From NCBI GenBank assembly GCA_945861675.1, contig CAMAVY010000002.1, positions 1 through 64,000 of the forward strand: a DNA stretch of 64,000 nt, in the 5' to 3' direction. Source of the stretch: Klebsiella pneumoniae (GTDB lineage: Bacteria; Pseudomonadota; Gammaproteobacteria; Pseudomonadales; Azotimanducaceae). Each line of letters starts with the position of its first letter. The first letter of the stretch is position 1. Positions 1 through 64,000 of this stretch are shown here, in pieces. Made by a program: the position numbers and the translations under genes. The notes below the pieces were generated by a model. It did not search any database, was not told the origin of the DNA, and saw only the letters and a program-made list of their open reading frames with translations.

Positions 1-15
1 CGCCGAAGCGACATA

Positions 16-1170
16 ATGCCGCATTGCCCGCTGAACACCCACGGAGTCCTGTGCATGGCTGGTAAGGCCGCAATCATTGCCAATCCGATGTCCGGCCGCG
101 ACGTGCGTCGGCTGGCTGCTCGTGCGACCAACATGACGCACGAAGCCAAGCGCGATCTGGTGGCGCGGGTGGCGGCCGGTCTCGACGCCATGGGCGTGGA
201 CGAGATCATGATCTTGAAGGAGCCGTTCCGGGTCTCGAGCGGTGCGCTGGAGATGATGCCGCTGCGCGCGCGTGTACGACTGTTGGATGTCGGCGTTACG
301 AACTCGGCGGCCGACACCGTCGCTGCAGTGCGCGCAGCGCGCGCTGCGGGCTGCGACGTGATCATTTCGTTGGGCGGCGACGGCACCAACCGGATCATTG
401 CCCGCACCTGGCCGGACGTACCGCTGGTGCCGTTGTCAACGGGCACCAACAACGTGTTTCCAATATTGATCGAGGCCACGAGCGCAGGCGTGGCTGCGGG
501 CCTCATCGCCAACGGATCCATGCCTGCCGGTGATGTTGCGACGCGGTGCAAACTTGTGCACGTGCGCACGGCGAGTTGGCACGACATCGGCGTGATTGAT
601 GCGGTGTTGCTGCGACGCGATCACGTTGGCAACTTTCTGCCGTTCGACGCTGATCGCATTGCCGCGTTGGTGTTGACGCGCGCCGAGCCCGCAGCGGTAG
701 GCATGTCGCCCATCGGTGGTTATGTGGACCCGGTGAGCTTTGCGGATGAGTGGGGTCTGGCGTTGCGCTGCGGGCGAGCTGCAGACGCCCCCGCAGGAGT
801 TACACATGACGCCGCAGGCGCTACACATGACGCCGCAGGCGCTACACACGAAGCCGCAGGCGCTACACACGGTGCGTTTGAACCTGGTCAGTCGACTGCC
901 CGCGACCTGTATGTGCCTATCTCGCCCGGATTGTTTCGTGCAGTGCACGTTGCAAGCCATGCACGATTGCCGTTTGGCGCTCCGTTCGTGTTCGAAGGTC
1001 CGGGTGTTGTGGCTTTCGATGGCGATCGCGAACACAAGCTCGCCGATGGCGAACAAGCAATTGTCAGCGTGCAGCGCGATGGTCCGCCCGTTGTCGACGT
1101 AGCACGCTGCATTCAGTTGGCAGCAGCACGCGGCATTCTTTCCGCCGGCGCGTGGTTGCCGTCGGAGTAG
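16..1170 (+). CDS. ATP-NAD kinase / diacylglycerol-kinase-like catalytic-domain protein (COG3199-type). Carries an in-frame 21-bp tandem repeat at ~791-872.
   Basis: GGDGT motif (ISLGGDGTNRI) and a glycine-rich N-terminal region. Length ~380 aa. Alternative ATG at 55. AAGATH(D/E) x3.5 repeat inside the protein. Confidence 0.6.
   Translation: MPHCPLNTHGVLCMAGKAAIIANPMSGRDVRRLAARATNMTHEAKRDLVARVAAGLDAMGVDEIMILKEPFRVSSGALEMMPLRARVRLLDVGVTNSAADTVAAVRAARAAGCDVIISLGGDGTNRIIARTWPDVPLVPLSTGTNNVFPILIEATSAGVAAGLIANGSMPAGDVATRCKLVHVRTASWHDIGVIDAVLLRRDHVGNFLPFDADRIAALVLTRAEPAAVGMSPIGGYVDPVSFADEWGLALRCGRAADAPAGVTHDAAGATHDAAGATHEAAGATHGAFEPGQSTARDLYVPISPGLFRAVHVASHARLPFGAPFVFEGPGVVAFDGDREHKLADGEQAIVSVQRDGPPVVDVARCIQLAAARGILSAGAWLPSE
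791..872 (+). repeat. In-frame 21-bp tandem repeat (GCCGCAGGCGCTACACA(T/C)GAC x ~3.5) inside the NAD-kinase-like gene
   Basis: Encodes AGVTHDAAGATHDAAGATHEAAGATHGA. A related 15-mer recurs in the repeat of the unrelated gene at 31850-31905. Confidence 0.8.
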
Positions 1171-1234
1171 ATGATCACTCGCGCCTTGACGCGCGACCAA
1201 CCCAAAAGAACGAGAACGTCCCAGGAGACTCTGC

Positions 1235-2407
1235 ATGATCATCAAGCCACGTATCCGTGGGTTCATCTGCACGACCGCGCATCCGCTGGGCTGTGCAGCG
1301 CTCATCGATGAACAGATCCAGTACACCGAGCGTCAAGGCAAATTGTCTTCCGGGCCGCGCAACGTACTGGTGATCGGCGGATCGGGCGGCTACGGTCTGG
1401 CTTCGCGCATCGTTGCGGGGTTTGCGGGCGGCGCGAAAACACTGTGTCTTTCCTTCGAGAAAGAGCCGGATGCAGAGCGCACTGCAAGTGCAGGTTGGTA
1501 CAACAATCTTGCGTTTGATCGCATTGCGGCGACGCGTGGTATGTATGCACGTTCGCTGAACGCTGACGCATTCGCGGACGCCACAAAGGCACAGGTCGCG
1601 GACATCGTGCGCGAGGATCTCGGCAAGATCGATCTGCTTGTCTACAGCCTGGCGTCGCCCGTGCGCATGGATCCAGACACCGGCGTGCTGCATCGCAGTG
1701 TGATCAAGCCGGTCGGCCGGAACGTGGTGTCCAAGACGGTCAATGTCGACAAGGGCGTTGTGAGTGAGGTCGATCTTGCGCCGGCGACACCGGAAGAAAT
1801 CCAGGCCACCATCAAAGTGATGGGCGGTGAGGATTGGCAACGTTGGATTGCGCATCTGCAAGCGGCGGGATTGTTGAGTGAGGGCTTCAAGACCGTTGCT
1901 TACACCTACATCGGCAGCGATCTGACATGGCCGATCTACTGGGAGGCAACGCTGGGCAAGGCGAAGGAGGATCTTGATCGTGCGGCCGGGGAGATTCGTC
2001 AGGCGATTGAAGCACTTTCAGGTGATGCGCGGGTTGCGGTACTCAAAGCCGTGGTGACGCAGGCAAGCTCGGCGATTCCGGTCGTGCCGCTGTATGCCTC
2101 GATCGTGTTCAAGGTCATGAAGCAAATGGCCTTGCACGAGGAGATCATTCAGCACATCGATCGCATGTTCCGAACGCAGCTCTATGGCGGGACGCCGCTG
2201 CTGGACGAGGTCGGCCGATTGCGTCTGGACAACTGGGAGTTGCGTGAAGACGTGCAGGCCGAAGTGCGCAGGCGTTGGGCCGCCATCACCACGGACAACG
2301 TGATGGTGCTGTCCGACCTCGAAGGCTTCCGTCGCGATTTCCTGAAGATCTTCGGCTTCGAAGCGAACGGCGTGGACTACGACGCTGATGTATCGCCGCT
2401 TGGTTGA
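1235..2407 (+). CDS. fabV: trans-2-enoyl-CoA/ACP reductase (NADH) FabV
   Basis: N-terminus MIIKPRIRGFICTTAHPLGC and full-length FabV-like sequence (~390 aa). AGGAGA RBS 6 nt upstream of the ATG. Confidence 0.9.
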   Translation: MIIKPRIRGFICTTAHPLGCAALIDEQIQYTERQGKLSSGPRNVLVIGGSGGYGLASRIVAGFAGGAKTLCLSFEKEPDAERTASAGWYNNLAFDRIAATRGMYARSLNADAFADATKAQVADIVREDLGKIDLLVYSLASPVRMDPDTGVLHRSVIKPVGRNVVSKTVNVDKGVVSEVDLAPATPEEIQATIKVMGGEDWQRWIAHLQAAGLLSEGFKTVAYTYIGSDLTWPIYWEATLGKAKEDLDRAAGEIRQAIEALSGDARVAVLKAVVTQASSAIPVVPLYASIVFKVMKQMALHEEIIQHIDRMFRTQLYGGTPLLDEVGRLRLDNWELREDVQAEVRRRWAAITTDNVMVLSDLEGFRRDFLKIFGFEANGVDYDADVSPLG

Positions 2408-2467
2408 GCGCGTCCTGGTTGACGGCGTTGCGCTGAGGCCGACGGCGTGCGGGCTGGCGTGTGCGCG

Positions 2468-3703
2468 CTACATCCAGACCCCGGGCGCGTCGCTGCGATA
2501 GCCGAGCATGCGATAGGCCTCGTCGACGAGCGCCTGCCCGCGCGGATTCAGCAGAATGCCTGCGCCCATCCGATTCATGGTGTAGCCAAACGAGAGTTCA
2601 CACTCCGGATCGGCAAAGCCGATACTGCCGCCCGCACCCACATGACCGAATGCCCGCTCGCCGAGAATGACGCTGTCCATCTCGGGCATGCCGAGATGGC
2701 GGTTGTCCATCGACTTCATGAAGCCGAGTCCGAAGCGCGTGCCGATCAGCAAGGTCGCGTCGCGCGGTGTTGCAACGGAAACCTGGCTCATGCGCGCAAT
2801 GGTTTGCGGGTCGATGAAGCTTGCGTCCTTGTTGCGGCCGCGATTGGCCAGCGGCCGGTACATGCCCTCCAGGCCACGCGCATGCGTGATGCCGCCGCCT
2901 GCGCCGAGCTCTGCGGCATGGGCGGCGCGTGAATCGGCGGTGTGTCCGCCGGAGTTCATGAAGGCGCGCGCCTGCAGCGACTTGGGGTCGGCAAGCAGCA
3001 TGCGTGTGAACTCGGTGGTGGGTTCGCCGCGCTTCGGACGCCAGGCGACCATGCGCGCAGTGCGGTGCTCATGCTCCTCTGGCAGGCCGATCCAGAAATC
3101 GATACCCAGCGGCCCGGCAATCTCGTCCTGGAAGAACTGCCCCAACGACTTACCTGAAGCGCGACGCACCAGCTCGCCGACCGTCCAGCCGAAGGTCATC
3201 ATGTGGTAGCCGTTGCGCGTGCCGGGCTCCCAGAAAGGCGCTTCCGCGCCCAGCCGTTCAACCATGTAATCCCAGTCGTAGTAGCCGCCGGGTTTGACGG
3301 TTTCGCGGAGCGCGGGTACGCCGGCCGTGTGGTTCAACATCATGGCCACCGTGACGTGCTCTTTGCCATTGCGCGCGAACTCGGGCCAGTAACGACTGAC
3401 CGGTGCATGCAGTTCGAGTGCGCCGCGCTCAATAAGAAGGTTCGCGCAGAGGGCGGTTGCGGCTTTCGTGCAGGAGAACACGACGGACATCGTGTCCGAC
3501 GCCCACGGTCGTGTTCGGTCGGCGTCGGCATGGCCGCCCCAGACATCCAATACCACCTGGCGACCGACCGATACGCACAGCGAGGCGCCCAGTTCGTTGC
3601 GGCTGCGGAAGTTCTCGATGAATGCATCCAACAGGGGTGAAAAGGCGCGATCGAGTTCGCCTTGGATGTTGATGCCATCGACATTGGTTGAAAACGCGCG
3701 CAT
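2468..3703 (-). CDS. serine hydrolase of the class C beta-lactamase / family VIII esterase family
   Basis: S-x-x-K motif (SCTK) near the N-terminus and beta-lactamase-like fold signatures. The track start at 3778 is TTG. First ATG at ~3703 gives MRAFSTNV. No signal peptide seen. Confidence 0.7.
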   Translation of the reverse strand: MRAFSTNVDGINIQGELDRAFSPLLDAFIENFRSRNELGASLCVSVGRQVVLDVWGGHADADRTRPWASDTMSVVFSCTKAATALCANLLIERGALELHAPVSRYWPEFARNGKEHVTVAMMLNHTAGVPALRETVKPGGYYDWDYMVERLGAEAPFWEPGTRNGYHMMTFGWTVGELVRRASGKSLGQFFQDEIAGPLGIDFWIGLPEEHEHRTARMVAWRPKRGEPTTEFTRMLLADPKSLQARAFMNSGGHTADSRAAHAAELGAGGGITHARGLEGMYRPLANRGRNKDASFIDPQTIARMSQVSVATPRDATLLIGTRFGLGFMKSMDNRHLGMPEMDSVILGERAFGHVGAGGSIGFADPECELSFGYTMNRMGAGILLNPRGQALVDEAYRMLGYRSDAPGVWM

Positions 3704-3896
3704 TGGGAGTGTCCGGTGACGAGGTTCTGAGTCTGCCCGAGCGGGCAGCCTGCGCCAATCGTGTGCTTGGCAGGGCAATTGTCCGCCCTCAGCGGTCGTC
3801 GAATGCCTACGCGAAGTCGCGCAGCGAGCGCGTTCCTGGTTTCTGTGTGCTGCTGCAGTGTCGTGCTTCTGTTTTCTTTCGCGAAGGACGTAGCCG

Positions 3897-5291
3897 ATGC
3901 ATGGGGTGCTGCCGCTGGAACGACCAATGTCGCGCGCATCGGAGCAGGTGCGAATTCCGCGTGTGTTTGCCTATTGGTCGATGGCGTTGCTGTGTTGCGG
4001 TGCGGTTGTGGAAGGGCATTCGCAATTGTTGGCTTCGATTGCGGTGGTTTATCTCGTCGGTTCGCCGGCGCTCTGGCATGCCTTCGCCACACGGGCGTCG
4101 TCGGGCACCGGTGTGTGTCTTGTCGAGCGGCGGCGCGGCCGGACGGCGCCTTCACCTGACGTGGCGATGACCTGCACGGAGGCGATCATGAGCAGCGCCT
4201 TTTCGGTCTTCGCGTTACCGCTGTCGCTTGCGATCGCTGCGCTGGCAGGGCTGATTCTCGTGCGCGTTGCGACGCAAGGTCGGTCGCAAGGTGCGGCGTT
4301 TCTGCTGGCCTTGGGCGCGGGCGCATTGATTGGCGTGCTCGCCGCACGCAGCTACTCAGGCGCGGCGTGGCCTTCCGTGATGTCCGTCGGGCAGCTGGCG
4401 GCGGTGGCGTTGTGGCTGTTCATGCTTGCGCTTGCGATTGCGTGGGTCGGGAACAATACGCGGCAGGGACTGCGCGTGGCGCATGCGCGGGCCAGCGGCA
4501 TCTCCGCTGACATCGCGTGCCTGGCGCAGCGTCTAGGGCGCTACCTCCCGCCGACCGTGCGGCAAACATTGATGGACAGGGTGCTGCACGATGCGGAGGT
4601 CAGCACCGGCATGTCGGACATCGATCGTCTGCTGGACGTCTCCGCGACGCGACATGTCTCGCAGCGGCGTTGGTTGACGGTGTGTTTCTCGGACATTGTT
4701 GGCTTCACGGCAATGACGGAGCGGCTGGAACCGGAGGAAGTGTCCGTCTTGCTCGATGCCTACCAGCGCGAAGTGTCGACGGCGGTTGCAGTGCACGGTG
4801 GCACGCTGGACAAATTCCTTGGCGATGGCGCGATGGTCATCTTCGGCGACGGGGAACATTCGGATCGGCATGCAGATGCAGCCGCAGGCGTGCGCATGGC
4901 AATCGCGCTGCAGGCGGCGATGTCGGGCCTGAATGCCCGACTCTCGGCGATGGGCATTCGCGTCGGGATGCAGCTGCGAATCGGCGTCGCATCGGGCATC
5001 TGCACGGTGGGTGATTTCGGTAGCGATGATCGATTGCACTACACGGCGCTGGGTCGAGCGGTGAATCTCGCCAGCCGGCTTGAGAGTGCAGCAGGGCCGG
5101 GTGAGATTCTGCTCGCTGAGTCCGCCGCTGATCTTGTCGCGGGTGAGTTGGCTTGCGATCGCGCGGGTGAGCTGCAGGTAAAAGGAATCACCTGGCCGGT
5201 CGCCGTATACACGCCGCGCCGGCGTCGAGCTCTGGAGAGCGACTCGCCGTTCTCAGGGGATTGGCCCGCATTGGCCGTCGTGCCCCAATGA
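3897..5291 (+). CDS. membrane-anchored class III adenylate/guanylate cyclase
   Basis: Several N-terminal hydrophobic helices. C-terminal cyclase homology domain (FSDIVGFTAMTE...LDKFLGDGAMVIFG...LRIGVASGICTVGDFGS...ALGRAVNLASRLESAA). Start uncertain, alternatives at ~4165 and ~4189. Confidence 0.7.
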   Translation: MHGVLPLERPMSRASEQVRIPRVFAYWSMALLCCGAVVEGHSQLLASIAVVYLVGSPALWHAFATRASSGTGVCLVERRRGRTAPSPDVAMTCTEAIMSSAFSVFALPLSLAIAALAGLILVRVATQGRSQGAAFLLALGAGALIGVLAARSYSGAAWPSVMSVGQLAAVALWLFMLALAIAWVGNNTRQGLRVAHARASGISADIACLAQRLGRYLPPTVRQTLMDRVLHDAEVSTGMSDIDRLLDVSATRHVSQRRWLTVCFSDIVGFTAMTERLEPEEVSVLLDAYQREVSTAVAVHGGTLDKFLGDGAMVIFGDGEHSDRHADAAAGVRMAIALQAAMSGLNARLSAMGIRVGMQLRIGVASGICTVGDFGSDDRLHYTALGRAVNLASRLESAAGPGEILLAESAADLVAGELACDRAGELQVKGITWPVAVYTPRRRRALESDSPFSGDWPALAVVPQ

Positions 5292-5465
5292 AAGGTGGAA
5301 GGTGACCGCTTGACCCCGCATCTCGAAGCCGGTCGTGAGGTTCTGCCGCTGACGTGCTGTCGCTGGCTCGCTGTGGTTGGCGCGTCGTCGTTGACGTAGG
5401 AGACCGGGGCCCGTTTACTCGCGCGGCGTTGGGCGCGGCCCGACTACAGCTCAGGATAATCTCCG

Positions 5466-6509
5466 GTGACCGACGACCGACTCACACAATCGTTGTTCTT
5501 GAAGGCATGCAGAGGCGAGCGCACGGCGCGGACACCCGTGTGGCTGAATCGGCAGGCCGGGCGGTATATGCCGGAATATCACCGAGTGAAGGGCAATACG
5601 CCGTCACTCGACTTTTTCAAGACGCCGGAGCTGGCCGCGACGGTGACCTGCGATGCGCAGCGCATCCTGGGCGTTGACGCGGCGATCATGTTTGCAGATC
5701 TGCTTCCTGTGCTTGAACCGATGGGCTTGCAGCTGGACTACCTGCCGTCTTTGGGCCCGAAGTTCAGCAATCCTGTGCGAGACGCGGCGGCGGTAGACGC
5801 ATTGCGTGTAGTTCCAGCGAAGGAGGGCACGCCCTACATCGCGGATACGGTGAGGTTGATTCGTCGCGAACTGTCGGCGGACATCCCGCTGATTGGTTTC
5901 GCCGGCGCGCCCTTTACCTTGGCTTCCTATGCAATTGAGGGCCAGGGGTCGAAGGAATATCTGCACATGAAGCGCTTCATGTATGGCGACTCCGGCGCCT
6001 GGGCTGCGCTGATGAACAAACTTGTTCAGCAGGTCGCCGACTACGTGCTGCTGCAGATTGAAGCAGGCGTGCAGGCCGTGCAGATCTTCGACTCCTGGGT
6101 TGGCTGCCTGTCTGTGTCGGACTATCTGGAGTACGCGCAGCCCTATACCCGTGAGCTGTTTCGACTCATTGGTGGACGTGTGCCCGTGATCTACTTCGGG
6201 ACGGGGAACCCGCACCTGGTCGACGACATGTACCGTTGCGGACCTGACGTCATGGCGCTCGACTGGCGTACGCCGTTGGTGCCGACCTGGGAACGCTTAG
6301 GTTGTCGTGCAGTTCAGGGCAATCTCGATCCGATTGTGCTGTGTTCGACCCCGGCGGTCGTGCGACGTCAGGTAGAACGGGTGCTTGGGGAAGTGGATGG
6401 TCGACCGGGACACATCTTCAATCTGGGGCACGGAATCGTGCCGTCGACGCCCGTCGACAACGTGAAGTTGCTGGTGGATTGCGTCCACGAATACCGGGCT
6501 CGCACTTAG
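5466..6509 (+). CDS. hemE: uroporphyrinogen decarboxylase
   Basis: GTG start. TPVWLNRQAGRYMPEY signature and full-length HemE-like sequence. Confidence 0.9.
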   Translation: MTDDRLTQSLFLKACRGERTARTPVWLNRQAGRYMPEYHRVKGNTPSLDFFKTPELAATVTCDAQRILGVDAAIMFADLLPVLEPMGLQLDYLPSLGPKFSNPVRDAAAVDALRVVPAKEGTPYIADTVRLIRRELSADIPLIGFAGAPFTLASYAIEGQGSKEYLHMKRFMYGDSGAWAALMNKLVQQVADYVLLQIEAGVQAVQIFDSWVGCLSVSDYLEYAQPYTRELFRLIGGRVPVIYFGTGNPHLVDDMYRCGPDVMALDWRTPLVPTWERLGCRAVQGNLDPIVLCSTPAVVRRQVERVLGEVDGRPGHIFNLGHGIVPSTPVDNVKLLVDCVHEYRART

Positions 6510-6603
6510 CTTCGGTCTTGCGCGACGCGGGCAAGGCTTTGCTGGCGCTTCCCTCGCCGGGGCGCTGCGGTCAGGTAATCTGCGGCGCCTTTTTCCTGCG
6601 CAC

Positions 6604-6632
6604 AAAAAAACGCCGGGCTTTTGGCCCGGCGT
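6604..6632 (-). terminator. Rho-independent terminator read on the minus strand, downstream of small peptide gene A
   Basis: GC stem CGCCGGGC-TTTT-GGCCCGGCG. Followed by TTTTTTT on the minus strand, A7 on the plus strand. Could also serve hemE weakly. Confidence 0.5.
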
Positions 6633-6688
6633 TGGCCGCATGTTGAGCGACCGTACGGGGAGGACTGTGCATCAGGGCCAGGCCGGGC

Positions 6689-6772
6689 TCAGCTGAGGAA
6701 GGTCAGGATGAGGCCATAAGAAGTAGCGACGGCAATCGTTGCGCTGATGAGAACTGTGGTGAAACGATCCAT
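6689..6772 (-). CDS. 27-aa hydrophobic small membrane peptide, paralog A (MDRFTTVLISATIAVATSYGLILTFLS)
   Basis: ATG start with AAGGTAACA RBS-like sequence. Single predicted TM helix. Two paralogs nearby with ~75% nucleotide identity. Terminator downstream. Divergent from the LysR gene. Confidence 0.55.
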   Translation of the reverse strand: MDRFTTVLISATIAVATSYGLILTFLS

Positions 6773-6800
6773 GACTGTTACCTTTGGTTGCGGTTTATGT

Positions 6801-6815
6801 GTTACGTAAAGTAAC
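6801..6815. promoter_or_regulatory. Inverted repeat GTTAC-N5-GTAAC (GTTACGTAAAGTAAC), putative operator upstream of peptide A in the lysR-peptide intergenic region
   Basis: Palindrome ~35 bp upstream of the peptide A start. Contains a T-N11-A LysR-type motif (TTACGTAAAGTAA). The same arms recur upstream of paralog C. Confidence 0.45.
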
Positions 6816-6939
6816 GCTTGCGGTAGCAGTCGCCAAGTGAGAAGTTTGCGTTTCGGCGTTGCGTGATTGCGTATCGCCACGGAGCAGCACCCTTCCTCGC
6901 AAGGGTCCAAGTGCGGGCGCACCACCTGAGGCACACGAG

Positions 6940-7848
6940 ATGACACGGCTGGATTGGGAAGATCTGAAGGTCTTCGTGGCGCTGGCGCGTGGTGGCTCTA
7001 TGCGGGCGGCCGGCTCCGAGTTGGGTATTCACGCGTCGACCGTGGCGCGCCGTCTCGAACAACTGGAGAAAAGGCTTGGTACCCGTCTCTTCGATCGTGG
7101 TGGTCTTGCGCTTACGTTGACCATGAGTGGGGAGGAGTTGCGCGGCTATGCGGCTCGGGTCGAACAGGAGATCGAAAGCCTGGAGTTGCATCTCTTCGGT
7201 CGTGACGATCGGATGGCGGGGCCACTGAGGCTGAGCTTGCCCGACGTGGTTGCCACGCCGTTCCTGCTCGAAGACGTTGCGCGCTTCGCAGCCCTGTATC
7301 CGGATATCTCCATCGAACTGCTGCCGTCCTACGAGGTTGTGGATCTGGCCAAGCGACAAGCCGACGTGGCCATTCGCGTCACGACAACCCCGCCTGAGCA
7401 TCTTGTAGGCCGAAAGCTCGCCAGCTTTGCGATGAGCGTCTATGCCTCGCCAGCGTATCTTGAGACGCATGACCCCATCGGCGCACCCGGAAAATGTGCC
7501 TGGCTCGGATGGGGTACGGACACCCTGATCGATGAGCGTGCGCTTGCCTGGTTTCCCGGCGTACCGGTGAAGACGTTGGTTCGCAATGTGCCGTTGCAGG
7601 CTTCCGCCGCTCGGGCCGGCCTGGGCATGGCCGTGTTGCCTTGCGGCGTGGGGGATCCAGATAAAGGATTGGTGAGGGTCCCGCCAGCTCAGGCGGTCAA
7701 TGGTGGTGATCTCTGGGTGCTTACGCACCCTGAATTGCGTTCGGCGGCACGCATACGCGCCTTCCTGGAGTGTTGCACTCAGTCGTTCCGAGCAAATCAG
7801 GCGGCGATGATGGGCGGTCTGAACGAGTTCGAGATAGCCCCGGCCTGA
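6940..7848 (+). CDS. LysR-family transcriptional regulator
   Basis: N-terminal HTH (MTRLDWEDLKVFVALARGGSMRAAGSELGIHASTVARRLEQLE). C-terminal LysR substrate-binding domain. Divergent from peptide gene A. Confidence 0.85.
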   Translation: MTRLDWEDLKVFVALARGGSMRAAGSELGIHASTVARRLEQLEKRLGTRLFDRGGLALTLTMSGEELRGYAARVEQEIESLELHLFGRDDRMAGPLRLSLPDVVATPFLLEDVARFAALYPDISIELLPSYEVVDLAKRQADVAIRVTTTPPEHLVGRKLASFAMSVYASPAYLETHDPIGAPGKCAWLGWGTDTLIDERALAWFPGVPVKTLVRNVPLQASAARAGLGMAVLPCGVGDPDKGLVRVPPAQAVNGGDLWVLTHPELRSAARIRAFLECCTQSFRANQAAMMGGLNEFEIAPA

Positions 7849-7885
7849 CCAGCTCGCGTCAGGCCGTCGAGGCCAGCGCTTGAGT

Positions 7886-7969
7886 TCAGGTCAGGAAGGT
7901 CCATGCCGTGAATAGCGAGATCGCGCCAGCCACCGATGCGCCGATGAGTGCGTTGGTAAATCGATCCAA
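7886..7969 (-). CDS. 27-aa hydrophobic small membrane peptide, paralog B ((f)MDRFTNALIGASVAGAISLFTAWTFLT), TTG start
   Basis: AGGAGA RBS 5 nt upstream of TTG. Same length as paralogs A and C, N-terminal xDRFT and C-terminal TFL(S/T) conserved. GTTACG half-site upstream. Confidence 0.45.
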   Translation of the reverse strand: MDRFTNALIGASVAGAISLFTAWTFLT

Positions 7970-8183
7970 GATTTTCTCCTGAGCAGGGCCTGGGTTTGCC
8001 GTGGTTACGTCTGAGCGGGTCACATCTGCGTGGATGCGAGGTCAGCGTAGTTGTCAGGAGGGAGTGTGCTGGTGGGGGATATGAGAAGCGGGTCAAGAAT
8101 GCGGAAAACGGTCGGCGAAGGGCTGCAGATCAAGTTTCGTTGAGCTGCGGCACCTTCGCCGCCGTGTGCGCCGCGCGCACCCT

Positions 8184-8267
8184 TTACGACAGGAAGGTCA
8201 GGAGGGTGGTGAGCGAGATGCCGATGGCAATCGTGGCGCTGATCAGGATGGTGGTGAAGCGATCCAT
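8184..8267 (-). CDS. 27-aa hydrophobic small membrane peptide, paralog C (MDRFTTILISATIAIGISLTTLLTFLS)
   Basis: ATG start, GAGGTAACA RBS. Nucleotide-level similarity to paralog A. Palindrome GTTAC-N5-GTAAC ~30 bp upstream. Confidence 0.55.
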   Translation of the reverse strand: MDRFTTILISATIAIGISLTTLLTFLS

Positions 8268-8294
8268 TTGTGTTACCTCAAGTACGTTGTTGGT

Positions 8295-8309
8295 GTTACT
8301 TAAGGTAAC
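8295..8309. promoter_or_regulatory. Inverted repeat GTTACTTAAGGTAAC, putative operator upstream of peptide C
   Basis: Same GTTAC/GTAAC arms and spacing as the element at 6801-6815, in the equivalent position relative to the start codon. Confidence 0.4.
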
Positions 8310-8599
8310 GGTGTGTAGAAGATTCACCAAGCGCAATTTTCGCGACGCACCATCGCATAAATGCGCACACCTCTTGAGCTGCGCGCGGCGATCTGTTGAT
8401 GGACCGGTTCGCCTGTGTGTCTTCCAGAAACCCTGCCTTGGTCGAGGCGTACACGATCATCGCAATCGTTCCCGGTCGATTCGATGCTGTCTGGGCAGCA
8501 CCGTCGCATCCAGACCACTCGATCGCTTCATGGCGGGCATGACGCGATCTCAATGCACCGATCCCGATATCACCGCCCAAGAGACACTGCGCTCGAGGT

Positions 8600-8960
8600 G
8601 ATATGTCAATGACTGCGTTCACCGCCGCGATGCTCATGCCCGGGCGCAGGCTCTCGCAGACCATGGCGAAGACGCCGAACAGCAGGCCGAACAGGGTGAT
8701 CTACAGCACCGCTTGCCAGAGCTCTGATAGCCGTGCGTCACCCCGAGCAGCAGCGCTTGCAGGATGAGCCCGACAGGAGCGCTGCGCACCAGCGCGCCGA
8801 ACTGTTTCTGCAGATGACCGCTGAACGTAAGTTCCTCGATGAACCCGGCGCTGACGGAGATCCGGATCCAGTTCGGGACAGGGCTTGCAGCTGCCCTGGA
8901 AACTCGTTGGCCGGGAGCCGTCGTACGAGAGCCTGCTCCAACTAAGTGAGTTGCGTCAAA
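8600..8960 (-). pseudogene. Remnant of a CPBP (CAAX protease / Abi bacteriocin-immunity family) intramembrane metalloprotease gene
   Basis: Minus-strand translation gives ...SAGFIEELTFSGHLQKQFGALV...LLLGVTHGYQ (CPBP motif 1 EExxFRG with R>S, and motif 2 FxxxH). Reading frame then breaks. N-terminal part missing at the vapC boundary. Confidence 0.35.
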
Positions 8961-8999
8961 GTGGAGACGCGGGCTCTCATGTACGTCTCGTATTCGCGT

Positions 9000-9422
9000 T
9001 CAGGCGCGCACTGGAAGCGCAACGAGGGGTACGAGCTTCAGGCGTCGCGCCCGCCGAGCGAACCGGCGGTCGTCGAATGTCACAAGCTGGTCGCAGTTGC
9101 GACTGCACGACCAATGCAGCGCATCGGCGAAGTCGAACCCCTGTTGATGCAGCGCGGCCGCGTCCTGGACGGCCTCCCAACGGTCAACGGTGACGTGCGG
9201 CATTCCGATGAGATTCGCAATCACATCGCAGAATTCTGCTGGCGTTGACTGGTAGAACCCGCGCATCACCCACTCGAACTCAAGGATGACACTCAGTGGG
9301 ACGAAGACTGCGTCTGATTCGAGCATGACCCGACGGGCGAGCGGGCGTTGTTTCGCTGCCTCTGGGTCCTGCGGGTCGTCGCAATAGAACCGCGCCAACA
9401 CGTTAGTGTCGACCGCGATCAC
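9000..9422 (-). CDS. vapC: PIN-domain ribonuclease toxin VapC
   Basis: (M)IAVDTNVLARFY...PIN-domain acidic residues. GTG start overlapping the vapB stop (GTGA). Confidence 0.8.
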   Translation of the reverse strand: MIAVDTNVLARFYCDDPQDPEAAKQRPLARRVMLESDAVFVPLSVILEFEWVMRGFYQSTPAEFCDVIANLIGMPHVTVDRWEAVQDAAALHQQGFDFADALHWSCSRNCDQLVTFDDRRFARRARRLKLVPLVALPVRA

Positions 9423-9676
9423 GGTTTCCGGGACCTCCGAAGCGACGCTGCGGCGTCGAAATCCATCAGCCGTCGAGGCCTTGTGGCTCGCTTGACCTTC
9501 ACCATTCCGTAGCCGGCCGCGGGATCTGTGGGCGGGACGCGCCGCCGGATCACCAGCCGAATGACACCGCCTTCATCCACGAACTCGACCTGCGTGCCGG
9601 GCGTGAGCTCATACCTCGCGCGTATTTCCGCCGGGATGATGATCTGTCCCTTTGCGGTGAGCGTCGCCGCTGCCAT
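9419..9676 (-). CDS. vapB: AbrB/MazE-type antitoxin VapB
   Basis: 85 aa. SpoVT/AbrB-like swapped-hairpin N-terminus (AKGQIIIPAEIRARYEL). AGGAG RBS. Directly upstream of and overlapping vapC. Confidence 0.75.
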   Translation of the reverse strand: MAAATLTAKGQIIIPAEIRARYELTPGTQVEFVDEGGVIRLVIRRRVPPTDPAAGYGMVKVKRATRPRRLMDFDAAASLRRSRKP

Positions 9677-9699
9677 CGGTGCGACTCCTGAATTGTGGG

Positions 9700-10560
9700 C
9701 GGAAGAGTAGCACGGCTTACCTAGTAAGCGACCACGTGATCGGCGGAGGTGTCGACCTGGAGCGCTTCGGGCCGCTGCCGCGGATAAAGCGAATGCCTGC
9801 GTCGCACGTGGCGCAGGATCCGGATGCTGAAACTGCCGACGCGCACCCTACGACTGCACCACCTCGAACCTCGTGCCCGGGCTGCCACCTACTTCCAGTT
9901 CGCAGTTGCCGTAGGCTTCGCGCGTCGCATAGCGCGTCGTTGCGTCGAAAGGAAGCTGCGCGTAGCCGCGATCACAGCGCAACCTGAGCGTCGCCACTCT
10001 GCCTTCCAGCAGGCGGAGACGACGAAGCGGCGTTTCAGCAACGGGAGCAGCCACGCGCGGTTGTCGGACAGCTTGCCCGCCGTCTTGAACCCGCGCGCGT
10101 CGGTGGCGAGCAACGCGAGCTCCTCGTTCAGCCTCAGGTTTGCGGGCAGGGCGCGCAGGTTCGGGTCCAGTTGGGCGAGCGTAGCCCGTGCGCGCCCGAG
10201 GTCCTGACGCCTCGCGTGCAGCCGCAACAGCATCTCTAGCGCGGCGCGTCGGATGGACTGCGGTAGCGCGTCGCCGTAGATCTGCCCTTGCAAGGCGCGT
10301 TCGAACACTTCCACCTGTTGTTGCTCGCTGCCCCAGCGCCCGGCGAAGTACGCCTCCGTGAAGGAGACGTACACACCCTCGTCGAACGTCCGGGCGCGCA
10401 GATCTGCAATAGCGCGCTCGGCTTCGGCGCGATCGCCCGGATCGATGGCACCGGCTTGCTACGCCATATTGCAGGCGAAAAGCGTACGCGGCACATCCAA
10501 TCCAGCGCGCTCGCCGTCTATGCGGGTTCGCCGGACCAGCGGTTGATGGCGATGGCCTGT
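9700..10560 (-). pseudogene. Degraded remnant of a BTAD/SARP-like (TPR-containing transcriptional activator domain) regulator gene
   Basis: Minus-strand frames give ...IDPGDRAEAERAIADLRARTFDEGVYVSFTEAYFAGRWGSEQQQVEVFERALQ...LEMLLRLHARRQDLGRARATL..., interrupted by stops and frameshifts. No intact ORF >161 aa. Confidence 0.3.
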
Positions 10561-10950
10561 GGTTGCCCGAGCTGATCAGCTACGAGGCGGAACGCGACCC
10601 AGGCATCTCACGTGCCGTGTCGCTTGGGAAGCGGAGCACCGGGCTCGCTAGGATTGTTGGTGGGACGAAATCAGCCGTCGCCTGGGCGGTGCTCATCTAG
10701 CGCGGCGCCGAGTCCATGGTTGTCTTTTCCGCCGGCGCCGCTGCGGCGTGTGCCGCTCGACCGGCGCAGTCCAGCGCGCTGCAGCTGGCGGGTCTCGATG
10801 CGGCGGACGACCACCTCAAGGCAGCGGCTGAGTGCCTTCGGGGCGCGCGGCGAAGAGCATGCGCAGCGGCCAGGCGAAGCTCAGAACCCACTGCCGGACA
10901 GGCACCTGGGAATGACCTGGACGATGAGATGCGCGGCGCTCCGGCTTCAG

Positions 10951-12621
10951 CTAGTCGGTGGTCACTGCGCCGAGCGATGCCGACGACACCTGCTTCGCAT
11001 ACTTCCCAAGCAAGCCGCGTGTCGCATAGGGCGCTGGGCGAGTCCATGCGTCGCGGCGCCGGGCCATCTCTTCGTCGGAAACCCCGACGGTGACCTGATT
11101 GTTCTGCGCATCGATGGTGATGGGATCGCCATCCTGCAGCAGGGCGATGGGCCCGCCGTCGAAGGCTTCGGGTGTGACGTGCCCGATCACGAACCCGTGA
11201 GAGCCACCTGAAAAACGCCCATCGGTGAGCAGCGCAACGTCCTTTGCGAGCCCGCGCCCGTTGATCGCGCTCGTCGGCGACAGCATCTCGCGCATGCCTG
11301 GCCCGCCACGCGGCCCCTCATATCGAATCACGACCACATCGCCTTTTTTCACGTCGCCTGCAAGCACAGCCTGTAATGCGGCCTCTTCGCCGTGGTAACA
11401 GCGCGCGTGCCCCGAGAACGTCAGACCTTCGTTGCCCGTGATCTTGGCAACTGCGCCGCCCGGGGCCAGGTTTCCGTACAGCACCACAAGGTGGCTGTCC
11501 TTCTTGATCGGTGCGGAGAGCGGCCGAATGATCTGCTGCCCATCGGGATAGGGCGCAACGTCAGCAAGGTTCTCAGCCAGGGTCTTGCCGGTGACCGTCA
11601 TGCAGCCGCCGTGCAGCAGACCTGCGTCGAGCAACGTCTTCATCAACGGCTGGATGCCACCGATGTCTATCAGTTCACTCATCGCATACTTGCCGGCCGG
11701 CCGCATGTCCGCCACCACCGGAACGCGCTTACCGATGCGCGTGAAATCGTCGAGCGTCAGCGGGATGCCTGCTTCGTGCGCAATCGCCAGTAGATGCAGC
11801 ACTGCATTCGTTGAGCCTTCCAGCGCGATCACCGTGGTGATGGCATTTTCGAAGGCCTCGCGGCACAGGATGTCAGAGGGACGAATGCCGCGCGCCAGCA
11901 GGTGATGCACCGCCGCGCCCGCGTTGTAGCTGTCGCGGCGCTTCTGCTCACCGACCGCTTCCTGGGCCGAGCTGTTGGGCAGGGACAGCCCCAACGCTTC
12001 TATCGCTGACGCCATGGAGTTGGCGGTGTACATACCGCCACACGAACCTGCGCCGGGAATGGCCGTCGCTTCGATCTCGCGCAATTCCGTGGCCGAAATG
12101 CGCCCGGCAGAAAAAGCACCGACGGCTTCGAACACACTGATGACGTCGCGCCGCTCCTTGCCCAGTTGAATGGTGCCGCCATAGACGAATACCGCTGGCC
12201 GGTTGAGCCGCGCAATCGCCATTGCGCAACCCGGCATGTTCTTGTCGCAACCGCCGATGGCCACGAAGCCATCGAAGCCTTGTCCGGCCACAACCGTCTC
12301 AATGGAGTCAGCGATCACTTCGCGTGACACCAGCGAATAGCGCATGCCTGGTGTCCCCATCGCGATCCCGTCAGCGATGGTGATGGTGTTGAAGATCAGG
12401 CTCTTTGCGCCACTCTCGTCGACGCCCATCGCGGCGGCTTCTGCCAGCGCATTGATGTGCACGTTGCAGGGCGTCAGATTGCTCCAGGTCGAGGCGATGC
12501 CAATCTGCGGCTTCTGGAAGTCGGCATCGCTGAACCCCACGGCGCGCAACATGGCCCGGCTTGGAGCCTGCTCTACGCCGTCGACGACAACGGATGAATA
12601 ACGACGGCGTTCGTCGGCCAC
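10951..12621 (-). CDS. ilvD: dihydroxy-acid dehydratase (short ~557-aa IlvD/EDD-family form)
   Basis: [35 protein letters not shown] and CDKNMPG motifs. GTG start at 12619-12621 with AAGGAG RBS lying inside the argA 3' end. The track ATG at 12912 would give an implausible ~96-aa extension. Confidence 0.85.
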
Positions 12622-12623
12622 GG

Positions 12624-13985
12624 CTAAAGCTCCTTGATCAGTACTTTGGAATTGCGCTGCATATTGTAGAGAGCGAGCTTCGATGCTGGCAGGTCGGACA
12701 GCTCTGCTGATTGAAAGCCATGTTCGCGAAACCAGTCGCTGGTACGCGTTGTCAGTGCAAACAAACGCGTCAGACCATGCTGGCGCGCGCGATTGACGAT
12801 GGCGTTCAGCAGGTTTTCGCCGAGCGAGACTTGTTCGCCCGACTCGGCCAGGCTGCTCGCGGCGCCATGCGTAGACGGCCTGTTGCGGTAGTCCGGATGC
12901 GTTGCCAGGCATGCCAGCTCGCCGCTGCCTGACTCGGGATAGGGATAAAGGGCGGCGCAGCCGATGATCAAGCCATCCAACTCGGCCACCACGAAGCGGT
13001 CGATCTCGCGTTCCAGAAGTTCGCGCGAGCGGCGCACCAGATAGCCCTTTTCCTCAAGTGGCCGAATGAGATCGAGGATGCCGGCCACGTCGTCCATGCT
13101 CGCTCCACGCATTCGCTCTGCGCTGTGTTCGCTGACCGCCGTGCCGGCGCCGATGTGCGTGAACAGCTCTGTAAGCAGATCGCCGTCTTCGACATAGCTG
13201 ACCACGTGGCAGCGCGCGACGGCGCTCTGCGCGGCGCGTGCAACGGCGTTCAAACGCACACCGCGCGGCGTCTGTTCGGGGATATGTGCGGCGACGATGC
13301 GTACCAGATCGCTGGGCGACAGCTCGGAGATCAGGTTGCCGTCGCGGTCCAGTACACCCGGCCGATCATCGAGCACGATGAGCTTGTCTGCCGCCAGTTC
13401 GATCGCCACGGTCGCGGCAAGATCATCGGCATTGAGGTTGAACGCCTCGCCTGTCGGCGAGTAGCCGATCGGCGAGATGAGCACAGTGTTGCCTGCGTCC
13501 AGTTGAAACCTGATACCGGCCACATCGATTCGGCGCACGGCGCCGGTGTACCCGAGGTCTACCCCATCGAGTACGCCCATGGGGCGTGCGACCACGAAGT
13601 TGCCGCTGATCACCCGCACGCGCGACCTGTGCATGGGGGTTCCCGAAACGCCTGTGGCAAGGCTGGCCTCGATGCCAAACCGCACTGCGCCCACGACCTG
13701 CTTCACCACGGTCATCGACTTTGCGCTGGTCACGCGCAGGTGCTGCTGGTAACGCGGCACCTCGCCCGCCTGTGTGAGTGCTTCTTCGATCTGCTGCCGC
13801 GCGCCGTGCACCAGTACCAGACGGATGCCCAGGCTCGTCATCAGCGCAATGTCGTGCGTGATGTGTTCCAGGTGCTCTGATGCAATGGCATCACCGCCCA
13901 GTGCCAGCACGAAGGTGCGCCCGCGATGGGTGTTGATGTAGGGCGCGCTGTCGCGCAGCCATTTCACGAATTCACTGTTGGCCAT
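12624..13985 (-). CDS. argA: amino-acid N-acetyltransferase (N-acetylglutamate synthase)
   Basis: Amino-acid kinase-like N-terminal domain plus C-terminal GNAT. Strong resemblance to ArgA throughout ([15 protein letters not shown]-type N-terminus). Confidence 0.85.
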
Positions 13986-14033
13986 GGTTTAAGTGCCGTA
14001 CTTACCTTCGGCGAGGTTTGGTTTTGAAATGCG

Positions 14034-15203
14034 TCAGAGCGTGTTGCAGGCAAGAATGAGGTTGCGAAGGATGTCGACCGTGGGCGCAACGCGGTCCAGA
14101 CGCAGAAACTCATCGGGCTGATGGGCCTGATCGATGTGACCTGGACCCAGGATCAGCGTTTCCATCCCGAGTGCCTGCAGATACGGACCCTCGGTGCCGA
14201 ACGCGACAGTACCAGCGGATTGGCCGCTCAGGCGTTCGCATGTTCTGACAAACGGGCTGTCCTGGGCGGTAACAAAAGCAGGCATCGGCGGAAACAGGTC
14301 GCTGATCACACAGGCCACGCAGTGGCGCTCGGCGACAGGCACGACGCGCCGATTGAGCTCACTCGCAATTGCCTCTACGTGCATGCCTGGCATCAGGCGT
14401 ACGTCGATCTGCAACTCAGCGCGGCCGCAGATTCTGTTCGGTGAGTCGCCCGCATGCAGGCAGCCGAAGTTCATGGTCGGCGCCTGGACCTCGAAGCCGG
14501 GATGGCGGAACCGCTGTGCGAGTTCGCTACGCAGCAACATCAGTTCGGCCATGACCGCGTGCATTGCGTCGAGCGCGTTGACGCCCAGATCGGGGTTCGA
14601 TGAGTGCCCGGATTGGCCCGCCAGCTTGATGCTCAGCATCATCATGCCTTTATGGGCATACACCGGGCGCAGATCGGTTGGCTCTCCGATCAAGGCAAAG
14701 CGTGCTTTTGGCACACCGCCTGTCGCAAGGTGGCGCGCGCCCGACATGGTGGATTCTTCATCGGCCGTGGCCAGCAACGTGATGGGTGCGGTCAGGCCCT
14801 GCTGCAGCTTGCGGCCGTCGAGCAGTGGCGCCAGCGCTGCGATGGCGAGCGGAAAGAACGCCTTCATGTCGCAGATGCCGAGGCCCACCCAGTGATCTTC
14901 CTGCGCCTGCAGCACAAACGGGTCCTGCTGCCAGAGATCGGCGTCGAATGGCACCGTATCGGTGTGACCCGCAAGCATCAGTCCATTGCCGACATCGCGC
15001 GGGCCGATGGTGGCGATCAGGTTGGCTTTGTCGACGGTGTCGGGAATCGGCACCACGTTGACGTCGAAGTGCAGGTCGCTCAGCCACTGGGCCAGCTGAT
15101 TGATGACACGCAGATTGCCCTGATCGTGTGTCGGCGACGCGCAGCTGACGGATGGTTCCGCGACCAGTCGCGCGCACATCTCAAACAGGCTGGGCAGCAT
15201 CAT
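14034..15203 (-). CDS. argE: acetylornithine deacetylase (M20 peptidase family)
   Basis: LAGHTDTVPFD metal-binding motif and M20 dimerisation-domain features. First ATG at 15201-15203 (track start upstream is non-ATG). Confidence 0.75.
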   Translation of the reverse strand: MMLPSLFEMCARLVAEPSVSCASPTHDQGNLRVINQLAQWLSDLHFDVNVVPIPDTVDKANLIATIGPRDVGNGLMLAGHTDTVPFDADLWQQDPFVLQAQEDHWVGLGICDMKAFFPLAIAALAPLLDGRKLQQGLTAPITLLATADEESTMSGARHLATGGVPKARFALIGEPTDLRPVYAHKGMMMLSIKLAGQSGHSSNPDLGVNALDAMHAVMAELMLLRSELAQRFRHPGFEVQAPTMNFGCLHAGDSPNRICGRAELQIDVRLMPGMHVEAIASELNRRVVPVAERHCVACVISDLFPPMPAFVTAQDSPFVRTCERLSGQSAGTVAFGTEGPYLQALGMETLILGPGHIDQAHQPDEFLRLDRVAPTVDILRNLILACNTL

Positions 15204-15269
15204 GACGGCGGAGACCTTTGTCGGGCCGCTATTCTGGGCGGGCGGACAAGAGGCGGGAAGAGGCGCGCG

Positions 15270-15320
15270 AGCTGTTCGCTTGCCGAGTTGTTCGCTTGCC
15301 CAGTTGTTCGCTTGCAATGC
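15270..15320. repeat. Intergenic ~16-bp tandem repeat x3 (AGTTGTTCGCTTGCC-like)
   Basis: gagctgttcgcttgcc gagttgttcgcttgcc cagttgttcgcttgc, in the divergent argE / gspE-like promoter region. Confidence 0.6.
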
Positions 15321-15480
15321 CGACAGTCATTGAGTCAAATCGCGACGGTCAGCAGGCCCTCGGCGCTGGACCCCAACGGCGGGGACACGTCAGCGGAAAC
15401 AAGTCAGCCTGCACTGGCCAGCTTGAGCTGCGCTTCTGTCCCTCCAACCATTTCTTACCAACGTTCGTATTGAGACGCTC

Positions 15481-17292
15481 ATGGCCGAGCCCAGTGCACA
15501 TGCGGTTCCGGCAGAGCAACTTACTGAGGCCCTGAGGGGGCGCCCACTCGACCTCACATCCACGCTCGACCTGCTGATGCACGATCGCATGATCGCGCGT
15601 GGCGAAGCCGAAACACTGTTGCTGCAGCCGCGCAGCAAGCGCCAGCTGAGCCTGCACGCGCTGGAGCTGATTGCGGAGCAGGCATTCAAAGATCTTCGTA
15701 AGCCCGAGCGGGTGCTGGATCTGGATGTGCTGACGGCCTGGTTGTCGGCCCGTTCGGGCATCCCTGTTGTGCGTATCGATCCGCTGAAGGTGAACGTCCC
15801 GCGCGTGACGCAGGTGATGTCCTACGCCTTTGCTCAGCGGCACAACCTGCTGGTGGTTGACGTGCGCGAGGACGAAGTGCTGGTGGCCACGGCGCAGCCT
15901 TTCGCGACCGAGTGGCGGGCAACGCTGGAGCAGACCGTCAAGCCGCGCCGCATCACGCTGATGGTGGCCGACCCCGCGGACATCACCCGCTATCAGCTCG
16001 AGTTCTACACAATGGCGCGCTCGGTGGCGAAGGCCATTGAAGCCGGCATCACGACCACGCGCGTATCGAACTTCGAGCAGCTGCTTGAACTCGGGCAGCT
16101 GAAATCGCCGGATGCGAACGACGCGCACATCGTCAACATCGTCGACTGGTTGCTGCAGTACGCATTTGATCAGCGCGCATCGGATATTCACATTGAGCCG
16201 CGCCGCGAGATCGGCCATGTGCGGTTCCGCATCGATGGCGTACTTCACAACGTCTATGAACTGCCGGCGCTGGTCACCGCGGCCGTGACCAGCCGGCTGA
16301 AAATTCTCGGGCGCATGGACGTTGCCGAGAAGCGTCGTCCGCAGGACGGACGCATCAAGACCAAGAGTCCGGAAGGCAACGAAGTTGAACTGCGGTTGTC
16401 GACCTTGCCCACCGCCTTCGGCGAAAAGCTGGTGATGCGGATCTTCGATCCCGATGTATTGCTGCGCAGCTTCCGCGAGCTGGGCCTGCAGGGCGAAGAC
16501 GAGACGCGCTGGCGCGGCATGATCGGCTCGCCCGACGGCATCGTGCTGGTGACCGGGCCGACCGGCTCTGGCAAGACCACCACGCTGTATTCATCGCTGA
16601 AGCAGCTGGCCACGCCGGAGGTGAACGTTTGCACGGTTGAAGACCCGATGGAGATGGTCGAGCCGTCGTTCAACCAGATGCAGGTGCAGCAGAACATCGA
16701 CCTGACGTTCGCCAACGGGTTGCGCTCCCTTCTGCGCCAGGATCCGGACATCATCATGGTCGGCGAGATTCGCGACCTGGAAACGGCGGAGATGGCGATC
16801 CAGGCGGCGCTGACCGGTCACCTGGTCATTTCCACGCTGCACACCAACGATGCCCCCAGCGCCATTACCCGGTTGTTGGAACTGGGCGTGCCGCCTTATC
16901 TGATCAAGGCAACCTTGCTTGGCGTGATGGCGCAACGACTGGTGCGCACGCTTTGCCCGTTGTGCAAGGAACAGGAGGTCCCGGACAAAGAGGCATGGGA
17001 CCTGCTCACGCGACCGTATCGCGGTAAGGCACCCGAGCACGTTTACGCACCACGCGGCTGCCTGGAGTGTCGCGATACGGGTTATCGCGGACGCATCGGC
17101 ATCTACGAGCTTGTGACCATGACCGAGGCAACGCGCGACCTGGTGACGAGCAGCGCCGACCTGGAACAGATTCGCCGCCAGGGTATGAAAGAGGGCATGC
17201 GCCCGCTGCGCGTCGCCGGCGCACAGAAAGTTGCAGCCGGCGTTACCACTATCGCCGAGGTCCTGCGCGTGGCCCCGGCATCACAGGCCTGA
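15481..17292 (+). CDS. GspE/PulE/PilB-family secretion ATPase. Orphan: no GspF/L/M partners in the window.
   Basis: GSPII_E N-terminal domain, Walker A GPTGSGKTT, Asp/His boxes, C-terminal tetracysteine (CPLC...CLEC). 603 aa. Confidence 0.8.
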   Translation: MAEPSAHAVPAEQLTEALRGRPLDLTSTLDLLMHDRMIARGEAETLLLQPRSKRQLSLHALELIAEQAFKDLRKPERVLDLDVLTAWLSARSGIPVVRIDPLKVNVPRVTQVMSYAFAQRHNLLVVDVREDEVLVATAQPFATEWRATLEQTVKPRRITLMVADPADITRYQLEFYTMARSVAKAIEAGITTTRVSNFEQLLELGQLKSPDANDAHIVNIVDWLLQYAFDQRASDIHIEPRREIGHVRFRIDGVLHNVYELPALVTAAVTSRLKILGRMDVAEKRRPQDGRIKTKSPEGNEVELRLSTLPTAFGEKLVMRIFDPDVLLRSFRELGLQGEDETRWRGMIGSPDGIVLVTGPTGSGKTTTLYSSLKQLATPEVNVCTVEDPMEMVEPSFNQMQVQQNIDLTFANGLRSLLRQDPDIIMVGEIRDLETAEMAIQAALTGHLVISTLHTNDAPSAITRLLELGVPPYLIKATLLGVMAQRLVRTLCPLCKEQEVPDKEAWDLLTRPYRGKAPEHVYAPRGCLECRDTGYRGRIGIYELVTMTEATRDLVTSSADLEQIRRQGMKEGMRPLRVAGAQKVAAGVTTIAEVLRVAPASQA

Positions 17293-17298
17293 CCAATC

Positions 17299-18966
17299 AT
17301 GAGCGCACTTCCATCCTGGGTATGGCCGTTGGCAGCTGTGCTGACAATCGCAGTGCTGTTCTGGCTGTCGATCCGCCGCGTGCCACAAGGTAACGAATGT
17401 GTGGTCGAGCGTGCGGGGCGCTATCGCCGCACGCTCAATTCGGGCACGCACTTCCTGCTGCCATTGCTCGATCAAGCAGGTCCGTTGATCGATATCCGCG
17501 AAACACCGTTGAACATGCGCACGCTGAAGGTGGTGACGCGTGACGAGATCGAGGTCGAGGTCGCGCTGCTGTGCTTCGTGCAGATTACAGATGCAGCGCG
17601 GGCAACCTACGAAGTGCGTGATGTGCGCACGGCAGTCGAGGAACTGGTGGGCGTGCAGGTTGCCAATCATCTTGCGGCGTGTCCGTTGGGCCAGTTGGTC
17701 ACTGATCGCGAACGCGCGTTGCTGGAACTGCCGGATCGGTTGGATCGTGCGACAGACGTCTGGGGCATCAAGGTCACACGCCTGGACATCAAGGATGTGC
17801 GCCCGCCTGAGCAGCTGTTGCAGGCCATTCTTGAAGAGACACGCAACGAGCATGAGCAGCGCACGCGCCTGCTCGAGGCGCAGGCCGCGCGCAACCTGGA
17901 ACTGGAAGAACTGCAGCGCGCACATCAGCTGCAGTTGCAGAAGACGCAGCAGGAGTACGAGCAGGCGCAGGCAGCCGAAAACGCCGCCATGGCGCTCGCA
18001 TTGAGCCAGCAGGCAGCGGCCGCGCAGGCGGCCCGCTTGGAACATGAAACGGCCGCGCAGGCGGCCCGCTTGGAACATGAAACAGCCGCGCAGGCGGTTC
18101 GTACGCAGCTGGACGCTGAAGCGCGTGGCCAACTGCAGGCCCAGGAAAGTGCTGCGCTGCAACTGGCCGCGGCGCGCAACAAAGCGGAGCTCGATGCTGA
18201 GCTTGCTCGAATCGCTGCCGAAGAAGCGCGCGCACGTGAAGCGATTGCGCAATCCGAGCAGGCTGCGCGCGTGGCCCTGGCATGGCGGGAGTCCATCGAC
18301 CTTGCGCAGCGCCAACGCGAAGAAGCCGCACAACAACATCGGCGCGTCGAACAGGAAGCAACGCATGCCCATGAGCTGGCGCGCATGGCGTCCGAACATG
18401 CAGTGCATGAAGCACGCCTGCAGCACGCTCTTGAGCTCGAACGTGCCAGTGCAGAACGTGTGGCGGCGTTGGCTGAAATCGAGCATGAAAAGGTGATGAC
18501 GGCCGAGCGTCTGGGCGCGGAGCGGACGCGTCAGGCGCTTGCGTTTGTGGCAGAACAAGACGTCATGGAGCAGATGCGCACGCTCGAAGTCGCACGCATC
18601 GAAGCAGAGCGTGAAAAGAATGAACGGGAACTGGCGGCGCGGGTGCGTATCGCAGAACTGGCTGCGGCAGAGGCCGCGCAGCTTGCACGCGCGCGTGAGG
18701 TTGCAGCTGTAGCGGATGCACGTTCCGTACAGTTGCTCAGCGCATCTCTGCAGGGCGTGAACGCGGCGACGCTTTCCTACCTCGCTGCACGTGAACAGTC
18801 CGATGCGCTGCGCAGCCTGGGTAACAGCAGCCTCAACAGTGCGGCAGCCGGTGCGGCTGCAAGCATGGTGGCCAACGTCACTGCGGCCCCGCCGGGATGG
18901 GTAACAGGTGCGGCTGTCGATCACGGTGCCGACGCTGCGGAGGAATCATCGGCGAAGCGGTCGTGA
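17299..18966 (+). CDS. yqiK: flotillin-like SPFH/Band-7 protein, YqiK ortholog. Contains an in-frame 36-bp duplication.
   Basis: N-terminal TM plus SPFH domain, then a ~300-aa Ala/Glu/Arg/Gln-rich coiled coil. 555 aa versus E. coli YqiK 553 aa. Next to glnE, as yqiK-hldE-glnE in E. coli. Duplicated AAQAARLEHETA at ~18029-18100. Confidence 0.75.
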   Translation: MSALPSWVWPLAAVLTIAVLFWLSIRRVPQGNECVVERAGRYRRTLNSGTHFLLPLLDQAGPLIDIRETPLNMRTLKVVTRDEIEVEVALLCFVQITDAARATYEVRDVRTAVEELVGVQVANHLAACPLGQLVTDRERALLELPDRLDRATDVWGIKVTRLDIKDVRPPEQLLQAILEETRNEHEQRTRLLEAQAARNLELEELQRAHQLQLQKTQQEYEQAQAAENAAMALALSQQAAAAQAARLEHETAAQAARLEHETAAQAVRTQLDAEARGQLQAQESAALQLAAARNKAELDAELARIAAEEARAREAIAQSEQAARVALAWRESIDLAQRQREEAAQQHRRVEQEATHAHELARMASEHAVHEARLQHALELERASAERVAALAEIEHEKVMTAERLGAERTRQALAFVAEQDVMEQMRTLEVARIEAEREKNERELAARVRIAELAAAEAAQLARAREVAAVADARSVQLLSASLQGVNAATLSYLAAREQSDALRSLGNSSLNSAAAGAAASMVANVTAAPPGWVTGAAVDHGADAAEESSAKRS

Positions 18967-21900
18967 CCGCGTCGACATCGGATGCCGCAGCGCAACCGGA
19001 CGCCTCGTCCCCCGACAGCCCGGCGCAGCCTTATCTTCCGCCGCAACCCTATCTCCCGCCGCAGGCGCTAACACTACCGCCGGCCCTCGATGGCACCGCG
19101 CAGCGCGCGCTGGCACTGATAGGTGAACGCGCGACCGCCGAAGGCGAACACACGTTGAGTGTGTTCAACGCGGCCTGCAACAGTGCAGCGCTGCACGAGC
19201 GGTTGCTGTTCGTGCTTGCGGGTTCACCGTTCGCGGCGGATTGGGCACTGCGTGCGCAGAGCGCTGACTTCGAAGCATTCCTCAGCGGTGCATTCTCGCG
19301 GGTGCCGTCGCGCACCGAGTGGGCGCACGAGTTGCGCGGACTGCTTGATCCAATCCGTCTGGGTGATGATCCACAGGATCGCGAGCTGAAACACGAACTG
19401 CGTGTCTGGCGACTGCGCTGTCAGGTCGGCATCGTCTGGCGCGACTTGCTCGGAGAGAACGATCTCGAAGCCACTACCGCACAATTGTCGGACATGGCCG
19501 AGACCGCAATCGACGCAACTTTGCATTGCTGCTCAGCGCGGGAGACCGTCGTGCGCGGTTCGCCATCCGTCGATAGACAGGGATTGCCGCAGGCGCTTGT
19601 GGTGCTGGCCATGGGCAAGCTGGGTGCGCGCGAGCTCAATCTGTCGTCAGACGTCGATCTGATCTTTGCCTATCCATCCGCTGGCGAGACGACCGGCGGC
19701 ACTGCACGCGCCGTGACCAATCAAGCGTTCTTCCTGCGCGTCGCGCAGCGTCTGATTGCGGCGCTCGACGAATCGACCGGCGAAGGTTTCGTATTCCGCG
19801 TGGACATGCGATTGCGGCCGTTCGGTGCCAGCGGTGCACTGGTCAGCAGCTTCGATGCGCTGGAGGACTACTACCACGAGCAGGGTCGCGACTGGGAGCG
19901 TTACGCCTTGATCAAGGCGCGGCCGGTCACCGGCGATGTGGCATCGGGCGCAGTACTCATCGAACGCCTGCGACCGTTCGTGTTCCGGCGCTATCTCGAC
20001 TTCGGTGCCATCGAAGCGTTGCGCGAAATGAAGCAGCTCATCAACCGGGAACGCCTGACGCCTGCGTTTGTCGATGACGTGAAACTTGGCGCCGGCGGCA
20101 TCCGCGAAGTGGAGTTCACGGCGCAACTGTTCCAGTTGATTTTCGGTGGCCGTGACAGACGCCTGCAGGAGCGCCGGCTGCGTGTGGTGTTGCCGGTGTT
20201 GGCAGAAGAGCAGTGGCTGGGTAGCGCGGTGGTGCAAGGGCTCGATACGGCTTACGTGTTCCTGCGCCACGTCGAGCACCGCCTGCAGGCTGTTCGTGAT
20301 GCGCAGACGCAACGTTTGCCAACGGATGAATTCGAGCGCTTGCGCATTGCTACGGTGATGGGTTTTTCGGACTGGTCCGAGTTCATGCATGTGCTCGATG
20401 GGCACCGCCGCGTGGTGCAGACCGAGTTTGAACGGCTGATTGCGCGCGATGAGCCGCTTGCGCGCTTCGCGGCGTGCTGGCCGGAGGTGAGTTCGAGTGC
20501 CGAGACGCAGCTGCATGAACTGGGATTCGACGCTGAACGTGCGCTGCCCGCACTGCAGCGGCTCGCCGAAGCACGGTTGCGTCTGGCGCATCAGGATGAA
20601 GCGCGGCGACGCCTGGATCTGTTCGTGCCGAAGCTCATGGCCGCGGCGCTCGACGGCGCTGCATCCGACACCATTGCTGCTGGTGGGGCCGCCATTCCTA
20701 CTGGTGGCGCCGCTATTCCTACTGGTGGCGCCGCCACGCGCGCACTGCTGTCCGGATTGAACATTGCCGAAGCGGTGCTGCGCCGCAGCGCCTACCTTGC
20801 ATTGCTCAACGAGAACCCGGGCGCGCTTGAACAGCTCGTGCGGTTGTGTGCGGCAAGCGATGCGATTGCGAGCCGGCTGGCCGCGCGGCCCGCGTTGCTC
20901 GATGAGTTGCTCGACACACGCAGCCTGCTGACGATTCCTGACCGGGCGCAGATTGACGGCTGGCTACACGCGCAGCTTGCGCGCGTGCCGCCCGACGATC
21001 TCGAGCAACAGATGGACGCGCTGCGCAGCTTCAAGGAAGGCCACGTGCTGCGGGTTGCGGTGTGCGAAGTGTCTGGCGTGCTGCCACTGATGCAGGTATC
21101 GGACTCGCTTACGTGGTGCGCTGAGGCGGTGTTGGATGCCAGCCTCGATCTGGCGTGGCGGTTGACCGTTGCGCAGCACGGGCAACCGAGCGGTGGGCAC
21201 GACTTCCTGATCGTGGGCTACGGCAAGCTGGGCGGATTGGAGTTGGGACCAGGCTCGGATCTGGACCTGCTGTTTCTGCACGACACACCGATGACCGGCA
21301 GCACCGATGGCGAACGACCCATACCCAATCCGACGTTCTATGCGCGGCTGTCGCAGCGGTTGATGCACATCCTGACAACGTCAACACAACGCGGCGCGTT
21401 GTACGACATCGATACGCGGCTGCGACCGTCGGGCCGTGCCGGCATGATGGTGACGAGCCTGGCGGGTTTTGAAAGCTATCAGCGTGAAGAGGCTTGGACG
21501 TACGAGCATCAGGCGCTGGTGCGCGCGCGTCCGATCTGCGGGGCGCGCATGCTGGCGGAACGCTTTCAGGATGTACGGCGCCGGATACTTGCAGTGCCAC
21601 GCGATGCGGTGCAGCTGTGCGACGAGGTGCTCGCAATGCGCGAGCGCATGCAATCTGCGGCAGGCCAGCTGGGCCAGGAAACGGCCAGCGAGTTGAAGCG
21701 CGGTCGCGGCGGCATTGTGGATATCGAGTTCATCGTGCAGTACCTCGTGCTGGCACATGCGGCCGAGCATCCGGCGTTGATGCGTTACACCGATAACGTA
21801 CGCATTCTTGAATGTGTGGCGCAGGCGGGGCTGTTGAGTAACACCGATGCCAACGGGCTCACCGCGGCGTACCTTGCGCTGCGTGCTGCCGCACATGCGC

Positions 21901-22001
21901 ATGCGCTGGGCGCAGCTGTGCCCGGAAGTGCAAAACTGGAAGTATGGCGCGCCGATGTGCGTGCAATCTGGCAGAGCGTTTTCGGTGCGGCTACAAGCTA
22001 G
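18963..22001 (+). CDS. glnE: bifunctional glutamine synthetase adenylyltransferase / adenylyl-removing enzyme
   Basis: Two nucleotidyltransferase domains (MGKLGARELNLSSDVDLIF..., GYGKLGGLELGPGSDLDLLF...). Start uncertain: GTG at 18963 overlapping the yqiK stop (GTGA), or ATG at 18897. In-frame repeats PQPYLP x2 and GGAAIPT x3. Confidence 0.85.
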   Translation: MTASTSDAAAQPDASSPDSPAQPYLPPQPYLPPQALTLPPALDGTAQRALALIGERATAEGEHTLSVFNAACNSAALHERLLFVLAGSPFAADWALRAQSADFEAFLSGAFSRVPSRTEWAHELRGLLDPIRLGDDPQDRELKHELRVWRLRCQVGIVWRDLLGENDLEATTAQLSDMAETAIDATLHCCSARETVVRGSPSVDRQGLPQALVVLAMGKLGARELNLSSDVDLIFAYPSAGETTGGTARAVTNQAFFLRVAQRLIAALDESTGEGFVFRVDMRLRPFGASGALVSSFDALEDYYHEQGRDWERYALIKARPVTGDVASGAVLIERLRPFVFRRYLDFGAIEALREMKQLINRERLTPAFVDDVKLGAGGIREVEFTAQLFQLIFGGRDRRLQERRLRVVLPVLAEEQWLGSAVVQGLDTAYVFLRHVEHRLQAVRDAQTQRLPTDEFERLRIATVMGFSDWSEFMHVLDGHRRVVQTEFERLIARDEPLARFAACWPEVSSSAETQLHELGFDAERALPALQRLAEARLRLAHQDEARRRLDLFVPKLMAAALDGAASDTIAAGGAAIPTGGAAIPTGGAATRALLSGLNIAEAVLRRSAYLALLNENPGALEQLVRLCAASDAIASRLAARPALLDELLDTRSLLTIPDRAQIDGWLHAQLARVPPDDLEQQMDALRSFKEGHVLRVAVCEVSGVLPLMQVSDSLTWCAEAVLDASLDLAWRLTVAQHGQPSGGHDFLIVGYGKLGGLELGPGSDLDLLFLHDTPMTGSTDGERPIPNPTFYARLSQRLMHILTTSTQRGALYDIDTRLRPSGRAGMMVTSLAGFESYQREEAWTYEHQALVRARPICGARMLAERFQDVRRRILAVPRDAVQLCDEVLAMRERMQSAAGQLGQETASELKRGRGGIVDIEFIVQYLVLAHAAEHPALMRYTDNVRILECVAQAGLLSNTDANGLTAAYLALRAAAHAHALGAAVPGSAKLEVWRADVRAIWQSVFGAATS

Positions 22002-22029
22002 TGCGATCCAACGCAAGACCGATGACGCG

Positions 22030-23052
22030 ATGCGCACACTGCTGATCGCGCCCGCCTGGGTGGGCGACATGGTGATGGCCGAACCGCTGGTGCGGCTGCT
22101 GCATGCACAACAGCCGGCAGCCGAGATTCACGTGGCCGCACCTAGGTCCACGCGGCCGCTGGCACTGCGCATGCAGCATGTTGCGGCTACGCATGACTGG
22201 CCATTCGCGCACGGTGTGTTCGACCTTGCGCTGCGTTGGCGGCTGGCGCAGAGGCTGCGTGGTCTGCAGTTCGAGCGTGTGCTCGTGCTGCCGAACAGTT
22301 GGAAGTCCGCGCTGGTGCCGTTCCTCGCGGGCATCCCGAAGCGCGTCGGGTTTGTTGGCGAGGCGCGCTACGGGCTCCTGAATGATGCGCGGCAGTTGCG
22401 TGCCGCCGAATTGCCGATGATGGTGCAGCGCTTTCTTGCGCTCGGCCGGCCGGCCGATGCGCCGACGCCGAGTGCGGCGGTGCCACAACTGCAACCGGAT
22501 GCCGCGCAGTCCGCGCGCTTGCGCCAGGCCTGTGCGGGTGACGGCACGGCGCGCGTACTGGCGTTGTGCCCAGGCGCGGAGTTCGGTGCGTCCAAGCGCT
22601 GGCCCGGCGCGCACTTCGCTGACATTGCCAGCACATTCATTGCGCGCGGTTGGCAGGTATGGCTGTTCGGTGCCGAGAAGGATGTGCAGGTGGGTGCTGA
22701 GATCGCCGACAGCATTGCGCAGGCGCGGCGTCACAACCTGGTCAGTCTGATCGGACGCACGTCATTGCTGGATGCGATCGATCTGCTTGCATGCGCCGAT
22801 GCGGTGGTCAGCAACGACTCGGGCCTGATGCATGTAGCAGCCGCATTGGGCCGCCCGGTGGTGGGCGTGTTCGGTTCAACGTCGGAGCGCTTCACGCCAC
22901 CGCTGGGCGCGCACACGCGGTCGATCAGTATTCCGCTGCCGTGTCGACCGTGCTTCGAACGCACGTGTCGATTCGGCCATTACGACTGCCTGCAGAAGCT
23001 GGCCCCTGCAATCGTGCTGGCCAAGCTGGATCAGCTGCTGGAAGGCGCCTGA
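22030..23052 (+). CDS. waaF: ADP-heptose:LPS heptosyltransferase II
   Basis: GT9 family. MRTLLIAPAWVGDMVMAEPL N-terminus typical of WaaF. Stop overlaps the waaC start (TGATG). Confidence 0.8.
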   Translation: MRTLLIAPAWVGDMVMAEPLVRLLHAQQPAAEIHVAAPRSTRPLALRMQHVAATHDWPFAHGVFDLALRWRLAQRLRGLQFERVLVLPNSWKSALVPFLAGIPKRVGFVGEARYGLLNDARQLRAAELPMMVQRFLALGRPADAPTPSAAVPQLQPDAAQSARLRQACAGDGTARVLALCPGAEFGASKRWPGAHFADIASTFIARGWQVWLFGAEKDVQVGAEIADSIAQARRHNLVSLIGRTSLLDAIDLLACADAVVSNDSGLMHVAAALGRPVVGVFGSTSERFTPPLGAHTRSISIPLPCRPCFERTCRFGHYDCLQKLAPAIVLAKLDQLLEGA

Positions 23053-24092
23053 TGCCCAAAGTGCTGCTGGTCAAGATGTCTTCGCTGGGTGATGTGGTGC
23101 ATCTGCTGCCGGCGCTGACAGATGCGTGTGCAGCCATTCCAGACCTGCAGTTCGATTGGGTGGTTGAACGCAGCTTCGCACCCATCGCGGCCCTGCATCC
23201 CGCGGTGCGCCGTGTGCTGCCCATCGAGTTGCGTAAATGGCGGCACGCGCCGTTGCAGGCGCGCACTGCATTCGTTGCGTTTCTCGAAGCGTTGCAGTCT
23301 GAACGCTACGATCTGGTGCTGGATGCACAGGGGCTGATCAAGAGCGCGATTGTGAGCACGCTGGCGCATGGTCCTCGAACGGGCTTCAGCTTTGTGTCGG
23401 CGCGTGAACCGATTGCGAGTGCTGTGTACACGCGTCGTGTGCGCATCCCGCGTGACCTGCACGCGATTGAGCGGCTGCGGCAGTTGATGGCCTCGGCACT
23501 AGGCTATCCAATGCCAGGTGAGTCGGTGGACTTTGGCGTTACCGCGCGACCCGCGCGACCAACGCGGGCACCGGCACGCTATCTGTTGTTTCTGCACGGC
23601 ACCACCTGGTCGAGCAAGCAATGGCCCGCGCATTTCTGGCGGGCGCTGTGTCAACGCGCCACGGCGGCCGGTTGGTCGGTACGTCTGGCGTTCGCATCAG
23701 CCGACGAGCAGGCAAGGGCGCAACGAATAGCGCAGCACCTGGAACACGTGGACCTCTTGCCACCCACTGCACTGCTCGATCTGCTGCCATGGATTGCGCA
23801 TGCCGGCGGCGTGGTGTCGGTGGACACGGGGCTCGGGCACGTTGCGGCGGCATTCGCAGTCCCCACTGTCATGCTGTTTGGCCCCACCGATGCACAGCTC
23901 ACGGGCGGTCGCGGCGCACGCACCGTGAGTGTCTGCGCAGCGTTTGCCTGCGCACCTTGTCTGGATCGACGCTGCCGCTATGTGGGCCCGGCAGTGCCGG
24001 ACGACAACGGTATTGCTGTTGCACCGCCGTGCTTCGCATCGGTGCCACCGGAGCACGTGTGGTCGGCGCTCAACGAAGTCATGCAGCGATGA
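23052..24092 (+). CDS. waaC: ADP-heptose:LPS heptosyltransferase I
   Basis: GT9 family. MPKVLLVKMSSLGDVVHLLPAL N-terminus typical of WaaC. ATGA overlap with the next gene. Confidence 0.8.
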   Translation: MPKVLLVKMSSLGDVVHLLPALTDACAAIPDLQFDWVVERSFAPIAALHPAVRRVLPIELRKWRHAPLQARTAFVAFLEALQSERYDLVLDAQGLIKSAIVSTLAHGPRTGFSFVSAREPIASAVYTRRVRIPRDLHAIERLRQLMASALGYPMPGESVDFGVTARPARPTRAPARYLLFLHGTTWSSKQWPAHFWRALCQRATAAGWSVRLAFASADEQARAQRIAQHLEHVDLLPPTALLDLLPWIAHAGGVVSVDTGLGHVAAAFAVPTVMLFGPTDAQLTGGRGARTVSVCAAFACAPCLDRRCRYVGPAVPDDNGIAVAPPCFASVPPEHVWSALNEVMQR

Positions 24093-24892
24093 AGCAGCAT
24101 GTTCCTGCGTGCGACATGTTCCTGCGTGCCGATATAGCCGCTGCATGGCATGGCCAGGATCCGCTGGCGGCGGCATTCGCACTTACGGGTGACGTGCTGC
24201 GTGAGATGCCGGGGCGCCGCACGCTGCGTGTGCAGATCGCCGGGCGCACATACATCGCCAAGTTGCACAGCGGCGTCGGTTATCAGGAGATTGCCAAGAA
24301 CCTGCTGGTCGGTCGTGCAGCCGTGGTGGGCGCGGAGAATGAGTACACGGCGCTGCTGCGCTTGCAGTCCGCTGACGTACCCAGCATGCAGATCGCTGCA
24401 TTCGGCAGTGCTGACGGCGCGGCCGCGCGTCGACGCTCGTTCATTCTGCTGGACTACATCAAGCACGAGCAGACGCTTGAAGACGTTGCACGCACCTGGC
24501 GAACGCAGCCTCCGACAGCCGCGAGTCGACGCAAGCTTGTGCTGGCTGTCGCCCGGATCGCGCGGGCGATGCATGGCGCAGGCGTGAACCATAGAGATTT
24601 CTATCTGTGTCACTTCCTGTGCGCGGCTGAAGGTGAGCTGCGGCTGATCGACCTGCATCGCGCCGGCTGTGGCACGCAGGTCGCGCCGCGTTGGCGATTG
24701 AAGGATCTGGCTTCGCTGTACTTTTCGGCGATGGATGCCGGGCTGTCGGAACGCGATCGGTTGCGCTTCATGCGTTGCTATCTCGGTGGTCGGCTACCGC
24801 GCGGCAGCTCGGCCTGGGCAATGTGGCGCAAGGTCGAAGCGAAGGCTGCCTGGTTGTATCGCAAGGGGCAGAGGCTTGGCATCGTTGGCTGA
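24089..24892 (+). CDS. waaP: lipopolysaccharide core kinase (WaaP/Kdo-kinase, InaA family)
   Basis: ~267 aa. Kdo/WaaP kinase catalytic region (GVNHRDFYLCHFL...LIDLHRA). Position after waaC as in the P. aeruginosa core cluster. Orthology to WaaP versus WapP/WapQ not resolvable here. Confidence 0.65.
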   Translation: MKQHVPACDMFLRADIAAAWHGQDPLAAAFALTGDVLREMPGRRTLRVQIAGRTYIAKLHSGVGYQEIAKNLLVGRAAVVGAENEYTALLRLQSADVPSMQIAAFGSADGAAARRRSFILLDYIKHEQTLEDVARTWRTQPPTAASRRKLVLAVARIARAMHGAGVNHRDFYLCHFLCAAEGELRLIDLHRAGCGTQVAPRWRLKDLASLYFSAMDAGLSERDRLRFMRCYLGGRLPRGSSAWAMWRKVEAKAAWLYRKGQRLGIVG

Positions 24893-24911
24893 CGTTGGCG
24901 CGACAGCGCAG

Positions 24912-26378
24912 ATGCTTGACGCCCACGCGTTGCGTGCTTGCGGCAGAAATGTGCCACCGCATTTTCAGCTCGCGCTGCCCGCGGCGCTGTCCGTGTCGCT
25001 GGGCGAGCGCGTTGTTGGTCCACTGCAATGCGAGCAGATATTGCGTTGTCTGCCCGGCAGGCGATTGGTGTTTCTTGCCCGTTCGACCGATGGTCGGCGG
25101 CTGGTTGCCAAGTTGCATCTGCATCGTGCAGCGCGGGCCATGCAGGCGGAGCGCACCGGCCTCTCCTGCCTGCGGGATGCAGCGTTTGCAGTGCCGCAGC
25201 TGCTCGCGGAAGCGATGCTCGATGACGATGCGGGCCTGCAGCTGACCGAGTACATCGAGCATGCCGAGACGCTGGCAGCGTATTGGCCCCGTGCCACGGC
25301 GGCGCAGCGTGGGCAGTGTTTCGCGGTGCTGGCTGCAGGCTTTGCGCGCATGCACGGCGCGGGTGCGCATCATGCGGACCCGCACCTTGACAATTTTCTG
25401 CAGGCAGACCAGCTGTATGCGATCGATGGTGGCGCGGTGCGTTCCGGTACACGTGCGTTGACGCAAGTGCAGCGCCTGCGTGCGCTGGCCAATCTGCATG
25501 GGCAGTGCCCGCCGCAGGACGATCTGCTTCTAGATGCGACGCTTGCTGCGTACCATGCTGCTGGCGGCCCAATGCTGCACCGCGCAGCACTGCAGCGCGA
25601 GATCGACGGTGTGCGTGCAAAGCATGTACGCACGACACTGCGCAAGACGTTGCGCGACTGCTCCGAGTTCGCCGTGCAGCGCACGCACAGCACGTTCGTG
25701 GTGTGTCGACGTGAGGCACTTGCGTCGATGCAGCAGTTGATTGCGAATTCTGATGAGTGCATTGCAGAGGGTGAGCTGCTGAAGTCCGGCAACACCGCTA
25801 CCGTTGCACGGGTCATGGATCAAGCCTCCGTCAGCAGGATTGCCAAGCGCTACAACATGAAGAGCGTCTGGCATCGCATCACGCGGCTGTTCCGTCGCAC
25901 GCGCGCTGAGCGCACATGGCTGGCAGCGCATCGGCTGGACTTGCTGGGCCTGCGCACTGCACAGCCCATTGCGATGCGGCTGGAGTTGATCGGGCCGCTG
26001 CGAGCGCGAGCGCATCTATGGATGGAAGATATTCATGGCTCGACCTTGGCCGCGCAGCTTCAGGCGGGCGCCGGCCACGACAGCGCGCTGTGTGAACGCG
26101 TTGTGCAGGTGATTGCGCGTCTGCATGCGGCGGGGCTGGTGCATGGTGATCTGAAGGCCAGCAACATCCTGATCACTGAGTCCGAGGTGGTGCTCATCGA
26201 CCTCGATGCACTTGTGGCACTGCCGGCGGGCGTGCGGCGGGATCGGCGCCAGGATCGCGAGCGGACGCGCTTTCTGGAGAATCTTGCGCCGGGCGTGCAG
26301 CGCGACGCATGGCGTGCAGCGTTGCTCGACGCGTGTGCCGCGGCGCAATCGCCGCAATGCATGGAACACGTGCAGTGA
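24912..26378 (+). CDS. tandem (two-domain) lipopolysaccharide kinase-like protein
   Basis: First half has HGAGAHHADPHLDNFL, second half has LHAAGLVHGDLKASNILIT...VLIDLDAL. Both are Kdo/WaaP-kinase catalytic-loop patterns in one uninterrupted ORF. The track start at 24735 overlaps the previous gene, so the ATG at 24912 was chosen. Confidence 0.6.
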   Translation: MLDAHALRACGRNVPPHFQLALPAALSVSLGERVVGPLQCEQILRCLPGRRLVFLARSTDGRRLVAKLHLHRAARAMQAERTGLSCLRDAAFAVPQLLAEAMLDDDAGLQLTEYIEHAETLAAYWPRATAAQRGQCFAVLAAGFARMHGAGAHHADPHLDNFLQADQLYAIDGGAVRSGTRALTQVQRLRALANLHGQCPPQDDLLLDATLAAYHAAGGPMLHRAALQREIDGVRAKHVRTTLRKTLRDCSEFAVQRTHSTFVVCRREALASMQQLIANSDECIAEGELLKSGNTATVARVMDQASVSRIAKRYNMKSVWHRITRLFRRTRAERTWLAAHRLDLLGLRTAQPIAMRLELIGPLRARAHLWMEDIHGSTLAAQLQAGAGHDSALCERVVQVIARLHAAGLVHGDLKASNILITESEVVLIDLDALVALPAGVRRDRRQDRERTRFLENLAPGVQRDAWRAALLDACAAAQSPQCMEHVQ

Positions 26379-26409
26379 ACGCACGTGTCGCGAACAAGCT
26401 GTTGAGGCG

Positions 26410-28164
26410 ATGCGCGTGAGCATCATTCTGGGATTGTCCGGGGCACTTGGCCACGATGCTTCGGCGGCATTGCTGGTCGATGGCGTCACCATCGCGGCAG
26501 CCGAGGAAGAGCGCTTCACGCGTGACAAGCACGCAAAGGGGATGCTGCCGCTAGCCGCGGCGCGGTTCTGTCTGGAACACGCAGGTCTTCGCGGGCAGGA
26601 CGTGCAGTGCGTTGCGTTTCCCTATGCCGCCGTGTCGCTGCGTGAAGCCGCGCGTTGGCGTTATGCCTTGCGGCACTGGTACGCGCCGGACCGGGCGCTG
26701 GATGCGTTGTTCAATGGCAATCGCCGCTTCCGTCGCTTGCGTGCGCGTGTACGCAACCTGTGCACGGAGCTTGGCATCGACTGGACGCGGGTGCGTTTCG
26801 AGGCTGTGCCGCATCACCTTGCACATGCATCAAGTGCTTATCACCTGAGCGGTTACGCGGGACAAACGGCAATTCTCTGTGTGGATGGAAAAGGTGAGTA
26901 CGCAACGACCTGGTTCGGCTGGGGCGACGCGGGCCAGATGCACTGCATCCGGCAGTTCTACGATCCGGACTCACTGGCGGGTGTGTACGGCGCCATCACC
27001 CAGTACCTGGGTTTCGAGATGCTCGATGGTGAGTACAAGGTGATGGGCATGGCGCCCTATGGCGATGCGGGACGTTTCGACTTCTCACGTCTGATGCAGG
27101 TGCACGATGGCGCGCTGCACGTAGACACCAGGCTGGTGAACACGGTGGGCGTGCGCCGTTACAAGGAGAACGGCGTGGGCTTCTATTTCTCGCCTGCATT
27201 GGTGCGCTGGCTGGGCCATCGGCGACAGGGCGATGCCGCAGATGAACCCTACATCCACTACGCAGCGGCGATGCAGAAGCTGTACGAGGATCGCTGCCTT
27301 GCGTTGATCGAGCACCACTTGCGGCCAGTGCTCAAAGCCGGCAATGGCAAGCTGGTGTTTGCCGGCGGTGGTGCGCTGAATGTGAAGCTGAATCAGCGCA
27401 TTGTGCAGCTGCCCTATGTTCGCGAGCTCTTTGTGCAGCCTGCGGCCGGTGATGCCGGTACGGCGCTGGGCGCCGCGACATACGTTGCGGCGCGCGCGGG
27501 CACGCAGGTGCAACCGATGCAGCACGTCTATCTCGGCCCCACATACAGCCGCGCGGCGTGCGAACAGGCGCTGGCGCAGCGTGCGGAGACGGTGCACTGG
27601 CGGACGATGCAAGACCCGGCGGCGCGCGTTGCCGATCTGCTGGTGAAGGGGCATCCGGTTGCCTGGTTTCAGGGGCGTATGGAGTTCGGGCCGCGTGCAT
27701 TGGGTGGGCGCAGCATTCTTGGTTGCCCCAGCGTGCGCGGCGTGGCCGACACCATCAACGCGCAGATCAAATTTCGCGAACGCTGGCGACCCTTCTGTCC
27801 CAGCATGCTGGCGTCGGCAGCGCAGGAGATGGTCGGCGGAACACAACCTGCGCCCTACATGACGATTACGTTTGCGTTGGCGCCGGTGTGGCGGCGGCGT
27901 TTGCCTGAGGTCGTGCACGAAGATGGCACCGCGCGCATTCAGGTTGTCGATGCCGCAACGAACCCGCGTTATCACCAGCTGCTGTGTGAGCTGGAGCAGC
28001 GTACCGGCTATGGCGTGGTGTTGAACACGTCGCTCAATCGGCGTGGCGAACCGATGGTGTGTTCACCGGCGGATGCACTGAACATGTTCTTCGCTTCTGA
28101 TCTGCAGTTCCTGGCACTGGAAGATCTGCTGGTGACCAAGACTGCGCACGATCTGGATGCGTGA
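26410..28164 (+). CDS. carbamoyltransferase (NodU/CmcH family), likely LPS-core O-carbamoyltransferase
   Basis: Kae1/YgjD-like N-terminal domain (GLSGALGHDASAALLVDG...HHLAHA) plus C-terminal carbamoyltransferase domain. Same position as PA5005 in the P. aeruginosa core cluster. Confidence 0.75.
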   Translation: MRVSIILGLSGALGHDASAALLVDGVTIAAAEEERFTRDKHAKGMLPLAAARFCLEHAGLRGQDVQCVAFPYAAVSLREAARWRYALRHWYAPDRALDALFNGNRRFRRLRARVRNLCTELGIDWTRVRFEAVPHHLAHASSAYHLSGYAGQTAILCVDGKGEYATTWFGWGDAGQMHCIRQFYDPDSLAGVYGAITQYLGFEMLDGEYKVMGMAPYGDAGRFDFSRLMQVHDGALHVDTRLVNTVGVRRYKENGVGFYFSPALVRWLGHRRQGDAADEPYIHYAAAMQKLYEDRCLALIEHHLRPVLKAGNGKLVFAGGGALNVKLNQRIVQLPYVRELFVQPAAGDAGTALGAATYVAARAGTQVQPMQHVYLGPTYSRAACEQALAQRAETVHWRTMQDPAARVADLLVKGHPVAWFQGRMEFGPRALGGRSILGCPSVRGVADTINAQIKFRERWRPFCPSMLASAAQEMVGGTQPAPYMTITFALAPVWRRRLPEVVHEDGTARIQVVDAATNPRYHQLLCELEQRTGYGVVLNTSLNRRGEPMVCSPADALNMFFASDLQFLALEDLLVTKTAHDLDA

Positions 28165-28189
28165 GGCGCGCGTCTCGGACGCTGACGAC

Positions 28190-29089
28190 TCAGTAGGGTC
28201 GAGCCTCGCCCACCGGTCGTGTCTTGAAGCGCCGATGCAACCACAGGTATTGCTCGGGCGCGACGCGGATCTGTGACTCGATCATTGCGTTGACCAGGCT
28301 CGCGTCATGCACGGCATCGCCGGTTGGAAACGCCGCCGGCAACGGCTGGATGTGCAGTTCCCAGCGCCAGGGCGATTCACTGCGGAAATGACTGAAGAAC
28401 AGCACGCGCGCATTGCCTGCTGTGGCGAATCGCGCAGCGGCAGTGAGGCTGGCGGCTGGCACGCCGAAGAACGGTGCAAAGACAGAGTGCTTGCGGCCGA
28501 AGTCCTGATCGACGGCGTACCACAGCACGTGGCCGTCGCGCAGGCGGCGCAGTGCCGTGCGAACATCGCCACGTTCCAACACGCCGCCATACAGCCGCGC
28601 CCGGCCGCGGCGCATCAACGCTTCAATTGCCGGGTTCTTGTTGTAGCGGTACATCACGTCCAGGCTCAGCTGCTCGGCGAGCAGCGCGCCGGCGATGTCG
28701 AGCGTCGAGAAGTGCGCGCCCAGCAACAGCACACCGTGGCCGGCGGCTTGCGCTTCGGCGATCAGCTCGAGCCCGTTGATCCGGGCGCGTGCGCGAAGTT
28801 GCTTGACGGGCCCAAGCCAGGCCATGGCAGTTTCGATCAGAGCGATGCCGGTGGAGCGAAACACGCGCTTACGCAGTGCGTGTCGCTGCTGCTCGTCAAG
28901 CTCAGGAAAACAGAGCCGCAGATTGACGTCGGTAATGTGCGCGCGCCGCTGCGCAAGCCGGTGACCCAGCCAGCCGACACAGATGCCGATGCGCATCAGC
29001 ACCGGCAACGGCAGGCGCACCACACACCAGGCGATGCCGACCAGCAGCCAGATTGGCAGTGCGCTCGGATTGAAGCGGGACCAGGACAT
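28190..29089 (-). CDS. lpxL: lipid A biosynthesis lauroyl/myristoyl acyltransferase (LpxL/LpxM/HtrB family)
   Basis: N-terminal TM helix, HtrB-family length (299 aa) and conserved segments. Divergent from hldE. Confidence 0.75.
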   Translation of the reverse strand: MSWSRFNPSALPIWLLVGIAWCVVRLPLPVLMRIGICVGWLGHRLAQRRAHITDVNLRLCFPELDEQQRHALRKRVFRSTGIALIETAMAWLGPVKQLRARARINGLELIAEAQAAGHGVLLLGAHFSTLDIAGALLAEQLSLDVMYRYNKNPAIEALMRRGRARLYGGVLERGDVRTALRRLRDGHVLWYAVDQDFGRKHSVFAPFFGVPAASLTAAARFATAGNARVLFFSHFRSESPWRWELHIQPLPAAFPTGDAVHDASLVNAMIESQIRVAPEQYLWLHRRFKTRPVGEARPY

Positions 29090-29253
29090 GTGCGACGCAG
29101 TGATGGGCTCGTGCGCACTTTCAACGTCTGTGGCCCGGTGCGCAATGTGCAGCGCCCTTGTAGAGGCGGTGTACTCAAGCGAGCCCGATTGCGCAGGTCA
29201 TGGCGCATGACCTTGCTGCTAGCATCGCGCCATGTTCAACGTAGCGGCCCCGC

Positions 29254-30702
29254 ATGAAGCTCAGCGTTCCGCGTTTCGATGGTCACACCGTGCTGGTCGT
29301 GGGCGATGTGATGCTCGATCGCTATTGGCATGGCGACAACGTCCGCATGTCGCCGGAGGCACCTGTGCCCGTAGTGCAGGTGGATGCGCGGGAGGATCGG
29401 CCCGGTGGCGCAGCGAATGTCGCGCTCAATGTGGTCGCGTTGGGCGCGGGCTGTGTGCTCATCGGCGCGGTGGGCGACGATGACGCGGGCCGCATTCTGC
29501 GCGCGAAGCTCGAAGCGGCGGGTGTGCAGGTGGACTTCCTGACCGTGCCGGGTTGGTCGACCATCACCAAGCTGCGTGTGTTCAGTCGTCAGCAGCAGCT
29601 GCTGCGCCTCGACTTCGAATCGCCGTTGCCTGAACTGCACGCCGCTGAGCTGCTGGCCCGCGTGCAGCGCTGGATGGGCAACGTCGATGCGGTGGTGCTG
29701 GAAGACTACGACAAGGGTGTGCTGGCCAATCCGGAAGACGTCATCGCTGCGTTGCGCGATCAGCGCGTGCCGGTGATCGTCGATCCCAAGTTCAAGCCGT
29801 TGGCGCGTTATCGCGGCGCCACGGTGATCAAACCGAACCTGATTGAGTTCGAACGCCACGTGGGCGTGGTGGGTAGCGATGCCGACTTCGAGCTTCGGGC
29901 GCGCGAGCTGATGCAGGCACAGGCCGTGCCCGCATTGGTCATCACGCGCGGCGCGGCAGGCATGACGGTGCTCGAGGCGCATCGAGCCAGCGTGCATCTG
30001 CCGGCGCGGCAGGTGGCGGTGTTCGATGCGATTGGTGCGGGCGACACGGTGGCTGCCACGTTGGCGGTGGCGATGGCGGCCGGGTCCACGGTTGCCGGTG
30101 CCGCGGCGCTGGCAAACGTTGCTGCCGGTCTTGCGGTCAGCCGCCCGGGCACGGTGGCTGTGTCAGCACCGGAACTGCTGCAGGCTGTTGCGCATGAAGA
30201 GCGTGGCGCGCGCGGCGTGCTCAACGTGGCGCAGCTGGAACGTGCGGTTGCGGCAGCACGCGCAACCGGCGAGCGCATGGTGTTGACCAACGGATGCTTT
30301 GACATTCTGCACGCCGGGCATGTGGGCTATCTCGAAGAAGCACGAAAGCTGGGCGATCGGCTGATTGTCGCGGTGAATGCCGACGCTTCTGTCAGCCGGC
30401 TCAAAGGCGCAGGACGACCCATCAACCCATTGCCGCAACGCATGGCGGTGCTGGCGGCATTGTCGGCCGTCGATTGGGTGGTGTCGTTCACTGAAGACAC
30501 ACCAGAAGAACTGTTGTTGCGCGTGCGACCGGACATCCTCGTGAAGGGCGGTGACTATCAGCTCGACGAAGTTGTTGGCGCAGCGCTGGTGCGCGCGTGG
30601 GGCGGTGAGGTGCGTGTGTTGTCGTTGCTGGAGAACTTCTCGACCACGGCGATTCTGGCGCGTGTGAGTGGCAGTGGTGGCGCAGGCGAATCGGAGACCT
30701 GA
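29254..30702 (+). CDS. hldE: bifunctional D-beta-D-heptose 7-phosphate kinase / D-beta-D-heptose 1-phosphate adenylyltransferase
   Basis: N-terminal pfkB kinase domain (VLVVGDVMLDRYWHG) and C-terminal cytidylyltransferase domain (NGCFDILHAGHVGYLEEA). Confidence 0.9.
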   Translation: MKLSVPRFDGHTVLVVGDVMLDRYWHGDNVRMSPEAPVPVVQVDAREDRPGGAANVALNVVALGAGCVLIGAVGDDDAGRILRAKLEAAGVQVDFLTVPGWSTITKLRVFSRQQQLLRLDFESPLPELHAAELLARVQRWMGNVDAVVLEDYDKGVLANPEDVIAALRDQRVPVIVDPKFKPLARYRGATVIKPNLIEFERHVGVVGSDADFELRARELMQAQAVPALVITRGAAGMTVLEAHRASVHLPARQVAVFDAIGAGDTVAATLAVAMAAGSTVAGAAALANVAAGLAVSRPGTVAVSAPELLQAVAHEERGARGVLNVAQLERAVAAARATGERMVLTNGCFDILHAGHVGYLEEARKLGDRLIVAVNADASVSRLKGAGRPINPLPQRMAVLAALSAVDWVVSFTEDTPEELLLRVRPDILVKGGDYQLDEVVGAALVRAWGGEVRVLSLLENFSTTAILARVSGSGGAGESET

Positions 30703-31509
30703 CTAACCCAACAGCGCAGCGTTGGCGCGCAGATGTTGTGGATTCACTGTACCAACCACCACGCTGCTGATGCCGGGCAGTGTGCGCAGCCAGCTGAAGT
30801 GTTCAGTCAGTGCGGGCCCGGCTAGAAAACCGCTATCCAGCGCCTTCTTCACCAGCACGCCACGCTGTTCGCGGTGCGCGGCCGCCACCACGGTGGTTTC
30901 GGCATGATCCTGTGGCGCGAGACTCACCATCACGGTGTCGCAATGGCGTAGCGCGGCGAGGCCGCCCGCCAGTGTCTTGCAGGAGAACGCCACGCTGCGG
31001 ATGTGGCCCTGCGCCTGCAGCAATCGCAGCGTGGCCACGCAGTCGCTGTGTTCGAGAATCTCGATGTCGTTGCCATCGGAATGCACTGAAACGATGTCGA
31101 TGTAGTCGGTGCGCAGGCGGGTCAGGCTGCGCTCTACGCTGGCGCGCACGCTTGCAGCGGAGAAGTCGAACCGCGAACCCTGTTCGTCGAACTGCTCGCC
31201 AACCTTGGTGGCCAGCACCCAGGTGTCGCGGTTGCCGGGCAGCAGTGCACCAATGCGCGCTTCGCTGCTGCCATAGGCGGGCGCAGTGTCGATGAGGTTG
31301 ATGCCGAGTGTGTGCGCCTCGGCCAGCAGACGGCGCAACTCGACGTCGCTGGGCAAGGCGAATGCAGTTGGGTTGCGCAGACCAGTGTTGCGGCCGAATT
31401 TGACTGCGCCGAGCCCGAGCAGCGACACGCGGATACCGGTTTGCCCCAACGCTCTCAGTTCCAAGTCAGCTGCTCCCAGGCAGGAGCGGACAGCGCGGGG
31501 CGTGGGCAT
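30703..31509 (-). CDS. aldo/keto reductase
   Basis: AKR fold segments (LGLGAVKFG, IDTAPAYG, ...). Start ambiguous: ATG at 31509 overlaps the upstream gene. A TTG giving MELRALGQTG lies at ~31462-31464, 5 nt upstream of that gene's stop. Confidence 0.7.
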   Translation of the reverse strand: MPTPRAVRSCLGAADLELRALGQTGIRVSLLGLGAVKFGRNTGLRNPTAFALPSDVELRRLLAEAHTLGINLIDTAPAYGSSEARIGALLPGNRDTWVLATKVGEQFDEQGSRFDFSAASVRASVERSLTRLRTDYIDIVSVHSDGNDIEILEHSDCVATLRLLQAQGHIRSVAFSCKTLAGGLAALRHCDTVMVSLAPQDHAETTVVAAAHREQRGVLVKKALDSGFLAGPALTEHFSWLRTLPGISSVVVGTVNPQHLRANAALLG

Positions 31510-32834
31510 TGCGCCAGGCTGTCCATGTCGGCATCTGCGCGTGGGCGCAGTTGCTGTGCCTGGATCAGCGCGATGACGCGATCAGCCAGGTCCGGCGCCA
31601 AGGTCAGTTTGGTTGGCCAGCAGGTGAACACGCCGTTGTCGTAATGCACATACGCGTGATCCGGTCGGGTGCCGGTGGGGGTGTGTGGCTCCGCGCGTTC
31701 GATCAACGCGGTGGCGAACTGCAGATTGGCGGTGGGCAGCCAGGGCACGCAGGCAGCGAGTTCCGCGCGCGCGAATTCGATCTGTTGTTGCCGGGTGCGG
31801 TGCACGCCCTGGGTCGCAAGCGCGCCGCCCAACGACCACACGCTGCCGCGGCTGTGCGGGTGTGTGGTTCCAGTGGGTGTAGTGCCTGCGTGTGTGGTGC
31901 CGGCGTGTGTAGTAATGGTCAGACGTGGTTCGTTGCTGCGCACGCCCGACAGGCAGTGTGCGAATGCACTGGGCATGTCCGCCCGCTGTGCGTCGTTGTG
32001 CTCGTTCGGTGCCCTGCGCAACCACACCTGATGCAGGGGCCGCAGTTGCATGGCAGGCGCTGCACGTTGCGCCAGGTTCAGCAGCTCCGCATTGCCGGCG
32101 CCTGCACAAAGCAGCAGGCGTTGCGCGTCCACTTCAACATCCACGTCAATGTTGTGCCCGGCGCGACGCAGCAGGTCCGGTGGTAGCTGCATGTGGAGTT
32201 GCAGTTGTACGTGTGTCGCAGCGGCGCGAATGCCGTACACATGCGCGTGCAGAAGACGCGCTGCTGCCTGGTTGTGGCGCGGGTGCTGTGCACCGACGTT
32301 CGCACCGCTGATGCTGTCGGTATCGGCGAGGCGCTGCAGCAGCGCGTGCGTATCGATGACGAAGTCGTCCAGGCGATACACCGGACCGCTGAACCCCGGT
32401 TCGGCCAACCAGCCGGGATAGTCGTGCGCCTGCAATCGCAGGGCGCGCCCCTGCAGGCTGCGGCTGGCGAGAAAGCTGACAAGTCGATCAGCAAGACCTG
32501 CGGTTGCAAACAGATAGTAGGCATCGCTGAGTGCGGGCAGGCCCTGCAGCCCACTGGGCCCGTGTTGCAGCGTGGGTCCGCGCGCGTCTGCAAGCAGTGC
32601 TCGCCAGCGCGCGGGCATTGCCGCAGCGGACTCGGATGCCTCGTTGAGCTTTGCGTTCAGCGCGTACTTCAGCCCGCCGTGCACGATGCCTTGCGACGCC
32701 AGGGTCTGGCCGCTGCCCAGCGCGTTCGACTCGATGAGCACACAGCTGAACCCGTGCTGCCGCAGCGCTGCATGCATCCACAAGCCGGCGATCCCACCAC
32801 CAACGATCGCAAAGTCGACACGGGCACGCGTCAT
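31455..32834 (-). CDS. FAD-dependent oxidoreductase (DAO superfamily), with an in-frame tandem repeat
   Basis: N-terminal Rossmann GxGxxG (VDFAIVGGGIAGL). Repeat THAGTTHAGTTPTGTTH encoded at ~31850-31905. Confidence 0.65.
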   Translation of the reverse strand: MTRARVDFAIVGGGIAGLWMHAALRQHGFSCVLIESNALGSGQTLASQGIVHGGLKYALNAKLNEASESAAAMPARWRALLADARGPTLQHGPSGLQGLPALSDAYYLFATAGLADRLVSFLASRSLQGRALRLQAHDYPGWLAEPGFSGPVYRLDDFVIDTHALLQRLADTDSISGANVGAQHPRHNQAAARLLHAHVYGIRAAATHVQLQLHMQLPPDLLRRAGHNIDVDVEVDAQRLLLCAGAGNAELLNLAQRAAPAMQLRPLHQVWLRRAPNEHNDAQRADMPSAFAHCLSGVRSNEPRLTITTHAGTTHAGTTPTGTTHPHSRGSVWSLGGALATQGVHRTRQQQIEFARAELAACVPWLPTANLQFATALIERAEPHTPTGTRPDHAYVHYDNGVFTCWPTKLTLAPDLADRVIALIQAQQLRPRADADMDSLAQCPRPALSAPAWEQLTWN

Positions 32835-33088
32835 GGAGTGAGTATCAATAGTTCGGTATAGGTGGGCGCTGCGGCAGTATATCGACGGCTGCTGCTGCCG
32901 GTTGTCCTGCCCACATGTCGAACGCTCGCGTACCCGAACCCGAAGCGCACAAAGATGCTGCCGCTACGCAGTCCGGCGCGTCTTCAGGCACGGCTGAAGG
33001 CGTGCAGTCGGGTGTGCCGATGGGTCCGCAGCTGAGTCCGCAGATCGGCCCGCAGCTGGGTCCACAGTTGGGGCTGCCGCGCGCACTC

Positions 33089-34381
33089 ATGTGGCGATGG
33101 CTCTATCAGGTGTTGCTCTTGTTGCTGATGCCCTTCGTGTGGCTGCGTCTGGCCTGGCGTGCGCTGCGGATTCCCGCGCTGCGCACGCGTTGGCCCGAAC
33201 GCCGGGGCGTGCTGGCGCAGACGATTGCACCCGGCGGGATCTGGTTGCACGCGGTGTCGGCGGGCGAGGTCATTGCGGCAGCGCCGCTGATTCGCGCGTT
33301 GCGCGAGCGGCATCCCGCTTGGCCGCTGCTTGTCACCACCACCACGCACACCGGCAGCGAACGCGCGCACGCGCTGCTCGGCGATGCAGTGCAGCATGCC
33401 TATGCGCCATACGACACTGCGGCGGCAGTGCGGCGATTTCTATCATCGGCACAACCCCGCATTGCGGTGCTCTTCGAGACGGAGCTGTGGCCAAACACAA
33501 TCGAAGCCTGCCATCAGCGCGGCATTCGAACGCTATTGGTCAACGGTCGCCTGTCTGCTCGGTCGGCGCGTCGCTACGCGCGGCTCGGCACATTCACCAC
33601 GCGCATGCTGTGTCAGCTGGATGTGGTTGCCTGCCAGGATGCGGCCCACGCGGCGCGCTTTGCGCAGCTCGGCGCGCCGCGCGCGTGTATTCAGGTCCTG
33701 GGCAATCTGAAGTTCGATCTGCAGATTGATCCGGCGCTGCAAACAGCAGGCGCGGCGTTGCGGCTCCAGCCGCCCTTTGCAGGTCGACCCGTGTGGATTG
33801 CGGCCAGCACCCATGCGGGCGAAGAAGCCGTCGTGCTGGCAGCGCATCAGCAGGTTTGCATGCGGTTTCCGCAGGCGTTGCTGGTGTTGGTACCGCGGCA
33901 CCCTGAACGCGGCGATGAAGTTGAACATTTGTGTGCAGGCTGGAACGTTGTGCGACGAAGTCGTGGCGCGCTGCCGGTCGGCGATGCGCAGCGCACTGAT
34001 CCACAGCGCGGTGCCGCGCGCGAGGTGGACATCGTGCTGTGCGATCGAATGGGCGAACTGCTGTTGCTCTACTGCACAGCGCAGGTCGCGTTTGTCGGCG
34101 GCAGTCTGGTCGATGTCGGCGGCCACAATCTGATCGAGCCGGCCGCGCTGGGCGTTCCATTGCTTGCGGGGGCCAGCGATCGGAACTTTGTCGATGTTGT
34201 CGCGCAGCTACGCTCGGTGGGTGCACTGAGAATTGTGTCCGATGCTGACACGCTGGCAGCAGAGGTGTGTGCCGTGCTGGAGGACGCAGCGGCCGCTGTA
34301 GTGCGTTCGGCGGCCGGGCGTCAGATTGTGTCGGCCGGCCAAGGTGCGACCGAGCGCGTGCTGCGCTTGTTTGAAGTGTGA
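33089..34381 (+). CDS. waaA: 3-deoxy-D-manno-octulosonic acid (Kdo) transferase
   Basis: KdtA-like throughout. Starts with a hydrophobic anchor (MWRWLYQVLLLLLMPFVWLRL). The ORF is open upstream to 32915, adding an extension with a (G)PQL(S/G) repeat. Confidence 0.8.
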   Translation: MWRWLYQVLLLLLMPFVWLRLAWRALRIPALRTRWPERRGVLAQTIAPGGIWLHAVSAGEVIAAAPLIRALRERHPAWPLLVTTTTHTGSERAHALLGDAVQHAYAPYDTAAAVRRFLSSAQPRIAVLFETELWPNTIEACHQRGIRTLLVNGRLSARSARRYARLGTFTTRMLCQLDVVACQDAAHAARFAQLGAPRACIQVLGNLKFDLQIDPALQTAGAALRLQPPFAGRPVWIAASTHAGEEAVVLAAHQQVCMRFPQALLVLVPRHPERGDEVEHLCAGWNVVRRSRGALPVGDAQRTDPQRGAAREVDIVLCDRMGELLLLYCTAQVAFVGGSLVDVGGHNLIEPAALGVPLLAGASDRNFVDVVAQLRSVGALRIVSDADTLAAEVCAVLEDAAAAVVRSAAGRQIVSAGQGATERVLRLFEV

Positions 34382-34427
34382 CGCGCGGCCACCCAAGCGG
34401 TGCGCGGCCCGGTTCTGGGCGCTTCTC

Positions 34428-34475
34428 TTGGCCAGTTCGCGTGCTTGGCCAGTTCGCGTCGCCAGTTCGCGTGGT
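34428..34475. repeat. Intergenic tandem repeat (CCAGTTCGCGT x3-4) between the convergent waaA and tolC genes
   Basis: ttggccagttcgcgtgcttggccagttcgcgtcgccagttcgcgtgg. Confidence 0.55.
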
Positions 34476-36064
34476 TAGGGCGTCTCCGCCTGCTCAATTG
34501 CGCTTGGCGCCAGCGCTTCCTCGGAGAGTCTCGCGTCGGGTGCTACTTCGACGTCCTGGGTTGGACGCGTTGCGGCAGCACCGCTCTCGCGCCGAGCTGC
34601 CGGCGGCACACGCTTCGTCGGTTCTGCTGGTGCAGGTGCGGAGTCCGGTGCCGAAACCGGTGGGTTGTCCTGGTACAAGCGATCGATGGGCAATTGCGAC
34701 ACCATCTCCTTGTCGGTCAGGAAGGTATTCAACTCATCGATATCCTGCGGCTGCAAAGAGCCAACGGATTGTTTCAGGCGCAGCAGGTCGGTGACATAGG
34801 CGTAGCGGGAGTCGGCATAGGTGAACTGCGCCTGGTACAAGCGCTGTTGCGCCTGCAGCACATCCACGATGTTGCGCGTGCCAACCTCGTAGCCGGTCTG
34901 TGTGGCTTCCAGTGCTGCTTTGCTCGACTTGATGGACTTCTCGCCTGCGCGCACGCGGACCACATCGGTGATGACCTGCAGATACAGGTTGCGCGTGTCG
35001 CGTGCCACCGTGCGCCGTTGATCTTCCAACTGCTGGCCTGCCTGCTCGGCGCGATACTCGCCTTCGCGCACGCGCGATGACACGAGACCACCCTGGAAGA
35101 TGGGCACGCGCGCCTCGAGCGAATAGGTGCGCGTGTCGGAATCACCAAACGAACTGGACGAGCCCGTGCGGAACTCGGAGTAGTTCGCCACTGCGTCCAG
35201 GGTTGGAAGGTGGGCCGACTTGCGTGCGCGCACATCGCGCTGGGAAGCCAACAGTGTGTCCTGCGCCGAACGAATCTTGTAGCTGCCGGACATGGCCTGC
35301 TCTACCCAGGCCTCTTCGTTGCGCGGCTCCGGATAGACAATGGGCAACGCCAGCGCAAGGCGCTCAAGTGACTGGTAGGACTTGCCGGTCAGCGTGCGCA
35401 GGTTCTCGAACACGATGTCGTGATCGCCGTCGGCCTGAATGCGGCGGACCACGGCGTTGTCGTACACGGCCTGTGACTCGAGTACGTCAGTGATGGCAAC
35501 CAGGCCAACTTCGAAGCGCTGTTGCACCTGTTCCAGCTGACGCTTCACCGCTGTCTCTTCCGCCGTTGCGGAATCGAGCTGGTCCTGTGCGCGCAACACA
35601 TCGAAGTAGGCGGCCGAGACCCGCAGCAGCAGCTCCTGCTCACTGGCATTCAAGTCATTGCGAGCGGCGTCGCGCTGGGCCTGCGCACTGCGCAACGTGA
35701 AGTAGTCGGCAGCTGCGAGGAGCGGTTGGCGGAACTCCGCCTGCCACTGAGTCTGATTGAAGAAGCTCTCGAGATCCTGGCCGGGGAACGATGCGCGCAG
35801 CGACTCTCGTCGAATGTCCTGGTTGGCACCGCCGACGCTGATCTGCGGCAGCAGTGCAGAGCGACTCTGCGCAACAATTTCGTTACGCGCCAGGAAGCCG
35901 GCGCGCGCCGCGCCAATCTTCGGGTCGTTGGTCATCGCGTCGCGCAGGACGTCGCTGAGGTCCGTTGCATGGGCTGCCGCAAATGGGCTGGTGACTGCCA
36001 GCACGAACAGTGCCGGGGTGCACAGCGGACGCAGAAATGTTCTTAACGCCAAAGACATGCGCAT
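34475..36064 (-). CDS. tolC: outer-membrane efflux channel TolC, with a Pro/Ala-rich C-terminal extension
   Basis: Signal peptide, two OEP repeats. Position next to yqiB-parE as in E. coli. 529 aa. Confidence 0.8.
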   Translation of the reverse strand: MRMSLALRTFLRPLCTPALFVLAVTSPFAAAHATDLSDVLRDAMTNDPKIGAARAGFLARNEIVAQSRSALLPQISVGGANQDIRRESLRASFPGQDLESFFNQTQWQAEFRQPLLAAADYFTLRSAQAQRDAARNDLNASEQELLLRVSAAYFDVLRAQDQLDSATAEETAVKRQLEQVQQRFEVGLVAITDVLESQAVYDNAVVRRIQADGDHDIVFENLRTLTGKSYQSLERLALALPIVYPEPRNEEAWVEQAMSGSYKIRSAQDTLLASQRDVRARKSAHLPTLDAVANYSEFRTGSSSSFGDSDTRTYSLEARVPIFQGGLVSSRVREGEYRAEQAGQQLEDQRRTVARDTRNLYLQVITDVVRVRAGEKSIKSSKAALEATQTGYEVGTRNIVDVLQAQQRLYQAQFTYADSRYAYVTDLLRLKQSVGSLQPQDIDELNTFLTDKEMVSQLPIDRLYQDNPPVSAPDSAPAPAEPTKRVPPAARRESGAAATRPTQDVEVAPDARLSEEALAPSAIEQAETP

Positions 36065-36446
36065 GGCTGGGGTCCAGGAGGGGAGGCCGAGTCTAACACT
36101 GGGAATACGCAGACTGACCCAGTCTCCGTCGCCGCACGAAGTACGGCATGGCAGCTACTCTGATCAGGCAGACATGCCTAGAATCGCCGCCCGGTCGTGC
36201 TTCAGACCAGTGGGGTGACGAAGCGACTGCCCGGCCCACGAAGCGGTATGTCAGGGCACTGAAAACTCGACCGTGGATGCTGGCTGGGTGTCTCGATAGT
36301 CGTTTGCACGCCCATCCGGTGGACCGCTGAATCGGGTTGGGGCGGCGGCGCCTGGCAACTTTTCAATCTGATCGGACTAATTCACTTTGACGAGACTAGG
36401 ACATCGCGTGAGGCCACATCGGTACACGGTCAACCTGGGCGCACAC

Positions 36447-36851
36447 ATGAGTGAGTGCGATGCCAACTACGAGCGGTTGCTTCGGCTGCTGCCCGACATT
36501 GGTGGTCGCCAGGCGTGGACGCTCGACATGTTGCAGCCGGAACAGGCGGGCACTGTTCAGTTGTCGGTCGTTGAGCGATGCCCCTACACCACCACGCTGC
36601 GTTGCTCGCAGCGGATCGGCGGCAGCATGGAGTTTGCCGAGCCGAGCATGACGGTGCGCATGTACCACGATGCGCGCACCGCAGAGGTCACGGAGTATCA
36701 GAACGAACGCCGCTTCGACCCCATCTACCACTACCCGAACCAGCACATGCGCTTGCCGGACGAGAAGATGCAGATCAACCGCCTGCTGGGCGACCTGCTG
36801 ATGCTGTGTCAGCCGGCCAACGATGTGCAGACAGAACCGGCGAATCTCTGA
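36447..36851 (+). CDS. yqiB: DUF1249-family protein (YqiB-like)
   Basis: Small conserved protein between tolC and parE, the E. coli yqiB position. Start taken at MSECDANYERLL. The ORF is open upstream to 36387. Confidence 0.6.
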   Translation: MSECDANYERLLRLLPDIGGRQAWTLDMLQPEQAGTVQLSVVERCPYTTTLRCSQRIGGSMEFAEPSMTVRMYHDARTAEVTEYQNERRFDPIYHYPNQHMRLPDEKMQINRLLGDLLMLCQPANDVQTEPANL

Positions 36852-36959
36852 CGGCGGGTAGCCGTCGACTACGGCTACCATCGCGCGCCTGTGTAAGCGT
36901 GCAGAGTGTCAGCGCGCAGAACCTGCTTCAAGCGCTGACGAAATGGCTGTTGGGGAACC

Positions 36960-38867
36960 ATGGCGAAAGAGTATTCCGCAGAGTCGATTCAGGTACTGAC
37001 GGGCCTTGAGCCCGTGCGCAAGCGGCCGGGCATGTACACCGATACATCGCGGCCCAACCATCTGGTGCAGGAGGTTGTGGACAACAGCGTCGATGAGGCG
37101 CTGGCAGGTTTCGCGCGGCGTATCGACGTTGTGCTTCGCGCGGATGGCAGCATCGAAGTGGCGGATGATGGCCGTGGCATGCCGGTGGACGTGCATTCCG
37201 AACACGGTGTGTCAGGCGTCGAGCTGATCCTGACCCGCCTGCATGCCGGCGGAAAGTTCAACCATGACCAATACGGATTCGCAGGCGGCCTGCATGGTGT
37301 CGGCGTGTCGGTGGTGAATGCACTGTCGGCCTGGTTGGAAGTCGAGGTTCAGCGCAACGGCCAGCTTTACTCAATGCGCTTCGAGCAAGGCGAAAAAACG
37401 TCCGAGCTGAAGGTGATCGGTACCGTTGCGCGGCGCACGACGGGCACGCGCGTTCGCTTCCTGCCCGAAGCCAGTTACTTCGACTCGCCGCGCATCGGCT
37501 TGAAATCGCTGGAGCATCTGCTGCGCGCCAAGGCCGTGTTGTGTCCTGGCCTGACTGTGACGTTGACCAACGAGCTGCTGGCGGAACGCGCGAACGACAA
37601 CAGCGAGGCGCAGAGCTGGTGCTACGAGGATGGGCTGGGTGGCTATCTGGCAAGCGCACTCGGCGACCTGCTGACCGTGCCGGACGTGCCGTTTGTGCAT
37701 TCGACGAAGACCGCAACTGAAGCTGCTGACTGGGCGCTCGTGTGGTTGCCGGACGGCGGAGAGCTGGTCGCCGAGAGCTATGTGAACCTGATTCCCACTG
37801 CGCAGGGCGGCACCCATGTTGCGGGATTGCGTGGCGGGCTCACCGATGCAATGCGTGAGTTCTGCGAGTTCCGCAATCTGCTTCCCAGAGGCTTGAAGCT
37901 GGCACCCGAAGATGTGTGGGGTCATGTCAGCTACGTGTTGTCGGTGAAGCTGCGCGAACCGCAGTTCAGTGGTCAGACGAAGGAGCGGCTGTCGTCGCGT
38001 GAATGCGCCGCTTATGTCAGTGGCGTTGCCAAGGACGCGTTCAGTCTGTTTCTCAATCAACACACGGGCGATGCCGAGAAGATTGCCGAAATCGTCATCG
38101 CGGCTGCGCAGCGTCGGGCCAACGAGAGCCGTAAGGTTGCGCGCAAGAAGGTCACCACCGGCCCGGCGTTGCCTGGCAAGCTGGCCGATTGTTCCGGGAG
38201 CGACATCGAACGCTCGGAATTGTTTCTCGTGGAAGGTGACTCTGCGGGCGGTTCGGCCAAGCAGGCGCGCGATCGCGAGTTTCAAGCGGTCATGCCGTTG
38301 CGCGGCAAGATTCTCAATACCTGGGAAGTGGCAAGCGACGATGTGCTGGCGTCGCAGGAAGTGCACGACATCGTCGTGGCGCTGGGCGTCGATCAAGGCA
38401 GTACCGACCTGTCGCGCCTGCGCTACGGCAAGGTCTGCATTCTGGCCGACGCCGACTCGGACGGCCTGCACATTGCCACGCTGTTGTGTGCGCTGTTCCT
38501 GCGGCACTTTCCGGCATTGGTAAATGCAGGTCACGTGTTTGTCGCAATGCCGCCGTTGTATCGCATCGATGTGGGCAAGGAAGTGTTCTACGCGCTCGAC
38601 GAAGCAGAAAAGGCGCAGTTGCTGGCGCGCATTGCTGCGGACAACAAGCGCGGCAAGGTGCAGGTGCAGCGCTTCAAGGGCCTGGGTGAAATGAACCCGT
38701 TGCAACTGCGGGAAACGACCATGGCCACCGCAACGCGCAGACTCGTCCAGCTGACCATCGATGAGGCCGCCGCCACCGAAGAGCTGATGGACATGCTGCT
38801 GGCCAAGCGCAGGGCCGGCGATAGACGCCAATGGTTAGAGGCAAACGGCAATCGGGCCGAGCTCTGA
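36960..38867 (+). CDS. parE: DNA topoisomerase IV subunit B
   Basis: GHKL ATPase and TOPRIM domains. No GyrB-specific insertion. ~635 aa. Neighbourhood yqiB / parC. Confidence 0.9.
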   Translation: MAKEYSAESIQVLTGLEPVRKRPGMYTDTSRPNHLVQEVVDNSVDEALAGFARRIDVVLRADGSIEVADDGRGMPVDVHSEHGVSGVELILTRLHAGGKFNHDQYGFAGGLHGVGVSVVNALSAWLEVEVQRNGQLYSMRFEQGEKTSELKVIGTVARRTTGTRVRFLPEASYFDSPRIGLKSLEHLLRAKAVLCPGLTVTLTNELLAERANDNSEAQSWCYEDGLGGYLASALGDLLTVPDVPFVHSTKTATEAADWALVWLPDGGELVAESYVNLIPTAQGGTHVAGLRGGLTDAMREFCEFRNLLPRGLKLAPEDVWGHVSYVLSVKLREPQFSGQTKERLSSRECAAYVSGVAKDAFSLFLNQHTGDAEKIAEIVIAAAQRRANESRKVARKKVTTGPALPGKLADCSGSDIERSELFLVEGDSAGGSAKQARDREFQAVMPLRGKILNTWEVASDDVLASQEVHDIVVALGVDQGSTDLSRLRYGKVCILADADSDGLHIATLLCALFLRHFPALVNAGHVFVAMPPLYRIDVGKEVFYALDEAEKAQLLARIAADNKRGKVQVQRFKGLGEMNPLQLRETTMATATRRLVQLTIDEAAATEELMDMLLAKRRAGDRRQWLEANGNRAEL

Positions 38868-38910
38868 CATGGCCTGTGCAGATGTTTGAGCAGCTGAAGG
38901 AAGCACGCGA

Positions 38911-39549
38911 ATGGAACTGATCCAGATGTTCATCGACCTGGTGTTGCACCTGGACCAGCATCTGTTGCAACTGACCCGCGACTACGGCGTATGGGTGTAC
39001 GGCATTCTGTTCTTCATCATCTTCAGCGAGACGGGCTTTGTCGTAACGCCGTTCCTGCCGGGCGATTCGCTGTTGTTTGTTGCCGGCGCACTGGCCGCCA
39101 CAGGTAATCTCGATCTCGGCGTTCTGACCGTGGCGCTATTGGTCGCAGCCATTGCCGGCAATCAGGTGAACTTCAGCATTGGTCGGTGGTTGGGGCCGAA
39201 GGTTCTGGCAAGCCGGACCGGAGCGCGTTTGCTCAAACCTGAGCATGTCGCGCGCACGCAGGCGTTCTTCGAGCGCCACGGTGGCAAGACGCTGGTGCTG
39301 GCGCGCTTTGTGCCGATTGTGCGCACCTACGCACCGTTCATTGCCGGTGTCGGGCGTATGCCGGTGCCGCGTTTCAGCTTGTACAACCTGTTGGGCGCCT
39401 TGATCTGGATCGGTTCTTTGGTTGGCGCAGGCTTTCTGTTCGGCAACCTGCCATTCATCAGAGACAACCTGACGGCCGTGGTGCTGGGGATCGTGTTCAT
39501 TTCTGTGTTGCCCGCGCTGATCGAAGTGATCAGAGCGCGCAGGGCGTGA
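38911..39549 (+). CDS. DedA/SNARE-associated family inner-membrane protein
   Basis: Typical DedA hydrophobic pattern and conserved LPGDS / GxxxVxR-like segments. 212 aa. Confidence 0.75.
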
Positions 39550-39562
39550 TTGGAGGTTTGAG

Positions 39563-41809
39563 TTGACGACTGAGGAACCGCGGGCTGACGGCATCGAACG
39601 TCTGCCGCTACGGCAGTACACAGAGAAGGCGTACCTGGACTACTCCATGTATGTCATCAACGATCGCGCGCTGCCACACATCAGCGATGGTCTGAAGCCG
39701 GTACAGCGTCGCATCATCTATGCGATGTCCGAGCTTGGCTTGGATGCGACGGCGAAGTACATGAAGTCGGCGCGCACCATAGGCGACGTGTTGGGCAAGT
39801 TCCACCCGCACGGCGACAGCGCCTGCTATGAAGCCATGGTGCTCATGGCCCAGCCCTTTTCGTTTCGTTATCCGCTCGTCGATGGACAGGGCAACTGGGG
39901 CGCGCCGGACGACCCGAAGTCCTTCGCGGCCATGCGTTACACCGAGGCTCGGCTGACGCGGATTGCTGACCTGCTGCTGGCTGAGCTTGGCCAGGGTACG
40001 GTCGATGAAGTGCTCAACTACGATGGCACGCAGTCTGAGCCAGCATTGTTGCCGTCGCGGCTGCCCTTTGTGTTGCTCAATGGCAGCACCGGCATTGCAG
40101 TGGGCATGGCCACCGACATCCCGCCGCATAACCTGACCGAAGTGGCGCACGCGCTGGTGCATCTGCTGGACCATCCCACCGCCAGCATCGAAGACCTGCT
40201 GCAGTTCGTGCAGGGCCCGGACTATCCGACGGATGCCCAGATCATTACCTCACGCGAGGAAATGCTGCAGATCTATCGCGAGGGGCGCGGCAGCGTTCGC
40301 GTGCGCGCCAGCTGGCATGTGGAGGACGGCGACATCGTGATCACCGCGCTGCCGCATCAGACCTCGCCGGCAAAGGTGCTCGAGCAGATTGCCGCGCAGA
40401 TGCAGGACAAGAAGCTGCCGACCGTCGTAGACCTGCGCGATGAGGGCAACCACGAGAACCCCACGCGCCTCGTTGTCGTACCGCGTTCGAGCCGTGTCGA
40501 GGCAGACCGGCTCATGAGTCATCTGTTTGCGACCACGGACTTGGAGCGCACGCACCGCGTCAACATCAACGTGCTGGGCCTCGATGGCCGGCCACAGGTG
40601 AAGAACCTGTTGACGCTGCTCGGGGAGTGGCTGGAATTCCGGCGGATCACGGTTCGCCGTCGGCTGACCTTTCGGCGCGACCGCATCAATGAACGTCTGC
40701 ATGTATTGGAAGGCCTGCTGGTGGCCTACCTCAATGTGGACGAAGTGATTCGCATCGTGCGGGAGGCGGAGAAGCCGCGCGACGCACTGATGGCGCGCTT
40801 CGCGCTGTCGGAGATTCAGGCGAACGCGATTCTCGATCTGCGCCTGCGTCAGCTTGCTCGGCTGGAAGAGATCCGCATCACGAGTGAACGCGATCAGTTG
40901 GGCGTTGAGCTTGCGGAACTCGAGCGCATTCTGTCGTCGCCCGCTCGGCTGAATCGGCTGCTGCGACAGGAGATCGAAGAAGACGCGAAAACTCACGGCG
41001 ACGCGCGTCGCTCGCTGATTGTCGGTGGGGCCACGATTGCGGCCGCGTACTCGGAAGAAGACCTGATGGGCTCAGAGCCCGTGACCGTGGTGCTGTCGCT
41101 CAAGGGCTGGGTGCGCGCCGGCAAAGGGCACGAGATCGACCCCGAAACGCTGTCGTATCGCAGCGGTGACGGTTTCATGATGGCGGCGCGGGGCAAGACG
41201 AGTCAGCTGTGTGTGTTCGTCGATTCCAGCGGGCGCAGTTACACGTTACCGCCCAACTCGCTGCCGTCGGCGCGCGGTCAGGGCGAGCCACTTACCGGGC
41301 GAGTGAACCCGCCGTCGGGCGCCGAGTTTGCCGGCGTGCTGATGGGCGAAGGCGACGAGCGGTGCGTACTGGCGTCGCGCAACGGCTATGGCTTCGTTGT
41401 GTCGTTGGCAGAACTGGTGGCCAAGAATCGCAACGGGAAAGCGGTGCTCACTGCTGACAGTTCGGGTGTGGTGCCGCCGTTTCTCGTGCGCGATCTGCAG
41501 GCAGACGAACTGGCCGTGTTTACCAGTCAAGGCCGGCTGCTGGTGTTCCCCGTGCGCGATCTGCCGGAGCTTGCGCGCGGCAAAGGCAACAAGCTGATCG
41601 GCATTCCAGCGGCGGACGTCGCGTCGCGCGCTGAGCTGCTGGTTGCCGCAATCCCCTTCGGCCGTACTGACGAGCTGGTGGTGCACGCGGGCCAGCGTTT
41701 TCTGCGTCTGAAGGGCAGTGACCTTGATGAGTACCGCGGCGAACGCGCACGTCGTGGACGCCCGCTGCCCAGGGGATTTCAACGCGTGGACAAGGTGTTG
41801 TTGCGCTGA
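39563..41809 (+). CDS. parC: DNA topoisomerase IV subunit A
   Basis: GyrA/ParC N-terminal domain with active-site region. ~750 aa, no GyrA-box-rich C-terminus. Confidence 0.9.
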
Positions 41810-41820
41810 CCGAATGCTGG

Positions 41821-43215
41821 TCAGTTGTCAGTCAGCAACCGTTCGGTCTGGCTGGTCAGAAGCGCCGCATGTGACGGCGCGAGGCCGGTGATCTGATAGT
41901 GAAATCTGCCTGCATCGTCGTTACCCGGGATCGGCGAGCGGATGGCCATCCAAAGTACGCGCTGGTTGTCGAGCAGGTCTTCGAACACGGAGCGCTCGAT
42001 CGCAAGCGTGTGATCCTTGGCCGTGGCGCTGAGCAGCAACGTTGCAGACAGCGCTTCATCGAGCTCGTCGAGCAGCTCTGATTCGCGGCTCGATGTGGTG
42101 GGCTGTGCCAGCCGTGTCAGGCCAGCACGAAGCCCAAGCGGCTTCTGCTGCTGCAGCGCTCGTGCGTCGTTCAACTGGGCGGTCAGGCGGAGCGCAAGCA
42201 GCGCAGCGCAGATGCCGCTGAACGCGTGGTCGTCGCCCTCGATGCTGTCGAGCAGCGCAAAGAGCCCCGTGCCGTGCAGGCGGTACACGCGGCCCTTGTA
42301 GAGCCCCAGCACGCGCTGCATGCGTTCAAAGCAAACCATGTAGGCCGCGTCGCGGTCTGTGGGTGCAAGGGAACCCTGATTGAACAGGTTCAACACCAGC
42401 AGGTAGGGCGGCGCGCTGTTGTCCGTTGCGCTGCTGTCCGACGCGGAAGACGGTGCCGCCGCGGGCGCAGGATCCGGGGCAAGCAGCATGGCCAGCGCCT
42501 GTACCTGTTGCAGCGCGGAAGAAGACTCAGGCAGACCTGCACTGGGCTGTGCGCTGCCTGAATTGGCCGTCGTCGGGCCGAAGCCCGTGGACTGTCGCCG
42601 CGCGGCTGCAGTCGTCAACCACGTGGCAGTTGTCAGTCGCGTGGCAGTTGTCAGTCGCGTGGCAGTTGTCAGTCGCGTGGCGATGGCCCGAAGTTCGCCG
42701 TCGAATCGGCTGCCGATACGCGCGCCCACCCATGCAGCGAGGAGCGCGCCGACCAGTGCCGCCAGCCAGACCAGGCCTCCGCCGTGCGGCGCCAACGCCT
42801 CCGGGTCGACCACTACGCGGACGTAGCCGACGCGCTGCGCCTCGAAACTGATGTCATGCGTGAACACCGTGTTTTCCTGCGCATCCTTGGTGGCTTCGAC
42901 AGGTACACGGCCGCCTGTGCTGATCAGGCGATTGTCCAGGGTGTAGATGGCCGTGTTGACGATGGCAGCGTCATCGGCGAGATGGGTGGTGATGACGTTG
43001 AGGTCTATGCGGTCGTGGGTGACCACCGGCGTTGCAGCCAGCGCGGCAAGCTGAGCTGTGATGGTGTTGCCATAGCGTGCGACGCTTGCCTGCCCGAGGC
43101 GGTGTTGCACCACGAGGCTGGCAGGTACCATGAGCGCAATTGCGATGCCTGCCGCAAGTAATCCGTGCAGCGCGCCTTGTGCGCGTAGTGACCAGTTGGA
43201 GACGCGTGCGGGCAT
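41821..43215 (-). CDS. two-TM membrane protein with Ser/Ala/Pro-rich linker and a C-terminal degenerate class III cyclase-homology domain. In-frame 18-bp repeat x4.
   Basis: TM1 residues ~15-36, TM2 ~150-172. ATRLTT x4 encoded by gtggcagttgtcagtcgc repeats at 42605-42686. C-terminus AAYMVCFERMQRVLGLYKGRVYRLHGTGLFALLD...LRAGL... matches cyclase domain topology but lacks the first metal-binding Asp. Confidence 0.55.
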   Translation of the reverse strand: MPARVSNWSLRAQGALHGLLAAGIAIALMVPASLVVQHRLGQASVARYGNTITAQLAALAATPVVTHDRIDLNVITTHLADDAAIVNTAIYTLDNRLISTGGRVPVEATKDAQENTVFTHDISFEAQRVGYVRVVVDPEALAPHGGGLVWLAALVGALLAAWVGARIGSRFDGELRAIATRLTTATRLTTATRLTTATWLTTAAARRQSTGFGPTTANSGSAQPSAGLPESSSALQQVQALAMLLAPDPAPAAAPSSASDSSATDNSAPPYLLVLNLFNQGSLAPTDRDAAYMVCFERMQRVLGLYKGRVYRLHGTGLFALLDSIEGDDHAFSGICAALLALRLTAQLNDARALQQQKPLGLRAGLTRLAQPTTSSRESELLDELDEALSATLLLSATAKDHTLAIERSVFEDLLDNQRVLWMAIRSPIPGNDDAGRFHYQITGLAPSHAALLTSQTERLLTDN

Positions 43216-43260
43216 CGAATAGAAGTTTTGTGTTTCGTCGATACTAACCGAAGGGCTTCC

Positions 43261-44589
43261 GTGGCCGGGCCGATTATTCTGCTCAAACTCAGCGGGCGTG
43301 ATCAGAGCGATGCGACCGTGGCGCTGCTGCGGCTATTGGATCAGTTCGGAGCTCGCGTTCTCGATGTTGGCCGCGCCGAAATCCACGGTGAGTCATCGCT
43401 TGGCATGCTGTTGCAGTTACCGGATACGGGTAGTGCAATGGCGTTGTCGAACGCAGCCACGACCCTGTTGGGGCGCGTAGAGAACACCAGTCTCTCGCTT
43501 TCCGAGTTAACGCCTGAGCAGTATCTCGAATGGGCCTCGGGTCAGGGGCAGCCGCGCTACATCGTGACATTGTTGGCGCGGCAGCTGTTTGCGCGGCAAC
43601 TGTTGCGGATCACGGAGGTCGTGCAGTCGCACGGCTTGGCTGTTCGACGAATCACGCGCCTCTCCGGCCGGCCCCAGCTCGATGAAGCAGCAGGCGATGC
43701 GTCCGCGAGCCATGAGCAGGCAATTGTCGAATTCGAGCTCCGTGCGCCGTCGGTCCGTGCACTCGACATGGCGGGCGCCGCTGTTGGCGCGGCGAGGGAT
43801 CAAGGCGTGGACCAGCAGGCACTTCGACGTGCGCTGCTCGATACCTTGCGTCCGCTCGACGTCGACGTTTCCGTGCAGATGGACGACGCCGATCGGCGTA
43901 ATCGCAGACTGGTGGCCTTCGATATGGATTCCACGTTGATCCAGGGCGAGGTCATCGATGAACTCGCGAGCGCCTATGGCGTTGGCGACCAGGTGGCGGG
44001 CATCACGGCAGCCGCAATGCGTGGCGAACTCGACTTCGGCGCAAGTTTTTCGCGCCGCGTGGCGCTGCTTGCGGGTGCAGATGCCAGCTTGCTGGACGGC
44101 GTCGTGCGCGCTGTACGGCTCACGGCGGGCGCCGAACGCCTCATCCGGACCTTGAAGCGGCATGGCTATCGCACCGCGATTCTGTCGGGCGGCTTCCAGC
44201 AGGTCGGCGACCGGTTGAAGCAGACGCTGGGTATTGATCACGTGTATGCCAATACGCTCGAAGTGGTCGATGGCAAGCTGACCGGTCGCGCGCTCGGCAC
44301 GGTCGTCGACGGCGCGCGCAAAGCAGCCCTGCTGCGTGAACTTGTCCAACGTGAAGGGTTGCGTATGGCGCAGGCGATCGCGGTGGGTGACGGCGCCAAC
44401 GATCTGCCGATGCTGAGCATCGCGGGGTTGGGCGTCGCTTTTCGCGCGAAGCCCATCGTGGCTGCCAGCGCCGAGCACGCCATCACGCACTTCGGGCTCG
44501 ACGCGATCCTGTATCTGATCGGCTTCTCGGAACGCGATCTGCGCGATCCGCAACTGCTGCCGGATCAGGCCTCGCTGGCGAAGTTGTAG
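43261..44589 (+). CDS. serB: phosphoserine phosphatase with N-terminal ACT-like regulatory domains
   Basis: HAD motifs (DMDSTLI ... GDGANDLPM). GTG start at 43261 or TTG at 43228. Confidence 0.85.
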   Translation: MAGPIILLKLSGRDQSDATVALLRLLDQFGARVLDVGRAEIHGESSLGMLLQLPDTGSAMALSNAATTLLGRVENTSLSLSELTPEQYLEWASGQGQPRYIVTLLARQLFARQLLRITEVVQSHGLAVRRITRLSGRPQLDEAAGDASASHEQAIVEFELRAPSVRALDMAGAAVGAARDQGVDQQALRRALLDTLRPLDVDVSVQMDDADRRNRRLVAFDMDSTLIQGEVIDELASAYGVGDQVAGITAAAMRGELDFGASFSRRVALLAGADASLLDGVVRAVRLTAGAERLIRTLKRHGYRTAILSGGFQQVGDRLKQTLGIDHVYANTLEVVDGKLTGRALGTVVDGARKAALLRELVQREGLRMAQAIAVGDGANDLPMLSIAGLGVAFRAKPIVAASAEHAITHFGLDAILYLIGFSERDLRDPQLLPDQASLAKL

Positions 44590-46754
44590 TCCATTTCCGT
44601 CGCGGGCTCCTGCAGGTACTGGCCCTGGATGTAGTTCGCGCCGCCCTGCCACAGCGCTGCCAGCAAAGCGGCGCTTTCCACCATCGGCACGATCGTCAGC
44701 TTGCCGCAGTTCTGCAGCAGGTCGATCAGCCGACCGAGATTTGCGCGCTGCTCCTGATTCGAATGCACTGACCCGATCAGCGAAGCGTCGACCTTGACGA
44801 AGTCCACGTTCAACTTGCTGATCAGGTCGCGTGGACTGTGGCCGCCGGTGAAGTGGCTGATGCCGGTGCGGCAATGCAGGTCTGTGAGCGCACGGGTGAA
44901 GTCGCCTGCCTGTGTCACGTTGTGCATGATGTCGCGCTCGCTGATCTGCAGTACCAGCGCGTCGGCGGGCAGGCGGGCCGCGCGAATCGCGACGCCCAGC
45001 CATTGCGGGAACGAAGTGTCGAACACGCTGGCACTGCTCAGGTTGACCAGCATGCGCGTGTCATTACCGTTCGCGCGGTGTGTCGACAGCAGCTTGATGG
45101 CCTGCAGGACCAGCCAACGGTCAACGCGACCACTGACAGCGCTGGGCAGGCTGCCGGGCGCCAGATCCAACCATGCCAGCGGCTCGCCGCCGGTCGGCGA
45201 GTCATCGATGCCGCGCGGGATGTACAGGAAGGCTTCGTACAACTCGTCTGCTTCGCCGTGCACGCTGATGATGGGTTGAAACATCAGTGTGAAGCTGTTG
45301 GCCTGCAGCGTTTCATCGACCAGCGCGGCCAGCTTCTGTGCGGCGCTCGGACTCAAGGGTTCGCGCGGACGCCTCGCACCTGGAGCGACAGGTGGTTCTT
45401 GAGTTGTTGATGGTGCCGCATCGGCCGCTGCTGGGAGCGCTGACTCCGGGTGTTGTGGCTTTGCGCCCACTGATGCGGAGCGATCGAGGCGCCGCAGAAG
45501 CTCGTCGACAATGCCCAGATCCGGACTGAGCTCGTCCGCCAACGGCATGACCACGGTGCGCAAGCGGACTTCAAGGGCGCCTCGGCTCTCGTCGGAACAA
45601 CGAGTGGCAATGTGGCTGGCAATATCCTCCAGTTCCAACTGTGCGTTCTCGAGTTCCAGATTCTCGAGCAGCACCAGGGTGAGATCGTCAGCGACCGCGA
45701 GTACACGGTGCGGCGCGGCAAACGCCTCGCACAGCAGCTCGGTCATTCGTCCATTGACGGTCGCGCACAATTCGAGGCCTGCCTGCCCGCGCTTTTGTGC
45801 CTGATTTACCCATTGCAGTGCTGCAATGCAGCCGAGCGTGCCGCTTGCCAGCAGGCCGGCGTGGAAGGTTTCTATGCCTTTCCTCAGACGTGCCAGCCGA
45901 TCATCGTCCTTGTTGGACGCGCCGCCGGGTGTCGAGGTGGAGGTCTGTGTATCTGCAGCATCGGCGTTCGCAATTGTTCGCACTGAAACCTGCCAGCAGG
46001 CCTCGCCCTCGTACACGGCGGGCTGCACGGACAGTTCGGCATGAAACTGCTTGCCATCAACGTGCAGACACAGGAGTTGCAGCCGTACGCGCTCCGATCC
46101 GGAGACATCGCGCAGGTAGTGCTTGAGCGGTTCCTGTGCTTCTGGTGGCACCAGGTCGAGCATGGTGGCACCGAGGAGTGCGTCCACGTCGGCGTAGCCG
46201 AACATGCTGAGATAGTTCGCGTTGGCGAACACGTGCATACCTTCCTGCACATAGGCGACGCCAACATCGGATGTTGCCAGCAGCAGCTGCAGGCGTTGGT
46301 CGATCTCGTCTACCGCAAGCTGGGCACGTGTCAATTGGATGCGATTGCGGACGTTCTCCCATTCGCGGCGGAAGACCAGCAACAGCCGCTCACGATCATC
46401 GGCGTTCATTGCGTCATGCGCGCCGTCGCGCAGCGCCTGCGTCGTTCGTGAGGCATCGCATTGTGGATCGAGCAGCAGAACCGGGAGCGCGTGGTCGAAC
46501 TCGCGCACCATCGGTACCGTGTTGGCAAGCGTGCCGAGGGCGCTATCGGCGTGCAGGATCAGCATGTCCCAGGCCTGCTTCTGCAGGGCGGAACGCAGCC
46601 CGCGTTCGTCGTCAACGAACTGCGTGCGCAACGTGAATGATGCGTTGCGCAGCGTTGCGATCAGTGCTTCAGCGGCATTTTCGTCCTGCTCCGCAACAAG
46701 CAGACGAACAGGCTGAGCGCTGTGTGAAACAGTGTGCGGACGCACGTTCGTCAC
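44565..46754 (-). CDS. fimX: FimX-like c-di-GMP signalling protein: REC - PAS - degenerate GGDEF - degenerate EAL
   Basis: Receiver domain at the N-terminus. No GG(D/E)EF motif. EAL signature replaced by ...ADELYEAF.... GTG start 2 nt after the stop of the upstream PilZ-like gene. fimX lies near parC in P. aeruginosa too. Confidence 0.65.
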   Translation of the reverse strand: MTNVRPHTVSHSAQPVRLLVAEQDENAAEALIATLRNASFTLRTQFVDDERGLRSALQKQAWDMLILHADSALGTLANTVPMVREFDHALPVLLLDPQCDASRTTQALRDGAHDAMNADDRERLLLVFRREWENVRNRIQLTRAQLAVDEIDQRLQLLLATSDVGVAYVQEGMHVFANANYLSMFGYADVDALLGATMLDLVPPEAQEPLKHYLRDVSGSERVRLQLLCLHVDGKQFHAELSVQPAVYEGEACWQVSVRTIANADAADTQTSTSTPGGASNKDDDRLARLRKGIETFHAGLLASGTLGCIAALQWVNQAQKRGQAGLELCATVNGRMTELLCEAFAAPHRVLAVADDLTLVLLENLELENAQLELEDIASHIATRCSDESRGALEVRLRTVVMPLADELSPDLGIVDELLRRLDRSASVGAKPQHPESALPAAADAAPSTTQEPPVAPGARRPREPLSPSAAQKLAALVDETLQANSFTLMFQPIISVHGEADELYEAFLYIPRGIDDSPTGGEPLAWLDLAPGSLPSAVSGRVDRWLVLQAIKLLSTHRANGNDTRMLVNLSSASVFDTSFPQWLGVAIRAARLPADALVLQISERDIMHNVTQAGDFTRALTDLHCRTGISHFTGGHSPRDLISKLNVDFVKVDASLIGSVHSNQEQRANLGRLIDLLQNCGKLTIVPMVESAALLAALWQGGANYIQGQYLQEPATEMDYNFASEA

Positions 46755-46756
46755 GT

Positions 46757-48649
46757 TCAGGATTCCGTGTCGCTGAACAACGGGTCGAAGCCGGAATTGC
46801 TTGTGCCGTAGCCTGAGCCTGCGCGCGCGCGCGCTGACGACGGATCTGCCTGTCCGGCTTCGATGTATCGGAACTCGAACTGTGCAAAGGCATCGGTCGA
46901 TGAGACCAGCTTCGACAGCACTGCTTTTGCGTCGGCGCCCGATTGGTTGATCAGCACGCGCTGACCTTCGGAAAACGAGATGCGCGGCAGCACCAGCATT
47001 GCAGCCTGTCGCAGCATGGGTATCGAGGGCAGCAGCAGGCCGCGCATGAACTGTGGCTCTTCGTTCTTGCGGTTGAGCACGCGCGCACCTACCGGTTCAG
47101 CAGCGGGTGACAGCAGCTCAAGGCCGACCATGGTGCCGGAGTCCGGCGCATGGCGAATCCAGCGGGCCACGCCCAGCGCCCAGCGCTGCCCTGCGTTCTC
47201 GCGGATTGCCAGCAACTCACCTGTTTGCAGATTCGGAGGCGCGGCATCTTTCCAGCGGATGCAATAGCCGCCCGGCGAGGTGTCGACCGTGTTGGTCTCG
47301 TAGAACGGATAGGTCGCGAGATCCAGCTCCCGTGCCGGCTCCTCTTCAACCTGCTCGTTGATGAGTTGCAGGTCGTCGAGGTCCGGGTTCTCGGGAATAC
47401 GTGCGCCGCCGCCAGAGTCGAATGCGTTGGACCAGACGTCGCCCAGGGCCGGGGTCGATCCGAAACCATTGGGACTCGCTTGAAACACGTCATTGCGGTC
47501 GGAAAAGCGATTCTTGATCAGGGGCTGGAAGACATGGGCCTTGCGTAGCAGCGACTCAAAGTCATGGCCGTCTGCCAGGTGATAGTGGGCGGCCGAAAAG
47601 CCGACGCAGACGTACAACTTGCCCGTTGACGGCAGCCGTGAGAAGGCCCGCTTCGAACGTCGGCCCCAGGCGTTGGCCGCGTGAGCCAGCAGGTCCTGCG
47701 ACAGACCGCCACCGATCTGCAGGCGATGTGCGTTCTGCTCGCCGCCAATTGCGTGTTGCTCAACCGCCGCGTCCAGCAGATTCACCAGCCGGTCGGTATT
47801 CAAGGTCTCGCACAGATCGTGGGACTCGCCGTCGTAGGCTGGACCGTACACCGGCGGGTCGTCCTTGGTCAGATCCACGACGAAACTGCCATTCACCACG
47901 CCGTTGGTCACTTCAACGTACTTCGACCAATCGGCGAGCTGGTCGAACAGACCGCTCAGCTGGCGTTGGCGCAACTTGTTCGGGCTGGCAGTCGCGAGAA
48001 GCGCGGCGCGCAGGTAGGCCTGGGCAATGGTGAACGGACCCTTGTGTTCGTCGTCGGCGTGCTCATCCAGGCGGACCGACGAAATTCCTGCGCGCTCGCT
48101 CACCATCAAAAGCTGATTCAGCTCCAGCCAGGCCTTGGGCAGCGGGTCGGTGTACAGCTGGCAGGCCCGCAGAATCGTCATTATCAGTTCGCCAAGCGTA
48201 CGAAAAATCGCGATGGGCACCAGCGAACCGACTTCACTTGGCCTGGTGCCGGGCCCGAACGGCACTTTGCTTTGGATCGCCTGCACGACCACAACCTTGT
48301 ACCCGACCGCCAGTTGGTTCTGCAGCACCTGACACTGGTTCGCATAGCGCCGCATGGTTTCGTTGACCAGCACGGGCTGGTTCAGGAACCACCGCGCCAG
48401 GCCAACACAGGTGAAATGGACCGGACCCCGGAGCGCCTCGATCATGGCGAAGCGATCCTCAAGCCCGCATTTCAGCTGGGGAATTTCGACGACGGCACGA
48501 TATAAATGCTTGGCAACCTCATCAACAGCCGCCATCGGTAGCTCGGAGAGCCACTGATCGAATGCTTCGGGCGTTTCATCGCAGAACGACAACCTTTCCA
48601 GTTGCTGTGCGGGCACGCTCAAGCGCAAGGTTGTCTTCGGTGCGGTCAT
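46757..48649 (-). CDS. 630-aa conserved protein with a C-terminal PilZ-like domain, putative c-di-GMP effector
   Basis: C-terminal DTSPGG (DxSxGG-like) followed by beta-strand pattern GELLAIRE...WALGVARWI...GTMVGLELL. N-terminal ~450 aa unassigned. Appears co-transcribed with fimX. Confidence 0.45.
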   Translation of the reverse strand: MTAPKTTLRLSVPAQQLERLSFCDETPEAFDQWLSELPMAAVDEVAKHLYRAVVEIPQLKCGLEDRFAMIEALRGPVHFTCVGLARWFLNQPVLVNETMRRYANQCQVLQNQLAVGYKVVVVQAIQSKVPFGPGTRPSEVGSLVPIAIFRTLGELIMTILRACQLYTDPLPKAWLELNQLLMVSERAGISSVRLDEHADDEHKGPFTIAQAYLRAALLATASPNKLRQRQLSGLFDQLADWSKYVEVTNGVVNGSFVVDLTKDDPPVYGPAYDGESHDLCETLNTDRLVNLLDAAVEQHAIGGEQNAHRLQIGGGLSQDLLAHAANAWGRRSKRAFSRLPSTGKLYVCVGFSAAHYHLADGHDFESLLRKAHVFQPLIKNRFSDRNDVFQASPNGFGSTPALGDVWSNAFDSGGGARIPENPDLDDLQLINEQVEEEPARELDLATYPFYETNTVDTSPGGYCIRWKDAAPPNLQTGELLAIRENAGQRWALGVARWIRHAPDSGTMVGLELLSPAAEPVGARVLNRKNEEPQFMRGLLLPSIPMLRQAAMLVLPRISFSEGQRVLINQSGADAKAVLSKLVSSTDAFAQFEFRYIEAGQADPSSARARAGSGYGTSNSGFDPLFSDTES

Positions 48650-48898
48650 GCAGCGGGTCCTGGTATGCCGGGCGTAGGTTAACTACCGACTGATGAGTAT
48701 AAGTTAGCTATTGATTGATGCAGTTGCATGACATACCTGAGCAGGGTCGACTCGGCGATCTCGAGGCCGATCAGCGTGCGGATCGACTGCTGGAGGGCGC
48801 CAGGTAAAAGGCTCAAGCTGACTATGGCGACCGGCGGGCTGCGCGACACGTACCCTGGATGGGTCACACCCGAAGTCAGCGGGTCAACCCGGCACCGA

Positions 48899-49909
48899 TC
48901 AGCCAACTACCACGGTCTTCGAAGTCGACCCCGGAATCTCCCGGACCAGCCGCGGCACCAGATATCCGGGCAGGCGCGCCCGTACTTCATTTATCAATGC
49001 GACCGCGTTGCTCCGGCAGACATCGAAGTGCGCAGCACCTGCTACCGGGTCCAGCAGATGCAGGTAGTAGGGTAGGACTGCGCTAGCGATGAGACGTTCG
49101 GAGAGCTCGACCAGTGTGTCGGCGCTGTCGTTCACGCCCTTCAGCAGCACGCTCTGATTCAGCAGAACGGCGCCACTGGTGCGGAGCCGAGTCAGCGCTG
49201 CGCCAAGCTCAGCGTCGATCTCGGCGGGGTGGTTGATGTGCAGCACGACGACGCTGCGCAGCCGCGTCCCGGTAAGGATTTCCACCAGCGCTTCGGTGAC
49301 GCGGTCGGGGATCACGACAGGCAGGCGGGTGTGAATACGGACTGTCTTCAGGTGCGGAATGTCGCCGAGACGGCTGATGAGCGTTCGAAGCGTGTTGTCC
49401 CGCAGCATCAGCGGGTCGCCGCCCGAAAGGATCACTTCATTAATGGTGGTGTCTGCGCCGAGTGCCGCCAGCACCGCGTCTGGCAGTGCCTGCGCGCCCT
49501 GGTTCTCGGTGTAGGGGAAGTGCCTGCGGAAACAGTATCTGCAGTTGACGGCGCAGGAAGTGGCGGCCATGAGCAGGGCCCTGCCTGCGTACTTCTGCAG
49601 CAGACCCGGGGCGCGCAGATAGTCCGCCTCTGTCAGCGGATCGGCGCTGAAGCCCGGCAAAGTCGCGCTTTCCTGGCGGGTGGCCAGGACCTGTAGAAGC
49701 AGCGGATCAGTTGGGTCTTGATGGCGCATACGCCGCAAAAATGGTTCGGGAACCAATGTGCCGAAGTCCCCGGCATCATCGACCTGAAGCGCAAGCGGAT
49801 GGTCGCCGAGCCCCAGCCGCTGCAGCAGTGTGCTGCTCGAACGAATTGCCTCGCGCAGTGTTCGTTGCCACGTTTCGGACTGCCTGCGGCGGGTGGCAAC
49901 GGGTATCAT
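48899..49909 (-). CDS. epmB: EF-P beta-lysylation protein, lysine 2,3-aminomutase-like radical SAM enzyme
   Basis: [11 protein letters not shown] radical-SAM cysteine motif. Divergent from efp. First ATG at 49907-49909. Confidence 0.85.
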
Positions 49910-49938
49910 TCGCGGCTTCCTTCGGGCGGTGGTTGCCA

Positions 49939-50511
49939 ATGGCTACGTATTCTACAAGTGAGTTCCGCGCCGGCATGAAGGTCATGTACGAGGGCGACCC
50001 TTGTTCGATCCTCGAAAATGAGTTCGTGAAGCCGGGCAAGGGACAAGCGTTCAATCGCGTGAAGTTCCGCAATTTGAAGAATGGCCGGGTATGGGAACGC
50101 ACCCTTAAGTCTGGCGACAGTCTGGAAGCTGCAGACGTAGTCGAGATGGAAATGGAGTTTCTGTACGCAGATGACCAGTTCTGGCATCTGATGAAAACGG
50201 ACGGCAGCTTCGAACAGCTTGCCGCACCTGAGAGCGCAATCGCCGGTGCGCGCGAATGGCTGAAGGAACAGAACAACTACACCGTCACGCTGTGGAACGA
50301 CCAGCCCATTTCGGTGTTGCCACCGAACACGATCGAGCTCGCAGTGGTGGAAACCGACCCGGGCATGCGTGGCGACACTGCAACCGGCGGGACCAAGCCT
50401 GCGAAGTTGTCATCAGGCGCGATCGTCAAAGTGCCGCTGTTCATCGAAATCGGCGACGTGTTGAAGGTCGACACCCGTCGCGGCGAATACATCAGCCGCG
50501 CCAAAGGCTGA
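49939..50511 (+). CDS. efp: elongation factor P
   Basis: [15 protein letters not shown]...[16 protein letters not shown], including the lysine-containing loop (KPGKG). Confidence 0.9.
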
Positions 50512-50531
50512 TTCACTTCGGGTTCTGAGCC

Positions 50532-51497
50532 ATGTCCGCACCGGACTGGCGACCCAGCGCAAGTCTTGGCGCGCTCCGTGCCCGGGCGGCCTTGCTTGCG
50601 TTGACGCGCACGTTCTTCGCGCAACGTGCCGTGCTTGAGGTCGAAACACCTCAGCTCGGCCATACGTCTGTGACTGAACCCGCGATCGAAAGTCTGACGG
50701 TGCCGTTCGGTCATACCATGCGTTATCTGCAGACGTCGCCCGAATACGCGATGAAGCGTCTGCTGGCCGCCGGCAGCGGTGACATTTATCAGGTGGCACG
50801 GGTGTTTCGTGCGGGTGAGGCGGGTCGCCGCCACAGTCCTGAGTTCACGTTGCTCGAGTGGTACCGCTGCGGATTCGACCTCGCTGCGCTCATCGATGAA
50901 ACGCTTGAATACATCTGTCATGCGCTGGGGCGTACGCCCGCCGTGCAGGTGTTCCGATATCACGATCTCCTGCGTGCGCGGATCGGCATCGACTTCGTCG
51001 CGAATACGGATGCTGAGTTGCGTGTTGCGTTGGCCAGGACGTTGGCGGGAACCCCCCCTGCGGCCCTGCTGCAGTTTGATCGCGCAGCCCTGCTGGACCT
51101 TGCGTATGACACTGCGTTGCGGCAGCTGAATGAAGGCATGCTCGTAGTGCGCGACTTTCCGCCAGCAGCGGCGGCGCTGGCGCGGTTGGCGGAAGACGCT
51201 GACGGCCGCGTTGTGGCGCAACGCTTCGAAGTGATTGTCGATGGGCTTGAGGTCGCCAACGGCTATTACGAATTGACGGACGCGGCCGAGCAGGCGAATC
51301 GATTTGCCGCCGACAATGCGCGTCGACTCGCGGCTGGACAGCCACAAATTGCGCCGGATGCGTTGCTGCTCGCAGCGTTGGCTGCGGGTTTGCCGGATTG
51401 CGCGGGTGTTGCCGTGGGCCTCGACCGTCTGCTGATGCTTAAGCTCGGTGCCGGGCACATCGCGGAAGTGCTGAGCTTCGACAGCGCGCGTGCGTGA
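50532..51497 (+). CDS. epmA: EF-P-lysine lysyltransferase (truncated LysRS paralog)
   Basis: Class II aaRS catalytic-core motifs without an anticodon-binding domain. Directly downstream of efp. Confidence 0.8.
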   Translation: MSAPDWRPSASLGALRARAALLALTRTFFAQRAVLEVETPQLGHTSVTEPAIESLTVPFGHTMRYLQTSPEYAMKRLLAAGSGDIYQVARVFRAGEAGRRHSPEFTLLEWYRCGFDLAALIDETLEYICHALGRTPAVQVFRYHDLLRARIGIDFVANTDAELRVALARTLAGTPPAALLQFDRAALLDLAYDTALRQLNEGMLVVRDFPPAAAALARLAEDADGRVVAQRFEVIVDGLEVANGYYELTDAAEQANRFAADNARRLAAGQPQIAPDALLLAALAAGLPDCAGVAVGLDRLLMLKLGAGHIAEVLSFDSARA

Positions 51498-51597
51498 GGC
51501 CGCGGAGCTGCCTGTGATGATGTCGCTGGCGGCGATGACCGACTCAGACGCGATGGTTACTTCGGGCCCGTTGAAGGACGCAGAAACAACGAGCGGG

Positions 51598-52437
51598 TCA
51601 GGCCGACCGCCGCAGGAGTGGCTGACCCATCTGCAGCGGCTGGCCGGTCGCCACGCCCTCAGCAAGTGTGTACTGCCCCTGCGGCAGACAAAGCACCACG
51701 GTCGAGCCCAGTTGGAAATGGCCAAGCTCGGCACCGCGTTGGAATGGAATGGGTGCCCGTGACGCAGACCACGATGGCCGCGGACCGTCGTGCCATACGG
51801 CACGGATGCCGGCAACGATCAACGCGCCCACCATCACAAGTGCCAGCGGACCGAAGGCCGTCTGCAGCTCGCACACCAGCCGCTCGTTACGTGCGAACAA
51901 TCCAGGCACGCCTGCTTCGGTGCGTGGATTCACAGAGAACAGTTCACCAGGCACGTAGCGCGCCGCTGTCAGCGTGCACGCTTCTGGCGTGTGCACACGG
52001 TGATAGTCCCGCGGCGCCAGATAGATGGTGACGAAGTAGCCGCCGGCGAACTCGCGTGCGTAGTCAGCATTTGCCAGCAGTGTGGCCGCCGAGTAGCGAT
52101 GTCCCTTTGCCTGTACCAGCGCGCCTGCTTCCAGTTTGCCGTGTTGTCCCAGCCGGCCGTCCGACGGACTGACGATCACATCTGGCGCAGCGGCCACCGT
52201 TCGAGCACCGGGCCGGAGGGCGCGAGTAAAGAAGTCATTGAAACTTGTGTAGTCCGACAGCGCGACGCGGTCTGCCTCCAGCATGTTCACGCCATAGGCT
52301 TTCGCGAACGCATCGATGGCATAGCGTGCAAACGGTGCCAGCACGCCGCTGTGGGTTGAGCACTCGGCGGCCATGCCAACAAGGCGCGACAACCCGTGCT
52401 TGGGCAACACATGCTGCAGAACAATGAAGGGGTCCAT
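51598..52437 (-). CDS. psd: phosphatidylserine decarboxylase proenzyme
   Basis: LGST self-cleavage motif (FQLGSTVV). Length ~280 aa. Confidence 0.85.
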   Translation of the reverse strand: MDPFIVLQHVLPKHGLSRLVGMAAECSTHSGVLAPFARYAIDAFAKAYGVNMLEADRVALSDYTSFNDFFTRALRPGARTVAAAPDVIVSPSDGRLGQHGKLEAGALVQAKGHRYSAATLLANADYAREFAGGYFVTIYLAPRDYHRVHTPEACTLTAARYVPGELFSVNPRTEAGVPGLFARNERLVCELQTAFGPLALVMVGALIVAGIRAVWHDGPRPSWSASRAPIPFQRGAELGHFQLGSTVVLCLPQGQYTLAEGVATGQPLQMGQPLLRRSA

Positions 52438-52438
52438 G

Positions 52439-53269
52439 CTACGGGCCGCTCTGCACGGGCGTGTCGGGGCGGTTACCCCACTCAGACCATGAGCCGTCGT
52501 AGGCGCGGATATTCATGTCGAGCAGGCGACCGACCAGATACGTCAGGCCGGACCGATGATGCGTCTGACAATGCGTAATGATTTCGCTGTCGCGGCGCAG
52601 GCCACGTGCGTTGAGCAGCTCGCGCAGATCGGTGCGCAGGCGCAGCGCGCGATCGGCATCCATCAGCTCCAGCCAATCCAGGTTGATTGCGCCGGGAATT
52701 CGCCCGGCCCGCGCAGAGCCGCTGCGCTCGCCGCGGTGCTCCGGCGCAGATCGCGCGTCCCAGATCTGCACATCAGCGTCGCTGTGTCGTTGCAGCAGCT
52801 CGTCGATCAACACGCGTGGCCCTGGCTGCGCGTTCAGCGCGACCTGTGTTGGGGACCGCTGCGGCACCTGGGTGCTGAGCGGTGCGCCGACGTCGAGCCA
52901 CGCGTGCAGGCCGCCGTTCAGATAGCTCCAACGCGTATGACCGATGACTTCAAGCGTCCAGATCAGCCGGCCAGCCCAGCCGCCGCCTTCATCGTCGTAG
53001 GCAATGACCCAGGTTTCGGGAGTAAGGCCCAGCTGGCCGAACAACGCAGCAAGCCGATCAGACGCGGGCAGCATGCCGACGGCTGGCCGGGTTCCGGCTA
53101 CGAGCTGCATCGGTTCTACGTGCAGCGCGCCTTCAATGTGCCCGTTGGCGTAGGTCTGCCCCTGGCAAAGGTCAAGAATGAGCACGTCGCCCCAGCCGCC
53201 CTGTGGGCGATTCGCCATCCGGGCGCGCAGATCTTCAGGTTCGAGCAGACGCGGGAATTCGATAGGCAT
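52439..53269 (-). CDS. tandem-rhodanese sulfurtransferase
   Basis: Two rhodanese domains. Catalytic Cys loop CQTHHRSG in the second. Stop 1 nt before the psd start (operon). Confidence 0.7.
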
Positions 53270-53416
53270 CCGGTTATTCGTCGGTCAGCGGGAGGCGGCG
53301 GATTCTGGCAGGCGACGGGTTGTAATGGCACCAGGACGGAAGGCGGGCTGCGATGCGATGGCGTTCGCTATGCTGTTCGGGTCCACCTCCGCAACTTGAG
53401 CAGTGCCTCCTCGATC

Positions 53417-54025
53417 ATGGCTTCCGACGCTTCTGCCTCCAACGTGTCCGCCGCCGGTCCGCCAGCAGGTCTCCCTGTGGGTGGGCCTTCGGGCGCCAAT
53501 CTGGTCTGGATCGATCTGGAGATGACCGGGCTGGACCCGGAGCAGAACGTGATCATTGAGATTGCCAGCATCGTGACCGACGGTGAGTTGAACGTGCTGG
53601 CCGAGGGCCCGGTGTTTGCGATCGCGCAGCCCGAGTCCGCGCTGGCTCTGATGGACGACTGGAACACCAGGCATCACAACGCATCGGGGCTGGTTGCGCG
53701 TGTACGGGCGAGTACCGTAGACACGGCCGCGGCCGAGCAGCAGACCTTGGCGTTTCTTCAACTGCATTGCCTGCCCGGTAGTTCGCCGCTGTGTGGCAAC
53801 AGCATTGGTCAGGACCGCCGCTTCCTGTTTCGCTACATGCCGCTGCTGGAGCAGTTTTTCCACTACCGGAGCATTGATGTCAGCACCGTGAAGGAACTGG
53901 CGCGGCGATGGCGGCCCGATGTGCTCGCTGGTGTGCGTAAGCAGGCCAAGCACCTGGCGCTGGACGACATCCGCGAGTCGATCGCCGAATTGCAGCATTA
54001 CCGGCAGACGTTCTTTCGCGGCTAA
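53417..54025 (+). CDS. orn: oligoribonuclease
   Basis: DEDDh exonuclease motifs ([11 protein letters not shown] ... H). ~200 aa. The track ORF 52556-54025 is a long upstream-open frame; ATG chosen at 53417. Confidence 0.85.
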
Positions 54026-54026
54026 T

Positions 54027-54090
54027 CGCTTTTGTCAGGAAGAGCCGCTTTTGTCAGGAAGAGCCGCTTTTGTCAGGAAGAGCCGCTTCT
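54027..54090. repeat. 19-bp tandem repeat x3.3 (CGCTTTTGTCAGGAAGAGC) between convergent orn and queG, overlapping the queG stop
   Basis: Three perfect copies at 54027-54083 plus a degenerate fourth copy. Confidence 0.8.
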
Positions 54091-55173
54091 GTTATCGAGC
54101 GCCCACTCGCAATGTTCGCGGACGAGCGCGGACGCGTTCGCCGCGCGCACCCGCAAGGCGTGGTCTATTGCTTCCGAGGCGGGCGCATTGCCCAGCGCCA
54201 CTGCGATGTTGCGCTGCCATTGTTCGTAACTCAGACGACGGATGGGCGAACCCACTGAACGCTGCTCAAAGTCCTCCGCGCTCCAGCTGAAGAGTTGCAG
54301 CAACGTCACCTGATCCAGGCCATTCTGAGACGCGAATTCACCCAGCGCGGGTCGTTTGGCGAAACGATTCCAGGGGCAGACCAACTGGCAGTCGTCGCAA
54401 CCGAAGATGCGGTTGCCCATCATGCTGCGCAGTTCCACTGGAATGCTGCCGGTGAATTCGATGGTCAGATAGGAAATGCATCGTCGCGCGTCCAGTTGCC
54501 TTGGCCCCACGAATGCCTTGGTGGGGCACACGTCCAGGCACGCTGAACACTTGCCGCAGTGCTCGCGTACGGTCGGCGAATCCAGCGGTAACGGCAGGTC
54601 GGTCAGCAGTACGCCAAGGAAGAACCATGAACCGGCGTGGCGATTCAGGATAAGCGTGTTCTTGCCGAACCAGCCCAGCCCTGCGCGTTCCGCCAGTGCC
54701 TTTTCCAGTACCGGCGCGCTATCCACGCAGGCGCGAAACCCACCGTGGCCCACGTGGCGGTTGATCTGATTCGCAAGACGCGCGAGCCGAGGTCGCATCA
54801 CCCGGTGATAGTCACGTCCAAGCGCATAGCGTGACACGTAGGCCTGCTCCGGTGCCTTCAGCACCTGCACAGGGAGTGTGTCGGCGTGCAGATAGTCCAT
54901 GCGCACCACGACAGCCCGCTGCGCGTTCGCCAGTAGCGACGATGGCCGCGCGCGTAGCGGCAGCTGTGTCGCCAGGTAATCCATCTCACCGTGATGACCC
55001 GCGGCAAGCCACTGCTGCAGGTGCTCGAGGTGCGGTGCGAGCTCAAGATCCGTGATGCGGGTTTCGTTGAAGCCAAGCTCGTGACTCCACTGCTCAATAC
55101 GCTGCCGCAGATCATGCGGGTCGATTCCGGCTGCAGTGGCTGAGGTGGTGGCTGGTGCGACTGGCTCGATCAT
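54073..55173 (-). CDS. queG: epoxyqueuosine reductase
   Basis: Two 4Fe-4S ferredoxin motifs (CGKCSACLDVCP, CDDCQLVCPWN) and a cobalamin-binding region. ATG at 55171-55173. Confidence 0.8.
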   Translation of the reverse strand: MIEPVAPATTSATAAGIDPHDLRQRIEQWSHELGFNETRITDLELAPHLEHLQQWLAAGHHGEMDYLATQLPLRARPSSLLANAQRAVVVRMDYLHADTLPVQVLKAPEQAYVSRYALGRDYHRVMRPRLARLANQINRHVGHGGFRACVDSAPVLEKALAERAGLGWFGKNTLILNRHAGSWFFLGVLLTDLPLPLDSPTVREHCGKCSACLDVCPTKAFVGPRQLDARRCISYLTIEFTGSIPVELRSMMGNRIFGCDDCQLVCPWNRFAKRPALGEFASQNGLDQVTLLQLFSWSAEDFEQRSVGSPIRRLSYEQWQRNIAVALGNAPASEAIDHALRVRAANASALVREHCEWALDNRSGSS

Positions 55174-55297
55174 TGTGGCATCGGAAACTGTTCGGCGGGG
55201 TGAGCCTTGGTTGGGCCATGCGAATACGCACGTCGATACGCCGCATCGCAAAGTGCGAACGATATACTCGCGCGCTTGCTTGAAGTGAGTTCTTCCG

Positions 55298-57013
55298 TTG
55301 CCGCAACTGCTTCGCAATGTTGATTCCCCGTTGTTGCTCTCTGCGGCAGCTGTGCGCGCGGTCGAACGCGTGATGATCGACGCACACGGCGTACCCGGCA
55401 TCGTGTTGATGAAGCGTGCCGGTCGGGCCCTGTTTGAGCGTGTCGTTGCACGTGGCGCGCGAGCCGTGTGTGTATTTTGCGGGTCGGGCAACAACGCAGG
55501 TGATGGTTATGTGGTCGCCGGGCTTGCGCACCTTGCGGGGCTGAATGTGCAGGCGTTGCAGGTAGGTGATGCGCGCAAGTTGCCCGCAGATGCGGCGACC
55601 GCGTTGGCATGGGCGCGCGCCGCAGGTGTGCCGGTTAACGACTGGGACACAGGCGTCGACAGCGAACAGGCACGCTTCGTTGCGGCGTCCGATGTGATCG
55701 TCGATGCGCTTCTGGGCACGGGCTTTGTCGCCCCATTGCGCGCGCAGTACGTCGCGGCGATCGACGCGATCAACCGCGCCTCGGCGAATCGATCTGCCTT
55801 GCTGGAGCGTTCGGCCGGCCTCACGGTCATCGCTGCAGATGTCCCATCGGGCTTGCTGGTCGATGCGGGCGCAGCTGCAGAGGCGGTCGTGCGGGCCGAT
55901 GAAACGGTGACGTTCATTGCGACCAAGCCTGGGCTGCTGACAGGGCGCGGCCCTGAGTTCTGCGGTCAGATCTATCTGGCGGCACTGGCGGTGCCGGATG
56001 CGTTGTGCTCGCGCGTCGCTGTTGAAATGGGCGGCGAAGTCGGTGCCGCACTCGGTGCTGCACTCGGTGCAAAGAGCGCGAGCGGAACTGACGAACTGCA
56101 GATGCCCAGCGCGTCCGATGTCACGAACCTCGCGCCGATGGCGCGTGTCTTCTGGCGCGCAGAACAGGCAGTTCCGCGCCGCCGCCGCGACGCGCACAAA
56201 GGTGATTCGGGGCATGTGCTGGTGTTGGGTGGTGCGCCTGGAATGGGTGGTGCCGTGATGCTGACATCCGAAGCCGCGTTGCGTTGTGGCGCGGGCCTGG
56301 TCAGTGTTGGGTGTGCCCTTGAGCATGCGCCAGCGCTGTTGGCCCGGCGCCCTGAAGTGATGGTCAGGGGCATCACGCTCGACTCCCGCACACAGGCAGC
56401 CAGCACGCACGAGGAAAGTCTGGCCGATGTACTGGCGAAGCTGCTGCGCCGTGCCACGGTTGTCGCGATTGGTCCGGGGCTTGGTCAGGATGAGTTCGGC
56501 CGAGCACTGCTGGCGTGCGCACTGTCAGCACAGCTGCCGATGGTGCTCGATGCAGATGCGTTGAACCTGATGGCGGTCGGGTTTGCTGCCTGGCCTACGG
56601 ATACGGTCATTACGCCTCATCCGGCCGAAGCTGCGCGAATTCTCGGCGTGAGCACCGCCGAGGTCCAACAGGATCGATTGGCCGCGGCGCGCGCGCTGTG
56701 CAGGCACACGGGCGCCGTTGTCGTGCTCAAAGGCGCAGGAACGGTCGTATGTGATGGTCGACGACTGCGCATATGTACTGACGGCAACCCTGGCATGGCG
56801 GTCGCCGGGATGGGTGATGTGCTGACGGGCGTCATCGCAGCACAACTTGCCCAGGGCGTAGGCGCGTTTGATGCGGCGGTGCATGGCGTTTGCGCGCATG
56901 CGCGCGCGGGCGATCTGGCCATTGCCGACGGTGAGCGCGGCTTGCTCGCGAGTGACCTGTTTTCGTGGTTACGGCGCTTGTGCAACGGTCGTGGTGAAGG
57001 TGAAGGCGTATGA
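55298..57013 (+). CDS. nnr: bifunctional NAD(P)H-hydrate epimerase/dehydratase
   Basis: YjeF_N (GSGNNAGDG) and YjeF_C carbohydrate-kinase-like (GPGLG...GMGDVL) domains. Coordinates taken from the ORF track (hand-indexing placed the same TTG/MPQLLRN codon at ~55289). Stop overlaps the tsaE start (ATGA). Confidence 0.8.
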   Translation: MPQLLRNVDSPLLLSAAAVRAVERVMIDAHGVPGIVLMKRAGRALFERVVARGARAVCVFCGSGNNAGDGYVVAGLAHLAGLNVQALQVGDARKLPADAATALAWARAAGVPVNDWDTGVDSEQARFVAASDVIVDALLGTGFVAPLRAQYVAAIDAINRASANRSALLERSAGLTVIAADVPSGLLVDAGAAAEAVVRADETVTFIATKPGLLTGRGPEFCGQIYLAALAVPDALCSRVAVEMGGEVGAALGAALGAKSASGTDELQMPSASDVTNLAPMARVFWRAEQAVPRRRRDAHKGDSGHVLVLGGAPGMGGAVMLTSEAALRCGAGLVSVGCALEHAPALLARRPEVMVRGITLDSRTQAASTHEESLADVLAKLLRRATVVAIGPGLGQDEFGRALLACALSAQLPMVLDADALNLMAVGFAAWPTDTVITPHPAEAARILGVSTAEVQQDRLAAARALCRHTGAVVVLKGAGTVVCDGRRLRICTDGNPGMAVAGMGDVLTGVIAAQLAQGVGAFDAAVHGVCAHARAGDLAIADGERGLLASDLFSWLRRLCNGRGEGEGV

Positions 57014-57564
57014 CGCGCAGCGAACGCGCAGCCGCCTCTGACACTCAACTGAAGGCCCTGTGCCTTTGCGTTCAGGACGAACATGCGATGGTGCAGTTCG
57101 GACGTGTATTGGCTGGTGCGCTGACGGGTACCGAGTACGTTGCGCTGTATGGTCCGCTGGGCGCGGGCAAGACCACGCTGGCACGCGCGCTGTTGCGTGC
57201 GGCGGGCCATGGCGGTCCGGTGCGCAGCCCGACGTTCACACTTGTGGAACCCTATGAGCTGCAGGCGTTCACAGTGCTGCATCTGGACCTCTATCGTCTG
57301 GCGGCAGCCGAAGAGCTTGAATGGCTTGGTGTGCGCGACCAGTTTGGCGACGTGGTGCTGCTGATTGAGTGGCCCGAGCGTGGCGAAGGCTGGCTGCCGA
57401 TGGCAGACCTCGAACTGCGTCTGGACTTCAAACAATCGACAGCAGGTGCGGATGAAAGCGATGGGCGTGTGTTGGTTGCCACGGCACGTTCAGCAAAGGG
57501 CGAGGCCATCCTGGCGAAACTCATCCAGGCGACCGATCAAATTGCCGCAGCGTCGGCAGGCTGA
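57010..57564 (+). CDS. tsaE: tRNA threonylcarbamoyladenosine biosynthesis protein TsaE
   Basis: P-loop GPLGAGKTT. ~180 aa. Conserved position after nnr (yjeF-yjeE). Confidence 0.8.
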   Translation: MTRSERAAASDTQLKALCLCVQDEHAMVQFGRVLAGALTGTEYVALYGPLGAGKTTLARALLRAAGHGGPVRSPTFTLVEPYELQAFTVLHLDLYRLAAAEELEWLGVRDQFGDVVLLIEWPERGEGWLPMADLELRLDFKQSTAGADESDGRVLVATARSAKGEAILAKLIQATDQIAAASAG

Positions 57565-57627
57565 ACAAGAATCGTGACGGTGCAGAGTGAACAGACGCAG
57601 CGAGAACCAACGCGACGGCGAAAACTA

Positions 57628-59478
57628 ATGGCTACGGCGATTGCGACAGGAGGCGGCCTGATGAGTATTCGGCGTGTCAGCTTGGCGCAACTGCGGTGCC
57701 TGCGCGGGCTGATGATTGTGGCGCTGCTACCGCTTGCGCAGATTGTCTGGGCTGCAGAAGTGCAGTCGGTGCGCATCAGCAGCACGTCAGCGGCCACGCG
57801 CGTGGTGTTCGATGTCTCGAAGGCCGTGCAATACGAGGTCACGACCCTCGATAACCCGCTGCGGATTGTCATCGATATGCGCGACACCGAGCTCGGCAAG
57901 CGCACCGATCCACAGCGTTTGCGGATCGCCGGAACGCCGGTGAGTTCCGTACGCAGTGCGCACCAGCCTGACGGTTCTCTGCGGTGGGTGCTGGAACTGC
58001 GGGCCGCTGCGACAACACGCAGCTTCGCGTTGCCGCCAGTAGTGCCCTATGGCCATCGTCTGGTGCTGGATCTGTTGCCGGCGAGGGCCGGCGCGCAGCC
58101 AGTCTCGGCGATGATGCGCGCAACCACGGTGCCCGTGCTCGCGTCGCGCGCTGTGGGGTCGGCGGCGGTGGCTCAGCCGGCAGTGCAACCCGCTACACAG
58201 CCGGCTACACAGCCAAGTGGTGCTGTTGCGGCGACTGCTCCGCGTGCGCCGATTGCGACACCTGCTGCTGCAAGGCCTGCTGCTGCAGCACCTGCTGAGG
58301 GCATCAAGGCGTCGGCGTCGATTCCGGCGACTGCGAGAGTGCCCACGGAAACAGCGCCGGCTGCACCGCCCGTCGCGTCGTCACAGGTGCCCGCCGATCG
58401 ATCACCTCCGAAAGAAGCGCCGGCTGCGCCGTCGTCGGCAGCGCGCACTGCGCGCCCAACGGGACCGTGGCCGGCCGGCCCTGTCGGGTCGCCGATCGTG
58501 TTTGCAATCGATGCTGGCCACGGTGGTCAGGACCCCGGCGCGCTCGGGCCAGACGGTGTGCGCGAGAAGGACGTTGTGCTGGCAACAGCCAAGCGGCTGG
58601 CCGAGTTCATCAATGCTGAGCCAGGCTTCAAAGCGATCCTGACCCGCACAGGCGACTACTTCATTCCATTACGCGAGCGGCCACGACTGGCGCGTGCAGC
58701 GGGCGCGCATTTTTTTGTGTCGGTACACGCTGATGCGCACAGCAACACCGATGCACGCGGTGCGTCGGTCTACGCGCTCTCGGAACGCGGCGCTACCAGT
58801 GAAACAGCCAAGTGGCTCGCTGAACGCGAGAACAATTCCGATCTTGTAGGCGGCGTGAGTCTCGACAACAAGGATCGGGTGCTCGCAGAGGTGCTGCTGG
58901 ATCTGTCGATGACCGCCAGCCTGACCGAGAGTCTTGAGCTTGGCAGTCTTGTGCTCAGCGAGCTCAAGGAACTCACCCATCTGCATAGCCGGCGCGTTGA
59001 GCAGGCCGGCTTCATGGTGCTGAAGTCCCCTGACATTCCCTCGATCCTGATTGAGACCGGCTACGTGTCCAACCCGATCGAAGCCAGCAAACTGGCCAAT
59101 CCCGAGTATCGCGAGAAGCTCGCGCGCGCGATCTTTCGTGGGTTGACGGCGCAAGCGCTGCGGCGGCCGCCGCAAGGTACGTCGGTCGCATTGCGCGGCC
59201 GGGACCAACCTGCGAACGGTGTCCAGGCTTCCTCGACGGGTGTCGAGGCCTCATTCACAGCCTCATCCGCAGGAGGAGGTGATGCGGGATCGAGGCCTGC
59301 GCTTGCGAGCGTGGACTCGAACCGCGCCTACGTTGTCGCAGCCGGTGACACGCTGCGCACGATTGCCGAGCGCTTCGGCGTGTCGCAGCGCATGATTCGT
59401 CGGCTGAACGCCCTGCGTACCGATCGCGTGCGCGTGGGACAGACATTGCGTCTCCCACGGGCACGCGGTGAGAGCTGA
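57628..59478 (+). CDS. amiC: N-acetylmuramoyl-L-alanine amidase (AmiB/AmiC type) with C-terminal LysM
   Basis: Amidase_3 domain (IDAGHGGQDPGA). Ala/Pro/Thr-rich linker with QPAT repeats. C-terminal LysM (YVVAAGDTLRTIAERFGVS). Possible Tat-like signal (SIRRVSLA). The ORF is open upstream to 57574 (GTG). Confidence 0.8.
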   Translation: MATAIATGGGLMSIRRVSLAQLRCLRGLMIVALLPLAQIVWAAEVQSVRISSTSAATRVVFDVSKAVQYEVTTLDNPLRIVIDMRDTELGKRTDPQRLRIAGTPVSSVRSAHQPDGSLRWVLELRAAATTRSFALPPVVPYGHRLVLDLLPARAGAQPVSAMMRATTVPVLASRAVGSAAVAQPAVQPATQPATQPSGAVAATAPRAPIATPAAARPAAAAPAEGIKASASIPATARVPTETAPAAPPVASSQVPADRSPPKEAPAAPSSAARTARPTGPWPAGPVGSPIVFAIDAGHGGQDPGALGPDGVREKDVVLATAKRLAEFINAEPGFKAILTRTGDYFIPLRERPRLARAAGAHFFVSVHADAHSNTDARGASVYALSERGATSETAKWLAERENNSDLVGGVSLDNKDRVLAEVLLDLSMTASLTESLELGSLVLSELKELTHLHSRRVEQAGFMVLKSPDIPSILIETGYVSNPIEASKLANPEYREKLARAIFRGLTAQALRRPPQGTSVALRGRDQPANGVQASSTGVEASFTASSAGGGDAGSRPALASVDSNRAYVVAAGDTLRTIAERFGVSQRMIRRLNALRTDRVRVGQTLRLPRARGES

Positions 59479-59481
59479 GCG

Positions 59482-61329
59482 ATGCCAAAGGCGCGCATCC
59501 AGATTCTTCCTGCCGCATTGGCCAATCAGATCGCGGCCGGCGAAGTTGTTGAGCGTCCGGCGTCGGTGCTGAAGGAGTTTCTCGAGAACAGCCTGGATGC
59601 GGGGGCCGATCAGATCGACGTCGATGTCGAGGCTGGTGGCGTCAAGCTGATTCGCGTGCGTGACAATGGCACGGGCATCCATGGCGATGACCTTGCACTT
59701 GCGCTGGCGCGGCATGCAACCAGCAAAGTGGTGCAGGCCAGCGACCTCGAAGCGATCTCGACGTTGGGTTTCCGCGGCGAAGCACTGGCCAGCATCGCAT
59801 CGGTAGCGCATCTGCGAGTTGTGTCGCACGCGCAAGGCGCGCCGCACGCGTGGGCGTACGACGGCGTGGGTGACGTTGTTCCTGCAGGGCATCCGCCCGG
59901 CACCAGCGTGGAAGCGCGCGACCTGTTCTACAACACACCAGCGCGGCGGCGATTCCTGCGCAGCGAACGCACGGAGCTGTCGCACATTGAAGAAACGGTG
60001 CGGCGACTCGCGCTGGCACGCCCGGAAGTTGGGTTTTCGCTGCGGCACAACGGGCGTGTGCTCATCGATCTTGCTGCAGTGTCATCCACCGCTGAACTGC
60101 TGCAACGCGTGGCTGCCGTGTGCGGTCAACCGTTCGCCGATGTTGCGCTTGTCACCGAGCACAACGACGGCGCTTTGCGCCTGCATGGATGGCTGGGCCA
60201 CCCGACGTTTACGCGCGGGCAGGCGGACCTGCAGTTCCTGTTCATCAACGGTCGCCTGGTGCGCGATCGCATGGTTGCTGCGGCGGTTCGCCGCGCGTAC
60301 GCAGACGTGTTGTTTGGTACCCGCCATCCAGCCTGGTTGTTGTATCTGGAAATCGATCCGCGTGAAGTGGATGTCAACGTGCATCCGACCAAACACGAGG
60401 TGCGCTTTCGTGACGGACGTTCCGTGCACGATTTTGTATTTCGGGCTGTGCGCGACACGGTGCGACAGCTCGACAGCGGCAGCATCGCGCGCTCGCTGGA
60501 TGGCGATGCGGGCGCAGCGGTGAATCAAGTTGTGGACGTGTTTGCGTATGTAGTGCCTGGCCCTGCAGCGCACGGCGTACTGCGGCAGCACAGCTCGACT
60601 GGCTCGCCAACGCAGCACAGCATGCCGCTGCTGCAACGCCCCTCTGCTGTTTCTGTTGGACAGCTCGATGCGGCGCACGCGGCGCGCGCCGACGGTTACG
60701 TGAGCGAGTCGCTGGACCAGGCGACGATGTCGCCAGGCGGCGGTGCTCCTGCGCTGGGCTTTGCTATTGCGCAGCTGCACGGCATCTACGTGCTGGCGCA
60801 GAACGCGGAAGGTCTTGTGCTGGTCGACATGCATGGCGCGCACGAACGCATCACGTTTGAGCGGATGAAGCGCGCGCTGGCACGCGGTGCGTTGGCGTCA
60901 CAACGCTTGTTGGTGCCGGTGCGCGTAGCCGTCACGCCGCGTGAAGCGCAGCTCGGCGAAGCGTCGGCGGAAGAACTTGCGCAGCTTGGACTGGTGCTGG
61001 ATCGCCTGGGACCAGCCGAACTGATCGTTCGCGAAGTACCGGCTGCGTTGGCATTCGTTGATGCGGCCGCGTTGCTGCGTGAAGTGCTTGCGGCCGCAGG
61101 TGATCACGGTGCCGCTGCGCAACTGCAGCGCTCGCAGGAAGAACTGCTTGCCGACATCGCCTGCCATTCCGCTGTGCGCGCACAGCGGCGCTTGACGTTG
61201 CCGGAAATGAACCAGCTGCTGCGCGACATCGAAACCACCGAATGTGGTGGGCAGTGCAGTCATGGTCGGCCAACTGTTGTGCAGATGGAACTCAAAGACA
61301 TCGATCGACTGTTCCTGCGCGGTCGTTGA
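59482..61329 (+). CDS. mutL: DNA mismatch repair protein MutL
   Basis: GHKL ATPase N-terminus (ANQIAAGEVVERPASVLKE.ENSLDAGA) and C-terminal dimerisation domain. Confidence 0.9.
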   Translation: MPKARIQILPAALANQIAAGEVVERPASVLKEFLENSLDAGADQIDVDVEAGGVKLIRVRDNGTGIHGDDLALALARHATSKVVQASDLEAISTLGFRGEALASIASVAHLRVVSHAQGAPHAWAYDGVGDVVPAGHPPGTSVEARDLFYNTPARRRFLRSERTELSHIEETVRRLALARPEVGFSLRHNGRVLIDLAAVSSTAELLQRVAAVCGQPFADVALVTEHNDGALRLHGWLGHPTFTRGQADLQFLFINGRLVRDRMVAAAVRRAYADVLFGTRHPAWLLYLEIDPREVDVNVHPTKHEVRFRDGRSVHDFVFRAVRDTVRQLDSGSIARSLDGDAGAAVNQVVDVFAYVVPGPAAHGVLRQHSSTGSPTQHSMPLLQRPSAVSVGQLDAAHAARADGYVSESLDQATMSPGGGAPALGFAIAQLHGIYVLAQNAEGLVLVDMHGAHERITFERMKRALARGALASQRLLVPVRVAVTPREAQLGEASAEELAQLGLVLDRLGPAELIVREVPAALAFVDAAALLREVLAAAGDHGAAAQLQRSQEELLADIACHSAVRAQRRLTLPEMNQLLRDIETTECGGQCSHGRPTVVQMELKDIDRLFLRGR

Positions 61330-62346
61330 ATGGCGCTCCCTGTCGTGTTTCTGATGGGCGCGACCGCCGCAGGTAAATCGGCGCTCGCATTGGCACTGGC
61401 GCGGGAGTTGCCGGTCGACGTGATCAGTGTCGACGCGACCCAGGTCTATCGTGGCCTGGACATCGGCTCGGCCAAACCGGATGCCGCTACCCTGGCCGAG
61501 GTGCGGCACCAACTGGTCGACATACGTGAGCCGTGGGAAACCTACTCTGCAGCTGCGTTTCGTGAAGATGCAATGCAGGCGATCCGTAACAGCCACGCCG
61601 AGGCGCGCGTGCCGCTGCTGGTCGGTGGCACGATGCTGTACTTCAAGGCGCTGCGCGATGGCCTTGCTGACCTGCCGAGCGCTGCACCAGAGATCCGCGC
61701 AGATCTGCAGGCCCGTGCTGATCGCGATGGTTGGCCGGCCCTGCATGCCTGGCTTGCTGAAGTCGATCCGCGGACAGCTGGACGATTGCAGCCACGCGAT
61801 CGTCAACGTGTGCAACGGGCTCTGGAAGTCTTTCTCAGCACGGGCACGCCGATGAGCGATTTGTTGCAGCTGACGCCGCAGGGGCTCGCGGCATCACCCG
61901 AATACAGATTGCTCGAGTTCGCGGTTGGTCCACCAACGCGGCGGCAATTGGATGCGGCAATTGCCGCCCGCTTCGATGCCATGCTGGCCGGTGGCTTGGT
62001 TGAGGAAGTATCCAGCTTGCTCGCCCGACCAGGCATGTCGCTTGATCTGCCGGCCATGCGTTCGGTGGGCTATCGACAGGTCGCCGAGTATCTGGCCGGT
62101 CGGTTGTCGTTTGCCGATGTACGCGAGCAGGGCCTGCTTGCGACCCGGGGGCTCGCAAAGCGTCAGTACACGTGGATGCGCAAATGGAGCGGATTGCGTT
62201 GGCTCGGATGGCACGCGCTGAACGCGCACGGCACAGCAGCAGATGCTGAAGCGGCGACCGAACACGACCAGCAACATCCGAGCGTGCGATTGCACTTTGC
62301 CATCAGCGCCATTCGTTCTGCGCTCGCGGCGCCGCCCGGGGTTTAG
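61330..62346 (+). CDS. miaA: tRNA dimethylallyltransferase
   Basis: P-loop GATAAGKS and conserved DxxQxYRG segment. Follows mutL as in the E. coli amiB-mutL-miaA-hfq-hflX operon. Confidence 0.9.
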   Translation: MALPVVFLMGATAAGKSALALALARELPVDVISVDATQVYRGLDIGSAKPDAATLAEVRHQLVDIREPWETYSAAAFREDAMQAIRNSHAEARVPLLVGGTMLYFKALRDGLADLPSAAPEIRADLQARADRDGWPALHAWLAEVDPRTAGRLQPRDRQRVQRALEVFLSTGTPMSDLLQLTPQGLAASPEYRLLEFAVGPPTRRQLDAAIAARFDAMLAGGLVEEVSSLLARPGMSLDLPAMRSVGYRQVAEYLAGRLSFADVREQGLLATRGLAKRQYTWMRKWSGLRWLGWHALNAHGTAADAEAATEHDQQHPSVRLHFAISAIRSALAAPPGV

Positions 62347-62601
62347 TCGATCGAGCGGCAACGGTTCGCGGCCCTTAACTTAATTGGCAGGGCGCAGTGC
62401 TTCGCAAAGTGCTCGATGGTCGCGGGCAGGAATGCAGCGCTGAACCGTAGTGTCGTGCTGAATTCAGCGGCTATCCTTGAATAATCTGTTGGGGGCCGCC
62501 ATAGTACTTTCCGCACTTAGCCGGTTTTGATGACCGCGTCGCGCGGAATATGTGTGCCGCGCCATCGATACCGCGGACGACCGACCGAGGGAGACCTGCC
62601 G

Positions 62602-62913
62602 ATGTCAAAAGGACATTCGCTTCAAGATCCGTTTCTGAATGCCTTGCGCAAGGAACGGGTGCCGGTCTCCATCTATCTTGTGAATGGCATCAAGCTCCAG
62701 GGCCAGATCGAGTCGTTCGATCAGTTCGTCATTCTGCTTCGGAACTCCGTCAGCCAGATGGTCTACAAGCACGCAATATCGACAGTCGTACCAGCGCGCA
62801 ACGTGCGCTTGCCCGGCATCGATGAAGAAGACGATGAGGTTGATTCTGTCGCGTCCTCAACCGCTTCATCTGGGGCGGCGCGGCGAGCGGGAGTCGTTCA
62901 CGATGATACGTAA
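62602..62913 (+). CDS. hfq: RNA chaperone Hfq
   Basis: [46 protein letters not shown] Sm motifs. Acidic/Ser-rich C-terminal tail. GAGGGAG RBS. Confidence 0.9.
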
Positions 62914-63043
62914 CGCCCAGGCAGCCTGAGCTTCAGGCTGAACCATTGCCCTGGCATTTCCACAGCGCGTTGCGTTGGCGAATCCGTCAGGGCTGTGTGG
63001 CGACTACAGTGCACTGTGGCGAGATCATCTGTGAGAACAACTT

Positions 63044-64000
63044 ATGTGGCTATTTGAAAGACCGGCCGCCGGTACTCGGGCGCTGGTGGTTGTTGTGCAC
63101 CCGAAATGGCGCGATGACAGCGAACATGCCGACGAGTTCGCCGAGCTTGCGCGGGCTGCCGGTGCAGAGATCGTTGAGTCGCTTGAGTTGCAGCTGGCAC
63201 GTCCGGACCCCGGGCACTACTTCACCAAGGGCAAACTTGAAGAAGTCGTTGCGGCCGCTGAACGCAGTAATGCCGACGTCGTGCTGCTCAGTGAAGACCT
63301 GAGCCCCGCGCAGGAACGCAACATCGAGAAGCGTCTGCAGCGGCGGCTGGTGGGCCGAACCGAGCTGATCATCGACATCTTTGCGCAGCGTGCACGCACC
63401 CATGAGGGGAAGCTGCAGGTCGAGCTGGCGCAGTTGCGCCATATGTCCACGCGGCTGGTGCGCGGCTGGACCCACCTTGATCGACAGAAGGGCGGCGTGG
63501 GCATGCGTGGCGCCGGAGAGACTCAGCTTGAGCTGGATCACCGCCTGGTCGCAGACCGGATTCGACACACGGAAGGGCAACTTGAGCGGGTGCGGCAGCG
63601 CCGTGCGCTCGGCCGCCGTCATCGGCAACGCCAGGACACGGCTACGGTTGCCTTGGTCGGCTACACGAATGCAGGCAAGTCGACACTGTTCAATCGGCTC
63701 TCGTCGTCGTCTGTGCTGGTTGCGGACATGCTGTTTGCCACGCTTGACCCGACCATGCGTGGCGTCCGGTTTCCGGGTGCAGGGGAGGCGGTGCTGGCAG
63801 ATACCGTCGGGTTTGTGCGGCGGCTACCGCACCGATTGGTTGATGCGTTCAAGGCAACGCTTGAAGAATTGCGCGAGGCCGATCTGCTGGTGCACGTGAT
63901 CGATGCTTCGTCGGAACGCTGCATAGAACAGTGGGACAACGTGGAAGAGGTGTTGCGCGAGGTCGGCGCGGACGCATTGCCGCGTATTGATGTGCTGAAC
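63044..64000 (+). CDS. hflX: GTPase HflX (3'-truncated by the window end)
   Basis: MWLFERPAAG... HflX N-domain and G-domain motifs (GYTNAGKSTLFN, DTVGF). No stop before position 64000. Confidence 0.85.
   Translation, partial: MWLFERPAAGTRALVVVVHPKWRDDSEHADEFAELARAAGAEIVESLELQLARPDPGHYFTKGKLEEVVAAAERSNADVVLLSEDLSPAQERNIEKRLQRRLVGRTELIIDIFAQRARTHEGKLQVELAQLRHMSTRLVRGWTHLDRQKGGVGMRGAGETQLELDHRLVADRIRHTEGQLERVRQRRALGRRHRQRQDTATVALVGYTNAGKSTLFNRLSSSSVLVADMLFATLDPTMRGVRFPGAGEAVLADTVGFVRRLPHRLVDAFKATLEELREADLLVHVIDASSERCIEQWDNVEEVLREVGADALPRIDVLN

Follow-up and report, generated by a model that had tools for sequence, protein, structure and literature searches.

The window analysed here, a stretch of DNA of 64 kb, carries a two-gene locus, from an uncultured Pseudomonadales-type gammaproteobacterium, that we identify, with a probability of about 87%, as orthologous to the fimW–fimX pair of Pseudomonas aeruginosa (PA4958–PA4959). 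The original prediction had described a FimX-like gene located immediately downstream of a gene for a 630-aa PilZ-like protein, and implied that the latter was new. Both ORFs are present as described, and the downstream one encodes a full-length FimX orthologue. The implied novelty has to be withdrawn: the upstream protein is already known as FimW (PA4958), and the Pfam families FimW_N and FimW_C cover it. The features of the locus, all of them on the minus strand, are the following.

46757..48649, minus strand: fimW orthologue, 630 aa, ATG start, putative c-di-GMP receptor of the FimW family (ORF, Pfam, BLASTP)
47660..48649, minus strand: N-terminal all-helical domain of FimW, about residues 1–330 (Pfam FimW_N)
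46850..47650, minus strand: C-terminal split PilZ-type beta domain of FimW, residues 334–600
47636..47650, minus strand: RxxxR motif (R334-A-F-S-R338), first half of the predicted PilZ c-di-GMP site (translation RAFSR)
47336..47539, minus strand: predicted disordered core, residues 371–438, of the insertion that splits PilZ strand 1 from strand 2 (pLDDT below 50)
47267..47284, minus strand: D/NxSxxG motif (DTSPGG, residues 456–461), second half of the predicted PilZ c-di-GMP site (translation)
46775..46789, minus strand: C-terminal FDPLF peptide of FimW (translation)
46752..46759, minus strand: fimW stop codon (TGA), 2 nt, and GTG start of fimX (sequence; equal spacing in the relative L076)
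44565..46754, minus strand: fimX orthologue, 729 aa, GTG start, degenerate REC-PAS-GGDEF-EAL protein (BLAST-type identity, PDB 3hv8, AF2, Foldseek)
46395..46709, minus strand: pseudo-receiver (REC), residues 16–120 (alternating strands and helices in the AF2 model)
45975..46262, minus strand: PAS domain, residues 165–260 (Pfam PAS, E = 5e-7; also PAS_9 and PAS_4)
45471..45899, minus strand: degenerate GGDEF-like domain, residues 286–428, with ADDLT as signature (alignment to protein P0069)
44604..45350, minus strand: degenerate EAL domain, residues 469–717 (Pfam EAL, E = 8e-37)

Orthology and gene neighbourhood

When compared by BLASTP, the 630-aa protein and P. aeruginosa FimW share 34% identity, residues 3–597 of the former aligning with residues 5–576 of the latter (E = 4e-113). 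As a reference we used the FimW sequence of a contig whose FimX EAL domain is 100% identical to PDB 3HV8. Precomputed Pfam matches (E ≤ 1e-5) assign FimW_N (PF27104) and FimW_C (PF27125) to an identical 630-aa protein encoded on contig L074, and both families are present in 58 of 58 close homologues, one of which is labelled "Cyclic-di-GMP receptor FimW" by its source. The local copies of Pfam and NCBIfam gave no match for the 630-aa protein or for its halves, even at E ≤ 10; in the case of Pfam, this is because the newer FimW_N and FimW_C models are missing from the copy. Sequence searches of the PDB, performed with the 630-aa protein and with a profile of the spliced domain described below, returned only chance-level matches to unrelated proteins. 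FimW is a very large family, as an exhaustive profile search retrieved 5387 cluster representatives that are related to the 630-aa protein (E ≤ 1e-3). A profile search starting from an alignment gave 59 proteins, a set identical to that of the single-sequence search. The cluster names of ten family representatives, which come from Hahella and Thalassolituus and in no case from Pseudomonas, read only "hypothetical" or "GTPase". With respect to the downstream gene, the 729-aa protein aligns with P. aeruginosa FimX over 728 columns at 32% identity (E = 9e-102). Taking into account the size of the family to which the 630-aa protein belongs, and that each of the two ORFs has full-length homologues, we consider both to be genuine genes, as opposed to ORFs that arise by chance.

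The gene order psd–(epmB)–fimW–fimX–serB–parC is conserved across the Pseudomonadales, and the position of the 630-aa protein between psd and fimX/serB agrees with its membership in the FimW family. Nearness to parC, as in P. aeruginosa, had been predicted and was confirmed. The locus has in common with that of P. aeruginosa the presence of both proteins at full length, their order and strand, psd upstream, a convergent serB downstream and parC a few kb beyond. The split PilZ motifs of FimW are also shared, as is the loss, in FimX, of the DDFG aspartates and of the REC phospho-acceptor. Unlike in P. aeruginosa, epmA-efp-epmB are located between psd and fimW. Elsewhere in the 64-kb window, at 15481..17292, lies a gene for a type IV pilus assembly ATPase of the TfpB type; beyond it, no core pilus gene was seen in the window, pilB itself included.

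The split PilZ module of FimW

FimW of P. aeruginosa has been described as a c-di-GMP receptor, and as "encoded with" FimX (PMC11656802, PMC10335732). The presence of a PilZ-type c-di-GMP module in its orthologue in the window, as originally proposed, is borne out by conserved motifs and by the PilZ matches of spliced sequences; the limits of the module had to be redrawn. The PilZ part was thought to begin at about residue 470, leaving the N-terminal 450 aa without assignment. It begins at an invariant RxxxR motif (residues 334–338), and the PilZ-free part comprises about 330 aa and corresponds to Pfam FimW_N. Among 34 homologues, both arginines of RxxxR are invariant, as are S458 and G461 of the DTSPGG sequence, which had been noticed previously and is found at 47267..47284; position 456 is either D or N. 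P. aeruginosa FimW has R-T-F-Q-R and NHSPGG at the equivalent places. FimW consists of a helical N-terminal domain and a split PilZ domain, in which the RxxxR and D/NxSxxG motifs would bind c-di-GMP.

The two motifs are 117 residues apart in this protein and about 100–125 in the family, whereas their spacing is about 20–30 in canonical PilZ receptors (YcgR, MotI/DgrA, PA0012 and the PilZ domain of Alg44; PF07238). FimW also differs from these receptors in the disordered insertion that follows strand 1, variable in length and sequence among homologues, in its fusion to a 330-aa helical domain and in its sub-threshold PF07238 score. As the disordered insertion splits the PilZ domain, generic PilZ models miss FimW. 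An HMM search with PF07238, suggested at the outset as a check, left the intact 630-aa protein and its halves unmatched at E ≤ 10. Upon removal of residues 357–446, the spliced FimW of the window matched Pfam PilZ with 14 bits and an E value of 0.068 (gathering cut-off, 22.5), and 13 out of 20 family members spliced in this way gave a match (E ≤ 1), the best one with an E value of 8e-5. Structure prediction yields a PilZ-type beta-barrel; Foldseek matches of this model, which is predicted and not solved, to PilZ structures are weak (all E ≥ 0.03).

The failure of the PilZ HMM to recognise the intact protein, together with a distance of about 117 aa between motifs that are canonically separated by 20–30, would also fit a c-di-GMP-blind adaptor, that is, a PilZ fold devoid of nucleotide binding such as those of the small PilZ proteins of Pseudomonas and Xanthomonas. 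We regard this explanation as very unlikely. Unlike in non-binding PilZ proteins, the two binding motifs hardly vary, if at all, throughout a family of very large size. P. aeruginosa FimW, which is equally split, has been reported to bind c-di-GMP, to localise to the cell poles in a c-di-GMP-dependent manner and to promote pilus assembly (PMC11656802, PMC10212136). In the predicted model, moreover, the insertion forms a disordered loop, and RxxxR directly adjoins strand 1 in the sequence, as in canonical PilZ domains. Hence a c-di-GMP receptor is still the reading that we prefer for the 630-aa protein, with a probable pilus function. Regarding the piliation phenotype of fimW mutants, recent direct-labelling data conflict with earlier reports (bioRxiv 10.64898/2026.09.03.749161). 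At its C-terminus the protein carries FDPLF, the local form of a conserved FDSLW-like tail of the family (P. aeruginosa FimW ends in ...FDSLWKSL), and this peptide could serve as a docking motif.

The degenerate domains of FimX

The EAL domain of the 729-aa protein matches that of P. aeruginosa FimX (PDB 3HV8) with an E value of 2e-59 and that of Xanthomonas FimX with one of about 1e-24; its predicted model superimposes on the P. aeruginosa FimX structure 4ag0 with a TM score of 0.91 and 43% identity. The four-domain architecture is based on a collinear alignment (30% identity) to protein P0069, which itself contains all four Pfam domains and whose region 272–418, collinear with the GGDEF-like part of FimX, matches Pfam GGDEF with an E value of 4e-24. 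It is consistent with a Foldseek match of the predicted model to the PAS-GGDEF-EAL structure of RbdA (5xgb) over 611 columns (E = 9e-29).

Each of the signalling domains examined for its signature residues departs from the consensus. In the pseudo-receiver, the phospho-acceptor Asp is replaced by His ("ILH" versus "ILD" of DrrD), this position being Ala in P. aeruginosa FimX. The predicted absence of a GGDEF motif was confirmed, Pfam finding only PAS and EAL; the domain, with ADDLT in place of the motif, is too diverged for Pfam, unlike that of P. aeruginosa FimX. The replacement of EAL by DELYEAF likewise stands, as LYEAFLY is encoded at 45222..45242. According to the residue table and the translations, the EAL motif reads EAF, the Arg that follows it is Tyr, and DDFG is SHFT. 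This region is EAF-L-Y here versus EVL-L-R in P. aeruginosa FimX, and the loop behind it is about 6 aa longer. Both DDFG aspartates are absent in this FimX and in all 44 of the 44 fimW-linked FimX homologues. FimX is most probably an enzymatically dead REC-PAS-GGDEF-EAL protein.

It could be argued that the 729-aa protein works as a c-di-GMP phosphodiesterase and not as a receptor, since it keeps the EAL-motif Glu as well as the Asn, Glu, Lys and Gln that are conserved in EAL domains, and purified P. aeruginosa FimX has weak phosphodiesterase activity (PMC5595344). Such an activity is extremely improbable when both DDFG aspartates are replaced, a loss shared by all the fimW-linked FimX proteins examined, when the EAL motif is no longer followed by Arg, and when the nearest solved relative is the EAL domain of the FimX receptor.

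[quoted passage not shown] LapD-type receptors have in common with the FimX of the window a GGDEF-EAL tandem that is inactive, and whose EAL domain senses c-di-GMP in LapD and may do so in FimX (Foldseek E value of about 4e-18). Unlike LapD, the window FimX has no HAMP or periplasmic module, has another output and is devoid of the central binding-site Arg.

Three features of the protein would fit a FimX that does not sense c-di-GMP, a reading that we regard as unlikely, namely Tyr in place of the central EAL Arg, Thr at the Gly position of DDFG and a GGDEF domain unrecognised by Pfam.

The fimW–fimX junction and the relation between the two receptors

The GTG start of fimX is located 2 nt past the fimW stop, as predicted (...TCC TGA ac GTG ACG AAC GTG...). 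If the first REC strand is to be retained, the one possible alternative start is the second GTG, located 11 nt past the stop. We found the 2-nt junction in this lineage only, the second case being one close relative (L076). In other relatives, P. aeruginosa included, the gap ranges from about 18 to 110 nt and is usually of about 60 nt followed by an ATG start; in P. aeruginosa it is of 64 nt, also with ATG. Of the translational coupling originally proposed, what stands is the 2-nt gap here and in L076, which makes coupling of fimX translation to fimW termination plausible for this lineage; the gaps of the other relatives do not extend it to the family. A scan for promoters and terminators gave 0 promoter-like and 4 terminator-like sites, a chance level, none of them at the fimW–fimX junction, and both genes are most likely co-transcribed. 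An Rfam search of 44300..49200 matched no family, c-di-GMP riboswitches included.

An arrangement of this kind may suggest that FimW and FimX are partners, physically or functionally, and relay a c-di-GMP signal, with a stoichiometry fixed through translational coupling. Adjacency on the same strand is indeed widely conserved: of 68 genome loci that were informative, 46 have fimX directly after fimW, and in all 66 Pseudomonas-like metagenome loci fimX is preceded by fimW. The intergenic gaps are short, and the two P. aeruginosa proteins are both polar regulators of pili (PMC6581867). Nevertheless, 22 of the 68 related genome loci, mainly from Halieaceae, have fimW and no fimX before serB, and a gap that usually measures about 60 nt and is followed by ATG speaks against obligatory coupling. 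In addition, a review published in 2024 states that no functional interaction of FimW with FimX or with PilB is known (PMC11656802). We therefore consider such a relay unlikely. Even less likely is an arrangement in which the FimX of this clade is c-di-GMP-blind and acts as an obligate partner of FimW, at a stoichiometry fixed via the 2-nt junction, FimW being the sole sensor.

The locus had also been set apart from the complex of FimX, a small PilZ protein and PilB in Xanthomonas, and this distinction was upheld, the partner being FimW. Xanthomonas FimX is likewise a degenerate REC-PAS-GGDEF-EAL receptor with a homologous EAL domain, and regulates the extension ATPase of type IV pili. It is paired with a small type II PilZ protein that does not bind the nucleotide, whereas here the partner is a protein of the 600-aa class; no small type II PilZ protein is encoded adjacent to the locus in the window. 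In P. aeruginosa, binding of PilZ to FimX could not be demonstrated (PMC5595344). A pairing of the Xanthomonas Filp/PXO_02715 type, which we considered as a candidate, was dropped because the partner is FimW and because P. aeruginosa FimX has by far the more similar EAL domain.

Conservation of the fimW–fimX pair and of its surroundings extends well beyond the genus Pseudomonas, a result whose importance outside annotation is small. The genomes that have fimW without an adjacent fimX are a natural set bearing on the independent action of the two receptors. The Arg-to-Tyr change in the FimX of this clade bears as well on whether FimW and FimX act independently; a c-di-GMP-blind FimX, if true, would represent a lineage-specific rewiring of a known two-receptor system.

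Gene pair and neighbourhood in the window

The two tandem minus-strand ORFs lie exactly where the original prediction had placed them, as do the DTSPGG and EAF-type EAL motifs, which were located by translation. The features of the region are as follows.

39563..41809, + strand: parC
41821..43215, − strand: 464-aa protein, between parC and serB
43228..44589, + strand: serB, whose 3′ end shares a 25-nt overlap with the fimX 3′ end
44565..46754, − strand: fimX, 729 aa, GTG start
44847..44858, − strand: SHFT (FimX), from the translation
45222..45242, − strand: LYEAFLY (FimX), from the translation
46757..48649, − strand: fimW, 630 aa, ATG start
47267..47284, − strand: DTSPGG (FimW), from the translation
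47636..47650, − strand: RAFSR (FimW), from the translation
48899..49939, − strand: epmB
within 48899..51497: efp and epmA, with epmB
51598..52437, − strand: psd
52439..53269, − strand: rhodanese gene

The junction reads TCC TGA ac GTG ACG AAC GTG; hence the gap is 2 nt, and the GTG start proposed directly past the upstream stop is present. The sole alternative fimX start preserving the first receiver-domain strand lies 11 nt past the fimW stop.

The 464-aa protein next to parC has no significant family match in Pfam or NCBIfam, and carries a perfect 18-bp tandem repeat (3.3 copies, 42622..42681) encoding TRLTTA repeats. P. aeruginosa also has a gene at the matching position (8251..9852 on contig L078), a counterpart by position. 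A 489-aa ORF (52556..54025, + strand) has an RNase_T (orn-like) domain; Orn is the pGpG-degrading enzyme of P. aeruginosa. Its start is probably over-extended, because the domain is confined to residues 317–478, the ORF overlaps the rhodanese gene, and the public gene call on L074 (the contig encoding an identical 630-aa protein) retains the ORF and drops the rhodanese. In a further 464-aa protein (3897..5291, + strand), Pfam identifies a class III adenylate/guanylate cyclase domain at E 6e-22; NCBIfam gives the protein no name. The genes for EF-P and its lysylation enzymes (epmB, efp, epmA) sit between psd and fimW; epmB is common there in related loci and absent there in P. aeruginosa. EF-P of Acinetobacter has been noted as a c-di-GMP binder (PMC11880434), and its proximity to c-di-GMP receptor genes is probably a coincidence.

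Identity of the two proteins

The 729-aa protein is FimX, as its predicted likeness had suggested. The complete P. aeruginosa locus was taken from metagenome contigs in which the FimX EAL domain and the 3HV8 sequence are 100% identical; this FimX (691 aa) aligns with the 729-aa protein end to end (32% identity, E 9e-102). Among solved structures, the FimX EAL domains of P. aeruginosa match best (3hv8, E 2e-59), far ahead of Xanthomonas FimX (about 1e-24) and of active phosphodiesterases. Pfam matched PAS and EAL (E 8e-37), and neither REC nor GGDEF; the protein is collinear with the homologue P0069, in which Pfam finds REC, PAS, GGDEF and EAL. The AF2 model shows REC (residues 16–120), a long helix (121–161), PAS (165–260), a GGDEF-like alpha/beta domain (286–428) and EAL (469–712). 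With Foldseek, it matches the RbdA PAS-GGDEF-EAL structure over 611 columns (E 9e-29) and the P. aeruginosa FimX EAL structure with a TM of 0.91 and 43% identity.

The 630-aa protein is FimW. A 607-aa protein is encoded directly upstream of fimX in the P. aeruginosa contigs and aligns with it over residues 3–597 (34% identity, E 4e-113); PA4958 is FimW and PA4959 FimX (PMC10335732). Two precomputed Pfam families are assigned to homologues of the 630-aa protein; on L074 they bear the names FimW_N and FimW_C. One homologue is labelled 'Cyclic-di-GMP receptor FimW' at source. By exhaustive profile search the family is large: 5387 representatives score E ≤ 1e-3, of which 2362 reach E ≤ 1e-30. Across the family, a disordered tail is followed by a conserved acidic/aromatic C-terminal peptide; many members, P. 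aeruginosa among them, have FDSLW(K/x)SL, and the window FimW has FDPLF (46775..46789, − strand). The peptide could be a docking motif.

A PilZ-type C-terminus had been predicted for this protein, and it is a PilZ domain, although split. Intact, the protein matched nothing in local Pfam and NCBIfam libraries even at E ≤ 10, PilZ included. R334 and R338 (RxxxR) and S458 and G461 (D/NxSxxG) are invariant in a 34-sequence alignment, the two motifs being about 117 residues apart versus the canonical 20–30. In the AF2 model (mean pLDDT 80, pTM 0.77), a helical N-domain extends to about residue 330; RxxxR is directly followed by a strand (339–349), a stretch is disordered (371–438), and the first hairpin of a beta domain (450–595) bears DTSPGG. 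When residues 357–446 were cut out of 20 family members, 13 matched Pfam PilZ (best E 8e-5) and every other Pfam family was matched at most once; window FimW itself reached E 0.068 at best. Because the cut was chosen to suit PilZ spacing, this is supporting evidence only. Since the split PilZ is supported by profile and seen in the model, and P. aeruginosa FimW has the same layout, the view that the protein lacks a PilZ fold can be set aside.

Conservation and possible coupling of fimW and fimX

Loci were scanned in one genome per species (73 loci, 68 informative). All 73 come from lineages of Pseudomonadales type, among them Halieaceae, Cellvibrionaceae, Moraxellaceae, Marinobacter and Oleiphilaceae. 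They share the gene order psd–(epmB)–fimW–fimX–serB–parC as a conserved arrangement, which agrees with the proximity to parC proposed by analogy with P. aeruginosa. In 46 of the 68 informative loci, fimX comes after fimW with both genes on one strand; in Pseudomonas-like metagenome loci that extend far enough upstream, fimW precedes fimX in 66/66. The median gap in this second set is about 62 nt, and P. aeruginosa has 64 nt; in the close relatives of the window the gap is 2 nt (L076), 18 nt (L077) and 56 nt (L075). In L076 (1462..3375), the closest relative sharing the 2-nt junction, the gene call upstream of fimX covers just an 89-aa FimW_C fragment, preceded by about 1.9 kb without a called gene; a frameshift, a pseudogene or a gap in the assembly may account for this.

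Co-transcription is well supported by conservation, if not demonstrated, and translational coupling of fimX to fimW is a reasonable inference for the window lineage alone. A scan of the junction returned no promoter-like or terminator-like site, performing at chance level and being uninformative in this GC-rich DNA. Rfam found no family in the locus, c-di-GMP riboswitches included.

A relay of c-di-GMP signals between FimW and FimX was also suggested. This less likely reading has the adjacency of the genes as its sole support, and two points speak against it: in 22/68 loci, mainly from Halieaceae and relatives, convergent serB directly follows fimW with no fimX between (L015, L016, L018–L020, L023, L024, L026–L029, L034, L035, L041, L042, L051, L052, L058, L060, L062, L068, L073), and no FimW–FimX interaction is known, as stated in PMC11656802.

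Putative c-di-GMP binding and type IV pili

The degeneracy of the 729-aa protein matches that of FimX and agrees with published descriptions (PMC8389850, PMC5595344). The REC phospho-acceptor Asp is His (Ala in P. aeruginosa), the GGDEF signature position reads ADDLT, and the EAL motif reads EAF. DDFG is SHFT, both Asp being gone, a loss found in 44/44 fimW-linked FimX homologues examined. A peculiarity of the window FimX clade concerns the Arg that directly follows EAL, which is replaced by Tyr or shifted three residues; the loop behind it is longer and modelled at low confidence. In LapD the corresponding Arg occupies the middle of the c-di-GMP site (PMC3032553); c-di-GMP binding by window FimX is therefore putative.

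A 603-aa protein (15481..17292, + strand) scores 946 bits (cut-off 850) against NCBIfam 'type IV pilus assembly ATPase TfpB', so that some part of a pilus system, at the least, is present in the organism. It carries Pfam MshEN and T2SSE. MshEN is a c-di-GMP-binding N-domain, and the ATPase is a possible second c-di-GMP input to pili in the window.

The observation is real and its original reading careful; as to novelty, the locus is already known, a rediscovery of the P. aeruginosa fimW–fimX pair. According to PMC10212136, which cites Laventie et al. (2019), FimW that has bound c-di-GMP takes up a polar position and promotes pilus assembly. By analogy with P. aeruginosa, the favoured reading is that both receptors act on the type IV pilus machinery.
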